Notes under the pieces: model-generated | The model's database searches: none | The model's input: the letters and a program-made list of their open reading frames with translations, nothing else | Told to the model about the DNA's origin: nothing | Part shown: positions 1 to 64,000 of the stretch, one piece after another | How positions within the stretch are numbered: position 1 is the stretch's first letter | Layout: each line of letters opens with the position of its first letter | NCBI GenBank assembly: GCA_048938385.1 | Contig: JBHLMG010000006.1 | Span: forward strand, 32,001 to 96,000 | Direction of reading: 5' to 3' | Source of the DNA: Promethearchaeota archaeon | GTDB lineage: Archaea; Asgardarchaeota; Hermodarchaeia; Hermodarchaeales; Hermodarchaeaceae | DNA: 64,000 nucleotides | Program-made: the position numbers and the translations under genes

Positions 1-264
1 GAAGGAGGATACCTCTGTCGCGTTGAACCCGCATGGAAGGTCCCTCTGAAAGCCTGCAGACACAACGGTTGCTTTTATTTATTATCGAGGATGTTTTCTA
101 ATATTTTTAATAATTGAGGAGCTCGCAATTACGGTTTTTCACCGAATTTTGCCCTTATGGTCCAAAAAAATAGGAAAGATAGATTTGATTTTGAAGGAAC
201 TGATGAAACGCAAGGCTTTTACTGGGTAGGAGCATCCGTGCCCAATATTGGGTGTGTGACAGGT

Positions 265-1584
265 ATGGCACGTAAACGTGTGATCATTATGGGTGCAGCA
301 GGACGCGATTTCCATAACTTCAATGTCTTCTTTCGCGACAACGAAGATTATGAAGTTGTTGCGTTCACTGCTACACAGATACCCGGCATCGAAGAACGGA
401 AGTATCCTGCCGTTTTGGCAGGGAAACTTTACCCAAAAGGAATACCAATCTTCCCAGAAGAGCTTCTCCCCAAATTAATACGAGAGCATGAAGTAGAACA
501 AGTCGTGTTTGCGTATAGCGACATTGCCCACATTGATGTAATGCATTTAGCTTCCTGGGTGCATTCTGTAGGAGCAGATTTCCGACTAATGGGACCAGCA
601 ACGACAATGATCAAAAGTAAGAAACCGGTCATCGCCATCTGTGCGGTTCGTACTGGTTCTGGGAAGAGCCAAACAAGTCGTCGAGTTGTTCAAATCCTCC
701 GCGCTAAAGGTTTGAAGGTAGTAGTCGTTCGCCATCCAATGCCTTATGGAGACCTTGCTGAGCAGGTGGTGCAACGCTTTGAAACCCTAGAAGACCTAAA
801 GCGGCATAAAACTACGATTGAGGAAATGGAGGAATATGAACCTCATATCGACCGAGGTGCTGTTGTCTACGCAGGTGTTGATTATGGAAAAATTCTAGAA
901 GAAGCCGAGAAGGAAGCTGATGTTATCGTTTTCGATGGCGGAAATAATGACTTTCCATTCTATGTACCAGACATACACATTGTCATTGCAGATCCCCATC
1001 GACCAGGTCACGAAGTCATGTACCATCCCGGTGAAACGAACGCCCGTTTGGCAGATGTAGTTATCATTAATAAAATCGATACTGCGGAACCAGAGAACAT
1101 TGAGCAGGTACGCCAGACCATTCGCGTGGTGAATCCACGAGCCATCATCATCGATGCAGCATCTCCGCTCTTTGTAGAGAACCCTGAAGCAATTCAAGGT
1201 AAACGCGTTCTAGTCGTCGAAGATGGTCCGACCTTAACTCATGGAGAAATGGATTTTGGAGCAGGATGGGTTGCAGCAGAGAAATATGGAGCCGCAGAAA
1301 TTGTGGATCCCAGACCCTATGCGGTTGGATCGATTAAAGAAACCTTCGAAAAATATACGCATTTAAGTGAAATACTTCCCGCAATGGGGTATGGTGATAA
1401 ACAAGTCAAAGAATTAGAGCAAACAATTGCCGCAGTGGAAGCTGATGTAGTCGTGATTGGTACACCGATTGACCTCAAACGCGTTGTTAAGATTGACAAG
1501 CCCTCGGTTCGTGTGCGCTATGAACTTCAAGAAATTGGCAGACCCACTTTAGAAGATGTCCTTAAAGACTTCCCCACAAAATAA
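265..1584 (+). CDS. COG2403 P-loop protein, cyclic 2,3-diphosphoglycerate synthetase-like; probable arginine synthetase (ArcE-type)
   Basis: Motifs GAAGRDFHNFN, AVRTGSGKSQTSR (P-loop), RHPMPYG, DGGNND, EDGPTLTHG. Start set at ATG 265 (MARKRVII) rather than 157. Confidence 0.75.
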   Translation: MARKRVIIMGAAGRDFHNFNVFFRDNEDYEVVAFTATQIPGIEERKYPAVLAGKLYPKGIPIFPEELLPKLIREHEVEQVVFAYSDIAHIDVMHLASWVHSVGADFRLMGPATTMIKSKKPVIAICAVRTGSGKSQTSRRVVQILRAKGLKVVVVRHPMPYGDLAEQVVQRFETLEDLKRHKTTIEEMEEYEPHIDRGAVVYAGVDYGKILEEAEKEADVIVFDGGNNDFPFYVPDIHIVIADPHRPGHEVMYHPGETNARLADVVIINKIDTAEPENIEQVRQTIRVVNPRAIIIDAASPLFVENPEAIQGKRVLVVEDGPTLTHGEMDFGAGWVAAEKYGAAEIVDPRPYAVGSIKETFEKYTHLSEILPAMGYGDKQVKELEQTIAAVEADVVVIGTPIDLKRVVKIDKPSVRVRYELQEIGRPTLEDVLKDFPTK

Positions 1585-1601
1585 CCAGAAAGTTACCATC
1601 T

Positions 1602-2540
1602 CTAACCTAGAGTTATGCGTAATCCCCGTAGAGTGAGCCAAGGGCTTCCTGCCTTCTTCCCTCGCTGTGGAGGAAGGAGGGTGAGGGGCCAATGTTTCCT
1701 GATATATTGGGGTTTCCAAGTTACTTCGTTAAGGCAACGAGAACCAATCATTGCAAGGGTTTTGGTGAGCACGGGGTGGTTCTTGATTCCGCTAAGAACT
1801 AAAGACTCTGCTGCTTCGAAGATACTACTTTGATAAGATCGGAAGTATCCGAACTTCATCCAATTGGGATTGGGTTCAGGGTAGCGTCGTGGAAAATTTG
1901 CAGTGGAAAGATCATGAGCTAACAGGTAGTCTTGGACATTTTTAACAGCAGTTTTGTATTGTTTACCACGCCATTGACTAGGAAATTCGTTGAGCCAACG
2001 GAGGGTACGCACCATGACATAAGCGCAGGGTTTGCCATCCGTGCGGACATGGCAATCTCCTTCACGATTCAAATTTGCTTCGAGATATTCCTCACAGGCT
2101 AGTTTTACCCGAGGATCTTCTGCAAAACCGAGGGCAAGAACTGCACGAAGAAACACGGTATTCCCACATTTGTTGATTTTCCCGCTTGATGCTATGAAAG
2201 CCCCATCTTGGCGTTTATAGGTTGAAAACGCGTGATTGACAGCATTGACTAATTCTGGAATTTTCGTCCCGTTGAGCCCGAGATTTCCAAAAAACCCCAT
2301 GACTTCTTGGAAGGCGAGAAATGTGCGTTTACGATGCTTCTCAATCCAAGGTCCTAAGGCATACTCGAGGTGGGGTAAAAGCCTCCTTTGCTGGCGTAGA
2401 AAGCCCGAATCAGTAATGGGTAACTTCTGAATATCACGGAGATAGAGGAGTTGTGCAAAGTCATGGATGATTGGTTCCTCATATTCTGTTACATATTCGA
2501 CTGCAAGTTCGGGATTGAAACTTGGAATAGCAGGAGACAT
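1602..2540 (-). CDS. hypothetical protein, probable alpha/alpha-toroid (prenyltransferase/terpene-cyclase-like) fold
   Basis: Long ORF with QDG-type turn, WMKFGYF..Y and C-terminal GSPWLTLRGLRI motifs typical of this family. ATG at 2540 chosen. Confidence 0.45.
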   Translation of the reverse strand: MSPAIPSFNPELAVEYVTEYEEPIIHDFAQLLYLRDIQKLPITDSGFLRQQRRLLPHLEYALGPWIEKHRKRTFLAFQEVMGFFGNLGLNGTKIPELVNAVNHAFSTYKRQDGAFIASSGKINKCGNTVFLRAVLALGFAEDPRVKLACEEYLEANLNREGDCHVRTDGKPCAYVMVRTLRWLNEFPSQWRGKQYKTAVKNVQDYLLAHDLSTANFPRRYPEPNPNWMKFGYFRSYQSSIFEAAESLVLSGIKNHPVLTKTLAMIGSRCLNEVTWKPQYIRKHWPLTLLPPQRGKKAGSPWLTLRGLRITLG

Positions 2541-2661
2541 AACGAACACTTGAGTAGTGGATAGTAGGATGTATCGGTTTTGGAGCTTTAAAACTGAAAG
2601 CACTATGCCTTGACTTGTGAATTCACTGCGTTTATGAAGCCAAAACCTAACATTCCTACTT

Positions 2662-3207
2662 ATGACTAACCAGCAATCCTATGCAACTCTTGGGGGCGGT
2701 TGTTTTTGGTGCACTGAAGCCGTTTTCCTGAGACTTAAGGGGGTTTCGAAGGTTGAATCAGGCTACTCTGGAGGAACGAGTGAAAACCCCACTTACAAAG
2801 AGGTATCAACAGGAAGAACAGGTCATGTAGAAGTAATCCAGATTACCTTCGATTCTGATGTTATCACCTTTCGCGAACTCCTCGAAGTATTCTTTGCCAC
2901 TCATGACCCTACAACATTAAATCGCCAGGGAAATGATGTAGGTACTCAATATCGATCTGTGATTTTCTACCATAACCAGCACCAAAAGGATGTCGCAGAA
3001 CAATACATCCAAGAATTAGAGAAATCGAAAGTCTTTGGCAAACCAATTGTCACGACAATAGAACCGTTTACAGCCTTTTACGAAGCTGAAGAGTATCACC
3101 AAAACTTCTTTGCGAGGAATCCTAATCAACTGTATTCCCGAGCAGTAATTCCACCAAAATTATTGAAGCTTAAAAAAGATTTCACAGATAAGCTGAAGAC
3201 AAACTGA
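2662..3207 (+). CDS. msrA: peptide-methionine (S)-S-oxide reductase MsrA
   Basis: [45 protein letters not shown] motifs. Confidence 0.97.
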
Positions 3208-3231
3208 TTCGAATTTGTGAAGGATGCTAGC

Positions 3232-5106
3232 TCACATTCGCTCCAATGGGGTGATACCCAATAATTGCAGAGCGTTTGAGAGAACTTGGCGTGAGAGCTG
3301 TACAAGGAGTAAGCGTGCTGCTTTTAGATCTGGCGTTTCTGCTTTGAGGACTGGGCAGTTGTTGTAGAAGGAATTGAAGGCTACACAGAGGGTATATGCG
3401 TATTCTGCGAGATGGAACAGTTCAATTCGTGTGCCCCAAACTTCGCGTTTAGTGCCTTGAACGATTTCGAGAAGAACTTCGGGAAATCGGCCAAGGAGCT
3501 TTACGAGTTCAGTTTCAAAGGGGCTAGTTAGTTCGCTGAGTAAAGCAGCAGTTGGTGCAGTTTCTTTGCGGAGGATGGAGCAAGCGCGCGCGTAGGTGTA
3601 CATAAGATAGGGAGCAGCATTGCCATCAAAGTTGAGCATGTCCTCCCAGGTGAAAACAATTTGTTTTTCAACAGCTACCTTGAGCAAAGAGTATCTGACT
3701 GCAGCGGATCCGATAGCTTTAGCAACCTGCCGGAGGAACCGCGAATCAGCATCAGGATTTCGTTTCTTAACTTCCTTAACAGCTCGACGCGTAGCTTGAC
3801 GAATGACATCATCAGTGCTGAGCCCAATCCAAGTTCCCTTTCTTCCGGAGAACCGTGCATCGGGGAGAGTTACGAATTCATATGCTAGATGATAGTAATT
3901 CTCTGAAGCCTTTTCATAACCCAAGGTCTTCAATATCAGATACACAGTGCGTTGCGCCTGACTTTGAGGCATCCCAATAACATTGTATATAATATCAGCC
4001 GGACGATAGTGACCTGTTTCTCCGCGGGGTGCTGTTGTCCAAAGGATGCCTTCTTTAACTTTAGAGCTTTTGAAAGGAGTGTATTTGAATGGATCTTCGA
4101 TGATACCGAATTTCCAAAAGTGGAACGCAATGTCTTTTCCAGTGTAGGTGGCAACCCCATCGGACCGAACTAACACTTTTTCAGTATCTTTCAAACGCTG
4201 AAATTCTTCGTACAAACTAAGGTCCACTATCACGCAACCAGCTTTCTCACCTTTTGTTGGTTGAGATGTTGTAGGAGCCTCCAGAATCTTCTCTAAAGCC
4301 TCTGCAAACAGCCCTGAATGAGCGATATCACTCTCCCAAACTAAGAGATCATGATGCACATTCAATTTCTCATGAGTTTTGTGATGGGCTCGAAGCACTC
4401 GTTCAGACATTTTCCGGACTTCTGAGGCCACCTTGTTGTTTCCCTGTTCCATGAGTTTCAAATACTTACGAACCTGGTCTTCGTCATATTTTCCTTGGGC
4501 ATCCACATAAAGGCGTCCGACGATGTGATCATACTTCCCTTTGTATTTTGAAGCATCTAAGTGTTTTAGCGCCCAATAGGCTACGGCAATTTGAAGCCCT
4601 AAATCATTGATGTAATCCATACGTGTGACATCATAACCTACAGTTCTCATTAACCGTGCAACTGTATCACCGAGAACTGCATTTCGAGCGTGGCCAACAT
4701 GAAGTGGATTATTTGGATTCACTGCTGGATATTCGACCACTACATGCTTTCCTGCAAACATGTTAGAGCTGCCATACGAATCACCAGCGGTAAGAATTGC
4801 ATCGATAACAAGACGGCGATAGGGGATGATGTTGATATAGAAGTTTACATAGGGGCCCTGTGCAACGACTTGTTCTATCAAGGGAAACCGGATTGGGTCG
4901 AATTTTACTAAACCTTTTGCAATTTCAACAGGGGTCTTCTTGAGTTCTTGTGCAAGATGGAAGGCGGCAGTGCAAGCGAGGTCCCCATGGTGAGGATCAG
5001 CTGGGATTTCAAGAAATTGGCTTAGGTCCTGTCCACTGGCTAGCTGAAGCGCTTCTATTACTTGTCGCCGAAACTGCTCCCAAGGATTTGTCACGGTCAC
5101 CGTCAT
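3232..5106 (-). CDS. argS: arginine--tRNA ligase
   Basis: HIGH-like NPNNPLHVGHARNA, YINDLGLQ, RSDG..TY..KDIA, FSGRKG, FDGNAAPYLMYTYAR, C-terminal LGI...ERM. Start reset to ATG 5106 because the longer ORF runs into the tRNA. Confidence 0.95.
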   Translation of the reverse strand: MTVTVTNPWEQFRRQVIEALQLASGQDLSQFLEIPADPHHGDLACTAAFHLAQELKKTPVEIAKGLVKFDPIRFPLIEQVVAQGPYVNFYINIIPYRRLVIDAILTAGDSYGSSNMFAGKHVVVEYPAVNPNNPLHVGHARNAVLGDTVARLMRTVGYDVTRMDYINDLGLQIAVAYWALKHLDASKYKGKYDHIVGRLYVDAQGKYDEDQVRKYLKLMEQGNNKVASEVRKMSERVLRAHHKTHEKLNVHHDLLVWESDIAHSGLFAEALEKILEAPTTSQPTKGEKAGCVIVDLSLYEEFQRLKDTEKVLVRSDGVATYTGKDIAFHFWKFGIIEDPFKYTPFKSSKVKEGILWTTAPRGETGHYRPADIIYNVIGMPQSQAQRTVYLILKTLGYEKASENYYHLAYEFVTLPDARFSGRKGTWIGLSTDDVIRQATRRAVKEVKKRNPDADSRFLRQVAKAIGSAAVRYSLLKVAVEKQIVFTWEDMLNFDGNAAPYLMYTYARACSILRKETAPTAALLSELTSPFETELVKLLGRFPEVLLEIVQGTKREVWGTRIELFHLAEYAYTLCVAFNSFYNNCPVLKAETPDLKAARLLLVQLSRQVLSNALQLLGITPLERM

Positions 5107-5197
5107 CCAATTCTTGTCCTGAATACGCAAGGGACGCCTTTTTTCTCTTTCGTCTCCCCTGCAAATAAGGTTGGGTATAACCCAGAGGAGAAACTGA

Positions 5198-5213
5198 GGG
5201 GGGAGTTTAAGTA
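5198..5213 (+). promoter_or_regulatory. putative BRE/TATA element in the argS-tRNA divergent region
   Basis: GGGGGGAGTTTAAGTA about 50 nt upstream of the tRNA; near-identical element at 21900-21915. Confidence 0.4.
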
Positions 5214-5264
5214 CAGAAATGATTAAACGGCAGGAGGTTCTACATCCGGTGCCTTCCCTTCCCT

Positions 5265-5340
5265 GCGCACGTGGCCAAGCGGATACGGCGACAGGCTTCG
5301 GACCTGTAGATCCGGGGTTCAAATCCCTGCGTGCGCACCA
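5265..5340 (+). tRNA. tRNA-Arg(TCG), intronless, CCA encoded
   Basis: Acceptor stem GCGCACG/CGTGCGC + ACCA; D arm GCC..GGC with A20; anticodon arm ACAGG-CTTCGGA-CCTGT; T arm CGGGG-TTCAAAT-CCCTG. Confidence 0.96.
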
Positions 5341-5540
5341 TTTACTCTTATAATGAATGGGTTGAGCTTGTTTTCTCTGGTGATGCCTGATGCCAGAATT
5401 ATCTAGGAAGTGAAGAGGTATTGAACTTAACTAGATTATTCTTAACCTTGTCTGACCCTTTGGTAACTGGAGTAGTACCTATCTTTGTCTCGATGTATCC
5501 AGACTAAGAGGACGGATTTAACCCAGTGGAGATGAGAGGA

Positions 5541-6650
5541 TCACTTGACCGCCTTAAAGCGTGGTTTCAGTTTCTTGAGGACATCTGGTAGAGTTGTGTA
5601 TTCCATCGAGGAGGGCGGAAGACGATGCGGTTCAAAGGGACCATGGCGTCGGAGGTAATCTGCAACATACATGCATTGATCCCGTGTTAGGTCCCAGGCT
5701 GGGTCATCGAAGACATCCACGGGTTCGGTGAGTTTGCCATTTTTCATACTGAAGGCAAGACCAGTAACGCGTGGAGGTCCATCAAACCGTGTACATTGTG
5801 AGTAATGGAGAGGGACTGGCATTAGAGGACCGTTGTGGCTGCCCCGCATCCATCCCGTGACTAGGTGACCAAGAGCGAAGCCTTCTAAGACTTCGCCTGT
5901 AGCAGGAAAACCGCTCTGGGCACGGATAATTGCGCCAGGGTCGTCTTTTCCAATGTAGCGTCCTGCAACTGCATAGAGTTTTTCTGTGGAGATTACTGCG
6001 CCGATACCGCGTTTTTCATCCTTAGAATACACGCGTTTGACGACGTAGTCCTCGGTTGCGCCAATTAAAGCGAGTAAGTCATAGGTCTCTGATGGAGTTT
6101 CTAGCCTGACCATTTTGTTGTTTTTGATGTCGTAAACTTCGAAGATGAAGCCGTCATGCATCTTAGGATCAATGATTAACCCTGCAGTGTTAAAGGGGTC
6201 GCCGAAGACCCGAAAGATTGGGTAATTGAAAGCGCCGGGTGCCGTTTTATCCGCTGTAAAGACGACGAAGGGTTCAGCAGGGCGTTCGTCGAATTCCATT
6301 TCAGCAACGCCTGGACCCATGCCTCGGACATTACCACTGAAGGCTTCCTTCAGGATATCTTGTCCAGCCCCATAGAGACCACGCTCTTTCGCATTCTGCG
6401 TCCCTTTCATAAGGGCTTCAAAGGCAACTTTGTGGATTTCCTCGTTGTCTACACCACGATCATGCGTCATGAGAATTTCGCTGTCATCCCCAGCATTCCA
6501 TATCTTATAATCGATTATTAGTCCGGATTGATGGGCTTCGTCAATCGTCTGACAGATGACATCGGTTGTCACATCGCATGTGCGGATGTGACCCCCAATA
6601 CTACCTATATCCGCTTTGATTAGAGTAACAGTGATTTTCACAGGTGCCAC
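5541..6650 (-). CDS. fbp: bifunctional fructose-1,6-bisphosphate aldolase/phosphatase (class V FBPase)
   Basis: KADIGSIGGH, GLYGAGQD, GNVRGMGPG, DPFNTAGL, YIGKDDP, GWMRGSHNGPL, RFDGPP motifs; GTG start. Confidence 0.96.
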   Translation of the reverse strand: MAPVKITVTLIKADIGSIGGHIRTCDVTTDVICQTIDEAHQSGLIIDYKIWNAGDDSEILMTHDRGVDNEEIHKVAFEALMKGTQNAKERGLYGAGQDILKEAFSGNVRGMGPGVAEMEFDERPAEPFVVFTADKTAPGAFNYPIFRVFGDPFNTAGLIIDPKMHDGFIFEVYDIKNNKMVRLETPSETYDLLALIGATEDYVVKRVYSKDEKRGIGAVISTEKLYAVAGRYIGKDDPGAIIRAQSGFPATGEVLEGFALGHLVTGWMRGSHNGPLMPVPLHYSQCTRFDGPPRVTGLAFSMKNGKLTEPVDVFDDPAWDLTRDQCMYVADYLRRHGPFEPHRLPPSSMEYTTLPDVLKKLKPRFKAVK

Positions 6651-6763
6651 CTGTTAATACTACTGTGTTGGCAGTGTTGTTGGCTAACATACTAAGAATG
6701 TTACGCTGCTACTGCCGCTAGTGGCAGATTACTTTATCATTATTAAATAATTTGTTATTCCCC

Positions 6764-7294
6764 TTAATCCTTCGAAGACTGCTGGAGTTGATGAAGGTAT
6801 CGCCGACTTAGTTCGACATAAACTTTCCAGTTGGTATCGAGTTCTTTGAGATCTGCGGGAGTGAGTTGGCGAACGACTTTTCCTGGCACGCCAATAACGA
6901 GGCTTTCAGGAGGGATTTTCTTGCCAGGAGTGATTACGCAACCAGCTCCGATAATGCAATGAGACCCGATATGAACATCATTGAGGATGATCGCCCCAAT
7001 ACCAACCAGCACATTGTCTTCGATGATACATCCATGGGCAACAGAGTTGTGTCCCAGGGTAACACGACTACCAATGATGGTAGGGAACCGGATGTCACAG
7101 TGTACGGTGCAATTATCTTGAATACTTGAGTCGGAACCGATGGTAATGGTGTTGTAATCAGCTCGGATAGTGGCATGTTCCCAAACACTACTCCTTGCGC
7201 CGATGCTGGCTTGTCCGATTACAGACGCCCGAGGAGAGATATAGGCGTCATCAGCGATGTTTGGTTTTTTGCCTTGATAGGGGATAACTGGCAT
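6764..7294 (-). CDS. gamma carbonic anhydrase family (hexapeptide repeat) protein
   Basis: IRADYN, IQDNCTVH, GHNSVAHGC (three His), IGVPGK; hexapeptide repeats. Confidence 0.9.
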   Translation of the reverse strand: MPVIPYQGKKPNIADDAYISPRASVIGQASIGARSSVWEHATIRADYNTITIGSDSSIQDNCTVHCDIRFPTIIGSRVTLGHNSVAHGCIIEDNVLVGIGAIILNDVHIGSHCIIGAGCVITPGKKIPPESLVIGVPGKVVRQLTPADLKELDTNWKVYVELSRRYLHQLQQSSKD

Positions 7295-7350
7295 GGTCTT
7301 TCACTTCATCTGAATTGTGGCAGTGGGTTCCAGGTTCCCATAACTGTTAC

Positions 7351-8145
7351 TCATTCGCGTGATTGAACAGCAAAAATTGCCGCACCCAAGGCCCCTGTGA
7401 ACTGGGGGTCAGGAGGAAGCCAAAGGTCAGTTTTGAGTTCCTGACTAAGATGATAGCGAAACCCGGGATTTAAGGCCACACCACCAGTGACTGCCACAGG
7501 AGGCGTGACAGCGACTCGTTGAGAAAGCGTTGCGATTTTCACGGCCATGGCTTTATGGACGCCTGCAGCAATATCCGCTGGATTGTCTCCTGCACCAATT
7601 CGTCCAACCACTTCACTCTCTGCAAAGACTGTACAAGTACTACTGATCGTCGCAGGGGATTTAGCCTTGAGCGCAAGGGCACCGAGTTCGGTAATTGGAA
7701 GTTCGAGCACCTTTGCCATAACTTCAAGGAAGCGTCCGGTTCCAGCACTGCATTTGTCATTGAGTTCAAAATCTGTTGGACGTCCATCAGCGCCGATTCG
7801 AATAACCTTAGAATCTTGACCTCCAACATCAATAAGTGTCCGTATCTTATTGTTTAAGCTGTGGACACCGACACTATGACAGGTGATTTCAGTGATCGAT
7901 TTGGTAGCATTGAAGGCTTGTCGACGCCCATAGCCAGTACTGATGATTGGAATTCGAGAGAGGTCTTGGCTTGACTGGGATGCAAGTTCTTGGTAACACT
8001 GTCGGACTGCGTTTTTTGCAGAGGCGCCAGTAGAAACGAGGAACTTCCCTAACACCTGCCCCGATGAGTTGATGAGGATGGCTTTTGTGGTCGTGGATCC
8101 GACATCAATACCAATTCCAAGTGGTGGTTGATTAGGCACAGGCAT
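7351..8145 (-). CDS. 2-hydroxyacyl-CoA dehydratase activator (HgdC/HadI, BadF/BcrA-D family ATPase)
   Basis: GIDVGSTTTKA, TGYGR, EITCH, DVGGQDSK, NDKCSAGTGRF, SSTCTVFAESE, TGGVALN. Confidence 0.92.
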   Translation of the reverse strand: MPVPNQPPLGIGIDVGSTTTKAILINSSGQVLGKFLVSTGASAKNAVRQCYQELASQSSQDLSRIPIISTGYGRRQAFNATKSITEITCHSVGVHSLNNKIRTLIDVGGQDSKVIRIGADGRPTDFELNDKCSAGTGRFLEVMAKVLELPITELGALALKAKSPATISSTCTVFAESEVVGRIGAGDNPADIAAGVHKAMAVKIATLSQRVAVTPPVAVTGGVALNPGFRYHLSQELKTDLWLPPDPQFTGALGAAIFAVQSRE

Positions 8146-8152
8146 TCAATTC

Positions 8153-9388
8153 CTAAACAATCATTTCCAAGAGAGCTTCAACTCGGTTTTCAGCTTGAGC
8201 TTCATTATATTGTTGACTGTCAACCATATCACCTTCGATGATTACACCCGGCACTCCTGTTCTTTGGGTTAATTCTTCCTTTGTTATCATCTGTCCCAAC
8301 GAATAGCGTTTACAAGACCTGACAGAGAAGAGGACAAAGCCATCAAGGTCATAGTCTCTAATCAGGGTTGTCATTTTATCAATTTTAGCAGTTAGTCCTC
8401 TATTGAGATATACCGAGGAGTAGATCTTTGCAATACTCCCAATGAGTGGTCCTTTGGGGATGGGGGCTGACCAGGCATGGGTGTAGGAATCAGCGGGAAA
8501 GACTACACCCTTTTTGGCGAGGGTGTTAAAGAAGTTATATATGGTAAACCAGGGAGGGATGTTGTCCCAAAGCAGACGGACGCGTTCTTCGGTAATAGCT
8601 CCGATTCCTTTTTTGACGCGGTCTGCAACTTCGGCTTCAAAGGCTTGATAGAAGTTGATTGCTTGGGGGGTTCCACGCAGCGCAACGATTGGAGCCATGG
8701 AGAGGAATCGATCTGCGCAATTTAGCGGGGAGGGTTTATTTTTACAGGCTTCTAATGCTTTCGTCCAAAGGCTAACAGCTGTATTGGACATTTCAGCGGT
8801 TTCTTCGAGTTTTTTCTCCTCAAAGGGTTGATTATAAGTTTGGTTGAGGAAGGTGATAAGACCTTCAAGTTTGGTTTTAACATATTCAAGGTGATAATCG
8901 GATTGTTCTCCCTCAAGGGGTGGAGTATCGACTAGATATACAGGAGCTCCAGTCATCTGGGAGACAGCTTCGTACCAGCGTAGGACAGTTCCACAGATAT
9001 TGTTACAGGCTAGTAGAGATTGAGGAATTGGTAAACCCATCAAAGGACTTTGCTCTGGTCGTTGAACTGACCCTATGCTCGATCGAGCATAAGAGCAGAG
9101 TTCTTGAGAGAAGCCCAGTTCTTCCGCGAAGCCGCAGAGGATGGGCCCACATTTCTCAGAGCCTACAATTGCACCGTATTGCTCAGGATAAGCCGCGACA
9201 ATGTTCATGGCGACCGGGATTTCAACAGGAAAGCCTGATGTTACCCAAGCAAGCCGCCCCTCTTGAGACGCGGTTTTTGTACTCAAGATATGAAGCGTCA
9301 TCGTTTCGCGAAGTAGTTTGCTACTGTCCAGTTTCCGGTAGGCTTTTTCTTCTTTTTTCAAAGGTTCTAGATTAGTGTCTTGACTCAT
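8153..9388 (-). CDS. 2-hydroxyacyl-CoA dehydratase (HGD-D family) subunit
   Basis: YPEQYGA, GFSQELCSYAR, CNNIC, RSCK, IEGDMVD Fe-S ligand pattern; in an operon with the activator. ATG 9388 chosen. Confidence 0.88.
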   Translation of the reverse strand: MSQDTNLEPLKKEEKAYRKLDSSKLLRETMTLHILSTKTASQEGRLAWVTSGFPVEIPVAMNIVAAYPEQYGAIVGSEKCGPILCGFAEELGFSQELCSYARSSIGSVQRPEQSPLMGLPIPQSLLACNNICGTVLRWYEAVSQMTGAPVYLVDTPPLEGEQSDYHLEYVKTKLEGLITFLNQTYNQPFEEKKLEETAEMSNTAVSLWTKALEACKNKPSPLNCADRFLSMAPIVALRGTPQAINFYQAFEAEVADRVKKGIGAITEERVRLLWDNIPPWFTIYNFFNTLAKKGVVFPADSYTHAWSAPIPKGPLIGSIAKIYSSVYLNRGLTAKIDKMTTLIRDYDLDGFVLFSVRSCKRYSLGQMITKEELTQRTGVPGVIIEGDMVDSQQYNEAQAENRVEALLEMIV

Positions 9389-9405
9389 GGTCACATCTCC
9401 ATCCT

Positions 9406-10629
9406 TTACCAATGATTTGTTAATGTTTCGAGAAAGCTTTGTAAGCGTCCCTCTAGCCGAGCTTTATCGGAGAACTCAGGGTCCAAAGGGAGACGGATAG
9501 CAGGAATTTTTGTCTTCTCAGCGAGTTTTAGGAGTTCGGGAATTTCGAATTGATCCGGATCACAGAAGGATTGTTCACAAATTATGAGCCCATCTATTCT
9601 AAAGAGTGATAAGGCGTTTTGAGCAAACTGGAGCCGAGTTGAGAGGCCTTCCTGCGTGGGTTCGCTCGGAGCAGAAAGAATGCTTTCGGCTAGTTCTTGA
9701 TAGGGATCACCTGATAGATTAGGTGTCTTAGCAAAGAGTGTACGAAAGGTGAAGGACAGCAAGTCAAACACGATTTCCGCACTTTCAATGTCAGCCCCAA
9801 TTCTCGCGTTTTCAAAGAGTAGAGCTAGCCCTTCAGGATCAACCATCCCTCCCACCACCATAATTCGGGGCCCCATCCGTTCAGGGTGAAGTGTAAGCTC
9901 TGTAAATTGTTTTGTGAGGAGACCGTAGCGGAGGGCTTCGGTAGTTGGGAGGAGTTGTTTGGCTCGTAGGGCTGTTTGAACTTCCGTGGCAGCCTGTTCG
10001 ATGTGGTGGAGAGAGTGAGGACTAGGAGCTGTAAGGAATTGCCGAATAAGACGGGCATAGTCGAGGTAAGGAAAGGCATCCGGTAGGAGTAATCGTGCTG
10101 CAGAAATAAATTGTCCTGCGGCTCGAAATTCAGCAATGAGGGCTACCGCCTCTCGGTATTTATCTAATGAGAATTTCTTTCCAAGCAATGCTTGGAGATG
10201 GTAGCTGAGATTTTGAAGTTCTTGGGCAAGGAAGGTGGCAGCTGTTTGGTCTCGAGCTACTGGATAGGTTATTCTCAACACCATATCTTCAGGAAATCGA
10301 GCTCTCCAGATATCTCCAAGATTTTGTAAGGAATCACAGGTTCCGCCTGGAAACGCAATAGCAGCAAGATGTGGAAAGCGTTCCTTCGCTCGTTGGCTAA
10401 AAAGGTTACGAGAATAAGCACAACAAAAGGTTTGCAGGCTCGCTTCATAGGCACCGGTGACTTCGGGATCTGCCCATAAAAGGATTGGAATCAGTTCGTG
10501 GGCGAAGAATAACTCAAGGGGGGCATGCGGGTAAATATATCCTACAAGTGATCGGTTGTTGTTAACTAGGGAATGAAGGAGTTGAAGCCGGCTTGAAACG
10601 AGTTGATCGAAGCTAAGCGTAGTGCTCAT
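9406..10629 (-). CDS. 2-hydroxyacyl-CoA dehydratase (HGD-D family) second subunit
   Basis: LQTFCCAY, TCDSLQNL, FCDPDQFE, RLQSFLE motifs. Confidence 0.85.
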   Translation of the reverse strand: MSTTLSFDQLVSSRLQLLHSLVNNNRSLVGYIYPHAPLELFFAHELIPILLWADPEVTGAYEASLQTFCCAYSRNLFSQRAKERFPHLAAIAFPGGTCDSLQNLGDIWRARFPEDMVLRITYPVARDQTAATFLAQELQNLSYHLQALLGKKFSLDKYREAVALIAEFRAAGQFISAARLLLPDAFPYLDYARLIRQFLTAPSPHSLHHIEQAATEVQTALRAKQLLPTTEALRYGLLTKQFTELTLHPERMGPRIMVVGGMVDPEGLALLFENARIGADIESAEIVFDLLSFTFRTLFAKTPNLSGDPYQELAESILSAPSEPTQEGLSTRLQFAQNALSLFRIDGLIICEQSFCDPDQFEIPELLKLAEKTKIPAIRLPLDPEFSDKARLEGRLQSFLETLTNHW

Positions 10630-10705
10630 GAGAACGCACCAAAACTTTGATTAATCTGCAGGCTTGTGCCTTAAGTCTTCGTACTCGCCTATGAATGAAG
10701 ACCCA

Positions 10706-13693
10706 CTAAAGGTTGCGGAGAATACGATTTACTTCAACCTTTCCCGCTCGTCGGGCGGGAAGATACGCACCGGTAACCAATCCGAGGACAACAAGCCCGA
10801 GGACTGCGGCAAGAAGGCTTATGGGGTATATCGTAATTGAAGGAAGTATGTAAGGTTGCGGAAAGAGCTGTAGGATAGTTGGTAGAAGTATCTGCGAGAA
10901 GACAGAGCCCATTATTAAACTGAAGAGGAAAGCCGCCATGATAAGACCGACGAACTCACCTAATACAATGGCAGTCACTTGACTACGAGTACCTCCGAGT
11001 GCTCGCATGATGGCATATTCAATTTTCCGTTCTTGGACAATAGTGTTAACAAAAACCGTAAGTGCGACAACGCTTATTGCTAGTGATGCTAGGAACCCCA
11101 CGGAGAGAAGGCTAACGATTCCTTGATAGAAGATATATCCATCAGCGTATTCAGTCTTCAAGTCAAAGGTTATTGGCGACCAGACCCGCTGTGCAAAATC
11201 AACAGATTGGACTGCAGTGAGTGCATTTAAGACCGAGGTACCCTCACGCGGTTTTGCTAAGAATAGTTGTGTTCGATCATATTGATAGGGGGAAGGCTCT
11301 CTGGCAGGTAGTTCGACTAACATGAGATGTTCGTGGCAGAAAGCGAAGGGTTGACCTTTTTGAAAACCAAATCCTGGTCTTGCACTAACGGAAGCAGCTG
11401 GATCAGAAGGATTGCTGTAACCAAATCCTGGCGCCGTTCGACAAAGACCTACAATATTTAGAGTTTTGAATTCGTGCTTTTGTAATAGTTGATCCCAAGC
11501 CCGTATTCTGACCGTGTCCCCTACAGTTTTTCCTAAGAGTTCAGCAAGATGAGCGGGAAAGATAGTGCCATTTACATCGTTCGCTAAGCGGTTTAGTACA
11601 ACTTGCCAGTTATCTCCAATCATACTACTACTATCCCAGTTACCTGCAATGGCATAAGCAGCGGGATCAATACCAAGTAAACGAAATTCATAATCCGTAT
11701 TATAAACATCTGCTCGAAGCTCAATGAATCCTGTAGCCGTTTCAATTTGGGGCAGAGTAATAATATCATCAATTCGGGAAACAGGGACGGCTCCACTGTA
11801 GATTCGGATATCGCCCCCGATGTAATATTCTATTTGGCGGTTCACATGACCTTGGTAAGTTTGAGCTTGGACCGCTGAGAAGATAGTTACTGAAAAGGTT
11901 AAGAGCAGAATGATAAGGAGTGGAACAATCCGTGTCCGTCGAACACGAACGCTCGTTGCGAACAGGTGGCTTTTTTGCCCAAAGACTGGATGAAATATTT
12001 TTGAAAATCCAGCTATTCCGGGCTTGATGATTCGTGCTATTGCATCCGAGAGAAGCACCCAAAACCCGATAGCAAGGATGAAGGCGAATAATGCGATATC
12101 TGTGGAGAGGGGAAGAGAAACTAATACGGTAAGAAGTGGCCAGAATATCAAGACGACGACGATTATGTATAAAACCTCAATCCAAGGAGATACCTTCCAT
12201 CGACTGCCGTTCCCTCTGATAGCTGCATAAAGTTCGGTTTGGAGAAATGAGCGGGTAACGAATAGCGTATATATACCAGCTGGGAGGATTGCTGCTAATC
12301 CCGCTATTACCCAAGCTAAGGGCTCAAGTTTAGCTAAACTCAGGTAGTGCAAAAAGATAGTCGTATCGAAAATGAGAAACGAGGACGCAGAAGGAAGTAG
12401 ACAGCCAATCAAGAGCCCAAGAAACCCCCCTAGAACGAGTCCTGAAATCGATAAGACTACGAATTCAAACAGGAGAGTTGCATAAAGCTGTCGGTAGCTA
12501 GCACCGCGAGAACGCAGAATCGCTATTTCAGGCCGTCGCCCTGAGATGAATAGCGTGGTGGTAAAGGTCGTTGAAAGAAAAGAGAGGATTACCATGGGTA
12601 ATACTAGCACTCCCATGGTTCGCCGTTCATGATAAGAATTGATGTAATCGGTCAAACGCATAAGAGTATCACGACCGCCCAAAAAGATATCAAAGGCCTC
12701 TTCTACCCGGGTAAATACGCGGTCAAGTAAGAGGACTGTTTGGTCGATTCCCACAGCGTAGAAGGGTATGGGATCGACTTTTACGAGTAATCTTGGGTAC
12801 ATTACCCATTGGCTAATGAGAATCAAGTCATTAGGCTGTAATTCAGAAGCTGACATAATCATGCTGTCAGTCCAGCCAAAGATGACCTCCTGGCCACCAA
12901 CAGGTCCCCAGTTTACACGGCTTTGAGAAGGAAAGGCTTCAATGAGGGGATCCAGAGTAAGGATCACCTCGTAAATTCCTGCGACTCGTAATCCGTTAAG
13001 ATATGTTGGATTAATCTCACCAATTTGATCAGCGTAATGATAATTGCGGGCAATAGCAACATCAATGATGCTGCCAACTCCAACTTGTAATCCCATGACG
13101 GCTTCGAGATCCTCCACAACTCGTCGACTCAGAAGGATATTTCCAGGCGCTAAACGAAATACACCTTCAAGAATTGTAAAGCTTCGTTCAATACGAGCTA
13201 GAAACTCATTATCCGTGAGAAATGTTTGACAATCTTTTATCCCGCGCCCATAAGGCCAAGGCAGATAGTAATCATTAGGTCGTAGGTCCCCTATTTCAAA
13301 GAGCGCAATTGAACTATGCACGATGAAGGTTTCCTTTGTCGTATCCAATCGGTTAACATAATCCCGTACTGGATAAATTGCATTGGGATCATCGTTAGGG
13401 AAATGGGGGTTTTGGATGCAATAGTAGTGAAATGGTGTGTTGGAGAAATAGTCGTCAATAGCGACACGGCCACCAGTGTCGGTCCACACAAAAATTGAGG
13501 TAACTAAGGTTGCACCAATCATGATTCCAATCAGGAGGCTGATGGATCTGCGTTTGTTCCGACGAATGGCATGAAAAACATAGCCAGCCACATAGAGCGC
13601 ACGACTAACTACTCCTTTTTCCGCAGCACTCTGTGAAGTGGGGACGGGGGGTTCTTCGAATTCATCAAAATTCTCCGTCGGTTCTGAAGCCAA
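10706..13693 (-). CDS. large FtsX/MacB-like ABC permease (two FtsX modules)
   Basis: RRPEIAILRSRGAS and ERKIEYAIMRALGG FtsX motifs; large extracytoplasmic loops; C-terminal PARRAG...ILRNL. TTG start. Confidence 0.88.
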   Translation of the reverse strand: MASEPTENFDEFEEPPVPTSQSAAEKGVVSRALYVAGYVFHAIRRNKRRSISLLIGIMIGATLVTSIFVWTDTGGRVAIDDYFSNTPFHYYCIQNPHFPNDDPNAIYPVRDYVNRLDTTKETFIVHSSIALFEIGDLRPNDYYLPWPYGRGIKDCQTFLTDNEFLARIERSFTILEGVFRLAPGNILLSRRVVEDLEAVMGLQVGVGSIIDVAIARNYHYADQIGEINPTYLNGLRVAGIYEVILTLDPLIEAFPSQSRVNWGPVGGQEVIFGWTDSMIMSASELQPNDLILISQWVMYPRLLVKVDPIPFYAVGIDQTVLLLDRVFTRVEEAFDIFLGGRDTLMRLTDYINSYHERRTMGVLVLPMVILSFLSTTFTTTLFISGRRPEIAILRSRGASYRQLYATLLFEFVVLSISGLVLGGFLGLLIGCLLPSASSFLIFDTTIFLHYLSLAKLEPLAWVIAGLAAILPAGIYTLFVTRSFLQTELYAAIRGNGSRWKVSPWIEVLYIIVVVLIFWPLLTVLVSLPLSTDIALFAFILAIGFWVLLSDAIARIIKPGIAGFSKIFHPVFGQKSHLFATSVRVRRTRIVPLLIILLLTFSVTIFSAVQAQTYQGHVNRQIEYYIGGDIRIYSGAVPVSRIDDIITLPQIETATGFIELRADVYNTDYEFRLLGIDPAAYAIAGNWDSSSMIGDNWQVVLNRLANDVNGTIFPAHLAELLGKTVGDTVRIRAWDQLLQKHEFKTLNIVGLCRTAPGFGYSNPSDPAASVSARPGFGFQKGQPFAFCHEHLMLVELPAREPSPYQYDRTQLFLAKPREGTSVLNALTAVQSVDFAQRVWSPITFDLKTEYADGYIFYQGIVSLLSVGFLASLAISVVALTVFVNTIVQERKIEYAIMRALGGTRSQVTAIVLGEFVGLIMAAFLFSLIMGSVFSQILLPTILQLFPQPYILPSITIYPISLLAAVLGLVVLGLVTGAYLPARRAGKVEVNRILRNL

Positions 13694-13821
13694 TTTCTAC
13701 GCCTTGCCGTCGATTTTAATTATTGAGCCGCTAGCTGATTGGTTGCGTAACTCATTTTTGAAGCGGATGGAACGGGGTAATGACCGCGTGAGAGAATTGT
13801 GAGCCCAAAAAACTTTTGGAA

Positions 13822-13840
13822 GGGACAATAATATTATCCC
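13822..13840. promoter_or_regulatory. imperfect palindrome, possible operator
   Basis: GGGACAATAATATTATCCC between divergent ABC genes. Confidence 0.3.
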
Positions 13841-13914
13841 ACACAAGCTTTTGACCTCAATGAAAAGGCATATTGCCTACTAGATATGAGCAGGAACAGA
13901 AACGGGGGTTTGCC

Positions 13915-14856
13915 TTGACAACAGCTATCAGCATCTCAGAGTTGTCCAAGTTCTTTGGAAAAACCAAAGCCGTCAATGGAATATCTTTAGATGTTATGCG
14001 TGGTGAGGTATTTGGTTTCCTTGGACCAAACGCTGCAGGAAAATCCACAACAGTAAAAGTTGCGGCCACTTTACTCAGTCCGACTAAGGGCACCATCGAG
14101 GTTGACGGTCACGATGTCCGAACCGAGTCGGTGGATGTCAGAGCAAATATTGGTTTACTTCCGGAGGACGGAGCAACAACTCATTATGACCGCCTATCTG
14201 CATATCAGAATCTTGAGTATTTTGGACGTCTTTATGATGTACCGGAAGAAAAACTACAGGACCGAATTCCACAGCTTTTAGAATTCCTTGAACTCTCAGA
14301 CCGAACAAATGACTCGCCCGCTACTTTCTCAACTGGCCTCAAACAGAAATTGTCCTTAGCGCGCTCTATGATTCATGACCCAAGTGTCGTCTTCTTGGAC
14401 GAACCTACTTCGAATCTAGATCCTATTATGTCGCACAAGATCCGGGAGTTCATTGACCAACAAGCAGGCTTGAGAAAACAAACATTCTTTCTTTGTACGC
14501 ATCTTCTCTCAGAGGTCGAAAAGCTTTGCGACCGGGTTGGCTTTATTTCAAAGGGCATTTTGGTTGAAGTTGGACGGCCAACGGAATTACGTCGTAAGTT
14601 TTGGAAGGTTCGAACCTACGAACTTCACCTCAGCGAGGTAGACCCCTCAAAAGCTCAAGCAATTATTCAGTCCACAGGATTAACTGCAGATATACGAACA
14701 GAGGAGAAAGTAGTGATTTTCGATATAGAAAAAGCAGAGCAGAGGAACCCCCAAATCTTGAAGGCCTTGATTGAATCGAAGATTAAGGTAGTCGAATTAC
14801 GCGAGCGTGTTCCAGACCTAGAAGCTGTCTATTATAAGGTAATTGGAGGAGCGTAG
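13915..14856 (+). CDS. ABC-2 type exporter ATP-binding protein
   Basis: Walker A GPNAAGKST, signature FSTGLKQ, Walker B FLDEPT, H-loop TH. TTG start after GGGGG. Confidence 0.92.
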   Translation: MTTAISISELSKFFGKTKAVNGISLDVMRGEVFGFLGPNAAGKSTTVKVAATLLSPTKGTIEVDGHDVRTESVDVRANIGLLPEDGATTHYDRLSAYQNLEYFGRLYDVPEEKLQDRIPQLLEFLELSDRTNDSPATFSTGLKQKLSLARSMIHDPSVVFLDEPTSNLDPIMSHKIREFIDQQAGLRKQTFFLCTHLLSEVEKLCDRVGFISKGILVEVGRPTELRRKFWKVRTYELHLSEVDPSKAQAIIQSTGLTADIRTEEKVVIFDIEKAEQRNPQILKALIESKIKVVELRERVPDLEAVYYKVIGGA

Positions 14857-14857
14857 T

Positions 14858-15598
14858 ATGTGGAAAAAGCCTTGGTTAATTGCACGAACTGAAATTCCCA
14901 TGGTGTTCAAAAGCCGATATGTGCGTATGATTCCTGTCATCTTGGTATTGATGTCTGTTGGTTTTGGTGGTGTGATGACCTTCCTTGTCTTGAGTTGGGG
15001 AATGACGGATCCAGTGGTTTTCAGCTTAATAATGGCAAGTGGAATGGGAATGGTCATCGTTATGTTACCAGTAATGTTGCCCGTGATGATAGCGGCGGAC
15101 TCCATTGTGGGCGAAAAGGAACGACATACCTTGGTGCCCCTGTTGAGTACACCTTTAACTGATGGAGAATTGCTTCGTGGCAAGATACTCACAGCCCTGA
15201 TTCCCGGTCTGCTAGTCGCCTATGGTAACCTAGTTTTAGCAGTTGCCATTGTTAACGGAATTGTCTTCTTTATGGCTCCACACCTGTTATGGGTGTGGCC
15301 GACATTCCTTCCCCTAGTCCAAGCGATAGTGATGCCTTTTCTCTTTTCGTTCCTTGCAGTAGCAATCATGGTCATTCTTTCTGGTCGAGCCAACACCGTT
15401 TATGATGCTTACCAAACTGGCGGGGTTCTCATTCTTCCTGCCATGATTTTCGGCTACTCGTCGTTTCTAGAGGGAACTGGGTTTGATTGGACAATCTTCG
15501 TCATTGGTTCAATCATAATGCTCATTTTAAACCTGATATTGTATCGTGTCGCCATTCGTCTGTTCAGTCGAGATGAACTAATTACCCGAACCGGGTAG
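14858..15598 (+). CDS. ABC-2 type permease
   Basis: SIVGEKERHTLVPLLSTPLT...GKI motif; about 6 TM segments; GGAGG RBS. Confidence 0.9.
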   Translation: MWKKPWLIARTEIPMVFKSRYVRMIPVILVLMSVGFGGVMTFLVLSWGMTDPVVFSLIMASGMGMVIVMLPVMLPVMIAADSIVGEKERHTLVPLLSTPLTDGELLRGKILTALIPGLLVAYGNLVLAVAIVNGIVFFMAPHLLWVWPTFLPLVQAIVMPFLFSFLAVAIMVILSGRANTVYDAYQTGGVLILPAMIFGYSSFLEGTGFDWTIFVIGSIIMLILNLILYRVAIRLFSRDELITRTG

Positions 15599-15638
15599 CA
15601 GAAAATAGAATCTATCGAATTACGGAGGATTTCACAAA

Positions 15639-15941
15639 ATGACCAAAATCTATCGAATAATTGCACGGGTTCATGAACTGCGTCAACAACCTGGTAAGAG
15701 TCCTTGTCGGCTTTACAAAGTTGGTGAAGAGTTTGATCTCTCCAAGCTGGATGAAAGGGCCAAGATCTGTCGCTGGGCGTTTAATTCCCTCTTCCCCTTT
15801 CTCACAGTCTTAGAGTTTGGAGGAGCCTTACCTTGGGAGCCTGATCCTGACCGCGCATATGTAGCCTGTCCAGATCCCCATAACATCGTGGTATTTGAAC
15901 TCCGTCGAGTTGGTGAACTAGAAGACCGCGCGCCCACCTAA
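15639..15941 (+). CDS. TIGR04076-like small Cys-containing protein
   Basis: C..YKVGEEF, IC.WAF.SLFP, ACPDP..VVFEL pattern. Confidence 0.75.
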   Translation: MTKIYRIIARVHELRQQPGKSPCRLYKVGEEFDLSKLDERAKICRWAFNSLFPFLTVLEFGGALPWEPDPDRAYVACPDPHNIVVFELRRVGELEDRAPT

Positions 15942-16039
15942 CTTATCAAATGTTTACTGATCAGGGGTGTTTCAGGCGCTTTTCCACTAGGCTGTACAAG
16001 TAGCCAGAAGTAATTTCGACCAGAGAATTTGGATCGGAG

Positions 16040-17053
16040 CTAGAGGGCTGTTCCACAATTCGGACAGGTAACGCGATTAGAAGCCACTAATTTACCGCAG
16101 ATTCTACAGGTAACAAGGCGGACTTGTACTGCCACTGCATCTTCGATGGCGGATGGAGTGAGGAGTATTCGTCCTTCATTGACCTCGATTTGGAATCGTC
16201 GGGGATGTCCAAGTTCGCGTAAAATGTTTTCAGGGAGAGGAAGGCGATCTTGGTTATCTAATTCGAGGACCCGAGTGCGTTCAAGCGATTTGAGGTGGAC
16301 ACCTGCGTCATGAGTACCACTGATAATTCCATCTCGGAGTTCAAGGGTACGCCGGGCTTTGGAGGCTATGAGTTGGCTATGGGTAACGATGAGGAAAGCG
16401 GTTCCAAAGTCTTTATTGAGGTCCTTGAATAGGTCAAGGATTTCCTCCGCATTAATTAGGTCTAAATCACCGGTGGGTTCGTCTGCGAGTACCAACGCAG
16501 GATTGTTCATGAGCGCCGAGGCAATTGCTACGCGTTGGCGTTCGCCACCGGATAGCTTTCCAGGAATGTGATCCATTCGGTTTCCTAGGCCTACTGCCTT
16601 TAGAAGTTCTTCGGATCGATCTCGTCGCCAAGCTTTTGAAAACCCAGCAATACGTGCACTAAGCTCCACATTTTGTCTGGCTGTCATATGATGCAGGAGG
16701 TTATCGACTTGAAAGACGAACCCGATAAACCCTCGTCGTGCAGCAGTAATTGTTAGATCATCGAGTTTCGAGATGTCCTGTTTGATATTAGACCAATAGA
16801 CTTGACCAGCACTAGGGCGAAGGGTGCCACCAAGAATGTTTACTAGGGTGGTTTTTCCACTTCCCGAGGGACCGACTATTGCGACGATTTCGCCTTGGAA
16901 GATTTGAAAGGAAACACCCCGAAGAGCAACAGTTTCAATTTCCCCAGTTTGGTATATCTTGTAACAATCGTTTGCCATTAAGACTAGGTCTTCAGGTACT
17001 TCGGCGAATTCTTCTTCTTTGACCAAACCTGTGATAAGTTCTTGTGATGTCAT
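16040..17053 (-). CDS. LolD/MacB-type ABC ATPase with C-terminal AbrB-like domain and zinc ribbon
   Basis: GPSGSGKTT, LSGGERQR, LADEPTGDLD; tail LDNQDRLPLP...GRILLTP and CxxC-x10-CPNC. Start reset to ATG 17053. Confidence 0.88.
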   Translation of the reverse strand: MTSQELITGLVKEEEFAEVPEDLVLMANDCYKIYQTGEIETVALRGVSFQIFQGEIVAIVGPSGSGKTTLVNILGGTLRPSAGQVYWSNIKQDISKLDDLTITAARRGFIGFVFQVDNLLHHMTARQNVELSARIAGFSKAWRRDRSEELLKAVGLGNRMDHIPGKLSGGERQRVAIASALMNNPALVLADEPTGDLDLINAEEILDLFKDLNKDFGTAFLIVTHSQLIASKARRTLELRDGIISGTHDAGVHLKSLERTRVLELDNQDRLPLPENILRELGHPRRFQIEVNEGRILLTPSAIEDAVAVQVRLVTCRICGKLVASNRVTCPNCGTAL

Positions 17054-17067
17054 TTTTTTTCTCCTTT

Positions 17068-19980
17068 TTAGAGGTTGCGGAGGACCCGCCCAACATTCGT
17101 GCGTCCTGCACGACGTGCAGGGATGTAAGTTCCAATGCTCATTCCGACTAAGACAATAGCGAGTACGAAGATGAGTAACAAGAATGGGATGCCCAACTGA
17201 AAGGGTACAACGAAGGGAAAGGGAAAGAGGCTTAACAGGACATTCATCAACAGCCAAGAGAAGATGAAACCAAGAAACATGGCAACGAGGAAGGAGACCA
17301 GGATGAGCCCAATGAATTCTCCGACAACAATGCTGATAATCTGGCGTCGAGTGCTGCCCACCGCTCGCATAATAGCATATTCTGTCTGTCGTTCTGTTAC
17401 GATCACGCCTACAAAGAGTGTGAGCGCAATTATACTAATGACCAGGCAGGCCAAGAAGCCAATTGAAAGAATGCTTATCACTCCACGGTTGAAGAGGTAT
17501 CCATCGGGATAGGCCTCTTCAAGCGAAAAGGTTGAAGGCGAATGAACCTTTGTGGGGAATCCCAGAGCTAGAACATTAGTTTGAACTTCTTCTATAGTTG
17601 CATGGTCATTAATACTGGCAAGAATCAATTGCATGTTAGTCATATTCAGACCAGTTAAATAACTCAAGTTGACGAGGGCATATGGTTGTGATTCTTGGAA
17701 CTGAAAGCCATTAGTGGTATCTATTGGTCGGGAGGGATCCTCTGGATCAAAATACCCTAGCCCAGGTGTACTAAAGCCTAAACCCACAATTCTGAAGGGG
17801 AATTCTTCGGCGATTCCACCACCTTGTTCATAGACAATCACAGGGAGGCCTTCACCGACACCTCTACCCAATCGTTCAGCAAGTGTGTGTGGAAAGATAA
17901 TCCCTGTGGGATCGTTTTGCAAGTTTTGAAGTACTGTGTAAGGATCGGCTCCTATTATGCTACTGGGATCCCATTTCCCTATTTCAATAAGAGCATCAAC
18001 ATCGATTCCATAAATTGCAAAGGAGATGGTTCCAATTAATCCCCAGGTCCGAATTAGTGGAGTAGCTTTTTCGATGCCGGGAATTGCGAGGACTTCAGCG
18101 ATACGGTTGCTGGGAACAATGTCGCTTTGGATTCGAAGGTCTGCTCCAATGAAGTATTCGATTTGACGATTAGCATTTATTTGTACAGTTTGAGCTTCAA
18201 CCACGGCGAAGATGGTAACTGAGAAAGTGAGAGTGAGAATCAGGAGGAGAGGTACGATACGCTCTCGTCGTGTTCGCATGCTTTTCTCAAAGATAAACGC
18301 TCTTTCTCCAAAGATCGGTCGAAAGCCCCGTGTAATTCCTGCTACACCACGGCGAACGATTCGGGATCCTGAGTCACTAAGTAGCGTCCAAATAACCACG
18401 GCATAGATGAACTGTAGGATGGCAACCATTGGAGTTGCGGGAATCCAGATAATTGCTACATAGAAGAATCCAAGTAATGCGAGACAGCCAATGAAATAGA
18501 GAATAGTGACGACGAGGTCTGATTCTCCTGGTGGATTGATACCTACCATTGCTCGATAGATTTCTGTCCGTAGGAAAGATCGGACATATATCATTGTAAA
18601 GACCAAGGGGGGAACTAAGCAAGAGATTGTTGCTATTATCCATGTGAGGGGTTCGAGTCTTACAACAGAGAAAAAGCGGTTGAATATTGTTAAATCAAAT
18701 TGAAGAAAGCCTATAGAGGCGGGAATGAGGGAACCCACAAAGAGGCTAATCACCATACCTAAACATAAAGCTACAATTCCAATGGTTATAAACTCAAGAA
18801 TGAAGGCCGCATAAAGCTGATAAAAACTAGCACCCCTTGCACGAAGAATAGCTACTTCAGCCCGGCGCCCACTGAGGAATATATTAGTTGCAAAAGTTGT
18901 GAGAAAGATGGAAAGGATGATTACTGGGGCGACGAGTACAGCCATGGTTTGACGCGAGCGATATGCCGCGATATATTCTTCAAGGAATAGAAGTTGGCGT
19001 TCACCAAACACGGATATGGCGTTCTGAAATTCAACTTCTGCTTGTTCTTTAAGGGCTCTAATGATTTGAGGAACGCGGTCTAACCCGTAGGTTAGGAGTT
19101 CTGCGGAATCTAGTCGAACTAAAAGTCGAGGGTAGACTGTATTGACCGTCAAGGTGTCGCGTGTGCCATCATCTATTTGGTTGTAATGGAAAATGATGCC
19201 ATCATTCCAACCAAAAACCTGCTCTAGCCCTGACCCCACATAGTTTGTTCGACCCATTCCATCAAAGGCACTGTATAACACCGTATCTTCAGGTGGGAGA
19301 GAATAAATCCCAATGACCTGGACTTGTGTGATATTGAATCGGTTTATATCACCGATATCGGATGGTTCACTTGTTTCTACATTGATTGAGGCAACTGCAA
19401 TATCGATTATGCTACCAATGGTTATGGTTTGATTGAGAACTGCTTCAGCATCTGCGACTGCTCGAGCGCTAATTAGACAAGTTCCAGGAGTTACTGCATA
19501 GGTACCAGTTATGTTTAATTTTGAGTGAAAAATTTCTAGGAAGCTATCTTGGACGAAGAATGTTTGGAGGTCCTTGATTCCGTTCGCATAAGGATATGGA
19601 TAATAGAGCGTGCTTTCACTTAATTCAGTTCCGTTAAGAATTCCAACTGAATGGTATACTACATGTGAGTCTTTGTATATTGATTGAGATCTGAACCAAT
19701 CTTGGACATCAAAAACTAATCGGGGCTGTCCAGAAACACGCTGGAAGACATTATATTGATAGATATTGCCTTCGAAATAGTCATCAATGGCAACTCGTGT
19801 TCCAGTGTCTGTCCAGACGAATACAGAGGATACGAGGGCAATCCCAATAACCATACCTAATAAAAGACTTAATGAACGGGCTTTGTGTTTGCGGATACTA
19901 TTCCCCACATAACTGGCAATATACCAGCGACTGCCGGTTAAATTCGATGCAGAAACGGGCGAGCCAGAGTTTCTGCTCAT
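17068..19980 (-). CDS. large FtsX/MacB-like ABC permease (paralog of 10706..13693)
   Basis: Same architecture as its paralog, with shared FVWTDTG.RVAIDDYF, GIKD.QTF and YPDGY motifs. Confidence 0.88.
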   Translation of the reverse strand: MSRNSGSPVSASNLTGSRWYIASYVGNSIRKHKARSLSLLLGMVIGIALVSSVFVWTDTGTRVAIDDYFEGNIYQYNVFQRVSGQPRLVFDVQDWFRSQSIYKDSHVVYHSVGILNGTELSESTLYYPYPYANGIKDLQTFFVQDSFLEIFHSKLNITGTYAVTPGTCLISARAVADAEAVLNQTITIGSIIDIAVASINVETSEPSDIGDINRFNITQVQVIGIYSLPPEDTVLYSAFDGMGRTNYVGSGLEQVFGWNDGIIFHYNQIDDGTRDTLTVNTVYPRLLVRLDSAELLTYGLDRVPQIIRALKEQAEVEFQNAISVFGERQLLFLEEYIAAYRSRQTMAVLVAPVIILSIFLTTFATNIFLSGRRAEVAILRARGASFYQLYAAFILEFITIGIVALCLGMVISLFVGSLIPASIGFLQFDLTIFNRFFSVVRLEPLTWIIATISCLVPPLVFTMIYVRSFLRTEIYRAMVGINPPGESDLVVTILYFIGCLALLGFFYVAIIWIPATPMVAILQFIYAVVIWTLLSDSGSRIVRRGVAGITRGFRPIFGERAFIFEKSMRTRRERIVPLLLILTLTFSVTIFAVVEAQTVQINANRQIEYFIGADLRIQSDIVPSNRIAEVLAIPGIEKATPLIRTWGLIGTISFAIYGIDVDALIEIGKWDPSSIIGADPYTVLQNLQNDPTGIIFPHTLAERLGRGVGEGLPVIVYEQGGGIAEEFPFRIVGLGFSTPGLGYFDPEDPSRPIDTTNGFQFQESQPYALVNLSYLTGLNMTNMQLILASINDHATIEEVQTNVLALGFPTKVHSPSTFSLEEAYPDGYLFNRGVISILSIGFLACLVISIIALTLFVGVIVTERQTEYAIMRAVGSTRRQIISIVVGEFIGLILVSFLVAMFLGFIFSWLLMNVLLSLFPFPFVVPFQLGIPFLLLIFVLAIVLVGMSIGTYIPARRAGRTNVGRVLRNL

Positions 19981-20717
19981 GATTGCTCCTCCTCTTGGCC
20001 AAGATCAGTCCCGTAAACTGAAGTGTCGGTATGAAGTTTTCCATATTGGAGGACAAGAATGCGGTCTGCAGCACTAGCAACTTCAGGATCATGAGTAGCA
20101 ACTACAAGCGCCTTGTTATGATTGTGAGCGAGTTCTTGGAATAACCGAATAATTTCCACTCCAGTCGTCGTATCTAAGTTACCAGTGGGTTCATCTGCAA
20201 GGAGAATAACAGGCTCATTGGCTAATGCGCGTGCAAGAGCGACCCGTTGCATCTGTCCCCCAGACATTTCGTTGGGATATTGTTCTGCTGAGTCTCGCAT
20301 CCCAACCATGTCAAGAAGATCGAGGGCATGTTGAATACGCTCCTCCTTCGAGATATTGGCAAAAATCATCGGTACTTCAACATTTTCTCGAGCGTTCATA
20401 ATATCTAGAAGATAAAATCCTTGAAACACGATGCCGATTTTATCTCGACGAAGAAGCGAAAGCTCAGTGTCGCTAAGCCCATTTAGGGATGTATTGTCGA
20501 TTGATATTTCGCCTTCTGAAGGCTTATCAAGCAAGGCAAGGAGATTGATGAGAGTAGTTTTCCCACTCCCACTAGCTCCCACAATCGCTACAAACTCACC
20601 TTGCCTAACTGTGAAATCAAGCCCTTTTAGCACCTCGACTCTTAGTTCGCCCTCCTCATAGGTTTTGAATACATTTTTGCAATCAATAACAATGCGGTTG
20701 GAAGACAATCTCTGCAC
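19977..20717 (-). CDS. LolD/MacB-type ABC ATPase
   Basis: GASGSGKTT, MSGGQMQR, LADEPTGNLD, ATHD; 4-bp overlap with the permease start. Confidence 0.92.
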   Translation of the reverse strand: MQRLSSNRIVIDCKNVFKTYEEGELRVEVLKGLDFTVRQGEFVAIVGASGSGKTTLINLLALLDKPSEGEISIDNTSLNGLSDTELSLLRRDKIGIVFQGFYLLDIMNARENVEVPMIFANISKEERIQHALDLLDMVGMRDSAEQYPNEMSGGQMQRVALARALANEPVILLADEPTGNLDTTTGVEIIRLFQELAHNHNKALVVATHDPEVASAADRILVLQYGKLHTDTSVYGTDLGQEEEQS

Positions 20718-20915
20718 CTTGGTCTACATGATCGGCGGAACCTGTGGATAGCTGAAGCTGCATCTTTAATCTCAGCTTTAAGTGGCTGGCATGTACAAAA
20801 TTCTACTTTAGAAGTTATCGGTTCTGGCAGCAATTATTTTTGTAAGCGGTAACCATGTCCTCAGATTTTAAAATGAAAGGGTCATGTTATGTGCAAGGAT
20901 GCAAGCATGGTACAA

Positions 20916-21856
20916 CTAAAGTTTTGGGAGCACTTTTTTGCCAAGAATTTGCATCTGCTCAACTTCTTTGTTGTGCGGGAACATGAAAATCACATCAGAG
21001 ACGCCAAGATTTTGGAATTGCCGAAGCCGTCTAAGCATCTGAGCCGTTGTCCCCCAAAGCGCTTGATCAACTCGAGCACGATATTCTTCAGGTGCGATTT
21101 TCCGTTCTTTTGCACCTTCGATTATTGCAGTCTCCCTTTCTTGTTTTGATTTAAAGTGATTGGTCCACAAGCCCACTGAGATTCGGACATCATTCACATC
21201 CCGTCCATATTTTGTACAAAGGTCTGATAGGCGTTGTAATCTGGGCTGTAATGTCTCAGGTGTACTCATCCAAGCAATGTTGATTCCATTTCCATATTGT
21301 GCCGTTACGCGCAGCATCAGTTCTTTGCCCTGTTGTGCCCCAATCCAAATAGGCATGGACGCTGCAATGGTTTGGGATAGGAAATAACATCATTAACTTG
21401 GTAGTATTTTCCTTGGTAGGTGAATCGCTCGTTGGCCCAAATGCCCCGAATTATTTGCACCGCATCTGCTAACTGGTTAATCCGTGTTTTAGCATCGGGA
21501 AACGGATAACCGTAGGCATTGTATTCAATTTCTTTCCATCCAGCACCAATCCCAAATTCCAAACGCCCTTTTGATAACACATCTAAGGTTGCAGCCATTT
21601 TTGCAGTTAATGCAGGATTTCGATAACTCTGACAAAATACCATACTACCGACACGAATAGTAGGATTCTGTTGAGTTAATGCCACCATTAGCAACCAAGG
21701 ATCTAAAAGAACCCGATCTGTGGCGTTCTTATCCAGCATAAAATGATCGCTAAACCAAAGAGTTGAATACCCATATTTTAAAGCCATGTCAGCGATGTAG
21801 GTGATGTCTTCAAAATTATAACCAAATTGAGGTTCTATTTGAACACCAAAATTCAT
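20916..21856 (-). pseudogene. LLM-class (probably F420-dependent) oxidoreductase split by a 1-bp frameshift near 21357
   Basis: The N-half (WFSDHF, RNPA..AKMAATLD..S.GR..FGIGAGW, PKPLQRP) continues in another frame as MPIWIG. May be a sequencing error. Confidence 0.8.
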
Positions 21857-21970
21857 TCTTACTCACCATCCTCGTGGAGCGTCCAACTAGTCTCTCATTG
21901 GGGGGAGCTTAAATAACATTAACTCGCTAACCCAGCGAGTAGAGATAAAGGACATGGAGTTACAAAAATC

Positions 21971-23017
21971 ATGCCCGTCAAACTAGCGGAGATCGTTTCA
22001 GAGGTTAAAGATTATTGGGGATTACGTCGAAAACAGCCAATCGGCAACCTAGTCAAGGTGTTACGAAGAGAGGGATTCAAGTGCCCCCATGTTTTATCTT
22101 CAATTGGTGAGGATTCCGCAGCAATTGATCTGGGCGGGGACAATCTCATTCTCTTGTCAACAGACGCTGTCATTCCCGAGCTAGCGCAAGCTAAACCCTA
22201 TATCGCTGGTTACGCAGCTATTTTGGTCAATGTCAACGACATTTATGCTGCTGGTGGTCGTCCGATTGTAGCTATGGTCAATATTGCCTTTACAGACCTT
22301 GAAGTGGGAGTTCAGATGATGGAGGGAATTTGCGAAGCGGGCCAGAAGTTTCGTGTTGAGGTAGTGCGGGGACATACCACACCAAACGCACCAATGAATA
22401 GCGTGAGCGCCTCGATTTGCGGGACGGTACCCCGTGATAATTATGTCAGCGCAGGCGGTGCTCGAGAAGGAGATCACCTAGTTCTTGCCATTGATCTGCA
22501 GGGCCGTGTATCACCCAACTATGAGTATGGATGGGATACCACAGCCCTCAAACAATCTGCAGAGATACTGACACGGTATGAAGCCATGCGCGTTCTATCA
22601 GACAAGAATCTTCTGAACGCGTCTAAGGATTTGAGTAATGGTGGTATCATTGGAACGATTCTCCTAATGCTAGAGTATGCTCAAAAGGGTGCAGAGATTG
22701 ATCTCGAAGCAATCCCGATTCCTAAAGGGTTGGATCTCCGCACATGGTTGAAGATGTACATTTCTACAGGATTCGTCATAGCTACGTCACAGGAGCGAGT
22801 CAACCAAGTGATTTCGATTTTTGCTGAACATAAGCTCCATGCTGCAAAAATCGGAAATGTGAATGACAGTCAGAAACTAGTTTTAACTTTTGACAAGGAT
22901 TCGATGACCATCTTTGATTTTCGTAAAGAAACCATTGTTGCACCCCCTCCTCCACCTCAGCTCAATCGAGTCTCCGCACTTGAGGAAGATCAACCCACGA
23001 GGAAAAAGAGAGCCTAG
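21971..23017 (+). CDS. AIR synthase-related (PurM-like; sll0787/methanogenesis marker 2 type) protein
   Basis: GEDSAAI, LVNVNDIYAAGGRP, GHT, KDLSNGGIIG motifs. Confidence 0.8.
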   Translation: MPVKLAEIVSEVKDYWGLRRKQPIGNLVKVLRREGFKCPHVLSSIGEDSAAIDLGGDNLILLSTDAVIPELAQAKPYIAGYAAILVNVNDIYAAGGRPIVAMVNIAFTDLEVGVQMMEGICEAGQKFRVEVVRGHTTPNAPMNSVSASICGTVPRDNYVSAGGAREGDHLVLAIDLQGRVSPNYEYGWDTTALKQSAEILTRYEAMRVLSDKNLLNASKDLSNGGIIGTILLMLEYAQKGAEIDLEAIPIPKGLDLRTWLKMYISTGFVIATSQERVNQVISIFAEHKLHAAKIGNVNDSQKLVLTFDKDSMTIFDFRKETIVAPPPPPQLNRVSALEEDQPTRKKRA

Positions 23018-23073
23018 CCATAAATAGGAGTATGTGGTAAACATTTGTATGAACACACCTTCTGGTGATTAAG

Positions 23074-23667
23074 ATGGCAAATGAGGAAAAAGACTGGAAT
23101 GCTGAAGCTTCGAAAGTAACCAAGACCGTTCAAGATTTTGTAGAAGAGCTCGCAACGGCTGTTATGGAAGAGAGGCAACTTAGAGAGACTGCAGAAGCGC
23201 GGATAGAGGAACTCATGAAGGAGTTAGAGAGCAATAAATCCAAAGCCGAGCGGTTGCAGCGGACCGTCAATGAATTGAAAGTCTCTGCTGACGAGGGATC
23301 TAAACTCCAGACCGAAAATGAAGCCCTCCAATCTGAACTTAATGCCATCAAGACTCAGCTCGAGAAGATGTCGACTACTTACAAAGAATTAATTGCTGAA
23401 CAAGAAGCTACTATCCCTGTACAAGAGCTTCTGGCGTTATACATTGCTTTGCTCGAAGAAGTGTTCTTTGCTCAACCTCATGCCAAGACGCTCTTTCTGT
23501 TGCATGGCCGAAAGAAGCAAATGACCCGTGATGAAATTATTAAGACCGCAGGTCACGAAGCCACGGCAATTCGTAAAGCCTTAGGAGATTTATCCCGAGC
23601 TAACCTCATCGATTATGATGTTGAAAAGGGAAACGCTCAATTGAAGAAGCGCCTCTATCCAACCTAG
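23074..23667 (+). CDS. coiled-coil protein with C-terminal winged helix-turn-helix
   Basis: Heptad-rich N-half; C-terminal MTRDEII...AIRKALGDLSRANLIDYD. GGTGA RBS before ATG 23074. Confidence 0.7.
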   Translation: MANEEKDWNAEASKVTKTVQDFVEELATAVMEERQLRETAEARIEELMKELESNKSKAERLQRTVNELKVSADEGSKLQTENEALQSELNAIKTQLEKMSTTYKELIAEQEATIPVQELLALYIALLEEVFFAQPHAKTLFLLHGRKKQMTRDEIIKTAGHEATAIRKALGDLSRANLIDYDVEKGNAQLKKRLYPT

Positions 23668-24674
23668 ACTTTCAAATCGGTTAGCAATTGATTGAAGCGT
23701 GGAAGAGAATGAAGATTAGCGGTTAACGAGCACAAATACCGGCTGAGCTCAGCATTAATTATTCGTTCCAAATCAGAAAGGGTTTTACTGTCAGCTGCAC
23801 GGTCAACTAGTTCACTAGCGCTACGATAGATTACTCCGACTACACGTTTTTCAATAGTAGGCGGTCCCCAATCAAAGGATCGCAGAATCCGTTTAGCCTC
23901 GTTAAGACTCAATTTCACGGAATTCGCTCTGATGGCGTTAGCAAGTTGTTCGTAAAATTCCCCTGAAATGGTGACGATTTTAGTGCTTTCACGACTAGTC
24001 AGTTCTGTCCCCATTGTTCCTCTTCGGAGGAGTTCTTGCATCAGTCCAGCACAAGGCGCCTCAGCGAGGAAGCGACGGATTAAATCAAAGAATACCTGAC
24101 TGGCAATCTGAGTGACCTTTGCGATGACTTCACTGGGTTCACTGTACCGGAAGAGTTCACGACACGCTTCAAACCAGTAGTTTGGAAGAAGGATGTGGCT
24201 TCGACTAGAATATTTATCCAGCAGTTGCTGGATAGGAGGCAGGAGCTTATTGGGATCGTTGATGGAAAGGCGTCGCTGAAATGGTTTGCCGGTTAGTTCA
24301 GCAAGGTCTTGAGTCGCCTCGATCACTAATCGCTGTGCCGCAGCGATGGGTTCTCTAACATCAGTTGTTGATACTTTGGCTTTTCGCGAGGTTGCGAGCG
24401 AATCCAAGGCAGTTTCAATTCGACCAAGGTGAGTGAGAATAACTTTGATGGTATCATCCACGAAGGATGAGCCTGAGGTTGTGTTATCGTTTCTGGTATT
24501 TCCCAGTGCTTGTTTCACTGAATCATGAACAGCGCGAACACCGTTAGCGAGTTGATTAATTTGTCTAGGGCTTAAGTCACCTTCAGCCTCTAAGGTTATC
24601 AGGGCGTGAATGAGCGTGGAGTTTACTGTGGTAAGAATGAGAATGCGTTCCAGTAATTCTTCAGCTGTTATCAT
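23664..24674 (-). CDS. hypothetical alpha-helical protein (gene 3 of the tubulin-like operon)
   Basis: 336-aa ORF with GGAG RBS, 26 bp downstream of the GTPase gene; no recognised motif. Confidence 0.75.
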   Translation of the reverse strand: MITAEELLERILILTTVNSTLIHALITLEAEGDLSPRQINQLANGVRAVHDSVKQALGNTRNDNTTSGSSFVDDTIKVILTHLGRIETALDSLATSRKAKVSTTDVREPIAAAQRLVIEATQDLAELTGKPFQRRLSINDPNKLLPPIQQLLDKYSSRSHILLPNYWFEACRELFRYSEPSEVIAKVTQIASQVFFDLIRRFLAEAPCAGLMQELLRRGTMGTELTSRESTKIVTISGEFYEQLANAIRANSVKLSLNEAKRILRSFDWGPPTIEKRVVGVIYRSASELVDRAADSKTLSDLERIINAELSRYLCSLTANLHSLPRFNQLLTDLKV

Positions 24675-24700
24675 CCTATCTCCGCTCCACGCATTTGGAG

Positions 24701-26050
24701 CTACTTAAGTTCGAGATTGAAAAGCTCAGCTACATCACGAATAGCAGCCCGTAAGACTTCTTCAGTGACACCTTTTGATTTCTTGAACCACCCGCGACGA
24801 AGAGGCGAGGGGCCTGCGTGTAAATCGACAAGTTCAGTAGCAGAGTTAATTAGGTCTTCAATTTCAGGGAGTTGGGGTAGACCAAGGAGTAATAGCAAAT
24901 CAGAGGGGTGTGATTCATCCTCGAAGGAGACAAAGCAGGGAGTGATCGCGGCACCCTTTGCAGTGTATTTTCTTAGGGCTTCTTTGATATGCGGGTCGTA
25001 TTCTGCTCGGGCAAATTCACGATTTCCAGAGAAGTTATAATAGGTAGAAGAGGCGTTTGGTTCGTTTCCGATTTCAGCGAAGCTACAGTGCTCAACGGCG
25101 TATTTGACCATTGTTTTAAGCTGGGTAGGGATGTTTCCAGCTGAGGGAATAATACTGACATCGGTGTATAGACAGGGAACGACGATAGGGTCAAGTTTAC
25201 GAGCATAGTCGGCGATGTCGGTGGTGGGAAATACTTCCTTGCCTGGTTCATTGACACCTGGACTGAGCATGTGTTCGACAAACCGCAGAGCAAGAGGATT
25301 AACGAGTTCAACGAAAGCCGATTCTTGTGCTCTAGAAACCTCATTGGCCCCATCAACGGTGGAGGGAACCATTCCTTCGATATCTGTGACTTTCGCCACA
25401 TCGATCGAGAGTTGTCGTTGGAGGAAGTCAGCAACTTCGCCCTCACGCCATGCGAGGATTCGGCGCAACATAGCCCGGTTGCTCAAAAGGCAGACCAGAT
25501 CTGCACCGCGGTCTTCAAGTTGGCCACGGAGAAGCTTGGATAAGGACCACATAGTGTTGAGAGCTTCAGAGGTTTGGTCTTTGAAAGGCAACACGGTAAA
25601 AACATAGACGAAGATTCGGCGACCTTCTTCTTCTTGGAACCGTTCTTTGAGAATCTCAATAAGGGCAGGTGAACCACCACATCCTGTTCCACCACCTGAT
25701 GAGGTGAAGATGACAAATCCAGAGACGCCTTCAAAACCAAGTTGAGTAAGTTGGCCCATTATGACATCTTTAAAGTCGTGAACATAGTTGTACCCGTCAG
25801 TGAAGTTGCCTCCACAGCCAATGTCTGAGGCACCATAAAGTAGGGTATTTTCTTTGGGAATGTCATATTTTTGACGGAGTTTCTGGATGTCCGAACGGTC
25901 GGTATTCATACAGAGGTATCCTCGGATGCGTGGGGGTAACATGCGTTCCCGTGCCTGTTTTAAGTAAGCGCCCACAAGATTACTTCCGCATTCCCCAATG
26001 CCGATTGCGAAGACTTCCGCGACTCGTGGTGCTTCATCGGATGTTTCCAT
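24701..26050 (-). CDS. divergent tubulin/FtsZ-superfamily GTPase
   Basis: T1 GIGECGSN, T2 NTD, T3 GCGGNFTDG, signature SSGGGTGCG, T7-like TTDIADY. Confidence 0.9.
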   Translation of the reverse strand: METSDEAPRVAEVFAIGIGECGSNLVGAYLKQARERMLPPRIRGYLCMNTDRSDIQKLRQKYDIPKENTLLYGASDIGCGGNFTDGYNYVHDFKDVIMGQLTQLGFEGVSGFVIFTSSGGGTGCGGSPALIEILKERFQEEEGRRIFVYVFTVLPFKDQTSEALNTMWSLSKLLRGQLEDRGADLVCLLSNRAMLRRILAWREGEVADFLQRQLSIDVAKVTDIEGMVPSTVDGANEVSRAQESAFVELVNPLALRFVEHMLSPGVNEPGKEVFPTTDIADYARKLDPIVVPCLYTDVSIIPSAGNIPTQLKTMVKYAVEHCSFAEIGNEPNASSTYYNFSGNREFARAEYDPHIKEALRKYTAKGAAITPCFVSFEDESHPSDLLLLLGLPQLPEIEDLINSATELVDLHAGPSPLRRGWFKKSKGVTEEVLRAAIRDVAELFNLELK

Positions 26051-26079
26051 GGTTTCTCATTCCTTTTTTTCATTGGCTC

Positions 26080-28809
26080 CTATTTTTTCTTAGTCGTTTT
26101 TTTGGCTGTTTGCTGGGTTGTTTGTTCTCCTTTCTTATCAGCCATTACAGCGGCTAATTCACGAGCAGCCCATGAAAGATAGCTGGCAGTATCCTCACTG
26201 GTATAGGTTTCACGAATGCGTTTCTCAATTTCATTAAGTTGTCGATTTCGTTCAGCTTTTGGTGCTGCGGGGTTGTAATCTGCAAGGAAAATTCGTAAAG
26301 CTTTATGCCATTCATCTAGCTGCTTGATCCGATCCAGCCATTGATCCTCAAGGCTCCGAATGGTGGTGAAGATGTCTATCGCTTCTGGAAGGGAGTCTAT
26401 GCTTTCTAGTTTCTCACGCATGTTCTGCAGAGTCTCTAGGGGGAATATCATTTGGCTGAATTCACGGGGTCGAGCATCATAGACCCGTTTAATAGTCGAG
26501 TAATATTCGGTGGTGTTTTCTAGTAATTGTTCAAATGCTGAGGCCGTCTTTGCCTCCATGTTGCGAAGAATGTCCAAAACGCTGTTTTGTGCTTCAATTA
26601 AAGCCATGCTTATTTCCAAGACTTCTGTGACTTGTTCTGCAGCTAACGCATCTTGAACTCGGGCTAGAAGTGTCTTTAGTTTAACAACAATTTCTGCTTG
26701 ACCATGTCGTTCGAGGAGATCGGTAACAGAGTTGAGGTTGCCCCAAACCTCGTTGGCTTTCATTCGGATATCCTTGAGTAACTTCGGTTCGGTAAGTAAC
26801 TCCCGTAATTCATCAAACCGGTCAGGGAGCTCTTCGATATTTGCAGGGAGTTTCTCTTGGAGCTTGACTGATTTTTTCACATAACTATCAGTTTTGATAC
26901 CCAGGGTGGTAGAGACATTGGTCAGTTCAGAATATGCCTTGATTTGTTCATTGAGAGTTTGGTTGAAGTATCCAACAATCCGTTTTTCGAAGAGCTCGAC
27001 AATATGATGCGCCTTACGGATGGCTTCCTCGTATGTTTCGCTTGCAGGGACAACGCCTGTTAGCTCCTGAATAGCGGCTTGCACTTCTGAGGGGATAGTT
27101 AAGTTCATGCCTAATAATTTGGAGACAGCAAGGCGGAGTTTCAAATCTAACCGGTATTTGAGGTTCTCAATGGCATCTTGGGCTTTATAGAGGGCATCAC
27201 CTTGGGCTTCTCGCGCAACCGCTTCGATTTCTTCAAAACTCGTACTGTTTCGGATTTGACCAATTGCACTTTCCAAGAACTCTTCCATGGTTTTGAAGGA
27301 TTCCCGATAAGTGGGTTTAATGACTTGAATCTCAGCTAATAGGGCATTAAGTTCGCGTTCCCAAGCTTTTCGGAAGAGATCAATGCGGTTTTCAGCGTGT
27401 TTTTGAAGTCGTGCATAAGCTTCGACGAGTTCAGGAAAGGCGATATCAGTACTTCGAACGGGGGCAGGTGCGGCGCCCATGGTTGTTTTATCTAATATTG
27501 TGGTAGCTGTTTCTGAGATGCGGGTAAGGAGAGCTTCCTGCTCGCGAATTTCAGCTAATAACTTACCGTGTTCATCAATAATCTGAGCAGCCACTTCAGA
27601 ATATATTTTCACAAGGCTATTGAGGTCGGCTTTTTGGAGTTTTTTAGAGCTTCGTGCTACAAAGCCATCAAGTTCGTCAGTGTTTGGAAGAACCTTGCGT
27701 TTTACTGCTCGTGTTAACTCATCGATAATTCGCATAGTTTCACTACGAATTGCAGTTTCCACATTGGTGTTGTAGGCTTGTAAGCGTTCATAACTTGCAA
27801 TGAGGGTTGCTAAATCAGCATCTTTAGGAACTTCTGGTGGAGGTGGCGGCAAAAAACTGGCTTCTTTCGAGATATTGGCGGTTGCTAGGGTACGGTTGAG
27901 CGTGTGAGCGAATTCGAGTAATTGGCGTCGTACCTCACTTGAGGCTTTTAGGATTTGACCGTCATATTGCTGGACTAAGCCAAGTAACGTCGTTAGGTTG
28001 GCTTCGTCTTCCAGTTGTTTAAAGATAGCATCTAACGAGGTGGAAATTGCCATTGGTACATTCAGATTGAGGCCGCGTGCTGTTTCTAAAAGGGCAAGTG
28101 AGGATTCGATACTGCTTTGGAGTTTTGCTCGAAGCGTGTCGACAACTTCGCCTCGTCGACTGGTCAGATATTCATGTTCCTTACGGAGTGTTTTACGAAT
28201 TTCGAAAAGGTCCGGAATTGTATTAAAATCTACAACATCGCGTTCAGCACTAATTGACACATCACTAGTGTCAATACCCACGAAGCGATCATATGTTTTG
28301 ATTAACGCTTTATTACGCTCAAGCATGTCATTGGCTTGCTTAAGGAGCGCTTCACGAAGTTGTTTAGAAATTCCTTCGAGGTTTGATACAAACCGGGATA
28401 TTACCGGTAAAACTACAGTAAATCCGCCTTGGGTTGAAGGGAAGGATAGCCGGTTTAAATCGCGACCTAGCTTGAGGTCAAAGGTCATGATAGTTCCCTT
28501 CAAGTCTTCAAGTTCTGTCATGTAAGTGCGCAATAGTTCGATGTGAAGACGCAAGGCTCGTTGTAAATTATCTTGAATTTTAGGGATCCCAACTTCAATT
28601 TGTTTGGCTAGTCGTCGCTTCTTCAGGCCTAACGAAAAACTGGTTTTAGCGTCCCGATCAAACCCTTCTAGTGCTAAAAGTTCCCGTCCTACATCTTCCA
28701 TAGCCGTTTCTGCTTCCGAAGGCAAAACGCCCATGATAGTTCGACATTTTACGCTAATATCTTTGAGTGTTGAATAGGATTTACGCAGCTCTGCTATCGA
28801 TGTAGTCAC
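26080..28809 (-). CDS. 909-aa all-helical repeat/rod protein (gene 1 of the tubulin-like operon)
   Basis: Amphipathic helices throughout, Pro-rich linkers, basic C-tail, no TM segment or NTPase motif. GTG start after GGGGG. Confidence 0.8.
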   Translation of the reverse strand: MTTSIAELRKSYSTLKDISVKCRTIMGVLPSEAETAMEDVGRELLALEGFDRDAKTSFSLGLKKRRLAKQIEVGIPKIQDNLQRALRLHIELLRTYMTELEDLKGTIMTFDLKLGRDLNRLSFPSTQGGFTVVLPVISRFVSNLEGISKQLREALLKQANDMLERNKALIKTYDRFVGIDTSDVSISAERDVVDFNTIPDLFEIRKTLRKEHEYLTSRRGEVVDTLRAKLQSSIESSLALLETARGLNLNVPMAISTSLDAIFKQLEDEANLTTLLGLVQQYDGQILKASSEVRRQLLEFAHTLNRTLATANISKEASFLPPPPPEVPKDADLATLIASYERLQAYNTNVETAIRSETMRIIDELTRAVKRKVLPNTDELDGFVARSSKKLQKADLNSLVKIYSEVAAQIIDEHGKLLAEIREQEALLTRISETATTILDKTTMGAAPAPVRSTDIAFPELVEAYARLQKHAENRIDLFRKAWERELNALLAEIQVIKPTYRESFKTMEEFLESAIGQIRNSTSFEEIEAVAREAQGDALYKAQDAIENLKYRLDLKLRLAVSKLLGMNLTIPSEVQAAIQELTGVVPASETYEEAIRKAHHIVELFEKRIVGYFNQTLNEQIKAYSELTNVSTTLGIKTDSYVKKSVKLQEKLPANIEELPDRFDELRELLTEPKLLKDIRMKANEVWGNLNSVTDLLERHGQAEIVVKLKTLLARVQDALAAEQVTEVLEISMALIEAQNSVLDILRNMEAKTASAFEQLLENTTEYYSTIKRVYDARPREFSQMIFPLETLQNMREKLESIDSLPEAIDIFTTIRSLEDQWLDRIKQLDEWHKALRIFLADYNPAAPKAERNRQLNEIEKRIRETYTSEDTASYLSWAARELAAVMADKKGEQTTQQTAKKTTKKK

Positions 28810-28978
28810 TTTTCAGCCCCCAGGGTAAGTGGCTTACACTCACTTCTTTAACCATTGGGAAGTGTATTCTTAACTCTTTTGAGCGGACACAGATTTCTAT
28901 TACAAGAACTAAATTAAAGTCAAAGCCCCTATTTCTCAACCTTCACCAATAATACCAAATAAAGATGGGACAACGGTT

Positions 28979-29929
28979 ATGTCTAAGCCAGATCAGAGGC
29001 AGAAGAGTTATGAGAAATTACTTCGGGCAGGATACATCGCTGCTGAAGCCCTGAGGTATACCTGTAACCTGGTAAACGCAGGTGAATTGCTATACACCAT
29101 TGCTGAAAAAGGCGAGGAGTATATCCGCAAACTTGGTGGTCAACCTGCATTTCCCATTAACCTCTCAATTGATCATCATGCAGCTCACTATACTCCTCCA
29201 CTTACCGACCCAACCGTTGTTCCTAAAAAGGCTTTAGTCAAAGTGGATTTAGGAGCTCATGTGGATGGGCACATTGCTGATAACGCCCGTACGGTCTTAG
29301 TAGGAGATGATGACGCCCTTCACAGATTAATTACAGCCGCTGAAACCGGTGTACAGGCTGCAATCCAGACCATTCGAGCAGGAATTCGAGTCTGGACAGT
29401 TTCGAAATCAATCTCTAACGCTATCCGGAAGCTTCATGCCAGTCCAATTGAAAACCTGACAGGCCATAGCATTGAACCCTTTAATCTTCATGCGGGAGTT
29501 TCCGTTCCAGCGATTACCCGTTCTCATGAACGATACACCTCACCCCGATTACAAGAGCATATGGTAATAGCCATTGAGCCCTTTACTACCTATAGCCGAA
29601 ACCCCATTGTTGATAACCTCGAAGCCGGACATATTTTTGGCTTTACTCAAACCCGGAACCCTCAGAGTTCTAAACTCCGGTCTTTATTCAGTCAAATGAA
29701 AGTAAAATTTGGTCAACTCCCCTTTGCTTCGCGATGGATGCGCGAGTTGGTCGAACCTAAAAAAATTCCATCCATTTTAAATCGCTTACAAAACGAGGGG
29801 TGTATTCATAATTATCCAATTTTAGGTCTACGAGATAAGAAGCCTATTGCCCAGGCGGAGCACACTGTAATTGTGCAACCAACTGGGTGCATTGTTACCA
29901 CTTTGCAAACCCAAATGGGAGGAAGTTGA
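28979..29929 (+). CDS. map: methionine aminopeptidase type II
   Basis: AAHYTP, KVDLGAHVDGHIAD, NLTGH, AIEPF, QAEHT metal ligands; type-II helical insert. Confidence 0.93.
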   Translation: MSKPDQRQKSYEKLLRAGYIAAEALRYTCNLVNAGELLYTIAEKGEEYIRKLGGQPAFPINLSIDHHAAHYTPPLTDPTVVPKKALVKVDLGAHVDGHIADNARTVLVGDDDALHRLITAAETGVQAAIQTIRAGIRVWTVSKSISNAIRKLHASPIENLTGHSIEPFNLHAGVSVPAITRSHERYTSPRLQEHMVIAIEPFTTYSRNPIVDNLEAGHIFGFTQTRNPQSSKLRSLFSQMKVKFGQLPFASRWMRELVEPKKIPSILNRLQNEGCIHNYPILGLRDKKPIAQAEHTVIVQPTGCIVTTLQTQMGGS

Positions 29930-31249
29930 ATGGATCATCAAGAGCTACTACGCCAACTCATAGCATTCCCCACTGTTAATAATCCCGCTGAGAATTTACG
30001 CCCAACCCGCGAGTGCCCTGAGTTCTTAGAGAACCAATTACGAGAAGCGGGAGTAGATGCAAAAATATTGGAACAGCAAGGATACTTCTCAGTTTTAGGA
30101 ACTATAGGTACTGGACGCCCTGTGACGCTTCTGCTGGCACATTTCGATGTGGTACCAATTGGCCCAGGATGGGATACAGATCCCTTTGAATTGACCATCA
30201 GAGGAAACAAGGCATATGGACGAGGAACCGCTGATGACAAAGGAAATGTCACTGCCTTGCTGCTCGCAGCGGAGGAGATTTGCACCCTCGAATTGCCGGG
30301 AACTGTTATTGTTGCGATGACTGGTGATGAAGAAATTGGAGGGAATAATGGCGCACCAGTTGTTCGTTCAACCTTAGAGCTAAAGGGTTTATTCCCAGAT
30401 TATCTGATCACTGCTGATGGCGTTGGTATGCAAATCGTGACACGTCGTCGAAACACATGTGGTGTTACAATATCAGTTCCAGAAAATCCTGTAAAGCTTC
30501 ATGGAAGCTCTGAAACGCATCGCTTTCTCACTGAATTCGTCGGCCGACAATCACGCCATTCTGCCTATTTTCTCCCCGGAGTGGATCGCCATGCCTTGCT
30601 AGCTGCATCCAACTTCCTTCTCCAACACCCTCAAGTGCAAGTCGGGCACATTACTGGAAGCTTTCTCAAAAGTAATGTTGTTCCCGATTGGTTTGAACTA
30701 GAAGCGATTACCCCTTCGCTGAATAAGTCTAACTTCGCTTGTGACAGTAATCTCACTCGTCTTTTACAGACTCTCTTACCCCTATCCCGAGTGCAGTTCC
30801 CAGTAAAGCGCAGTGATTACGGAGTAACCTTTTGTCCCAATCTGTTACAAAAAAAGGGAAACCGATGGGAAGTCTACCTGGATGGTCGCGCCATGACTAC
30901 TGATTCAGAACCCGTAGAGGCTGCAATGCATGCCATCTTGGCTGAGAAACTCCAACAAATTGACTATCAGCTAGTCGTTCATATGGGGAAGGCCTACATG
31001 AACACACCCACCGAATCAAAGCTGGTGAAAACGGCTCAACGAATCGCAGAAAAATTTAGTTTCAACACTCAACCCATTGAGCTAGGAGGCGCCAGTGATA
31101 CTCGCCACTTCTCAGACCGCCCTATTGAAGCCATCGATTTTGGTCCAATCGGCTTTGGTGTCCATGGATCTAACGAGTATGTATTACTCGATTCGCTTCC
31201 CCGGACTGCCTCCTTCTATTCTAAACTAATCCAAGAATTACACGGCTAA
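29930..31249 (+). CDS. M20 family metallopeptidase/deacylase
   Basis: AHFDVVP, GRGTADDKG, DEEIGG, GGASD, HGSNE. Confidence 0.9.
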   Translation: MDHQELLRQLIAFPTVNNPAENLRPTRECPEFLENQLREAGVDAKILEQQGYFSVLGTIGTGRPVTLLLAHFDVVPIGPGWDTDPFELTIRGNKAYGRGTADDKGNVTALLLAAEEICTLELPGTVIVAMTGDEEIGGNNGAPVVRSTLELKGLFPDYLITADGVGMQIVTRRRNTCGVTISVPENPVKLHGSSETHRFLTEFVGRQSRHSAYFLPGVDRHALLAASNFLLQHPQVQVGHITGSFLKSNVVPDWFELEAITPSLNKSNFACDSNLTRLLQTLLPLSRVQFPVKRSDYGVTFCPNLLQKKGNRWEVYLDGRAMTTDSEPVEAAMHAILAEKLQQIDYQLVVHMGKAYMNTPTESKLVKTAQRIAEKFSFNTQPIELGGASDTRHFSDRPIEAIDFGPIGFGVHGSNEYVLLDSLPRTASFYSKLIQELHG

Positions 31250-31257
31250 TTGGGCAT

Positions 31258-32532
31258 TTAGGCTGCACGAGCAGGTCCAGGCACTTGAGGAACAGGAGCT
31301 GCAGGGCTTTTCACGAGCGTTTCGTTCACTTTTAGGTAACCCATCGATGTAATGATCCGAATGATGGCGATGGTGAACATCATCCAAATTACTGCTATGC
31401 CATAGGGGAGGATCAGTCTGAGAAAATCTAAGATGACTCCTGAAACCATGGCTGCAAGAAAACTACTTGCTCCTGTGCAGAAGTTGAAGAGAGCAACAAC
31501 ACTTCCTCGATGTTTTAGTGGCGAAGAATCAAGTAACCAAGCGGTACTACTTACGATAAATAACCCTGTAAGACCCCCACCGAAGATGTTGCTGGGGATA
31601 AGGAACCAGATGTTCCCTGTAATAGCACCCAAGGAATGAAAAACAGGAGCAAGGAAAATCAAGGAACGACTTACAAAAAGCACGGGTTTGCGCCCATAAT
31701 GGTCGGTGAGCCAACCACCAGAAAGCTGGGCAACCCCAGAGCTAATGTTGAAGATAGCGGTAAACACGCCAATAAAAAACAGGTTCACACCAAGTATACC
31801 TCTTACAATAATTGGAAACAAGGGCCAGGCTCCACCCATTGATGCAAAAAATAGGGTGTTGATGACGAGGAAAGGGATGAACTGAGGCGTACTCTTCACT
31901 GCCTTTCGGATCTGAAAAACACGACGTTTAGAAGGTTTAACGGTTTCTGTGAGCACTAACACAACTATCAACGACACTGTTAATGAAACCGCGGCAACAT
32001 ACATTGGTACCAAGTACTCCGCGATACCAATCAATCCTAGTGATGTTGCTAAGAATCCGATAATTATCAAGGCTATAGCAGATGCGACGGTTCCGATTGC
32101 AGTGATTATCCCAACGAATCGGCCTCGCCCCTTTAGGCTCGTTATATCTCCGAGTAACCCATTCCAAGCCGGAATGGCAGAACTTCCAACCACTGTAGGA
32201 ACTAGGAGGAGAAGAATCAGCTGCCAAGCAGTCTGGGCAAACGGAATTAATGCCGCAGTAATTCCAACTGCTATAAGCCCAAGAAACAGGAAAGGGCGTC
32301 GACCGAACCGGTCAGAGAGGCTTCCCCAAGCCCATTGCAAAGAAGCGTTACCGATAGTTTGAACCGCAGTTACTGCACTTTGTTGCACACCCGTGGCACC
32401 GAGATCCACTGCGAGTGGTCCAGTGTAGGCCCACAATAGATTAGCCCCAATCTGCCAAGACGCCCAAAGGCTAGAGACTCGAATCGGTTGTTGGTTGTTA
32501 GGTTGTTCTGGAGATGGCTGGTCATCAGGCAT
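31258..32532 (-). CDS. MFS transporter
   Basis: GSLSDRFGRRP and GWLTDHYGRKP motif A repeats; about 12 TM segments. Confidence 0.9.
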   Translation of the reverse strand: MPDDQPSPEQPNNQQPIRVSSLWASWQIGANLLWAYTGPLAVDLGATGVQQSAVTAVQTIGNASLQWAWGSLSDRFGRRPFLFLGLIAVGITAALIPFAQTAWQLILLLLVPTVVGSSAIPAWNGLLGDITSLKGRGRFVGIITAIGTVASAIALIIIGFLATSLGLIGIAEYLVPMYVAAVSLTVSLIVVLVLTETVKPSKRRVFQIRKAVKSTPQFIPFLVINTLFFASMGGAWPLFPIIVRGILGVNLFFIGVFTAIFNISSGVAQLSGGWLTDHYGRKPVLFVSRSLIFLAPVFHSLGAITGNIWFLIPSNIFGGGLTGLFIVSSTAWLLDSSPLKHRGSVVALFNFCTGASSFLAAMVSGVILDFLRLILPYGIAVIWMMFTIAIIRIITSMGYLKVNETLVKSPAAPVPQVPGPARAA

Positions 32533-32652
32533 AGGTCGTGCCTTCTTTACGGGCGAGTGGGAGCCTTCAGGAATAAGAGTAGAAAAAGCTTGTTAAACAG
32601 CATACATTCTAATGGTATTACTGATAAAAATCTTGGATTGGATGTGATAAGT

Positions 32653-33840
32653 TTGGGTAGGGAATTTGCGCAAAAAATCCAGAAGGCTACTAAGGCACAT
32701 GAGGAGTGGCGGCAGCAATGCTTGAACCTCATTCCCTCCGAAAACATTACTAGTCCACAGGTTCGGGAAATGCTAGCCTCTGATTTTGGACATCGCTATG
32801 CGTGGGATGAGCCGTGGTATGGGGGACAAAAATACACCATTCAAATTGAAGACCTAGCGATCCAAGCCGCGAAGAGACTATTTAATGCCCGTTATGCGAA
32901 TGTGCGACCACTTTCAGGTCATATGTCGTTAATGTCTGTGATTATGGGACTGTGCAAACCGAAGGACACCATTTTGATTTCGCACAACGATAATGGTGGC
33001 TATCCCTTGAACCTCCAGGCCAGATTTCCACTTAATGTTCAATATTTTCCCTACCTAAATGACCAATACTCGATGGATGTACAGGGAGCAATTGAACTCA
33101 TCGACCGTTCTCGACCAAGACTTGTCATCTTAGGGGCAAGCATATTCATGCAACCACACCCTGTTCGAGATTTAGTTAAGATATCGCAAGAAACCGGGGC
33201 GATCCTCGTGTATGACGGATCACATGTTTTAGGCCTCATAGCAGGGGCACAATTTCAAGACCCATTTCGTGAGGGAGCACAGATCCTGCTGGGAAGTACA
33301 CACAAGACCTTTTTTGGCCCCCAGGGAGGAATTATCCTGGTCAAAGATGATTTGCACCTTGCTGAGCAAATTGATGTAACCCTTCGACCAAATCCCGTGC
33401 TCGTCGATAACTATCATCACCATCGCGTTGCAGCCTTGGCTATTGCTCTATCAGAACTTCTAGCCTTTGGAAAAGCCTATGCCAAACAAGTTGTCGAGAA
33501 TGCACAGGAACTAGCTCACGCTTTAGATGAACATAATATCCCTGTTGTCGGAAAGTCTTGGGGATTCACTTCTTCACACCAAGTTCTGCTTCAAACAACT
33601 AGCTTCGAACATGGACGCCAAATACGGGATCAGCTTGAAGCAGCAGACATTATTGCCGATATAGGAGTTCGACTGGGCTCACAAGAGATTACTCGTAGAG
33701 GCATGAAACAAGCTCATATACGAAAAGTGGCATCTTTAATCGCACGCCGCCTCAGGGGAGAGAGTGTTCCAGCCATTAAGAACGAAGTGCATTTACTTGT
33801 AGACCAGTTTCGAAAAGTTGAATTCTGTTTTACTGATTGA
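32653..33840 (+). CDS. glyA: serine hydroxymethyltransferase (archaeal type)
   Basis: LNLIPSEN, DFGHRYA, YDGSHVLGLIAG, PLP-lysine GSTHKTFFGPQGG, GVRLGSQEITRRGM. TTG start inferred from the RBS. Confidence 0.9.
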   Translation: MGREFAQKIQKATKAHEEWRQQCLNLIPSENITSPQVREMLASDFGHRYAWDEPWYGGQKYTIQIEDLAIQAAKRLFNARYANVRPLSGHMSLMSVIMGLCKPKDTILISHNDNGGYPLNLQARFPLNVQYFPYLNDQYSMDVQGAIELIDRSRPRLVILGASIFMQPHPVRDLVKISQETGAILVYDGSHVLGLIAGAQFQDPFREGAQILLGSTHKTFFGPQGGIILVKDDLHLAEQIDVTLRPNPVLVDNYHHHRVAALAIALSELLAFGKAYAKQVVENAQELAHALDEHNIPVVGKSWGFTSSHQVLLQTTSFEHGRQIRDQLEAADIIADIGVRLGSQEITRRGMKQAHIRKVASLIARRLRGESVPAIKNEVHLLVDQFRKVEFCFTD

Positions 33841-33958
33841 GCGGATAAAACAATGAAGAATTATGTGATACGAAGAAAAAATCGCTCCGACTGGTACTCG
33901 CCATAAAGTTTTTTGCACCTTTGCTTCGATAGTTTAGTATACAAATGGGGATTTTTGT

Positions 33959-34927
33959 ATGCCTACTGAGCTACCTGAGGATATATGGGAAGAAGCAGGA
34001 AAGAAATGGCGATACCGCAAGTCATTGGCAGAGAAAGGCGAAGCCCCCAGTGAGCCGCCAGAAGAGCCGTTTATCGACAACAGAAATGACTCACTAGAAG
34101 ATGACACAGAGGCTGAAGATCCGGAACCTGAAGTGTCGATGGTTTCAGCGGAAACAGAGGTTGAAAAACAGGAGCTTGAAACATCAATGGTGTCGGTGGA
34201 AACTGAGTTAGAGCAGATGAAAGAGGAGAATATCAGGTTATCTGAGCAGGTTGGTGAACTCATCAACCAGGTTGAGGAAATTGAAACCCTAACCCAACGG
34301 TTAGATCAAGCCAATACGGACAATACGAAATTCCGAGAACAACTTAAAGAGAGTAAAGAAGCAATCAAACAAAAGACAATTGAACTAGAGAAGATGGAGA
34401 GCCAGTTTACAGAAGCTGAGGGGAAAGTGGAGAACCTCAATGAGCTATTGAAGAAGCAAGAAAAAAATGCTAAAGACCGTGAAGACCAACTGCTTTTGCA
34501 GCTGGATTCCATGGCGGAGCAAATTGGAAAATTACGGGGAGTCATTAGAAAACGCGATGAAGAGCTGGTTAAATTACAGAAGGACATTCTGACCAAAAAG
34601 GAGCAAGCTGATGGCGCGTTGGAAGAAGCTGATAAGCTCCGAACCGTTGGAATCGTCCAGCGTGAAGCCGTTCAGGATACTACTGTTCTTCGTCGACGGG
34701 TAAACGACTTAGAGGTTGAACTTGACCAGTTATACCGAACTTTAGAAAAAGACCCTAAATACCGTATTTACTTGTTAATTCGTGAAACTGGAACACGCAC
34801 CCTTGAGGAGCTTAGTAAAGTGCTCGGTGTCGGTGTCTTCGAAACTCGCCGGCGAGTTCAGGAATTGGTGCGCGCTGGATTACTTGACCTGCAAAATGAT
34901 AAAGTCAAGATTTCGCGGCGTAAATAA
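33959..34927 (+). CDS. acidic N-region + long coiled coil + C-terminal winged HTH protein
   Basis: Heptad repeats over the central part; C-terminal RTLEELSKVLGV...RRRVQELVRAGLL. Confidence 0.75.
   Translation: MPTELPEDIWEEAGKKWRYRKSLAEKGEAPSEPPEEPFIDNRNDSLEDDTEAEDPEPEVSMVSAETEVEKQELETSMVSVETELEQMKEENIRLSEQVGELINQVEEIETLTQRLDQANTDNTKFREQLKESKEAIKQKTIELEKMESQFTEAEGKVENLNELLKKQEKNAKDREDQLLLQLDSMAEQIGKLRGVIRKRDEELVKLQKDILTKKEQADGALEEADKLRTVGIVQREAVQDTTVLRRRVNDLEVELDQLYRTLEKDPKYRIYLLIRETGTRTLEELSKVLGVGVFETRRRVQELVRAGLLDLQNDKVKISRRK
34130..34225 (+). repeat. in-frame 48-bp imperfect tandem duplication
   Basis: Encodes EVSMVSAETEVEKQEL / ETSMVSVETELEQMKE. Confidence 0.6.
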
Positions 34928-34994
34928 CGATTAGCCACAATGTCCGACTTGTTTAAAAATGGAATCTCACACATAGACGAATTAATCCTCGGGA

Positions 34995-36032
34995 GTGGCT
35001 AAGAGGAGAACACAACCTATGATACAAGTATCTTATGTTCGAAACGGGGAATTTCGCAAACTCACCAGTAAGGAAGATTTCCGAAAATTATGGCGTGATC
35101 TGGATTTCATTTGGGTAAATATCGCGCAACCAAACAAGGAAGAACAGGAACTTTTAGAGCTATATCTCTCTGTTGATGCGAAAAGCCTAGTTCGCGTCGT
35201 CGAAGAATCAAGCCTTGGGCGATATCACCGATTCTTCGAATATTCAGCTTTTCATGTCCCTACAATGAAAGCTGAACCCCTACTTCATGTAGAGCCAGCC
35301 GTGATTCTTCTTGGTGAAAAAATCGTGGCCACCATTAGCTCAAATATTCCAGTTGATGCAATCGCTGAGGTAGAAGAAACGATTAGAAATCTGATTGCTA
35401 CAGATCAGGATGTGACCCCGTCCATCGTAGTCGTTCGTATCATCCAAGAAATCATTGAAAGAAATGTTGTCATAATTAATCGAATTGCTATGTCTACGAT
35501 TCAGTTAGAGGAACAGTTTACCGATATTAGTGTGAAAGATTTACTCAGCAATATTCAGCGTATTCGCCACTATCAAAACGAATTCTATCAGCACCTGACA
35601 ATTCAACGACACATTGTTGATTTAATGCTTCAACATGTTCCCCGTTACCTTCATCTTACCGAAGAACTCCGGACGCTTCTGGGCACAACAACTTCTGAAA
35701 TCGAACGCCAACAGCAGACGCTCGAAATTAATGCTAGGAGCCTTACAGATTTAGTTTCTTTGAACTCGATTTTTTTGGCAAACCGATTAAACCGAATTAT
35801 CGTCATCCTCACAGCCATCACCGTAACAGTTGCTGTGCCTTCATTAGTCGCCAATATGCTTGGAATGTATAACATCTTCAACCCGAACCCTCTATTCTAT
35901 CTAGGGGGTGGAATCCCAATCTTCACATGGCAGCTGCAACTGTTAATCATGATACCAGCAATTATTATCCCCTTGATTTGGGTAATTCGCAAGGGATGGG
36001 CGCGACCTTTTCCAACCGAAGGAAAGCAATAG
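34995..36032 (+). CDS. CorA-family divalent cation transporter (atypical GMY motif)
   Basis: WVNI..P..EE N-domain, long stalk helices, NRLNRII.ILT, two C-terminal TM helices, LGMYN. Confidence 0.85.
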   Translation: MAKRRTQPMIQVSYVRNGEFRKLTSKEDFRKLWRDLDFIWVNIAQPNKEEQELLELYLSVDAKSLVRVVEESSLGRYHRFFEYSAFHVPTMKAEPLLHVEPAVILLGEKIVATISSNIPVDAIAEVEETIRNLIATDQDVTPSIVVVRIIQEIIERNVVIINRIAMSTIQLEEQFTDISVKDLLSNIQRIRHYQNEFYQHLTIQRHIVDLMLQHVPRYLHLTEELRTLLGTTTSEIERQQQTLEINARSLTDLVSLNSIFLANRLNRIIVILTAITVTVAVPSLVANMLGMYNIFNPNPLFYLGGGIPIFTWQLQLLIMIPAIIIPLIWVIRKGWARPFPTEGKQ

Positions 36033-36090
36033 CTTAAACCTCACAAGCTCTTTTCATATGAGCACATTCCGTTGTGAGGTTGAGTGAGCA

Positions 36091-36984
36091 GTGAACTCAG
36101 TTAGCAAAATACAGTCCTTGACAAAAATGATTCAGGAGTTCATCCCGAATGGAACGCACTTGTACATTGAAGGAATTTTGGTCAACCGATTACCAATCGC
36201 AGCCGTCCATGAGATTATTCGAGCACAACGCCGAGAACTTCGTATTGTGAGTGCCCCCAATGGGCTCGCTGTGGACCAATTGATTGGTGCTGGTACAGTA
36301 GCTGAAGTAGAATTCTACTTCTTAGGATTCATGACAAAAAATGGGTTTGCCACCATGCGACGATTTCGGTCCGCTGCTGAAGCAGGCTCCATTCGAGTGA
36401 AAGAAAGTATGGGGTATGCAATCTGTATGGCGCTGCGAGCCGGAGCCTATGGTATTCCTTACATTCCACTTCCCGATTTTCGTGGTTCAGATTTAATCAA
36501 GGACCGGGCAGATTACAAGGTGATAACTTCTCCGTACAATGATGAAGAAACGGTGATCACTGTCCCAGCTTTACGGCCAGATGTGCTTCTCCTCCATGCA
36601 CATACGGCCGACGAAAAGGGGAATGTTAGGTTAGACGAACCCTGGCCTTACTTCACTCTGACCACCGCTCAAGCTTGTCGCCATGTTATTGTCACCATCG
36701 AGGAAATAGTCAAAACCCTTCCTGCGCAGCATACTACGCTTCCCCATTTCTTGGTTGATGCTATCGCACATGTCCCATATGGTGCCGCTCCAACGGCGTT
36801 AAATCACCGCTACGAGGTCAATGCAACGCACATCGCGTTATACCAGGAAGCTGCGACAACAGCGGCTGGATTTGATCAATACCTCCAAGACTACATCATT
36901 GGTTGTTCCAACCATGAAGCCTTCCTGAAAAAAGCCGGTTACCCTCTTGCCTGGATTCAGGTATCAAATAAACAACCTTCATAA
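36091..36984 (+). CDS. family I CoA-transferase-fold protein, subunit A (GctA/AibA-like)
   Basis: R.PIAAVHEIIR, DQLIGAG, LRAGAYGIPY, PAL.PDV.LLHA..AD..GN, PYGAAPT. Confidence 0.85.
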   Translation: MNSVSKIQSLTKMIQEFIPNGTHLYIEGILVNRLPIAAVHEIIRAQRRELRIVSAPNGLAVDQLIGAGTVAEVEFYFLGFMTKNGFATMRRFRSAAEAGSIRVKESMGYAICMALRAGAYGIPYIPLPDFRGSDLIKDRADYKVITSPYNDEETVITVPALRPDVLLLHAHTADEKGNVRLDEPWPYFTLTTAQACRHVIVTIEEIVKTLPAQHTTLPHFLVDAIAHVPYGAAPTALNHRYEVNATHIALYQEAATTAAGFDQYLQDYIIGCSNHEAFLKKAGYPLAWIQVSNKQPS

Positions 36985-36997
36985 AGTGAGCCACATC

Positions 36998-37783
36998 ATG
37001 ACAGAAGCCAGATATACCTACGATGAACTAATTCTTGTCACTCTTGCTCGACTTTTACAGGATGGAGACCGCGTTTTCACAGGAGTGGCCAGCCCTGTAC
37101 AAATGCTAGCAACCCTCCTTGCTAAAGCGACGCACGCGCCAAACCTTTTATACTTCACAATTCTGGGTTCGATCAACCCAAACCCACACAAACTTCCCTT
37201 TTCAACAGGTGATCCACACCTCTTCGATGACTGCGAAAACACCATTACCTTCCCGGAAATTTTCGACCTAGCTAATAACGGGCTAATGGATGTGGCCTTC
37301 CTGGGCGGCGTGCAAATTGATCAATTTGGCAGTATGAATATGAGCGTAATCGAAAACGCCTCAACACGCTCAGCAATCCGGTTACCAGGCGGAGCAGGAG
37401 GACCCATCATGATCCGAAGTTTTCGCCGCATTATCTCTTGGCGTCCCAATCATAGTAAACGGTGTCTTGTTGATACCGTACCCTTTGTCACTAGCCCAGG
37501 CTGGATACCGGCGGCAGAGGGAAAGCGGTATGGAGGACCGGATGTCATTGTAACCGATTTGTGTGTGTTTTACTTCGAACGAGATTCAAAAAGAATCACT
37601 CTACGATCAGTTCACCCAGGAGTTGAGCTAAGTTGGGTGATGAAGCAGACAGGGTTTGAATTCATCACTCCACAAGAGATTCCCCAAACACCGCCTCCAA
37701 CGGCTTATGAAGTGAAAGTATTAACGACTCAGATTGACCCAGCGGGAACCCGGCACGCTCTACTTCAGCCACCACGATTGTAG
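36998..37783 (+). CDS. CoA-transferase-fold protein, subunit B, lacking the catalytic Glu (AibB-like)
   Basis: TGVASP, ATHAPNL, FLGGVQIDQFG..N, RLPGGAGG, FVTSPG, SVHPGV. ATG 36998 chosen. Confidence 0.85.
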   Translation: MTEARYTYDELILVTLARLLQDGDRVFTGVASPVQMLATLLAKATHAPNLLYFTILGSINPNPHKLPFSTGDPHLFDDCENTITFPEIFDLANNGLMDVAFLGGVQIDQFGSMNMSVIENASTRSAIRLPGGAGGPIMIRSFRRIISWRPNHSKRCLVDTVPFVTSPGWIPAAEGKRYGGPDVIVTDLCVFYFERDSKRITLRSVHPGVELSWVMKQTGFEFITPQEIPQTPPPTAYEVKVLTTQIDPAGTRHALLQPPRL

Positions 37784-37892
37784 GTTGTAGAGCGAGATGA
37801 CACAAAGCTTTATAAGCAATTTTTAGCACTGATGCGAAACGAGCCCGGGTAACGCTACAAGGTTTTTCACCGTTAATTTGTTGGTGAGCTTA

Positions 37893-38447
37893 GTGCTAAC
37901 AGATAAACAATTTGACTTCGTTAAACGCCTCATTCAACGGCGTGGATTCACCATTACCAAACGAGTCGAAGGTGAAAAAGAGGGACTCGTTGATATTCAC
38001 GCTAAATCCACCGATGCAAAGAAGAAGCTGACCCTTCTCGTTCGAATTGTACTGGATACACCCACCATAGGAGTCGAAATCCTTCGGAACACCATAAAAG
38101 AACGAGAAGCCGGTGAGTTTAGCAACGCCATTCTCATAGGGGGCGAACGATATACATACGCTGCCCGTCGTGAGGCGAAGGAGTTAGATGTTGAATTACT
38201 CCATCGTCGTTTCCTTTCAATCGACTTGTTTATGCACGAATTAGTTCCTACACATGAAATGCTCTCTGAGGAAGAAATCGTAGAGATTGAAAAGGAATAC
38301 GGGATTGACCGAGAACAATTACCGAAAATGAAAGTTGGTGACCCTGCTGCAAAGGCTATCGGAGCACGCCCGGGAGATGTACTGCGCATTGTCCGAGAAT
38401 CTGAAACAGCCGGTCACCACCTCATGTATCGCTATTGCATTAGTTAG
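37893..38447 (+). CDS. rpo5: RNA polymerase subunit Rpo5/RPB5 with eukaryote-like N-terminal domain
   Basis: C-domain HELVPTH, QLPKM...DP, GDVLRIVRESETAG..YR; about 105-aa N-domain resembling the RPB5 jaw domain. GTG start after GGTGA. Confidence 0.9.
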   Translation: MLTDKQFDFVKRLIQRRGFTITKRVEGEKEGLVDIHAKSTDAKKKLTLLVRIVLDTPTIGVEILRNTIKEREAGEFSNAILIGGERYTYAARREAKELDVELLHRRFLSIDLFMHELVPTHEMLSEEEIVEIEKEYGIDREQLPKMKVGDPAAKAIGARPGDVLRIVRESETAGHHLMYRYCIS

Positions 38448-39436
38448 CTTACCTTACCCGCAAATTTCTTCATGAACTTGGTAAGTTCATCTTGTGTCGG
38501 AAGCGCCGTCATGGCCCCGATTTTTGTGATAACTAGCGAAGCGACAGCCGTTCCTTGAGCAACTGCTTCACGAAGACTTGTTCCCTTGGCTAATCCAACC
38601 AGCAAGCCGGCGTTGAATCCATCTCCCGCCCCAGTTGTATCTCGAACAGGAATATCGAAAGGAGATTGAGTAAATTGATCAAGTGTGCCATCGTTAGATT
38701 TGGTTGAGATTAAGCTCCCTTGGTTTCCTCTTTTAAGACAGATAGTATGGGGACCAAGTTCATGTGCTTGGATGAGCGCATGTTTCATGTTTTTCGTGGC
38801 AAACAAGGCCTCAAGTTCTTCTTCAGAAGGAAGGAAAATATCAACGGTCTTTAGGACCTGACGCAAAGTGCGTTGATAGCCTTCTAAGCCATCAACCCAA
38901 AGATCTAAACGAAGGTTTGGATCGAACGAAACGATTGCTCCGTGCGATTGTGCTAGTTCAATAGCGTGTATAGTTGCTTGACGACTTGGCTCTCGAGTTA
39001 AACTGACCCCGCCGAAGTGCAAGTATTGTACCCCTTGTAACCAATCCTGTGGTAATTCGTCTTGGGTGAGAAGAGCATCAGCACACGGTTCACGATAAAA
39101 AAGGAAATCACGATCGCCAGCTTTTGATCGACTGACAAATGCTAACGCCGTGGGCGCCTTGTTCGTGCGGACGATGCCTTTGGTATCTACACCGTTTCGA
39201 TTTAACTCCTCTACTAGAAACTCACCAAAGGCATCTAATCCCACCTTGCCGATAAAGCCAGTATGTACGCCTAGACGGGCGACGCCTACAGCCACATTTG
39301 CTGGGGCCCCACCAGGACATTTCAGAAAGGATGACACTTCGAAGAGACGCCCCTCTTCTTTGGCGATGAAATCGATGAGGACTTCACCGAGACAGCATAC
39401 TGTAGGAATTGTTTCGGGTGAACGAGAGGAGATCAT
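38444..39436 (-). CDS. PfkB-family carbohydrate kinase (fructokinase-like)
   Basis: GEVLIDF, GGAPANVAVG, FDPNLR, DTTGAGDGF. Confidence 0.92.
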   Translation of the reverse strand: MISSRSPETIPTVCCLGEVLIDFIAKEEGRLFEVSSFLKCPGGAPANVAVGVARLGVHTGFIGKVGLDAFGEFLVEELNRNGVDTKGIVRTNKAPTALAFVSRSKAGDRDFLFYREPCADALLTQDELPQDWLQGVQYLHFGGVSLTREPSRQATIHAIELAQSHGAIVSFDPNLRLDLWVDGLEGYQRTLRQVLKTVDIFLPSEEELEALFATKNMKHALIQAHELGPHTICLKRGNQGSLISTKSNDGTLDQFTQSPFDIPVRDTTGAGDGFNAGLLVGLAKGTSLREAVAQGTAVASLVITKIGAMTALPTQDELTKFMKKFAGKVS

Positions 39437-39463
39437 AATTTAGCACCTCATCTATTTACTCAT

Positions 39464-40234
39464 TTAGAAAGTGAAATTGGAACCGTCTTTGGCAACATGG
39501 ATTTTTCCCTTAAAATGCTGAGCAGCCCCTGCAATCAAGGTTTGTTGATTTAGTGCCCGTACGCGGCTGGTGTGTATGAGAATGAGCGATTCGACCTCTG
39601 CCTTAGTGGCATCCAGCCCAGCCCCTTCCGGACTTGAATGCCCCTTTGCAACGGCTAAGGTATGAACACGGGTTGGAAAAGTACAATCATGGAAGAAACC
39701 TTGTGCGCCCTTTGCTAGAGCAAGGAGAGTTGAACAATTGGGAGCCGTGTCAGGTGCAAACACGATTTTTTTACTACCTTGAACCAAGGCGAAGGCAGCT
39801 GCCATCGTAGTATGACAAGTTGCTGCAGTCCAGATCTGGGTCTGCGTGTGTGACAAGGTGACAAGGTGTTTAGGGTTGCTTGGTGTGAAGGGTTGAAAAC
39901 TAACAAAATTCGGGCTACCACTGGGAAGGTAAAACCGGATGAAGGTCTTAAGCTGATAGAAGGCATTCACCGGGCAAAACACGGTGAGGGGAGTAGTACG
40001 ATGATTCCGCTTCATTCTGCGTAAAAGTGCTCCAAGGAATATGATGTGATCAAGATGCCGATGAGTTATGAAGATGTGGTTGACATTAAGTAAATCTCGA
40101 CGAAACCCTAAGAGGCGTCTTGTTCCTGCGTCAATTAGAATGGTTTCATCATCTCCGAGTTCTACGAAAAAACTCGACCAACTACTCTTTAGAGTAGGAA
40201 CAAAGGATGAGCTTCCGAGAACCTCGACACGCAT
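39464..40234 (-). CDS. RNase Z-like MBL-fold hydrolase
   Basis: LG.S, IDAG, THRHLDH, DT.P, HDCTF, GHSS, LIH motifs; no obvious exosite arm. Confidence 0.75.
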   Translation of the reverse strand: MRVEVLGSSSFVPTLKSSWSSFFVELGDDETILIDAGTRRLLGFRRDLLNVNHIFITHRHLDHIIFLGALLRRMKRNHRTTPLTVFCPVNAFYQLKTFIRFYLPSGSPNFVSFQPFTPSNPKHLVTLSHTQTQIWTAATCHTTMAAAFALVQGSKKIVFAPDTAPNCSTLLALAKGAQGFFHDCTFPTRVHTLAVAKGHSSPEGAGLDATKAEVESLILIHTSRVRALNQQTLIAGAAQHFKGKIHVAKDGSNFTF

Positions 40235-40308
40235 GTCATTGTTCACATCCAGTCAAAAGCCGGAGGCATGGTGTGTAGTGGGAGAAGGGCAAAACTCCTT
40301 CTAAAACC

Positions 40309-40914
40309 TTAAGGAACATCGACCTTGCTTGATTCTAACTCGTTTTCTGTTTTGTGGGGTTCAGGAGGAGGAGACCTAGTCGTAAGCGCTTCGATGCGCT
40401 CGACAACATAAAGAAGTATTGCTAGGAGCCATTTTTCAGGTTGATTTATTTTGCACTCGATGGCTATTCCAAAGGGTGAGGGGTGATCCTTGAACCGGAT
40501 GCGCGCTACTCTGGATGTGGTGCTTCGCATCAAGGTGATTTCCGGTGTGATGGGAATGAATCTAGCTAGTATCCGCCGTTGAGGATCTTGAAGGAGAAGT
40601 TGGTTGGAGGATACTGAAGAACGGAGGGAGAAATGTTGTTTTTCAGCAGAATAGAGCGTGAACCTTTGGATACCATCAAAGGATTTCACTCGAATTGTAA
40701 GGGCATTTGGTTCAGGAGACTGCATCGCGTGGATTTGGTAGCGCGGAGGTGCTGTAGGGTGCCGGGAAACCTGGTAAAGGATATCGCCATCTGCGTTTGT
40801 TAAATCTAATTTCCATTTATGAGTATCGAGACGGGGAAGTATACGATATAGTTCACTCAGAGGTAGGGTGTCTGATGAAGACTGCTCCGGTGGTAGATTA
40901 TTTCTGGGAACCAT
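40309..40914 (-). CDS. hypothetical protein (possible Tubby/LURP-one-like beta-barrel)
   Basis: Beta-strand-rich pattern followed by one hydrophobic C-terminal helix; fold call is tentative. Confidence 0.5.
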   Translation of the reverse strand: MVPRNNLPPEQSSSDTLPLSELYRILPRLDTHKWKLDLTNADGDILYQVSRHPTAPPRYQIHAMQSPEPNALTIRVKSFDGIQRFTLYSAEKQHFSLRSSVSSNQLLLQDPQRRILARFIPITPEITLMRSTTSRVARIRFKDHPSPFGIAIECKINQPEKWLLAILLYVVERIEALTTRSPPPEPHKTENELESSKVDVP

Positions 40915-40949
40915 GCTCAGATACTCCTAAAGAGAGCTAAGGATCAACT

Positions 40950-42560
40950 TCAAGGTAAGGGAGGGGTTATAGTGCGACCTCGCGGATATTCTACTTGGAA
41001 GGAGTAAGTGATTTTAGCCTCTCCTTCGGGAGGAACTTCGAGTTCCCAAGTGAGTACTCCCAGTTCATCCTTCTGAGGTTCGGGGCGGAATTTTCGATCC
41101 TGAACTTTGATGACTTCGGAATCGCTGTGAGGCGTACGATCCATTACCTTAATGGGGCTCATTTTCTTCCGGTAGTTTTTAACCGTCAGAGCGTAGGTGT
41201 AATCACGAGCGATATTGCCCTTGATTAAGCCTTTCTTTTCCGTGCTTTTTTCTACTAGCTTCTTTTCAACCTTCAAGTCGTAGGTGAATCGCATCCCTAC
41301 ATCGACTTTTTCATTTGGTGCAATGAGTTCTAGATGGGTTTCGCCAAGGTATTCATCTCCACTGTAAACCCGTGCCTTTCCTGGAAGGAGGACTGTTACA
41401 CCATTTTCAATTGTCGTGACTTCAACTGCTTCAGCAAAATCCACGGCATTCCAGAAGAACTTCCGGTCAGACTTCATTTTGGAATAACTGGTTCGGAATG
41501 CGTGAGGTTCACCATCAGAAGGCACTTTAACTTTATCCGGAAGGACAAACACAAAGACACCTCCTATCTCCACCGATGTCGCCACAACTGGTGGAGGAGC
41601 CATCTCAGGTAGAGGTTCTTCTAACAAGTCCAACTCTTCAGCTTCTGCATAATCTTCGTCTTTGGTCGCTCCGGCGGCGGCTGTCACACGTGCCATCTCT
41701 TTTCGCATGGTAGGAGCTGCAGGCCGTGGTGGTGGAGGAGCATAGACTTGTATGAGGTAGGGAGAGGGGTTAGTTATGGTCGCAGGGCGTCGTGACGCTG
41801 TGGAAACAGTGAGTTGCACATTTTCCCAATCCTCTTGAGTATTGTTGTGGACTACCGTATACATGGTCATATCGGTAGTATCTTCAGAGAGGATGAAATC
41901 ATAAGTTGGAGACCAAGCCGCCCGAGACACGAAGTAGGACAGCTTGAACTCGCATTTTCCAGGTTTATGGGCTTCAACATTGATGAAAACGCTGTGCGTG
42001 ATTTCGTATTGCCTAACCTCACTGCGGAACTTGTCTATTTCTCGTGTGACAATCGCGATCTCTTTCTGAAGCTTTTCAAGGTCGTCGTGTAATTTCATCT
42101 GGGTTTTGTACAGCTGATCTAGTTGTTTAGTGACGAGGATTTCAAGTGAACTAAGCCGGTCTACTTCACTTTCACCCGCAGGAATCCAACGAGAAAATTC
42201 CCCAGCTGACCCTTCTAAAACTTGCGAGTAGAACGCCATTCGTTTATTTATTCGTTCCAGTTCACTTTGGATTTGGCGTCGATTCTTCTCTAAATCCTCA
42301 CGCTGTTTGAGTAATGTGTCAAGCTTATCGTAACCACTAACTTCCACAGTGGTATCTATCGTGTCAAAGCTTAGAATAGTGGCATTTCCTCGACCAGATA
42401 CACGGACGCTTTCTGCATCGAGGTATCGGGTGAGGTTTGAAATCTGGAGTTTATGAAGCCCTGGTTGGAGTTCAAGGCTTCCTTTTCGTTCGATTTTTGC
42501 TCCATCACGATAAATAGTAACTGCATTAATTTTTGTCTTTAATTCAGGTAGTTTTGTCAT
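40950..42560 (-). CDS. DUF4140/DUF4139 (MuiA-like) protein
   Basis: I.AVTIY.DGA, coiled coil, LSY.V..A.W.PTYD, NNTQEDW..V.LTVST, LLPG.ARVY, G.L.WEL. Confidence 0.88.
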   Translation of the reverse strand: MTKLPELKTKINAVTIYRDGAKIERKGSLELQPGLHKLQISNLTRYLDAESVRVSGRGNATILSFDTIDTTVEVSGYDKLDTLLKQREDLEKNRRQIQSELERINKRMAFYSQVLEGSAGEFSRWIPAGESEVDRLSSLEILVTKQLDQLYKTQMKLHDDLEKLQKEIAIVTREIDKFRSEVRQYEITHSVFINVEAHKPGKCEFKLSYFVSRAAWSPTYDFILSEDTTDMTMYTVVHNNTQEDWENVQLTVSTASRRPATITNPSPYLIQVYAPPPPRPAAPTMRKEMARVTAAAGATKDEDYAEAEELDLLEEPLPEMAPPPVVATSVEIGGVFVFVLPDKVKVPSDGEPHAFRTSYSKMKSDRKFFWNAVDFAEAVEVTTIENGVTVLLPGKARVYSGDEYLGETHLELIAPNEKVDVGMRFTYDLKVEKKLVEKSTEKKGLIKGNIARDYTYALTVKNYRKKMSPIKVMDRTPHSDSEVIKVQDRKFRPEPQKDELGVLTWELEVPPEGEAKITYSFQVEYPRGRTITPPLP

Positions 42561-42660
42561 AGCCTTCTACCTCGATATCAACGAATATTGTTTTACTCAA
42601 GGTTTGAGGTCTGTATTCAAAAACCTTCTGGACCTTTTTTTCATTCAGGAAGAGGTGTTC

Positions 42661-43455
42661 TCATACATCATCATTGTGCCTTCCCTGTTTCGTCTTGTAA
42701 AGAGGAGATCGTTGAGCTTCAAAGTCTGAAGTTGGAGGAACACCTAATCGGGGGAGTATTTGGAGGAGGCTGTATCCAAGAGTAACGGTGAACAGAGTTG
42801 CGATAGCGACTTTCGTGGGTGTAATGATGCCAGCCGTTAGCCACAAGAACTGCAAGAACTCTGGTGTCCACCCATAGAACAACCAGTAGGCTTGACCGGG
42901 GATGAGAATGAAGACGCGAAGAAGTATATCAGCCTCAAGACCAATGACGACGGCGAAAAGGAGACCAAGCCATTGACTGCGTGTTGGGTTCGAAGGCCAC
43001 CATTGGCGTGCTCGGAGTAATGAGAAGAGCAGGAGAATGAGATATCCAAGGAGGATATCCCAGATCCCAATGAGTGGTAGAAGCCAGGAGACTGGAGAAA
43101 GAAAATACCCAATGAGGAGAAGCGTGTAGAACACAAGGACAGGCTTCCATCGTCGTTGATAGACTAGGGCAGTGCAAGCGGCGCCAAAGGCAGCTCCGAG
43201 CATGAAGAGGAATTCAAATGGATCACGATAATAGATGAAGTGTCCTAGAAGGCTTCCAAATCCGACAGAAATTGCCCCATAGATGGGACCGAGGAGTACT
43301 CCAATGAGTGGGTGAAACAAAAAAAGCCATGACGCCCAGATCCCACTGTAGAGTCCAGGGATGATAGGTATCGCATCAAAGATGGCTGCAAGGGCAGTGA
43401 AAATGGCTATATAAGTGACAAAGCGACTGCGGTTCTGCTGGACTGCAAGGGCCAT
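42661..43455 (-). CDS. ECF transporter S-component-like membrane protein
   Basis: AIFTALAA and PLIGVLLGPIYGA motifs; multiple TM segments. Confidence 0.6.
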   Translation of the reverse strand: MALAVQQNRSRFVTYIAIFTALAAIFDAIPIIPGLYSGIWASWLFLFHPLIGVLLGPIYGAISVGFGSLLGHFIYYRDPFEFLFMLGAAFGAACTALVYQRRWKPVLVFYTLLLIGYFLSPVSWLLPLIGIWDILLGYLILLLFSLLRARQWWPSNPTRSQWLGLLFAVVIGLEADILLRVFILIPGQAYWLFYGWTPEFLQFLWLTAGIITPTKVAIATLFTVTLGYSLLQILPRLGVPPTSDFEAQRSPLYKTKQGRHNDDV

Positions 43456-43512
43456 AATTTAAGGCTACCCCTTAACTTCGAATTTAAGCACTCACCTCAT
43501 ACCACTCCTGCT

Positions 43513-44220
43513 CTAATAGACCATCAGCTGCGCATTCTGTAACGAGAATTTAATTTCCTGCTGTCCGTTCTTTAGCGCAATTCCCATATGTCCAGGACAT
43601 AGAATTTCAACAGGAAGCTTGCTGATCCGAGTAATGGACTGTTTTAATTGCTCCCCATTACCTGTAGGTAAATCGTATCTACCAAAGCTACCATGTCGAA
43701 ACACTACATCTCCCGATATCAACAGCTTTTGCTGTGGCTCAAAGAAACACAAACTTCCTGCTGAATGACCAGGAGTAAGTAATACTTGAAAGGTGAAGTC
43801 ACCGACTTTAAAGGCGTCTCCATCCTGGAGCTTCCGTGCCACGGGAATGGGCGGTAATGGTGGTAGATCCAATAATTGTGGGTACACGATAGAGCTATCT
43901 CCCGCCTCTAGTAGATTTCCCTCCACTTCAGACACCCATACCTCTGCATCTTTCGCATCTTGGAGAAACCGCGGGGTTGACATAGCATGATCGAGATGAG
44001 TGTGAGTGAGGATCAACCGGTCCAAGTTTTTTAGGTCAAAGCCCAACTCAGTAATTGCTTCACAGGTGTCTGAGTAAAAATTCTCCAACCCCGCATCAAA
44101 CAAGACAAATTGATCCTCTCTATCTTGCACCAGGAAAATGTTCGAATCGGGAAGATAGCTCTGGCGCGCTTCAATCCAGTAGAATCCATCCAAGATCTTC
44201 CGCGCAGTTTTGGTCGTCAA
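43513..44220 (-). CDS. MBL-fold metallo-hydrolase (glyoxalase II-like)
   Basis: THTHLDH, TPGHSAGS, SGD, GRYDLP, PGH. Confidence 0.9.
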   Translation of the reverse strand: MTTKTARKILDGFYWIEARQSYLPDSNIFLVQDREDQFVLFDAGLENFYSDTCEAITELGFDLKNLDRLILTHTHLDHAMSTPRFLQDAKDAEVWVSEVEGNLLEAGDSSIVYPQLLDLPPLPPIPVARKLQDGDAFKVGDFTFQVLLTPGHSAGSLCFFEPQQKLLISGDVVFRHGSFGRYDLPTGNGEQLKQSITRISKLPVEILCPGHMGIALKNGQQEIKFSLQNAQLMVY

Positions 44221-44333
44221 GCTTGATTCAACCTCTTCACTGATTCGTTATTTCGCGGGTACATTGTAATTAAGCCTAGTCATCGTTCTAGCTGTGACAC
44301 CCTGTGGGTTTTCCACTTGCTGTGAAATCCCCA

Positions 44334-44349
44334 GAAAAAGTCTTTATAT
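44334..44349 (+). promoter_or_regulatory. BRE + TATA box
   Basis: GAAAAAG-TC-TTTATAT with no + strand CDS downstream. Confidence 0.5.
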
Positions 44350-44369
44350 CCTCCATATTACCGAGACCT

Positions 44370-44507
44370 AGTAGTGAGTAGTATCTAGACAATAGGAGGG
44401 GAATACCTAACCTTATACCCGCACAAGCATCAGTGGGAATGAGCTCTCCCAGTCTCTGACTCCCACAGCGGAGTCTTTGAGGCCCGCAAGGGCCTTTTTT
44501 CTTTTTT
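44370..44507 (+). ncRNA. candidate small structured RNA
   Basis: Lies between a TATA box and a hairpin + T-tract; three consecutive stems; no ORF. Confidence 0.35.
44480..44507 (+). terminator. hairpin + oligo-T terminator
   Basis: AGGCCC-GCAA-GGGCCT followed by TTTTTCTTTTTT. Confidence 0.65.
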
Positions 44508-44515
44508 AATTGGAG

Positions 44516-45154
44516 TTAGCGTGGAGCAAAGCGTTGATTTAGCCAAGGATCAGCGTCCTGGTGATACCCGCGTTTTTCCCAGAACCCGAGAACTACTTCC
44601 TCGAGGAAGGAAACGCGACGCACCCATTTGACGCCTTTATATGCATAAAGCCGGGGAATGACAACACGGAGAGGCCAGCCATCTTCCACTTTGAGGGGTT
44701 CATCGTTACGATTCCATGCAAAGATTACATCATCTTCTATTGCTACCTCTAAGGCGATACCAGAGGTGTATCCGCCTTCAGAATGGAAGAGAACAAAATT
44801 CGCAGACGGTTTAGGCTTAACGCGTTTTGCAAGTTCTTTGAAGAGAACACCCTCCCATTTGTTATCAGGAACACTCCAAGATTCCACACAGTGAAAATCA
44901 CTTATCTGCGTTGTGACAGGTAATGCATGAAATTCTTTAAAGGAGAACACGGTTGGATTTTCGACTTCTCCATCAACGGTGAGCGTCCATGTATTGGGAT
45001 CGAAGGATTCAGGCATAGGTTCTGCGGAACGAACGGGGAATCCTGTGATCCAATGTTGCCCTGGTGGAAGGCGGGGTTTTTGTGGCACGAGAGTTAACCT
45101 CGGTATGTGTTTCGCATCGTCGTTGTTCAAATAGCCTTCGAATTTTCCGTTCAT
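44516..45154 (-). CDS. sulfite oxidase-like molybdopterin oxidoreductase
   Basis: RLPPGQ, DFHCVESWS (Mo-ligand Cys), GWPLRVVIPRLYAYKGVKW, GFWE.RGYH. Confidence 0.88.
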   Translation of the reverse strand: MNGKFEGYLNNDDAKHIPRLTLVPQKPRLPPGQHWITGFPVRSAEPMPESFDPNTWTLTVDGEVENPTVFSFKEFHALPVTTQISDFHCVESWSVPDNKWEGVLFKELAKRVKPKPSANFVLFHSEGGYTSGIALEVAIEDDVIFAWNRNDEPLKVEDGWPLRVVIPRLYAYKGVKWVRRVSFLEEVVLGFWEKRGYHQDADPWLNQRFAPR

Positions 45155-45247
45155 CAAGCACAGATTCTTTGGGTACGAGGATGCCGCATTGAGTAGGGAT
45201 AAATAGTTTGGATTCGGGATTTCCCTGATGCTAAAGGTGTACAGATT

Positions 45248-45478
45248 ATGCGAAGCTACCTAAAGATTTTCATAAGTAGTGAAGGTGCTGCACCTAGCGA
45301 GGTTGTGGAGCGACTCATGAGGATGGGTTTCCAACCAACCGCTGGTAACTATGATTTTGTGATTGAATGGGATGAGAACGGTTCGGTGCAGGATATGATT
45401 CAGGTAGCGAATCAAGTGCACGCGACCTTGAAGGGATGCAATGTCATCTTCAAGATGGAAACGGTGCGCTCAAAGTAG
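45248..45478 (+). CDS. small conserved hypothetical protein
   Basis: SSEGA.PSEV..RL..GF....G.YDF pattern; GGTG RBS; fills the intergenic gap. Confidence 0.65.
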   Translation: MRSYLKIFISSEGAAPSEVVERLMRMGFQPTAGNYDFVIEWDENGSVQDMIQVANQVHATLKGCNVIFKMETVRSK

Positions 45479-45490
45479 GGTGTCACTGAG

Positions 45491-46603
45491 CTACTTTTCA
45501 ATGACCTTCATTATGAACTTGCCATCTTTGTAGAAGAGTTCGTCGTCAGCAAAAATTTTGCCGCCTTTGGTCATATCTGCTAGAAGATCCCAGTGAATCG
45601 CTGATTCGTTTTTCCCCCCTGATTCCTCAAAACCATGACCGAGAGCACAGTGGATAGTTCCAGTGAGTTTCTCATCAAACAAGATGTTCTTCGTAAACTT
45701 TGTGATACCTGGATTCGTGCCAATCGCAATTTCACCTAGTCGTTTCGCACCCTCGTCAATCTCGAGAATTTGATTCAGGAGGTCTTGGCCTTTTTCTGCG
45801 GTAGCTTTCGTTACCACACCTTTTTCAAATGTCATGGAGATATCTTCTACTTCCTTTCCCATGAAGATTCCAGGATAGGAGAAGCGAATAGTCCCTTCAA
45901 CGCTGTCTTCGACGGGGGATGTAAAGATTTCTCCGTCTGGCATATTCAAGTGACCATCAGCATTAACCCACTTGCGACCTGTGACCTTAGCGGTGAGATC
46001 GACATCATTGCTTTCAAACCGGACGCTGTTTTTCGTGTTGAGGTATTTGGTAATTTTTTCTTGTTTTTTACTAATTTCGTTCCAGAGCTTAATTGGGTTA
46101 GGCTTGTCAACTAGGCAAGCACCATATACGAACTCTTCGTATTCTTCAGTGCCCATGTTGCCCTCTTGCGCTAGACTAGCGCTTGGGTAGGGCAAAAGGG
46201 CGTACCATCCTTTTTTGAGCCGGGCAGTGAAAGCCTTTTGGAGTTCTGTGTGAGCCTTTGCCGACCGAGCTTGTTTGGCGGGGTCGACATTGGTAAGGGC
46301 TTTGCGATTGTCGCTAGAGTGGACAACGATGTAGCTATCCACCTTGTTGATGATGTCAAGGTTCAAGGGGTTAACATAATCGAGATGGTGATCTTGGGCG
46401 TATTTGAAGAAGAGCTCTTGGGCGCGTGGAAAATAAGCTCTTGTGAATGGATGTCCGCCTGCTTTGAGAATTTCTCGGGCAAGTTCAAGAACTAAAGGTT
46501 CAGCGAATGTAGGAGCGGAAATGCTCACGAGGTCGCCTTTTTTCACACCCAGTGAGTATTCAACGGTGAGTTGAGCTAGTTTGGAGATGCGCTCATCAAC
46601 CAT
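45491..46603 (-). CDS. M29 aminopeptidase (AmpS/AmpT family)
   Basis: NMPDGEIFTSP, LGEIAIG, LFDEK, HCALG, SAIHWD. Confidence 0.93.
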   Translation of the reverse strand: MVDERISKLAQLTVEYSLGVKKGDLVSISAPTFAEPLVLELAREILKAGGHPFTRAYFPRAQELFFKYAQDHHLDYVNPLNLDIINKVDSYIVVHSSDNRKALTNVDPAKQARSAKAHTELQKAFTARLKKGWYALLPYPSASLAQEGNMGTEEYEEFVYGACLVDKPNPIKLWNEISKKQEKITKYLNTKNSVRFESNDVDLTAKVTGRKWVNADGHLNMPDGEIFTSPVEDSVEGTIRFSYPGIFMGKEVEDISMTFEKGVVTKATAEKGQDLLNQILEIDEGAKRLGEIAIGTNPGITKFTKNILFDEKLTGTIHCALGHGFEESGGKNESAIHWDLLADMTKGGKIFADDELFYKDGKFIMKVIEK

Positions 46604-46675
46604 AGTATTCACCTGTTAATTGTGCTGCATGGAGGGAGAATGGGTGAAAAAAGCTTTGGATTTAGGAGATGCTGG

Positions 46676-47860
46676 TCATGGTGAAGAAGGGTTATTGCCG
46701 AAGAGGCGGTTTCGGAGTCGAGATGCGCGAACTCGAACTCCGTTTGCCCTACTCCCTAATGCGCTGAAGATACGGCTGAATTGCTTTTTCACGATAGCTC
46801 CGCTTAAAGGGCGTTCAAAGTCATCGATGCGGTCATAGATGGCTTTGGTCAGGATGGAAGGGTGGACTATTGTTAAGTGAACAGGGACCTTGTAATTCTC
46901 ATCGTGGGTTTGTGCTATGAAGTTTGCTAGGTCTTTTCGTCCTAGTCGGAGAGCCACTGATGCACGGTTGAGCTTCTTTAAGCGATGGGCATTCGTCTGC
47001 TGCTCAATGTGACCTTCGAGTGGATTGAGTAGCATGTGTTTGTTCAACTGGATGGCTTCCCAAGTGGTGGAAAAGCCTGCATGCATGATGATGCCTTTAC
47101 TCGAAGCCATGTCGCGGAGAAAGGGCTTTCGTCCTGTGGGGCGTAAAGCGATGTTGTTATGCGTTTCTTCTCGATTATATCCGTAGACACGGAATTGTTC
47201 CTCAGGAAACTTTTGGAGGAGCTTTAGGACATATTCCTCTCCTAGGTAGGGCAAGTAGATGAGGAAGTGATCTTCAATAGTCGCCGGATACTCACGCAGT
47301 TCTGCCTTCTCGATGAGAGGAAATAGCGTTCCGATCCCTAATCGTTTAGGTTCTTGGACATAATCGAGGGCAAAATAATGATGGCAAAGTGGAGTGCAGT
47401 AGAGGACAAGTCCCATTCCAATGATGAGGTCATGGAGAGGAACGGGAGGCCATACCTGTTTGAAATGAATAATGGAATGTTGATGATCCACCGAGATAAC
47501 GGGTTTTTGGAGTGCTAAGCCGGCTACGCAGGAAAAGCCTTCAAAGTCGGATATTACAGCATCATAGGCTTCTCTTCGAATGAATTTACGGACATTTTCA
47601 AAGATGCGGGGGAAGTGTCGAAAATGGATGAGGTTGTCCAAGAGTGTCCGGATTTGGTCCACACCTTGACCACTGAATCGTATTTTATAGCCAGGGATAT
47701 GCCACCACCGGTCTGTAAGACTTTGGGCATAGGAGGGAGGGGGAGGTCCGCTAAACAAGCTGTCAACCTGATGGCCATCATGAACTAGCTGGCGTATGAC
47801 ATCACGTGCCCGGTTGATGTGACCTTGCCCGTTGGTATTAATGCCATACAATATTTTCAT
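46676..47860 (-). CDS. GT-B glycosyltransferase (MJ1255/VC2487-like)
   Basis: MKILYGI...GQGHINRA, ISDFE, AGF.T..EA, EQ..NA. Confidence 0.85.
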   Translation of the reverse strand: MKILYGINTNGQGHINRARDVIRQLVHDGHQVDSLFSGPPPPSYAQSLTDRWWHIPGYKIRFSGQGVDQIRTLLDNLIHFRHFPRIFENVRKFIRREAYDAVISDFEGFSCVAGLALQKPVISVDHQHSIIHFKQVWPPVPLHDLIIGMGLVLYCTPLCHHYFALDYVQEPKRLGIGTLFPLIEKAELREYPATIEDHFLIYLPYLGEEYVLKLLQKFPEEQFRVYGYNREETHNNIALRPTGRKPFLRDMASSKGIIMHAGFSTTWEAIQLNKHMLLNPLEGHIEQQTNAHRLKKLNRASVALRLGRKDLANFIAQTHDENYKVPVHLTIVHPSILTKAIYDRIDDFERPLSGAIVKKQFSRIFSALGSRANGVRVRASRLRNRLFGNNPSSP

Positions 47861-48082
47861 CAAAATTCACAGCGTGGCTCATAATTTCTGTTACCGCACC
47901 AAATAGTTGTGAAAATGCTCGTTGTTCTCATTCTCGATTTTCCCCACATCGAGTTTGATTCCGCAATGCACTGCCCTACATAGGTGTATTTGGGGACCTT
48001 TAAGTTGGTACTTTTTAACTCCTTTATATTGATTTGCGTCAAAGATTCTATAAACGTCGCAATTTGATGAACCCTTTATAAG

Positions 48083-50944
48083 CTAGAAGGTTTTGCCGCT
48101 TCGGCGGTTTGCCCATTTGTACACTTCCATTCCAGCGAGGGCGGGAAGCGAAAGGGCAAAGACAATGAGCCAGTCAAGTCCGGTGAGAGGATAGTAGTCG
48201 AAATTGATGTTTAAGTACGAAAGAATCATTGTTGCTTGAGGAATATACATCAATCCAAGGTGCATGAGAAATACAAAGGCAAGCATGAAATAAATGAACC
48301 AGAAACTTTCGTAGCGCATCGACCGATAGACAGACTGATTGATACGGCGGATGCTCAGGATCATCAAGGATTCTGTTAAAAGCAGGACAGAAATCGTCAT
48401 CACTTGGGCTTTGCTATAAAGCTCGATTATTTCTATGGGTGTTCCTGGGAACAGGTATGTTAGGGTGCCGAAAAAGGCAATGATTGCACTAACCGCAATG
48501 AGAATAGCGTTGATGATCAAATAACTACCTAGGCGTGGGGTCAGGATAGCTTCAGTATCACGGGGTTGTTCTTTCATGACGAATTTGGGGTGGCTATCAA
48601 AAACCAGAGCTAGACCTGGCCAGGAATGGCTAGAGATCGCAAGGAAAATGTGCTGCCAAGGCGTTAGAAACCGAAAGCCAAGGAAAAAAGTGAGGAAGAA
48701 GATGATGGATTCAGCGACATTGATGGTGATGTAAAATAGAATCATTGCTCGGATTTTGTTAAACAGACCTCGTCCTTGACGAATGCCCTCGACGATGGAG
48801 GTATAGCTGTCATCTGCAATTATCATATCGGCAGCTTCTTTGGCGACATCGGTACCTGTAATGCCCATTGCGATTCCTACATCACTCATGCTGAGGGCGA
48901 GCGCGTCGTTTACACCATCACCTGTCACAGCGACGACGCGGTTGGTCGCTTTGAACCGTTCAACGATAATTTGCTTGTCATCAGGGTCAACACGGGCAAA
49001 GACGCTTACTTTCCCGAAATTTTCGTTGCTTATATTTTTGATGGCTTCACCTTCAATGACGACATCGTCATCATGGACAATTGCTAATTGACGACCAATG
49101 GTTTCAGCAGTCGCTGCGGCATCACCGGTAATCATGACTGTTTTAATGCCGGCTTCTGCAACTTCTTGAACAGCCTCTCGAACTCCTTCCCGAGGCGGAT
49201 CTAAAATTCCTACGAATCCCACATAGGTTAAGTCTTGCTCTACAGCTTCACGGAGAGTCGATCCGCGTCCTTTAGGTAATTCATCGAAGCGTCGAACTGC
49301 AAAGGACAGAACTCGGTAACCACCTGATGCGAATCCATTGGCATACTGCTGAATGTATTTGCTTTGTTTCTTAGTCAGGCGACGGTTGGTTCGATCATCC
49401 CCAATTTGGGTTGACCGCTCTAAGAGGACATCCGTTGCCCCTTTGATAAAGGCTACATAATCTCCTTCAGGGTGACGGAAGATTCGCGTCATCCGTTTCA
49501 GAGCGGAATCAAAGGGAAAATCATGAACCATCGGGTACGCCGAACGGAGACTACTTTCAGATACTCCACTCTTCTCGAGTAACACTAACAACGCGGCTTC
49601 AGTAGGGTCTCCCACAGCCTTCCAAGAAACTAGGTCGCGTTCAATCTCTTCTCGTTCTAAGTGGGCATCGTTGTTTAGCCCCCCAATCCGGATGAGCAAA
49701 GAGAGTTGTTGATAGTCTTCAACATCAATGGGCTCTTCGGTGATGGATGTACCATTAACTTTGTCCTTGTTGACCAGATGGACGGTGCCGCTTGGAGTAT
49801 ATCCTGCTCCGGAAACATGAAAGAGGTTGGTTCCATCCCAGATGAGGTCGACCATCATTTCGCTACGGGTAAGAGTTCCAGTTTTATCGGTGCAAACGAC
49901 GCTGACGCGCCCTAGGCTTTCTACCGCTGAGAGGTCGCTGACAATTACCCCTAATCCTGCCATCGCTAGCACCCCCGTTAATAGGATGATGGTGGTTAAC
50001 AAGGGGATATTGATGGGAGCCACCGTCATTGCATTAATGATGGCTTCCATCGCTAATTCAGGGAGGGTTGGAAAGACACCGTCTACCGGTCGCGGAAAGA
50101 GTAGGTAAGAGCCAAAACCAACTATACCAAAGATGAGAGCCGCCGTGCCAAGATACAAAGCGAGTCGATTGACTTTTCGCCTTAGTGGGATTTCACCTGT
50201 GTTAAGCGTCTCGAGACCTTCGCTTATCCCCCCAATTTCCGTAGACTCCCCAGTATTGGAAACAAGAATGCGTCCAGATCCTGTTGCCACATGCGTCCCA
50301 CGATACACCATACTTGTACGCTCATGGATTGGCGTTTCTTCAAGGAGAGCCGTTGTGATCACACTTTTTTCTACAGGTGCACTTTCGCCTGTTAAGGATG
50401 ATTCGACAACCGATAGTTGGTTAGCTTCTATGAGTCTTCCATCTGCTGGTATTCGATCGCCTTGGGCTAGAACCAGCAGGTCACCAGGCACAACTTCGGA
50501 GGCATCAATTTCTTGCTTGAGTCCATCACGAAATACCACGATGGTGTCTGCTGTTAGGGATTGGAGGGCGGCGAGTTTCTTTTGCGCCCGATATTGCTGG
50601 ACTATGGCGAGTACAGCGTTAAACGCGATGACCACGACCCAGATAAGCGCTTGCTCGGCCCCTGCGGCTTGGAAAAAAATGACCAATAGTGCCATCAACG
50701 CGATGGCAACGAGATAGATAAGGATTAATCCATTGAAAATTGGAGCTAGATAGACTCGCCAAAAAGATCCGCGGATATGGGGCAATTCATTACGCCCATA
50801 GATTTCAAGGCGTCTGAGAGCTTCAGCACCGGTTATCCCATGCGTCGTATCTGCTTCGAGTTGGGTTTGAAGTTGGGCTAGAGTCGTCGCATGAGGATGC
50901 TGAATGGGCACTGGTGTGATTTCGTGTTCTCCGCTGGTCGTCAT
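48083..50944 (-). CDS. P2-type (SERCA/PMR1-like) P-type ATPase with non-canonical transport site
   Basis: LTGES, DKTGTLT, GDPTE, KGA, DPPR, MITGD, TGDGVND; M4 reads PINIP. Confidence 0.93.
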   Translation of the reverse strand: MTTSGEHEITPVPIQHPHATTLAQLQTQLEADTTHGITGAEALRRLEIYGRNELPHIRGSFWRVYLAPIFNGLILIYLVAIALMALLVIFFQAAGAEQALIWVVVIAFNAVLAIVQQYRAQKKLAALQSLTADTIVVFRDGLKQEIDASEVVPGDLLVLAQGDRIPADGRLIEANQLSVVESSLTGESAPVEKSVITTALLEETPIHERTSMVYRGTHVATGSGRILVSNTGESTEIGGISEGLETLNTGEIPLRRKVNRLALYLGTAALIFGIVGFGSYLLFPRPVDGVFPTLPELAMEAIINAMTVAPINIPLLTTIILLTGVLAMAGLGVIVSDLSAVESLGRVSVVCTDKTGTLTRSEMMVDLIWDGTNLFHVSGAGYTPSGTVHLVNKDKVNGTSITEEPIDVEDYQQLSLLIRIGGLNNDAHLEREEIERDLVSWKAVGDPTEAALLVLLEKSGVSESSLRSAYPMVHDFPFDSALKRMTRIFRHPEGDYVAFIKGATDVLLERSTQIGDDRTNRRLTKKQSKYIQQYANGFASGGYRVLSFAVRRFDELPKGRGSTLREAVEQDLTYVGFVGILDPPREGVREAVQEVAEAGIKTVMITGDAAATAETIGRQLAIVHDDDVVIEGEAIKNISNENFGKVSVFARVDPDDKQIIVERFKATNRVVAVTGDGVNDALALSMSDVGIAMGITGTDVAKEAADMIIADDSYTSIVEGIRQGRGLFNKIRAMILFYITINVAESIIFFLTFFLGFRFLTPWQHIFLAISSHSWPGLALVFDSHPKFVMKEQPRDTEAILTPRLGSYLIINAILIAVSAIIAFFGTLTYLFPGTPIEIIELYSKAQVMTISVLLLTESLMILSIRRINQSVYRSMRYESFWFIYFMLAFVFLMHLGLMYIPQATMILSYLNINFDYYPLTGLDWLIVFALSLPALAGMEVYKWANRRSGKTF

Positions 50945-51003
50945 GCGAGTGTCCCATAGGGTTTTGCAACAACTTAGCTTAAAAGTGAATTGCGCTCTGC
51001 CAT

Positions 51004-53400
51004 TTAGTTTGAGGGGCGGTTATGTTCTCGCATTATATTAGCCATTTCTTGAAGGCGTTGATTGACTCTGGCAAAGATAGTGCCCTCGGGGAAAGACCCG
51101 TCAGCTTGACGATTGCCAGCTGGTACACCAGTGAGGAGTTCAATGCCTTCTTGGATGGTGTCTATTGAATAGAGGTGGAATTTTCCGGCTTCAACGGCTT
51201 CGATGACTTCATCTTTGAGCATGAGGTTTTGCACATTAGCTTGGGGGATGAGAACACCTTGTTCACCCGTTAACCCCATTTCTTTACAGACAGCGAAGTA
51301 GCCTTCGATTTTTTGGTTCACACCGCCTATAGCTTGGACTTGACCGTGCTGATTAACTGAACCAGTCACAGCAAAGCGTTGCTGAACCGGAGCTTCCGAC
51401 AGAGCCGATAACATTGCGTAAAGCTCTGTGCTACTGGCACTATCGCCATCTACACCGCCATAACTTTGTTCAAAGACTAAACGGGCAGACAAACTCAAGG
51501 GTTTTTCTTGACCAAAGGTTTCATGGAGAAAGCCGGTCAAAATTTGAACGCCTTTGATTTGGAGAGGCCCACTGAGTTGGGCTTCGCGTTCGATATCAAT
51601 GACCTGACCTTCGCGACCTGGGGCCACGGTGGCAGTTATTCGGGAGGGTTGGCCAAAGGTGAAGTCGCCCGTGGATAGAACGGAGAGTCCGTTAATTTGT
51701 CCAACCGCTTCACCTTCGGTGTCGATAAGAATTACACCTTTCTTGATGTATTCTCGGATCTTTTCAGCGTACATGTTGGAACGATAGTATCGTTCGTCCA
51801 AAGCTTGTTTGATATGGGTGAGTTCAATTTGTGGTTTCTTTTCGTTTTTTGCATAGAAGTTGGCTTCCCTTATGACATCGGAGATGACATCGAACCGTGT
51901 GGAGAGTTTGGCTTGGTCATCAGCAAGTCGGGAGCTGAAATCGACCACTTCGGCAATGGCTTCGACGGTTAAGGGTAGTAGACCTTCTTTGTTAGTCAAG
52001 GTACAAACGAAATCTCCATAAATTTTCACCGCGTCTTGTGTGCGGTTCATAGAGGTATCAAAGTCGGCTTTTACCTTGAAGAGTTCACGGAAATCAGGAT
52101 CGAACTGGTAGAGTTGTTGGTACCAGAGGGGTTCGCCGATCAGAACGACTTTAATTTTTAGGGGAATGGGTTCGGGATGAAGGGTTTTGACGGAGAGAAA
52201 ACCTAAGGCTTCATGAGCTTCTTCAATGATGATATGATCATGTTGGAGTGCTCGTTTCAAGGCGGGATAGGACGCTGGAGTGGTCAGTAATTCGCGTACT
52301 GGAATAACGATATAACCTCCGTTAGCGCGATGAAGTTCACCGGCACGAATCATGGTCGTGTCCGTGACTAAGGCTCCGAACCTGGGTTCTTTCTCGATAC
52401 GTCCAAAGAGATTGTTATATGCAGCGTTGGTCACCGTGATGGTTGGAGCTCCTTCTTGCTCAGAATTATCTACAATGAGATTGACTTGATAGCGTTGAGC
52501 GAAATCTTCAGGAGACGGAATTCGAAGCGCGAGGGTGGGAGGGAGTCCTTCTGGTTGTCGACCAATGAACTGGTTAAGATTCTTAATGATATCTTGAGCC
52601 GTCTCGTGAATCCAGTTCACAACGGCTTCGTTATGTTTGAACTCCTCCTCGAGCTCATTAATTAAGGGCTCGAGGGTGAACTGGACTGCTTTTTCTTCCT
52701 GATCTCGTAAAACCTCTCGGAGTTCTCGCTCGAGGTTTCGGAGCTTACGAAAAGTTGCCCTGAGCTCCATTTCCAAAGCGTTTCGGCGTTCCTCGATCTC
52801 TTTCCGAGCTTTAGGTTGAAGCTGCGCGACGATGTCCGGTGTCACGGGTTTTCCTTCAATAATCGGTACCATGAGAAGCCCGGTTTGCGTACCTTGTAAT
52901 ACGAAGCCTGCATGTTGTGCTCTGTTTCGCATCTGCTCTGTGAGTTGGTCGCGTTGATCTTCAAAGGTACGAGTTAATTCTTCTCGCTGTTTAGCGTATT
53001 CTTCGCTTTCTAACATCCGTTGAATCGAAGTTCGCGCTCCTTCAATGAACCGATCAATTTTCGTGACGAAAACCTTGCCCTGTCCTGCGGGAAACTGTAA
53101 GGCTTTCGGTTTGAATTGGTTAGCGTAGTTCGAGACATAACACCAATCCAATGGCAGAGGATCGTCCGCGGCAATTTCTTTGAGGAATCGCTCGGTTGCC
53201 GTAGTGCGGCCTGTTCCAGACATACCCGCGACATAGATGTTAAATCCCTTATCTGGGATCTCTAACCCGAATTGTAAAGCCTTCAAAGCCCGAGGTTGCC
53301 CCACCACGCCTTCCAGAATTGACAATTCATCACTGCTTTTACAAGCAAATTCTTTGGCTTCACAGTGAGCGCGAAGCTGTTGCGTATTTAATTTTGGCAA
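51004..53400 (-). CDS. Lon-like protease (LonC/AAA_32 type)
   Basis: GQ.RA, degenerate Walker A GMSGTGRTT, LHRANGG, GQINGL, EQSYGGVDGDSASS (catalytic Ser), GGVNQKIEG (catalytic Lys). Confidence 0.9.
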   Translation of the reverse strand: MPKLNTQQLRAHCEAKEFACKSSDELSILEGVVGQPRALKALQFGLEIPDKGFNIYVAGMSGTGRTTATERFLKEIAADDPLPLDWCYVSNYANQFKPKALQFPAGQGKVFVTKIDRFIEGARTSIQRMLESEEYAKQREELTRTFEDQRDQLTEQMRNRAQHAGFVLQGTQTGLLMVPIIEGKPVTPDIVAQLQPKARKEIEERRNALEMELRATFRKLRNLERELREVLRDQEEKAVQFTLEPLINELEEEFKHNEAVVNWIHETAQDIIKNLNQFIGRQPEGLPPTLALRIPSPEDFAQRYQVNLIVDNSEQEGAPTITVTNAAYNNLFGRIEKEPRFGALVTDTTMIRAGELHRANGGYIVIPVRELLTTPASYPALKRALQHDHIIIEEAHEALGFLSVKTLHPEPIPLKIKVVLIGEPLWYQQLYQFDPDFRELFKVKADFDTSMNRTQDAVKIYGDFVCTLTNKEGLLPLTVEAIAEVVDFSSRLADDQAKLSTRFDVISDVIREANFYAKNEKKPQIELTHIKQALDERYYRSNMYAEKIREYIKKGVILIDTEGEAVGQINGLSVLSTGDFTFGQPSRITATVAPGREGQVIDIEREAQLSGPLQIKGVQILTGFLHETFGQEKPLSLSARLVFEQSYGGVDGDSASSTELYAMLSALSEAPVQQRFAVTGSVNQHGQVQAIGGVNQKIEGYFAVCKEMGLTGEQGVLIPQANVQNLMLKDEVIEAVEAGKFHLYSIDTIQEGIELLTGVPAGNRQADGSFPEGTIFARVNQRLQEMANIMREHNRPSN

Positions 53401-53504
53401 TGTAGTGCCTCCCCATCAGTATGTATCTTCTCTGCAAACCTGACTATTAAATAGCTTTGAGGATTTACAAACCGCTCCATGGAAATAGTGCTCAGAATTT
53501 ATTA

Positions 53505-53520
53505 ATGGATTTAAATCCAT
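53505..53520. promoter_or_regulatory. perfect 16-bp palindrome, putative operator
   Basis: ATGGATTTAAATCCAT in a divergent intergenic region. Confidence 0.45.
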
Positions 53521-53565
53521 CAGGTTAAGTAATATCTGCAATAAATGCGAATGAGGTTGCTCTCG

Positions 53566-54915
53566 ATGGGAAAAATAGCAAAAGGGTTGAAAGTAGTTCA
53601 GCGAGATAAACAAGCGCTTGGTCAGGCACTTCGCCTAGCCTATTACCCAGTAGTCGCTGTTCATGCTCAGGGCTCCAAGGTATGGGATAAAGATGGAAAT
53701 GAATACATTGATTTTCTGGGTGGTGCCGCAGCGCTTCCTATTGGTCACCGACATCCTGCCATCGTTGAGGCAATTAAAACACAAGCAGACCAACTAATTC
53801 ATTACCCGCCCCTTTACGGATATCATGAACTAGCAGTCGAGTTAGCAGAGAAACTGAATCAGCTGCCATCAGGAGATTTCAAAAAGAAGACGATTTATCA
53901 GCTCGCTGGTGCAGCGGCCATGGACCTCACAGTTAAACTGGTTAGAGTGGGAACCAGACGAACAAAGATAATTGCTTTTCTCAAAGGCTATTATGGGGCG
54001 CTTTATGGTGCCTTATCTCTGAGTGCATTTTCAACAGTTCAACGTCGATATCTCGGACCTTTTCTTCCAGAAATATACCATGTCCCCTTCGCTGATTGTT
54101 ATAGGTGCACCTTCAAACAAGAGTACCCTGATTGCGGCTTACTTTGTTTAGATTATTTAAAGAATGTATTAAGGCATCTCGTGCCTCCTGAAGAAGTCGC
54201 AGCAATTATTACTGAACCAGTTGCATCAGATGGAGGCTATATATTCCCACCTGTTGAATGGCTAAAAGGCCTTGAAGAAATTTGCCGGCACCATAACATG
54301 CTCTTTGCACTTGATGAGATTCAAACGGGGTGCGGACGCTGCGGTTCATGGTTTATCTCAGAGCAATATAACCTCACACCTGACCTTGTTGCTTTTGGTA
54401 AAGGATTTTCCGCTGGCGTTCCCTTGAGCGGGGTAATCGGCCGTGCCTCAGTTATGGATGAACTAAACCCGCCCTCCGCAATAGGTACAGGGATTGGCAA
54501 CCCAATTGCCTGTGCGGTAGCTTTGGCAGTAATCGAAGTAATTGAAAAACAAGATCTTATCTCACAATGTAGAAAAATGGGGACCTATTTGAAGAAACGG
54601 TTTGAAGAAATGAAAGAGGAACACCCATTAATTGGGGATATTCGTGGTAAGGGGCTATTGATTGGCATCGACTTAGTCAAGGATCAACAGACACGAGAAC
54701 CCGCACGATTAGAAGCCGCAAAAGTGTGCTGGCGGTCAGGAGAGCTCGGCCTTATCCTCACAACCCTTGGGGAGTCTGTTCTCCGAGTTTGCCCAGCATT
54801 TAATCTCAGCCAGGCAGAGGCGGATCGCGCGCTCGAGATTATCGATACTGCACTAGGAGATGTTGAGAGAGGAAAAGTCTCAGATAAAGCCGTCAGCGAT
54901 CTCACCCCCTGGTAG
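53566..54915 (+). CDS. class III PLP aminotransferase family (GABA-AT/ornithine-AT/amino-acid racemase-like)
   Basis: D.DGNEYIDF, AIITEP, DEIQTG.GR.G, FGKG, IRGKGL..G. ATG 53566 chosen. Confidence 0.88.
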   Translation: MGKIAKGLKVVQRDKQALGQALRLAYYPVVAVHAQGSKVWDKDGNEYIDFLGGAAALPIGHRHPAIVEAIKTQADQLIHYPPLYGYHELAVELAEKLNQLPSGDFKKKTIYQLAGAAAMDLTVKLVRVGTRRTKIIAFLKGYYGALYGALSLSAFSTVQRRYLGPFLPEIYHVPFADCYRCTFKQEYPDCGLLCLDYLKNVLRHLVPPEEVAAIITEPVASDGGYIFPPVEWLKGLEEICRHHNMLFALDEIQTGCGRCGSWFISEQYNLTPDLVAFGKGFSAGVPLSGVIGRASVMDELNPPSAIGTGIGNPIACAVALAVIEVIEKQDLISQCRKMGTYLKKRFEEMKEEHPLIGDIRGKGLLIGIDLVKDQQTREPARLEAAKVCWRSGELGLILTTLGESVLRVCPAFNLSQAEADRALEIIDTALGDVERGKVSDKAVSDLTPW

Positions 54916-55059
54916 GCTAACTACCAACAATCATGTGCAGGCACAAATTCTGAAAACAATAGGGCACCTCTTCACCAATAGGAGAAGAAGTGTTTGGCTT
55001 ATTCATTGAACAATCCATGTAAATGTAGGGGACATATTACCTAAGTAAGAACAGCCGCA

Positions 55060-56400
55060 CTAGTCATCATCTGTGAGCGGGGGAGGAATGAACACTTTCT
55101 TCTTGCCCCCACGAATTCTTCCGATCATGGTGCCCATAACCGATCCAGCGTAAGGCCATAAAACGGTGATAAAGAAGAGCAAGAAATACGCGATGAAGAG
55201 GTTGAGATTTTGAGTAAGGAGTGCTTCAAACCAGCCTAACGAGGAGAGTACAGCGAAGGTCGTTGGAAACATTGGCCAAACAAAATAGAAAAGACCGAAA
55301 AAGAGTGGTATAGTTACGACGAGATTGATTCCGAACGCCACCTTTTTTGATTTACCCCGACTGATGATTCCAGCAACAGCTCCAACAATCATTCCCACTA
55401 ATAAAAGAAAGAAGTATTGCCCAAATTCTACATGCATGTAGCTAAGAGAAAGTAAATTGACGAAGGGAATTATGTGCCAGGGAATGAGGTTCATCCAACT
55501 AACGAACAATGCGTAAGGTGGGGTGGTTACCCAATTACGTACAAACCGCGCGGTAGCTTGGAAATCTGCTAACCCAAGTCCAAAGACTAATTGACCGCCA
55601 ACAGCTAGCCCCCGAACAAATGCAGCAGTTAGGAGCAACCCGAGGAAGATGAATATAACCAGGTAGTCCCCTCCTTTCATTTTAATTTCATGAAGGTAGG
55701 TGCGAGCCCTCAAGTTATAACCAAATCCTCGAGACTCGATAGCAGTAGCAATATCACGGGTTCTCCGCATCGAATTAGCAATAGATGGAACCAACATTTT
55801 TGTTAAAAGCGCGGAGAAGCGTTTTGCAGGATTACGGAATTCGTATTCCCAGCCTCGTGCCTGCTGGGCTTCCTTAATTCGCCGGTTCTCATCAATTAAG
55901 ACAGGAAGATAGCCAAGACCAATGCTTACAGCGAGCGCAAATTCTGGAGGAACACGTAACTTCGTGAGCGCAAGGATTAGATCACGAATTGGTGTAAGCA
56001 TTAGTACCGTTCTAATCATCACTAAAATAATTAGGAATCTAAAGAGGGCTCCAATCCCCCATACTACTGATTCAACTGTTATCGGAAAAAGCGGAGGAAA
56101 GGTCCAGAATATTAAGTAAAACATCACTAAGGGATCTGGAACTCGAACGGGAGGAAGAATAAGGTTAAAGATGAAATACATGACTGCAACGGGAAAGATT
56201 GATCGGATAAAACTCGCAATTTTACTCAGCGGAATCCGGGCTAGTTTGAGAATCAGTAATTCGAAGAAAAAGAGTGAAATTAGCCAAATTGGATCATTAA
56301 ACCAAACAGACATAACAACAATAGCCATAGCCATGAAGATTTTTGTCCGTGGATCACGTCGGTGGAAAAAATCGTCTCCTGGAATATACTCAAAAGCCAT
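55060..56400 (-). CDS. ecfT: ECF transporter T component with C-terminal membrane extension
   Basis: DPRTK, AQQARG and AIESRG coupling motifs; extra C-terminal TM region. Confidence 0.88.
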   Translation of the reverse strand: MAFEYIPGDDFFHRRDPRTKIFMAMAIVVMSVWFNDPIWLISLFFFELLILKLARIPLSKIASFIRSIFPVAVMYFIFNLILPPVRVPDPLVMFYLIFWTFPPLFPITVESVVWGIGALFRFLIILVMIRTVLMLTPIRDLILALTKLRVPPEFALAVSIGLGYLPVLIDENRRIKEAQQARGWEYEFRNPAKRFSALLTKMLVPSIANSMRRTRDIATAIESRGFGYNLRARTYLHEIKMKGGDYLVIFIFLGLLLTAAFVRGLAVGGQLVFGLGLADFQATARFVRNWVTTPPYALFVSWMNLIPWHIIPFVNLLSLSYMHVEFGQYFFLLLVGMIVGAVAGIISRGKSKKVAFGINLVVTIPLFFGLFYFVWPMFPTTFAVLSSLGWFEALLTQNLNLFIAYFLLFFITVLWPYAGSVMGTMIGRIRGGKKKVFIPPPLTDDD

Positions 56401-56411
56401 TTTTATCGCCC

Positions 56412-58133
56412 TCACATAAGCTTGGAAACAAATTGGAACATTTCATCAACATTCAACGCGTTAATTGGTAGCCCATACTTGTCTAGGGCTTGGCCAAACC
56501 GCGTAATTTGCGGGGGATGAATAAAACTTCGAGCGAGAACCTCCGATTGCGAGTATACCTCACGAACAGGACCATCCAAGAGAATCCGCCCATTACGGAG
56601 AACAATAATTCGGTTGCAGTACTCAGCGGCTAGGTTCATGTCGTGAGTGATGATGATAACCGTCTTGCCCGCTTTGTTTAGGCTTCGATAAAACTCCATC
56701 ATTTCATTTCCTGTTCTAAAATCTTGACCTGTTGTTGGTTCATCAACAATGAGAACTTCTGGGCGCATGGCAAGAACCGAGGCAACAGCAAGTTTTTGTC
56801 TTTCGCCTTTGCTTAACGAGAAAGGTTTTTCGTCAAGTCGTTGATCAAACCCAAAGAGTTTGGCTACTTCGTCTCGGCGGCGTTCGATTTCTTCTTTATT
56901 GAGTTTAAGATTCTTTGGACCAAACTCCATTTCCTCTTTTACGGACTGACAACAAATTTGGAAATCTGGGTTTTGGAAAACATATCCCACCTGAGTAGAT
57001 AGTTGAGCAATCGTTCTATCCTTCGTGTTTTCGCCCATCACCCATACATCGCCATAACTTGGCAAAAGAAGGCGGTTAAAGTGTTTGACTAGAGTGGTTT
57101 TTCCTGACCCGTTTTGCCCGATTATCCCCACGAAATCCCCAGCTTTAATGGAGAGATCGATGCCCCGGAGCGCATGGACTTCGCCCTCCTCGTAAACATG
57201 CCAGAGTGATTGCGTTCGTAGGATTTCCTCACCTAGACTAACCTCCTTTTTTTCCTCAATTAATACTGGTGCTCCATCTTGTTTTCGCAGAAGCGATTTG
57301 AATGTAGTGATTGCTTCATCTAGGGTGAGTGGGAGTTCAGAGCCAATACGATCACTATTAATTTTTGAGGCTAGAAGTGCAACCTGGGGCGGCTTAAGGC
57401 CTATCTTTTCCATTAGCTGCACATTATGTAATAACTCTCGTGGTGTCCCTTCGAGAATGATTTTTCCTTCGTTGAGGATGATTAAACGGTCAATAATAGG
57501 TAATAATTCTTCCATCTTATGTTCGACAATTAGCATTGTTTTCTTTTCTTCACGAACTATCGTAGTGATCAAATCTAGCACTCGATGGCTTCCAATTGGG
57601 TCCAAGTTTGATGTGGGTTCATCAAGAACATAGATGTCTGGATGCATTGCCATGACTGCAGCGATTGCGCAAGCCTGTTGTTCTCCTCCTGAAAGGCGGT
57701 GGGGACTTGTACTAGCATAGCGATCAAGACGCACTAATTTTCTGAATTTTTCGACCCGCTCAATGATTTTATCTCGTGGGATACCATAATTTTCAGCGCC
57801 AAATGCGATCTCATCGTTTACTGTAGGCGCGATCAATTGCGCTGCAGGATCTTGAAAAAGTAAACCTACACGCTGAGACAAATATGCGATTGTGTTTTTT
57901 CGTGTGTCATGACCGTGAATAGCAACATTCCCCGTCATATTGCCGCGGAAGAAATGTGGAACAAGACCATTCAGCATTTGGCACAAAGTGGTTTTTCCTG
58001 CGCCTGCAGGACCTGAAAGCATAACAATCTCACCAGGCTCGATTCGGAGATTGATGTTTTGAAGTGCGGCTTGTTCAGATCCTTGATAGGTAAAAGAAAC
58101 ATCCTCGATTACAATGTCTGGGATGCTTTCCAT
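56412..58133 (-). CDS. ECF transporter fused double ATPase (A-A')
   Basis: Two NBDs: GPAGAGKTT/LSGGEQQ/LDEPT and GQNGSGKTT/LSKGERQ/VDEPTTGQD. Confidence 0.92.
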   Translation of the reverse strand: MESIPDIVIEDVSFTYQGSEQAALQNINLRIEPGEIVMLSGPAGAGKTTLCQMLNGLVPHFFRGNMTGNVAIHGHDTRKNTIAYLSQRVGLLFQDPAAQLIAPTVNDEIAFGAENYGIPRDKIIERVEKFRKLVRLDRYASTSPHRLSGGEQQACAIAAVMAMHPDIYVLDEPTSNLDPIGSHRVLDLITTIVREEKKTMLIVEHKMEELLPIIDRLIILNEGKIILEGTPRELLHNVQLMEKIGLKPPQVALLASKINSDRIGSELPLTLDEAITTFKSLLRKQDGAPVLIEEKKEVSLGEEILRTQSLWHVYEEGEVHALRGIDLSIKAGDFVGIIGQNGSGKTTLVKHFNRLLLPSYGDVWVMGENTKDRTIAQLSTQVGYVFQNPDFQICCQSVKEEMEFGPKNLKLNKEEIERRRDEVAKLFGFDQRLDEKPFSLSKGERQKLAVASVLAMRPEVLIVDEPTTGQDFRTGNEMMEFYRSLNKAGKTVIIITHDMNLAAEYCNRIIVLRNGRILLDGPVREVYSQSEVLARSFIHPPQITRFGQALDKYGLPINALNVDEMFQFVSKLM

Positions 58134-58300
58134 AAGCACCACATTTTCCGAGTTGGTAGCGGTCCATTATTCGTTGAGATATATAGCTTTTTCATAGCAA
58201 CAGTTTTTTTCATTAAGTAACCGCTACTTAGGTTAAAACATTGTAAAAATTCGATTTTAAAAGTGAAATAACCGGAAAAAAGGGTAGTTTGACAACAGGA

Positions 58301-58322
58301 ACGGTCCTTTTTAAATGACCGT
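58301..58322. promoter_or_regulatory. inverted repeat around a TATA-like core, putative operator
   Basis: ACGGTC-CTTTTTAAAT-GACCGT between divergent ECF genes. Confidence 0.4.
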
Positions 58323-58362
58323 CAATGTATAAATAATACTACTCGCCTTAACTCCCCATTCG

Positions 58363-58941
58363 GTGATTAAAATCACTGAAAAAGAGTCATATCGTCGACC
58401 ACTATTAACATCTCGACAGGTTGCCATGATCGCTGCTTTTGGTGGCCTTGGATTTGCCTGGCGCGCACTCGGATTAGTAATCCCATTATATCCACCTTAT
58501 GTCCTTGACATTCGAGAGAGCATCAATGTTATAGCTGCCTTCGCAGGCGGACCTTGGGTTGCCGTTGGTGTCGGCATACTGATTGGTCTACCTTCGTCAG
58601 TACCATTTTGCGATGTGATATACTATCCACTAATCGGAATTCTTCTCTCAATATTCAGTAAACACATTTTTGCTAAGCGAGACGTAGTTTATGGAGTCTA
58701 CTCACTTGTAATCATCGCAGTCGTCATAGCAATTGCAGAAGCAATAGCACTAACAATATTCAACTTCGAACTAGCTCTCGTAGGACTTGTTTCCTTCGAA
58801 GCTGAAATGTGGGCATCGTTCGTCGGTGGCACATATCTAATCTATGTCTTGCAATCGATTATCCCACTCTGGATCATACTAAAGCTCTTCCCAGACTTCA
58901 TGCGCCCAGTTTGGCTCTGGACGGGTGGCGAGGAGGAATAG
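58363..58941 (+). CDS. ECF S-component-like membrane protein
   Basis: LTSRQVAMIAAFGGL, P.YP...LD, AAF.GGP motifs; about 6 TM segments; divergent from the ECF A/T genes. Confidence 0.7.
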   Translation: MIKITEKESYRRPLLTSRQVAMIAAFGGLGFAWRALGLVIPLYPPYVLDIRESINVIAAFAGGPWVAVGVGILIGLPSSVPFCDVIYYPLIGILLSIFSKHIFAKRDVVYGVYSLVIIAVVIAIAEAIALTIFNFELALVGLVSFEAEMWASFVGGTYLIYVLQSIIPLWIILKLFPDFMRPVWLWTGGEEE

Positions 58942-58944
58942 GCA

Positions 58945-59217
58945 ATGAGCGAATTCTTCAGAAAGAATTGGTGGGCGTGGTGCCTTATCCTCGTCATTGT
59001 CATCGTCATCCTGGCCATTTTAAGAATCATGGGAGGAAGCACATGGGCTGAATGGTGGGGTCTACAGCTCTTCAACTTAGGAGTGTTCTGGGGTCAACGC
59101 CCCTTACACTACGAAACCGTTGGACCGTTGATTTCCTTCGGATCCATGATTGCCCTAGTCATCATCCTCATCATCATAATCTACTTCCTACGACGTACAT
59201 TCTTCAAGAAGGGATAA
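58945..59217 (+). CDS. small 2-TM membrane protein
   Basis: Two hydrophobic segments, GAGG RBS, 3 bp after the S-component gene. Confidence 0.65.
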   Translation: MSEFFRKNWWAWCLILVIVIVILAILRIMGGSTWAEWWGLQLFNLGVFWGQRPLHYETVGPLISFGSMIALVIILIIIIYFLRRTFFKKG

Positions 59218-59257
59218 ACAAAACATTGCACTGTTCCCTGAGTTTATCCCCTCCCCT

Positions 59258-59266
59258 TTCTTTTTT
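59258..59266 (+). terminator. oligo-T terminator
   Basis: TTCTTTTTT about 40 nt after the stop at 59217. Confidence 0.35.
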
Positions 59267-59382
59267 AATTTAAATTCAAACCAATGTTGTTTCTCTGAGT
59301 TCGGGCTACCTCTAACTTTTTTGAGGAGCAATAAAATTAATGTAGTAAAAATCAGCCCGTTTCATTCGAAGGATGTGAGTTC

Positions 59383-60600
59383 TTGAACTTAAAAAGTATT
59401 GACTGGGAGCTTGAGTTGCTAAGAAAGTTAGTCGATTTGGATACTACCAATACTGGTACAACACGAAGTAACTATTCTGAATGTTCTTCCCTTATTAAAA
59501 GTGAAGCAGAGATGCTTGGACTCAAAACGCAAATTATTGATGGAAAGAGTGCAACAGACGATGGCGAGTCGCGCCCCAACGTGATAGTCGATTTCGACAC
59601 AGGTTCTGATGTTACAATTCTGTTTGTATGCCACTATGATGTCGTTCCTGTCGAACGCGAAAAATGGAGTACTGATCCTTTCAGCCTCACAATAAAAGGG
59701 GATAAGGCCTTTGGACGTGGCGCCGCTGATGACAAATCAGGAATTGCCATCGTTTTAGGTGCAATGAAAAAGTTGCTGGATAAAAAGGTCAACATCAATT
59801 TACGGCTTTGTGCAGCTTGTGATGAAGAAACTGGTGGACCAGGAGGTATCAGTTACTTGTTCAACCAAGCTAAAATCAGAGGGAACGCAGGTATTGTCGT
59901 TGATGCGGGTCCTCAATACATAGGTATTGGAGCCAGTGGCTCTATCTGGGGAAAAGTCATCGTGAAAGGAAAGGGAGGACACAGTGGGAATCCTGATATC
60001 CTCGATAACCCGATCTATAAGGCAAGCCGCCTCATCCAGTCACTTGAAAGCTATCACGAAACGATCAAAGAAGGCGTCACCAGCAAACTTAGAGGAACAC
60101 CCGCAGCAGTAAAACCTCACCTTTATGGACGCTTGTCTGTGAGCATGGTTAAAGCATGGCAAAAGGAAAACGTTATCCCTGATGATTGTGAGTTTCGGTT
60201 CGATCGTAGACTCATCCCTGAAGAAGACCCCGATGAAGCTGCAAAGACTGTCAAAGCGTTCATAGAAAATACAGCACAACAACAAGGCACTGAAGTCGCG
60301 ATGGAAATTATCAATAAGGTACCCGGGTATTATACAAAGCCAGAACACCCATGGGTCCAGCTTTTCCACCAAATCGCGGAAAAAACATTAAGACGCGAAT
60401 TCTATCTTGGTGCAGATTTGGGCTTTGATGATGGAATGTACCTTGCTCAGGTCGACATTCCCGTTATCACCTTTGGTGCGCTCCGCGATGGCACTCGTTA
60501 CCATGGACACAACGAATTCGTCTGGTTAGAAGATCTCCGCGACTGTCGTGATGTGTTCGTAGCTCTAGGCCAGCTCTCAGATGACTACTTCACATTCTAA
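59383..60600 (+). CDS. M20 family peptidase/deacylase (ArgE/DapE-like)
   Basis: CHYDVVP, GRGAADDKSG, DEETGG, GGHS, FDRR, HGHNE. Confidence 0.9.
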   Translation: MNLKSIDWELELLRKLVDLDTTNTGTTRSNYSECSSLIKSEAEMLGLKTQIIDGKSATDDGESRPNVIVDFDTGSDVTILFVCHYDVVPVEREKWSTDPFSLTIKGDKAFGRGAADDKSGIAIVLGAMKKLLDKKVNINLRLCAACDEETGGPGGISYLFNQAKIRGNAGIVVDAGPQYIGIGASGSIWGKVIVKGKGGHSGNPDILDNPIYKASRLIQSLESYHETIKEGVTSKLRGTPAAVKPHLYGRLSVSMVKAWQKENVIPDDCEFRFDRRLIPEEDPDEAAKTVKAFIENTAQQQGTEVAMEIINKVPGYYTKPEHPWVQLFHQIAEKTLRREFYLGADLGFDDGMYLAQVDIPVITFGALRDGTRYHGHNEFVWLEDLRDCRDVFVALGQLSDDYFTF

Positions 60601-60627
60601 GACTAGGCAAGAATGCCTCTGAACAGT

Positions 60628-61092
60628 TTAGTTACTAAACACTCGATGAACAATCAATGCACTACCCATAATCCACCCCAAAATTGCCACGATAATTTCT
60701 CCTAAGAGCAAAACAGATGACCAAGCGTAACTCACGGAGAAGACCAACCAGTGTGCTAAAGCACCAAAAAGGATGGTGCATATCCAACCCCAGAGGATGA
60801 CAAAGAGTAACTGAAATCGCCATGCGCGATGTAGATATTGTTCGCTATCTTCCGTGGTCATAGCCGCCCTCCTTTGATGTAGCAGAAGCATCTGCTCACG
60901 AAACGCTACAATTCCGGGGAAACGCCACAGCCACCAGCTTAACAGAAACAATTCAAAGGACCCATAAGGAATCCCTGAACCTGTGAGAGCAATAGGATTT
61001 GTGAAAAATACAACAAGTAAGAGAACCGCTCCAATGAGGGCATGAAAGATACCTAACACCTTCAAGCCATGACCTGATTTTAATGAAAACAT
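60628..61092 (-). CDS. hypothetical membrane protein (about 4 TM)
   Basis: Hydrophobic ORF with ATG start filling the gap. Confidence 0.55.
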   Translation of the reverse strand: MFSLKSGHGLKVLGIFHALIGAVLLLVVFFTNPIALTGSGIPYGSFELFLLSWWLWRFPGIVAFREQMLLLHQRRAAMTTEDSEQYLHRAWRFQLLFVILWGWICTILFGALAHWLVFSVSYAWSSVLLLGEIIVAILGWIMGSALIVHRVFSN

Positions 61093-61157
61093 TGTATAGC
61101 TATCCCTGTACTTATTTGGTTTTGAATGATCGTTTTATTCAAGGAAAAAAGAGCCAA

Positions 61158-61373
61158 CTATTTTGGTGTACGTCCTCTCCACCAAATAACCACACAAATT
61201 GCTAGAATGATGAGGTATGCTCCTACCCCGGCAATGATTGCATATACGGGTCCTAGGTATGTAAGAGTAATCGCTGAAGCTATAAGGGGAACCACGAAAA
61301 TCAACAAGGCAAAAATGCAAGGCACCATTTCTCTCATCCGATCCCATCTCGGAGAGGGCTTCTGTTTTGGCAT
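61158..61373 (-). CDS. small 2-TM membrane protein
   Basis: Two hydrophobic helices flanked by basic residues. Confidence 0.5.
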   Translation of the reverse strand: MPKQKPSPRWDRMREMVPCIFALLIFVVPLIASAITLTYLGPVYAIIAGVGAYLIILAICVVIWWRGRTPK

Positions 61374-61590
61374 GAGCTAAGTGTGTGTTTTCATATTATA
61401 TTACTAATATCCTCAAACGACGAACTTGCACTGAGCTGTATATCCTAAACAACTACATAGGATTAGTACCTATGAGGTATGATGGAGTAAAACAATTCTG
61501 TGAATAAAATAAGGCAGTGTGGAATTCTTTAAATTAGAAAAACTGAGTGAGGAGAAAGCTTATTCTAATGATGTGAAAGTGGTGGAGGAT

Positions 61591-62628
61591 ATGCCAGTGC
61601 CTTTTCGCGTTATACAAATTGGGTTTGGAACCTTAGGCAAGTGGATTGCCAAGGCGATTATCGAGCGAGAAAACTTGGATCTAGTTGCGGTGGTTGACAT
61701 CGATCCTGCCCTTCAGGGCAAAGAGGTCGAAGAGCTGCTAAAGTTGGATCGAAAAACCTCAACGAAAATCCGTGAAAGTTTATCCAAAACCTTGGATGAG
61801 TTACAGGGAAAACCTCCAGATGTCGCAGTGGTTGCTACTGCTTCACACCTACAGAAGATTAAATCGACCATATCCACCTGTTTGCAACGGGGGATGGATG
61901 TGATTTCCCTTTGCGAAGAGCTTTCTTACCCCTATGTGCGCCACCCCGACTTATCGAAGGAATTGCATGACCTCGCGTTAAGAGAGGATAAAACGCTTCT
62001 TGGGACCGGAATTAATCCTGGGTTTCTCATGGACCTTTTACCTATTCTTCTCACTGCCCCCTGTCAGCGCGTGAATAAAATTCATGTGACTCGGAACATG
62101 AACTCCAGCTCCCGGCGCGATGCCTTTCAGAAGAAGGTGGGTACAGGGATGACTGAAGAAGCCTTCAAAGAAGCCATTGCTACCAAAGCCATCACCGGGC
62201 ATGTTGGCCTCGTTGAATCTATCCAGATGCTCGGCGCTGCCTTAGATTTGCAGTTAGATCATGTAGAGGAATTTCCCCCAGAACCTGTGATTGCTACGGA
62301 AAAAATTGTAACCACCTATACTACTGTCCAGCCCGGACAGGTTCGAGGTCTTAAGAGCCGGGGGGTCGGACAAAAAGGCGGTGATACCATCATTACCCTC
62401 GACTTCAACGCATATGCAGATGCTTCACCAGCCTATGATGAGGTGCGTATTGAAGGATTACCTAATCTCCAACAACGTATCGATGGAGGAATGCCAGGTG
62501 ATGAGGGGACCGTTGGGATGCTTATCAACCTCGTACCCCTTGTGATATCAGCACCTTCAGGCCTGTTAACAATGAAAGATGTTCCTTGCCCACACAATAC
62601 CGAACGCGTATGGAAAAAAACAACCTAA
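61591..62628 (+). CDS. 2,4-diaminopentanoate dehydrogenase (Ord)/DapB-like NAD(P) oxidoreductase
   Basis: Rossmann GFGTLG, CEELSYP, GTGINPGFLMD, KKVG.G, GHVGL.ES, GD.GT. ATG 61591 after GGAGG. Confidence 0.8.
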   Translation: MPVPFRVIQIGFGTLGKWIAKAIIERENLDLVAVVDIDPALQGKEVEELLKLDRKTSTKIRESLSKTLDELQGKPPDVAVVATASHLQKIKSTISTCLQRGMDVISLCEELSYPYVRHPDLSKELHDLALREDKTLLGTGINPGFLMDLLPILLTAPCQRVNKIHVTRNMNSSSRRDAFQKKVGTGMTEEAFKEAIATKAITGHVGLVESIQMLGAALDLQLDHVEEFPPEPVIATEKIVTTYTTVQPGQVRGLKSRGVGQKGGDTIITLDFNAYADASPAYDEVRIEGLPNLQQRIDGGMPGDEGTVGMLINLVPLVISAPSGLLTMKDVPCPHNTERVWKKTT

Positions 62629-62667
62629 CCTAAGAGGCGCAATCAAAAAGCGGGAAGCGAGTATCAA

Positions 62668-63978
62668 ATGTTCGAGCATTATAAAGCAACCACCCGAAAA
62701 TCGAAGGCAAACTGGGATCGGGCCCTCCAATTATTTCCAGGTGGTGTCAGCCACAACATTCGAACCTTCGGTCTCAACAGAGTTCAGATCTACCCTCCCT
62801 TCATGCAACACGGTCAGGGAAGCCACATCTGGGATGTGGATGGTAATGAATACATTGATTACTGGATGACACATTTTTCCCTTATTTTAGGCCACAACCA
62901 TCCCGCCATTCGAAACGCCATCTTAAACGAAATGGAACATGGTGTGCACCTAGGCACGCTAAATGAGCCGCAGATCAATTTTGGCGAAACGCTACAAAAA
63001 GCGATTCCCTACATGAAACTGATGCGCTTCTGTACATCTGGTTCAGACGCCACGATGTATGCAATCCGCCTTTGCCGATTATTTACCGGCAAACGATTAG
63101 TAGGAAAAGTCAAAGGCGGCTGGCATGGAGGGAACGACTCGTTATGTTACCACCTCCATTACCCCTTCAAGGATTCGCCCTTTTTCGATGGCGTTTCTTT
63201 CGAATATAACAGCCGCGAAAGCCTTGATGCCCTCCTCAAAACTCATGGTAAGGAACTAGCAGCCATCATTATTGAACCCGTCCTCGGAGCTGGTGGCGGA
63301 CTAGCGCCTAAGCCTGATTTTCTGCCATATCTCCGAGAAGAAACGGCTAAGCGTGGTATCCTCTTGGTCTTTGACGAGATCATTACAGGATTCCGCCTTT
63401 GTTATGGAACCGCGGGCAGCCAAGTGTACGGCGTTGAGCCAGACCTCATCACTCTCGGTAAAATTGTCGCAGGAGGAATGCCTCTGGGTATTTATGGTGG
63501 TCGAGAAGACATTATGTCGTTAGCAGCGCCAGGAGCGATTGGAGGCAGGTGGGTTGGTGGTGGAACATTTTCTAGCCATCACCTTACCATGATTTCAGGG
63601 AAGGCAACGCTCGACATTCTTAGAACTAAAAAAGGCAAGTATTCTCAACTTAATCAGCAAGGGAACAAATTCCGAACGAAAATAAACGCAATCTTCAACC
63701 AAGAACAAGTCCCTGCAATCGCCACCGGGGAAGGATCTATCGTATTCATCCATCTCCTCAACTCCCCTTTCAACGAGACATATACCACCGCCTCACAAAT
63801 CGGTGAAATCTTTGACAAAGAACACACAGACCTTTTCCAAGCCACCCTCATTGAAGAAGGCATCTTTGGATTTCATGGATTAGGCGCCCTCTCCTTCGCC
63901 CATTCCGACGCAGATCTTCTTCAAACGCAGGAAGTCATTAGTAAGATTGCACCTCGCTTCAAAACCAACTCAACTTAG
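62668..63978 (+). CDS. glutamate-1-semialdehyde aminomutase-like class III aminotransferase
   Basis: FPGGVSHNIR, DVDGNEYIDY, DEIITGFR, LGKIVAGG, GGTF. Several HemL motifs are altered (SGSDAT, FSSH). Confidence 0.8.
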   Translation: MFEHYKATTRKSKANWDRALQLFPGGVSHNIRTFGLNRVQIYPPFMQHGQGSHIWDVDGNEYIDYWMTHFSLILGHNHPAIRNAILNEMEHGVHLGTLNEPQINFGETLQKAIPYMKLMRFCTSGSDATMYAIRLCRLFTGKRLVGKVKGGWHGGNDSLCYHLHYPFKDSPFFDGVSFEYNSRESLDALLKTHGKELAAIIIEPVLGAGGGLAPKPDFLPYLREETAKRGILLVFDEIITGFRLCYGTAGSQVYGVEPDLITLGKIVAGGMPLGIYGGREDIMSLAAPGAIGGRWVGGGTFSSHHLTMISGKATLDILRTKKGKYSQLNQQGNKFRTKINAIFNQEQVPAIATGEGSIVFIHLLNSPFNETYTTASQIGEIFDKEHTDLFQATLIEEGIFGFHGLGALSFAHSDADLLQTQEVISKIAPRFKTNST

Positions 63979-64000
63979 AAACTAAATTGCAATCAGATGC

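What the first reader, a model, noticed from the sequence alone, without database searches (positions are those of the whole stretch)
23664..28809. Candidate undescribed cytoskeletal system: rod protein + divergent tubulin-like GTPase + helical partner in one operon
Seen: three co-oriented genes (909, 449 and 336 aa) with 29- and 26-bp gaps, RBS-like elements and a divergent promoter region shared with map. The middle gene has all tubulin/FtsZ GTP-binding loops, and both flanking genes are soluble all-helical proteins with no recognisable family motif. Established: FtsZ, CetZ, TubZ (with TubR) and the vWA-associated FtsZ-like families have different neighbourhoods. Inference: a self-contained filament module in which the rod protein bundles, anchors or nucleates the polymer and the 336-aa protein caps or adapts it.
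Basis: partly seen in the sequence, partly recalled or inferred. Interest (0 to 1): 0.88.

Follow-up and report, generated by a model that had tools for sequence, protein, structure and literature searches.

The report
Asgard tubulin-like three-gene operon
An Asgard archaeon carries a tight three-gene operon in which a divergent tubulin/FtsZ-type GTPase of the named but unstudied "Asg.Tub" group sits between two unknown helical proteins; the trio is inherited together in about a third of Asgard genomes, so it is probably an untested filament system in close archaeal relatives of eukaryotes.

Summary
Three co-oriented minus-strand genes (909, 449 and 336 aa; gaps of 29 and 26 bp) lie at 23664-28809, divergent from an M24 (map-like) peptidase gene.

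The middle protein is a tubulin/FtsZ-superfamily GTPase. It has intact nucleotide loops and an invariant T7 pair, D278 and D281. It belongs to "Asg.Tub", a CetZ-like Asgard clade named in 2023 (PMC9871819), so the GTPase is not new. In my tree it lies outside canonical CetZ and FtsZ.

The trio is strictly conserved, and I found no paper describing that. Of 400 Asgard genomes, 126 carry the GTPase, 129 the large protein and 123 the small one. They fall in the same genome families, almost always adjacent and in the same order. Carriers checked still have FtsZ genes as well.

Both partners are soluble, all-helical and found only in Asgard archaea. They match no Pfam family and no convincing known fold. 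The large one is a long helical rod. The small one has a three-helix bundle, a linker and a compact helical domain.

A GTP-driven filament with two dedicated partners is the best reading, but binding and function are untested. This scan reached the same conclusion on at least eight other genomes.

The parts
26080..28809 (-). Gene 1: 909-aa all-helical rod protein, the large partner. Start is GTG at 28809; an in-frame ATG at 28734 is the start implied by an 884-aa database record.
   Evidence: ORF and translation. AF2 model has pLDDT 84 and pTM 0.38 and consists only of helices, many 38-47 residues long. No Pfam or NCBIfam family. Homologues lie directly upstream of the GTPase in 129 of 400 Asgard genomes. 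W834, H835, Y877, L878 and F505 are invariant in 27 sequences.
26051..26079 (-). 29-bp spacer between gene 1 and gene 2, with a purine-rich GGAG...AGGAATGAG stretch.
   Evidence: Sequence read directly.
24701..26050 (-). Gene 2: 449-aa tubulin/FtsZ-superfamily GTPase of the Asg.Tub clade.
   Evidence: Pfam PF00091, E 2.9e-18. Best solved relative by sequence is CetZ1 4b46, E 2.7e-9 for the single sequence and 3.6e-13 for the profile. It is 50% identical to OLS26264.1, a founding member of Asg.Tub. The clade has 97/97 support in my tree.
25979..26002 (-). T1 loop codons (G17-N24, GIGECGSN).
   Evidence: G17, G19, E20, G22 and N24 are invariant in 29 family members.
25676..25696 (-). T4 tubulin signature codons (G119-G125, GGGTGCG, with Cys where tubulin and CetZ have Ser).
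   Evidence: All seven positions are invariant. They align to GGGTGSG of CetZ.
25325..25453 (-). Family-specific insertion of about 40 residues between N191 (LLSN) and helix H7 (residues about 200-242).
   Evidence: Present in Asg.Tub rows and absent from canonical CetZ rows of alignment A6. It is the least conserved part of the protein.
25208..25219 (-). T7 loop catalytic pair codons (D278-I-A-D281).
   Evidence: D278 and D281 are invariant in 29 sequences. They align to the D..E pair of the T7 loop of CetZ1-like proteins.
24675..24700 (-). 26-bp spacer between gene 2 and gene 3, with GGAGCGGAGATAGG before the ATG.
   Evidence: Sequence read directly.
23664..24674 (-). Gene 3: 336-aa helical protein, the small partner. 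It has an N-terminal three-helix bundle (1-100), a low-confidence linker (102-128) and a compact helical domain (130-336).
   Evidence: ORF and translation. AF2 model has pLDDT 81, above 90 for residues 130-336. No family. Homologues lie directly downstream of the GTPase in 123 of 400 Asgard genomes. D140, P164, P207, L211, G270, E275, R277 and K335 are invariant.
28810..28978 (.). 169-bp A+T-rich divergent intergenic region shared with the M24 peptidase gene. It is the presumed promoter region of the operon; this is inferred, not tested.
   Evidence: Sequence. The neighbouring gene has Pfam Peptidase_M24.

Best explanation
This is one copy of a conserved, vertically inherited three-gene module specific to Asgard archaea. 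The core is an Asg.Tub protein, a tubulin/FtsZ-superfamily GTPase. It keeps every nucleotide-binding loop and both acidic T7 residues that, in FtsZ, CetZ and tubulin, complete the active site of the next subunit. It therefore most likely forms GTP-dependent, GTP-hydrolysing head-to-tail protofilaments (inferred from motifs, not shown). The two co-transcribed helical proteins are its dedicated partners (inferred from strict co-occurrence, fixed order and tight spacing). The 900-1185-aa rod would lie along or between filaments as a scaffold or cross-linker, and its length varies by lineage. The 300-380-aa protein would act as an adaptor, using a compact conserved domain tethered to a three-helix bundle. 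Shown here: the genes, the motifs, the family placement, the synteny, and the helical, soluble nature of the partners. Inferred: polymerisation, partner binding and the cellular role. The role is an accessory cytoskeletal function alongside FtsZ, not a replacement for it.
For: Superfamily membership rests on Pfam Tubulin at 67.3 bits, and the best solved relatives by sequence are the CetZ structures 4b46, 3zid and 4b45. In 29 sequences spanning 42-100% identity, T1, T4, N191 and T7 D278/D281 are invariant. The T7 pair aligns with the D..E pair of CetZ1-like proteins. P0002 belongs to Asg.Tub: it is 50% identical (E 9.5e-142) to OLS26264.1, which is in the published Asg.Tub alignment. The family is sharply separated from other proteins. 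In 1.84 billion representatives, members score 622 bits or more, the next full-length relative 167 bits, and all others 84 bits or less. Of 400 Asgard genomes, 126 have the GTPase, 123 the small partner and 129 the large partner. All fall in the same genome families, with 0 of 135 and 0 of 31 in the two largest non-carrier families, and each is found in 32 of the 90 high-quality genomes. In 19 of 20 fetched loci the order is large, GTPase, small on one strand. The partners are homologous across lineages: BLASTP 1e-30 and 1e-17 between this genome and a Heimdall-type locus. One copy per genome and a gene tree that groups sequences by genome family fit vertical inheritance. All five carriers checked also keep one or two FtsZ genes. 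No partner matches any defence-system model.
Against: No experiment or expression data exist for any member. The partners match no family or fold that would tie them to filaments: the best fold matches are generic helical bundles. Operon-mates need not bind each other. In one genome family a second copy of the large-protein and GTPase pair has no small-partner gene beside it, so the small partner is not always required next to the GTPase. A few genomes have 4-10 kb inserted between module genes.
Confidence: 0.6

Rival explanations
1. The module is a DNA or large-cargo segregation machine of the TubZ/TubR/TubY or PhuZ kind. The GTPase filament would push or pull a cargo, and the small partner would be the cargo adaptor.
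For: Three-component tubulin-like systems with a filament, an adaptor and a modulator are the known pattern of type III partition (PMC7762940, listed). The nearest outlier of the family, P0197, sits five genes downstream of an SMC-ScpA pair on its contig.
Against: No helix-turn-helix or other DNA-binding family was found in either partner or in their 25-27 homologues. The module is chromosomal, single-copy and vertically inherited, not on plasmid- or virus-like DNA. The SMC neighbourhood is a single contig and lacks the large partner.
Confidence: 0.12
2. The GTPase does not make a cytoskeletal polymer. It would act as a GTP-regulated subunit of a discrete soluble complex with the two helical proteins, in the manner of a switch or an assembly factor.
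For: Sequence conservation is very high across the whole protein: mean column identity is 61%, against 31-35% for the partners. That would suit a protein with many fixed contacts. The protein also has a family-specific C-terminal region with invariant W421, F422, K426 and G427 and a family-specific insertion.
Against: The T7 acidic pair only makes sense as the part that completes a neighbouring subunit's GTPase site, and it is invariant. From established knowledge, every characterised superfamily member with intact T1-T7 loops polymerises.
Confidence: 0.15
3. The module is a cell-shape or membrane-remodelling system that works like CetZ, with the partners linking filaments to the envelope.
For: CetZ structures are the closest solved relatives by sequence. 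The clade groups with other CetZ-like orphan clades rather than with FtsZ (published tree).
Against: None of the three proteins has a membrane span or an evident hydrophobic anchor. The basic tail of the 909-aa protein is not conserved. The gene neighbourhood differs from that of CetZ (PMC9871819).
Confidence: 0.13

Closest known systems
Asg.Tub, the 'CetZ-like group in Asgardarchaeota' (Santana-Molina, del Saz-Navarro and Devos 2023, PMC9871819), also called the 'CetZ-related Asgard archaeal clade' in bioRxiv 10.64898/2026.02.15.705738
   Same: The GTPase is a member. It is 50% identical to founding member OLS26264.1. It has the same C-terminal blocks (FVELVNPLA..MLSPGV, PTTD.AD.A.KLD, LHSG.S.LK..WF.RSKG) and falls in one well-supported clade.
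   Different: The paper had four sequences. It treated the clade only phylogenetically and said only that neighbours are unknown genes, mostly with coiled coils. It did not report a conserved trio, homology of the partners across lineages, or their co-distribution.
CetZ (archaeal cell-shape tubulin-like proteins; structures 4b46, 4b45, 3zid)
   Same: They share the superfamily, are the closest solved sequences (E 3.6e-13 with the family profile), and align in the T1, T4 and T7 loops.
   Different: The protein lies outside the canonical CetZ clade, which has 99/96 support. It is about 21-23% identical to CetZ. It has an extra insertion of about 40 residues before H7, Cys in the signature loop and a different C-terminal region. 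Its gene neighbourhood is also different.
FtsZ with its helical regulators (EzrA, ZapA, SepF), and eukaryotic MAP65/PRC1 cross-linkers
   Different: All these matches fall in the range expected for any long helical protein. No sequence family match exists, and unlike EzrA the rod has no membrane span. The similarity is one of shape only, not of membership.
TubZ-TubR-TubY and BtubA/B-BtubC operons
   Same: A tubulin-superfamily GTPase is encoded with dedicated accessory proteins in one operon.
   Different: The partners are unrelated. No DNA-binding domain, no TPR 'kinesin light chain' protein and no plasmid or phage context was found.

Membership tests
Tubulin/FtsZ superfamily | Match to the GTPase domain model PF00091 above its gathering score | tested here: met
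   67.3 bits against a cut-off of 33, residues 12-195.
Tubulin/FtsZ superfamily | Glycine-rich T1 loop and the T4 signature GGGTG(S/T)G | tested here: met
   GIGECGSN and GGGTGCG are invariant in 29 members. Cys replaces Ser/Thr.
Tubulin/FtsZ superfamily | T7 loop with acidic residues that activate hydrolysis in the adjoining subunit | tested here: met
   D278 and D281 are invariant and align with the D..E pair of CetZ1-like sequences. Their activity was not tested.
Asg.Tub (Santana-Molina et al. 2023) | Groups in one clade with the published members, and the published C-terminal blocks are alignable | tested here: met
   OLS26264.1 = P0108. The clade has 97/97 support. The C-terminal motifs are visible in the published alignment and in A5.
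Canonical CetZ | Falls inside the clade holding CetZ1/CetZ2-type proteins | tested here: not met
   Twelve CetZ rows form a 99/96 clade that excludes Asg.Tub. Two of them were labelled directly by their PDB hits (P0213, E 3e-113 to 4b46; P0239, E 6e-41); the other ten were chosen because they grouped with these in the earlier 114-row tree.
FtsZ | Reaches the NCBIfam ftsZ equivalog score (TIGR00065) | tested here: not met
   25.6 bits against a cut-off of 295.2. A separate true FtsZ lies on contig C23 of the same genome.
Eukaryote-type tubulins (alpha/beta/gamma, OdinTubulin, AtubA/B, BtubA/B) | Clade membership and a tubulin-type C-terminal domain | tested here: inconclusive
   Only N-terminal-domain matches at E about 1e-5 to 1e-6. 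Pfam Tubulin_C was not listed at E up to 1. No tubulins were in my tree. The published trees place the clade outside tubulins plus artubulins.
TubZ-type partition system | An adjacent DNA-binding adaptor (TubR-like winged helix) and a plasmid or phage location | tested here: inconclusive
   No DNA-binding family in either partner or its homologues. The context is chromosomal. DNA binding was not tested.
EzrA / spectrin-like or PRC1/MAP65 rods (for the 909-aa protein) | Family model match, or a fold match well above the background for helical proteins | tested here: inconclusive

The most novel reading that the evidence does not exclude
Asg.Tub, the rod and the adaptor together form a third tubulin-superfamily cytoskeleton that is specific to Asgard archaea, alongside FtsZ and the Atub/Odin tubulins. 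On this reading its rod protein binds along or between filaments as a true filament-associated cross-linker or ruler. That would make it a prokaryotic counterpart of microtubule-associated proteins, present in Thor- and Heimdall/Hod-type lineages close to the eukaryotic stem.
Probability: 0.2. Interest if true: 0.85.

Novelty: new variant of a known kind. Interest (0 to 1): 0.62.

Why it matters
[quoted passage not shown] Work so far has dealt with Asgard actins, FtsZ1/2 and the eukaryote-like tubulins (OdinTubulin, AtubA/B). This module is a further tubulin-family system, present in about a third of sampled Asgard genomes and nearly universal in Thor-type ones. It has two dedicated partners of unknown fold family. 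That gives a defined three-protein set that can be expressed and imaged, and it could reveal a new way of organising a tubulin-like polymer.

Tried and rejected
Complex prediction. I folded residues 700-909 of the rod, the whole small partner and the GTPase together. The tool's verdict was 'no answer', because a control with the small partner replaced scored too close to the real set. This counts neither for nor against binding.

Expression. No RNA run was listed for the operon.

Fold searches.
- Foldseek against PDB gave nothing below E 0.05 for either partner.
- The VIA-align wide search gave only generic helical-bundle matches, and for the small partner the list was filled by the N-terminal bundle.
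- The ESM Atlas shape search gave TM 0.31 or less by query.
- The Atlas feature search gave only the protein's own Thorarchaeota cluster, or nothing.
I do not claim a new fold.

Internal repeats in the rod. hhalign between eight segments gave at best 44% probability (326-445 against 450-570). A spectrin-like repeat build is suggested by the helix pattern but not shown by sequence.

Partners of other orphan CetZ-like clades. The Bathyarchaeota locus L029, the haloarchaeal-type locus L030 and the P0197 locus L027 showed no credible homology to either partner, with hhalign probabilities of 0.3-14%.

Defence or mobile element. No PADLOC match, and inheritance looks vertical.

The fourth gene (200-aa ORF at 23065-23667). 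It is adjacent only within this genome's own family and lies elsewhere in three other carrier families, so it is not part of the module.

Trees. The C20 mixture-model tree of 114 rows did not finish. The trees reported use LG+G4.
Full report
**Observation.** The window holds three co-oriented minus-strand ORFs: 26080-28809 (909 aa, GTG start), 24701-26050 (449 aa) and 23664-24674 (336 aa). The spacers are 29 and 26 bp, and each has a purine-rich stretch just before the start codon. Upstream, 169 bp separate the operon from a divergent gene with Pfam Peptidase_M24. The finding's description is correct in every checked detail. A database record of the large protein starts 25 residues later (884 aa). 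However, the extra N-terminal residues align with homologues and are modelled as a confident helix, so the GTG start is plausible.

**The GTPase.**
- P0002 matches Pfam Tubulin at 67.3 bits against a cut-off of 33. It falls far below the NCBIfam FtsZ equivalog (25.6 against 295 bits).
- Its best solved relatives by sequence are the CetZ structures 4b46, 3zid and 4b45, followed by tubulins at E about 1e-6. These matches cover the N-terminal domain only.
- In an alignment of 29 family members spanning 42-100% identity, the following are invariant: T1 (G17, G19, E20, G22, N24), the signature G119-G125 (GGGTGCG), N191, and D278 and D281.
- Aligned with CetZ1-like proteins, TTD278-I-A-D281 falls on the D..E pair of the T7 loop. 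In CetZ1 this glutamate is the residue mutated to block hydrolysis (my own knowledge of Duggin et al. 2015, not checked here).
- The protein thus keeps what a polymerising, hydrolysing member of the superfamily needs.
- Family-specific features are a Cys in the signature loop, an insertion of about 40 residues before H7, and a conserved C-terminal region with invariant W421, F422, K426 and G427.

**Family placement.**
- Homologues are abundant and come only from Asgard-labelled MAGs: Thor-, Heimdall-, Hod- and Hermodarchaeota, Asgardarchaeia and 'Promethearchaeota'.
- One of them, P0108, is OLS26264.1. That sequence is one of four in the published 'Asg.Tub' C-terminal alignment of Santana-Molina et al. 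2023. P0002 is therefore an Asg.Tub protein.
- The paper describes the group as a novel CetZ-like clade of unstable position between CetZ and tubulins. It notes that the neighbourhood holds unknown genes, mostly with coiled coils. Its tree shows a fully supported clade on a long stem, weakly (62) sister to a haloarchaeal group.
- A full-text search for 'Asg.Tub' returns only the 2023 paper.
- In a profile search of 1.84 billion representatives, family members score 622 bits or more, one outlier (P0197) scores 167 bits, and everything else 84 bits or less.
- In my 45-row maximum-likelihood tree (LG+G4), Asg.Tub is a clade with 97/97 support. P0197 plus P0205 are its sister (100/98).
- Next out is a clade whose one examined locus has tandem tubulin-like genes and haloarchaeal-type domains of unknown function (90/97). 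This is probably the paper's Halo.Tub.
- The canonical CetZ rows form a separate clade with 99/96 support. Two of them were labelled directly by strong hits to 4b46.
No eukaryote-type tubulins were in my tree.

**Synteny.**
- Three loci from distant lineages showed the same pattern: a large protein with no Pfam family, then the GTPase, then a protein of about 300-360 aa with no Pfam family.
- The flanking proteins are true homologues. BLASTP of this genome's proteins against a Heimdall-type locus gives 1e-30 and 1e-17, at 20-29% identity.
- Across 400 Asgard genomes, the GTPase is found in 126, the small partner in 123 and the large partner in 129. Each is found in 32 of the 90 high-quality genomes.
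- The carrier families are identical for all three proteins. The two largest non-carrier families have none of them (0 of 135 and 0 of 31).
- The coordinates show the three genes side by side on one strand in nearly every genome where the contig allows it.
- Of 20 loci fetched, 19 have the full trio in the same order.
- Exceptions are a few genomes with 4-10 kb inserted between module genes. One genome family (g21; large protein 1170-1185 aa) also carries a second paralogous pair of large protein and GTPase, with no small partner beside it.
- The downstream 200-aa ORF at 23065-23667 is adjacent only within this genome's own family. It does not belong to the module.
- All five carriers checked also have one or two FtsZ genes, so the module is an addition and not a substitute.

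**The partners.**
- The 909-aa protein is modelled with pLDDT 84 but pTM 0.38. The model is built entirely of helices, many of 38-47 residues, in a recurring long-short-long pattern. That fits an extended rod of helical bundles.
- Its length varies by lineage from about 870 to 1185 aa.
- The most conserved stretches are around residues 541-570 and in the C-terminal 100 residues, which hold W834, H835, Y877 and L878.
- The 336-aa protein has a three-helix bundle (1-100), a low-confidence linker (102-128) and a compact helical domain (130-336) with pLDDT above 90. Its invariant residues cluster in that domain.
- Neither protein has a membrane-span-like segment, a Pfam or NCBIfam family or a defence-system match.
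- Fold searches returned only the kind of matches that any long helical protein gets. An EzrA cluster and PRC1 appear among the weak matches for the rod. That is a resemblance of shape only.
- Both partners evolve much faster than the GTPase, with mean column identity of 31-35% against 61%.
- The unknown neighbours of other orphan CetZ-like clades are not detectably related to them.

**Mechanism.**
- Shown: an intact tubulin-superfamily GTPase with a conserved catalytic T7 pair; two Asgard-only helical proteins inherited with it in a fixed order and close spacing; one copy per genome (two in one family); and a gene tree that follows the genome families.
- Inferred: the GTPase forms dynamic GTP-dependent protofilaments; the rod and the small protein bind it, as scaffold or cross-linker and as adaptor; and the system serves an accessory cytoskeletal role beside FtsZ.
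- I put 0.6 on this general reading. Any specific role (segregation, shape, positioning) gets much less.
- The single complex prediction gave no verdict, and no RNA run was listed. Neither is used as evidence.

**Novelty.** The GTPase clade is already in the literature, and tubulin-family systems with accessory proteins are a known kind. I did not find the following described in the papers I could search: the conserved trio, the cross-lineage homology and co-distribution of the two partners, and the paralogous pair in one family. I therefore rate this a new variant of a known kind. The same trio was reported by this scan from at least eight other genomes, with the same conclusion and the same closest-known reference. 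My analysis was done before I read those notes and agrees with them.

Noticed in passing
L023 (G067:C1:2895000-2902800); also for genus g21: Genomes of one Heimdall/Hod-type family carry a second, paralogous pair of large helical protein (about 1140 aa) and Asg.Tub GTPase with no small-partner gene beside it. In L023 the convergent neighbour is a 739-aa protein with a Gtr1/RagA-Arf type GTPase domain.
   Followed up: partly
L027:8001-10149 (Logan contig from SRR7811641): P0197, a 457-aa protein 28% identical to the window's GTPase, forms with P0205 the sister group of Asg.Tub. It has an overlapping downstream 262-aa unknown gene but no large partner. An SMC-ScpA pair lies five genes upstream. 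Its downstream gene gave only a 14% hhalign match to the small partner, at an F-W motif.
   Followed up: partly
G000:C23:53390-53869 (L001): Only one FtsZ was found in the window's own genome (about 90% complete), whereas four of the five other carriers checked have two.
   Followed up: partly
window 23065-23667 (+): A 200-aa ORF with no Pfam family converges on the operon and overlaps its last gene by 4 bp. Homologues are adjacent to the module only within this genome's own family and lie on other contigs in three other carrier families.
   Followed up: yes
L030:2328-15233 (JGI metagenome contig): Another orphan CetZ-like clade, probably the published Halo.Tub, sits in a long co-directional gene row with two tubulin-like genes and several large proteins (369-1033 aa) with little or no Pfam annotation.
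   Followed up: partly
L029:7001-10536 (Bathyarchaeota-labelled relatives): A 610-aa tubulin-like protein is followed at a 2-bp gap by a 566-aa unknown protein, set among purine-biosynthesis genes. It is another uncharacterised tubulin-like pair.
   Followed up: no
G387:C69, G058:C96, G061:C230 (coordinates): In these genomes 4-10 kb separate two genes of the module that are otherwise adjacent, which suggests insertions into the operon.
   Followed up: no
L006:4532-5113 and L003:102-1037: Small Arf/Ras/Roc-family GTPase genes lie just upstream of the module in one locus and four genes upstream in another. Such genes are common in Asgard genomes, so this may be chance.
   Followed up: no
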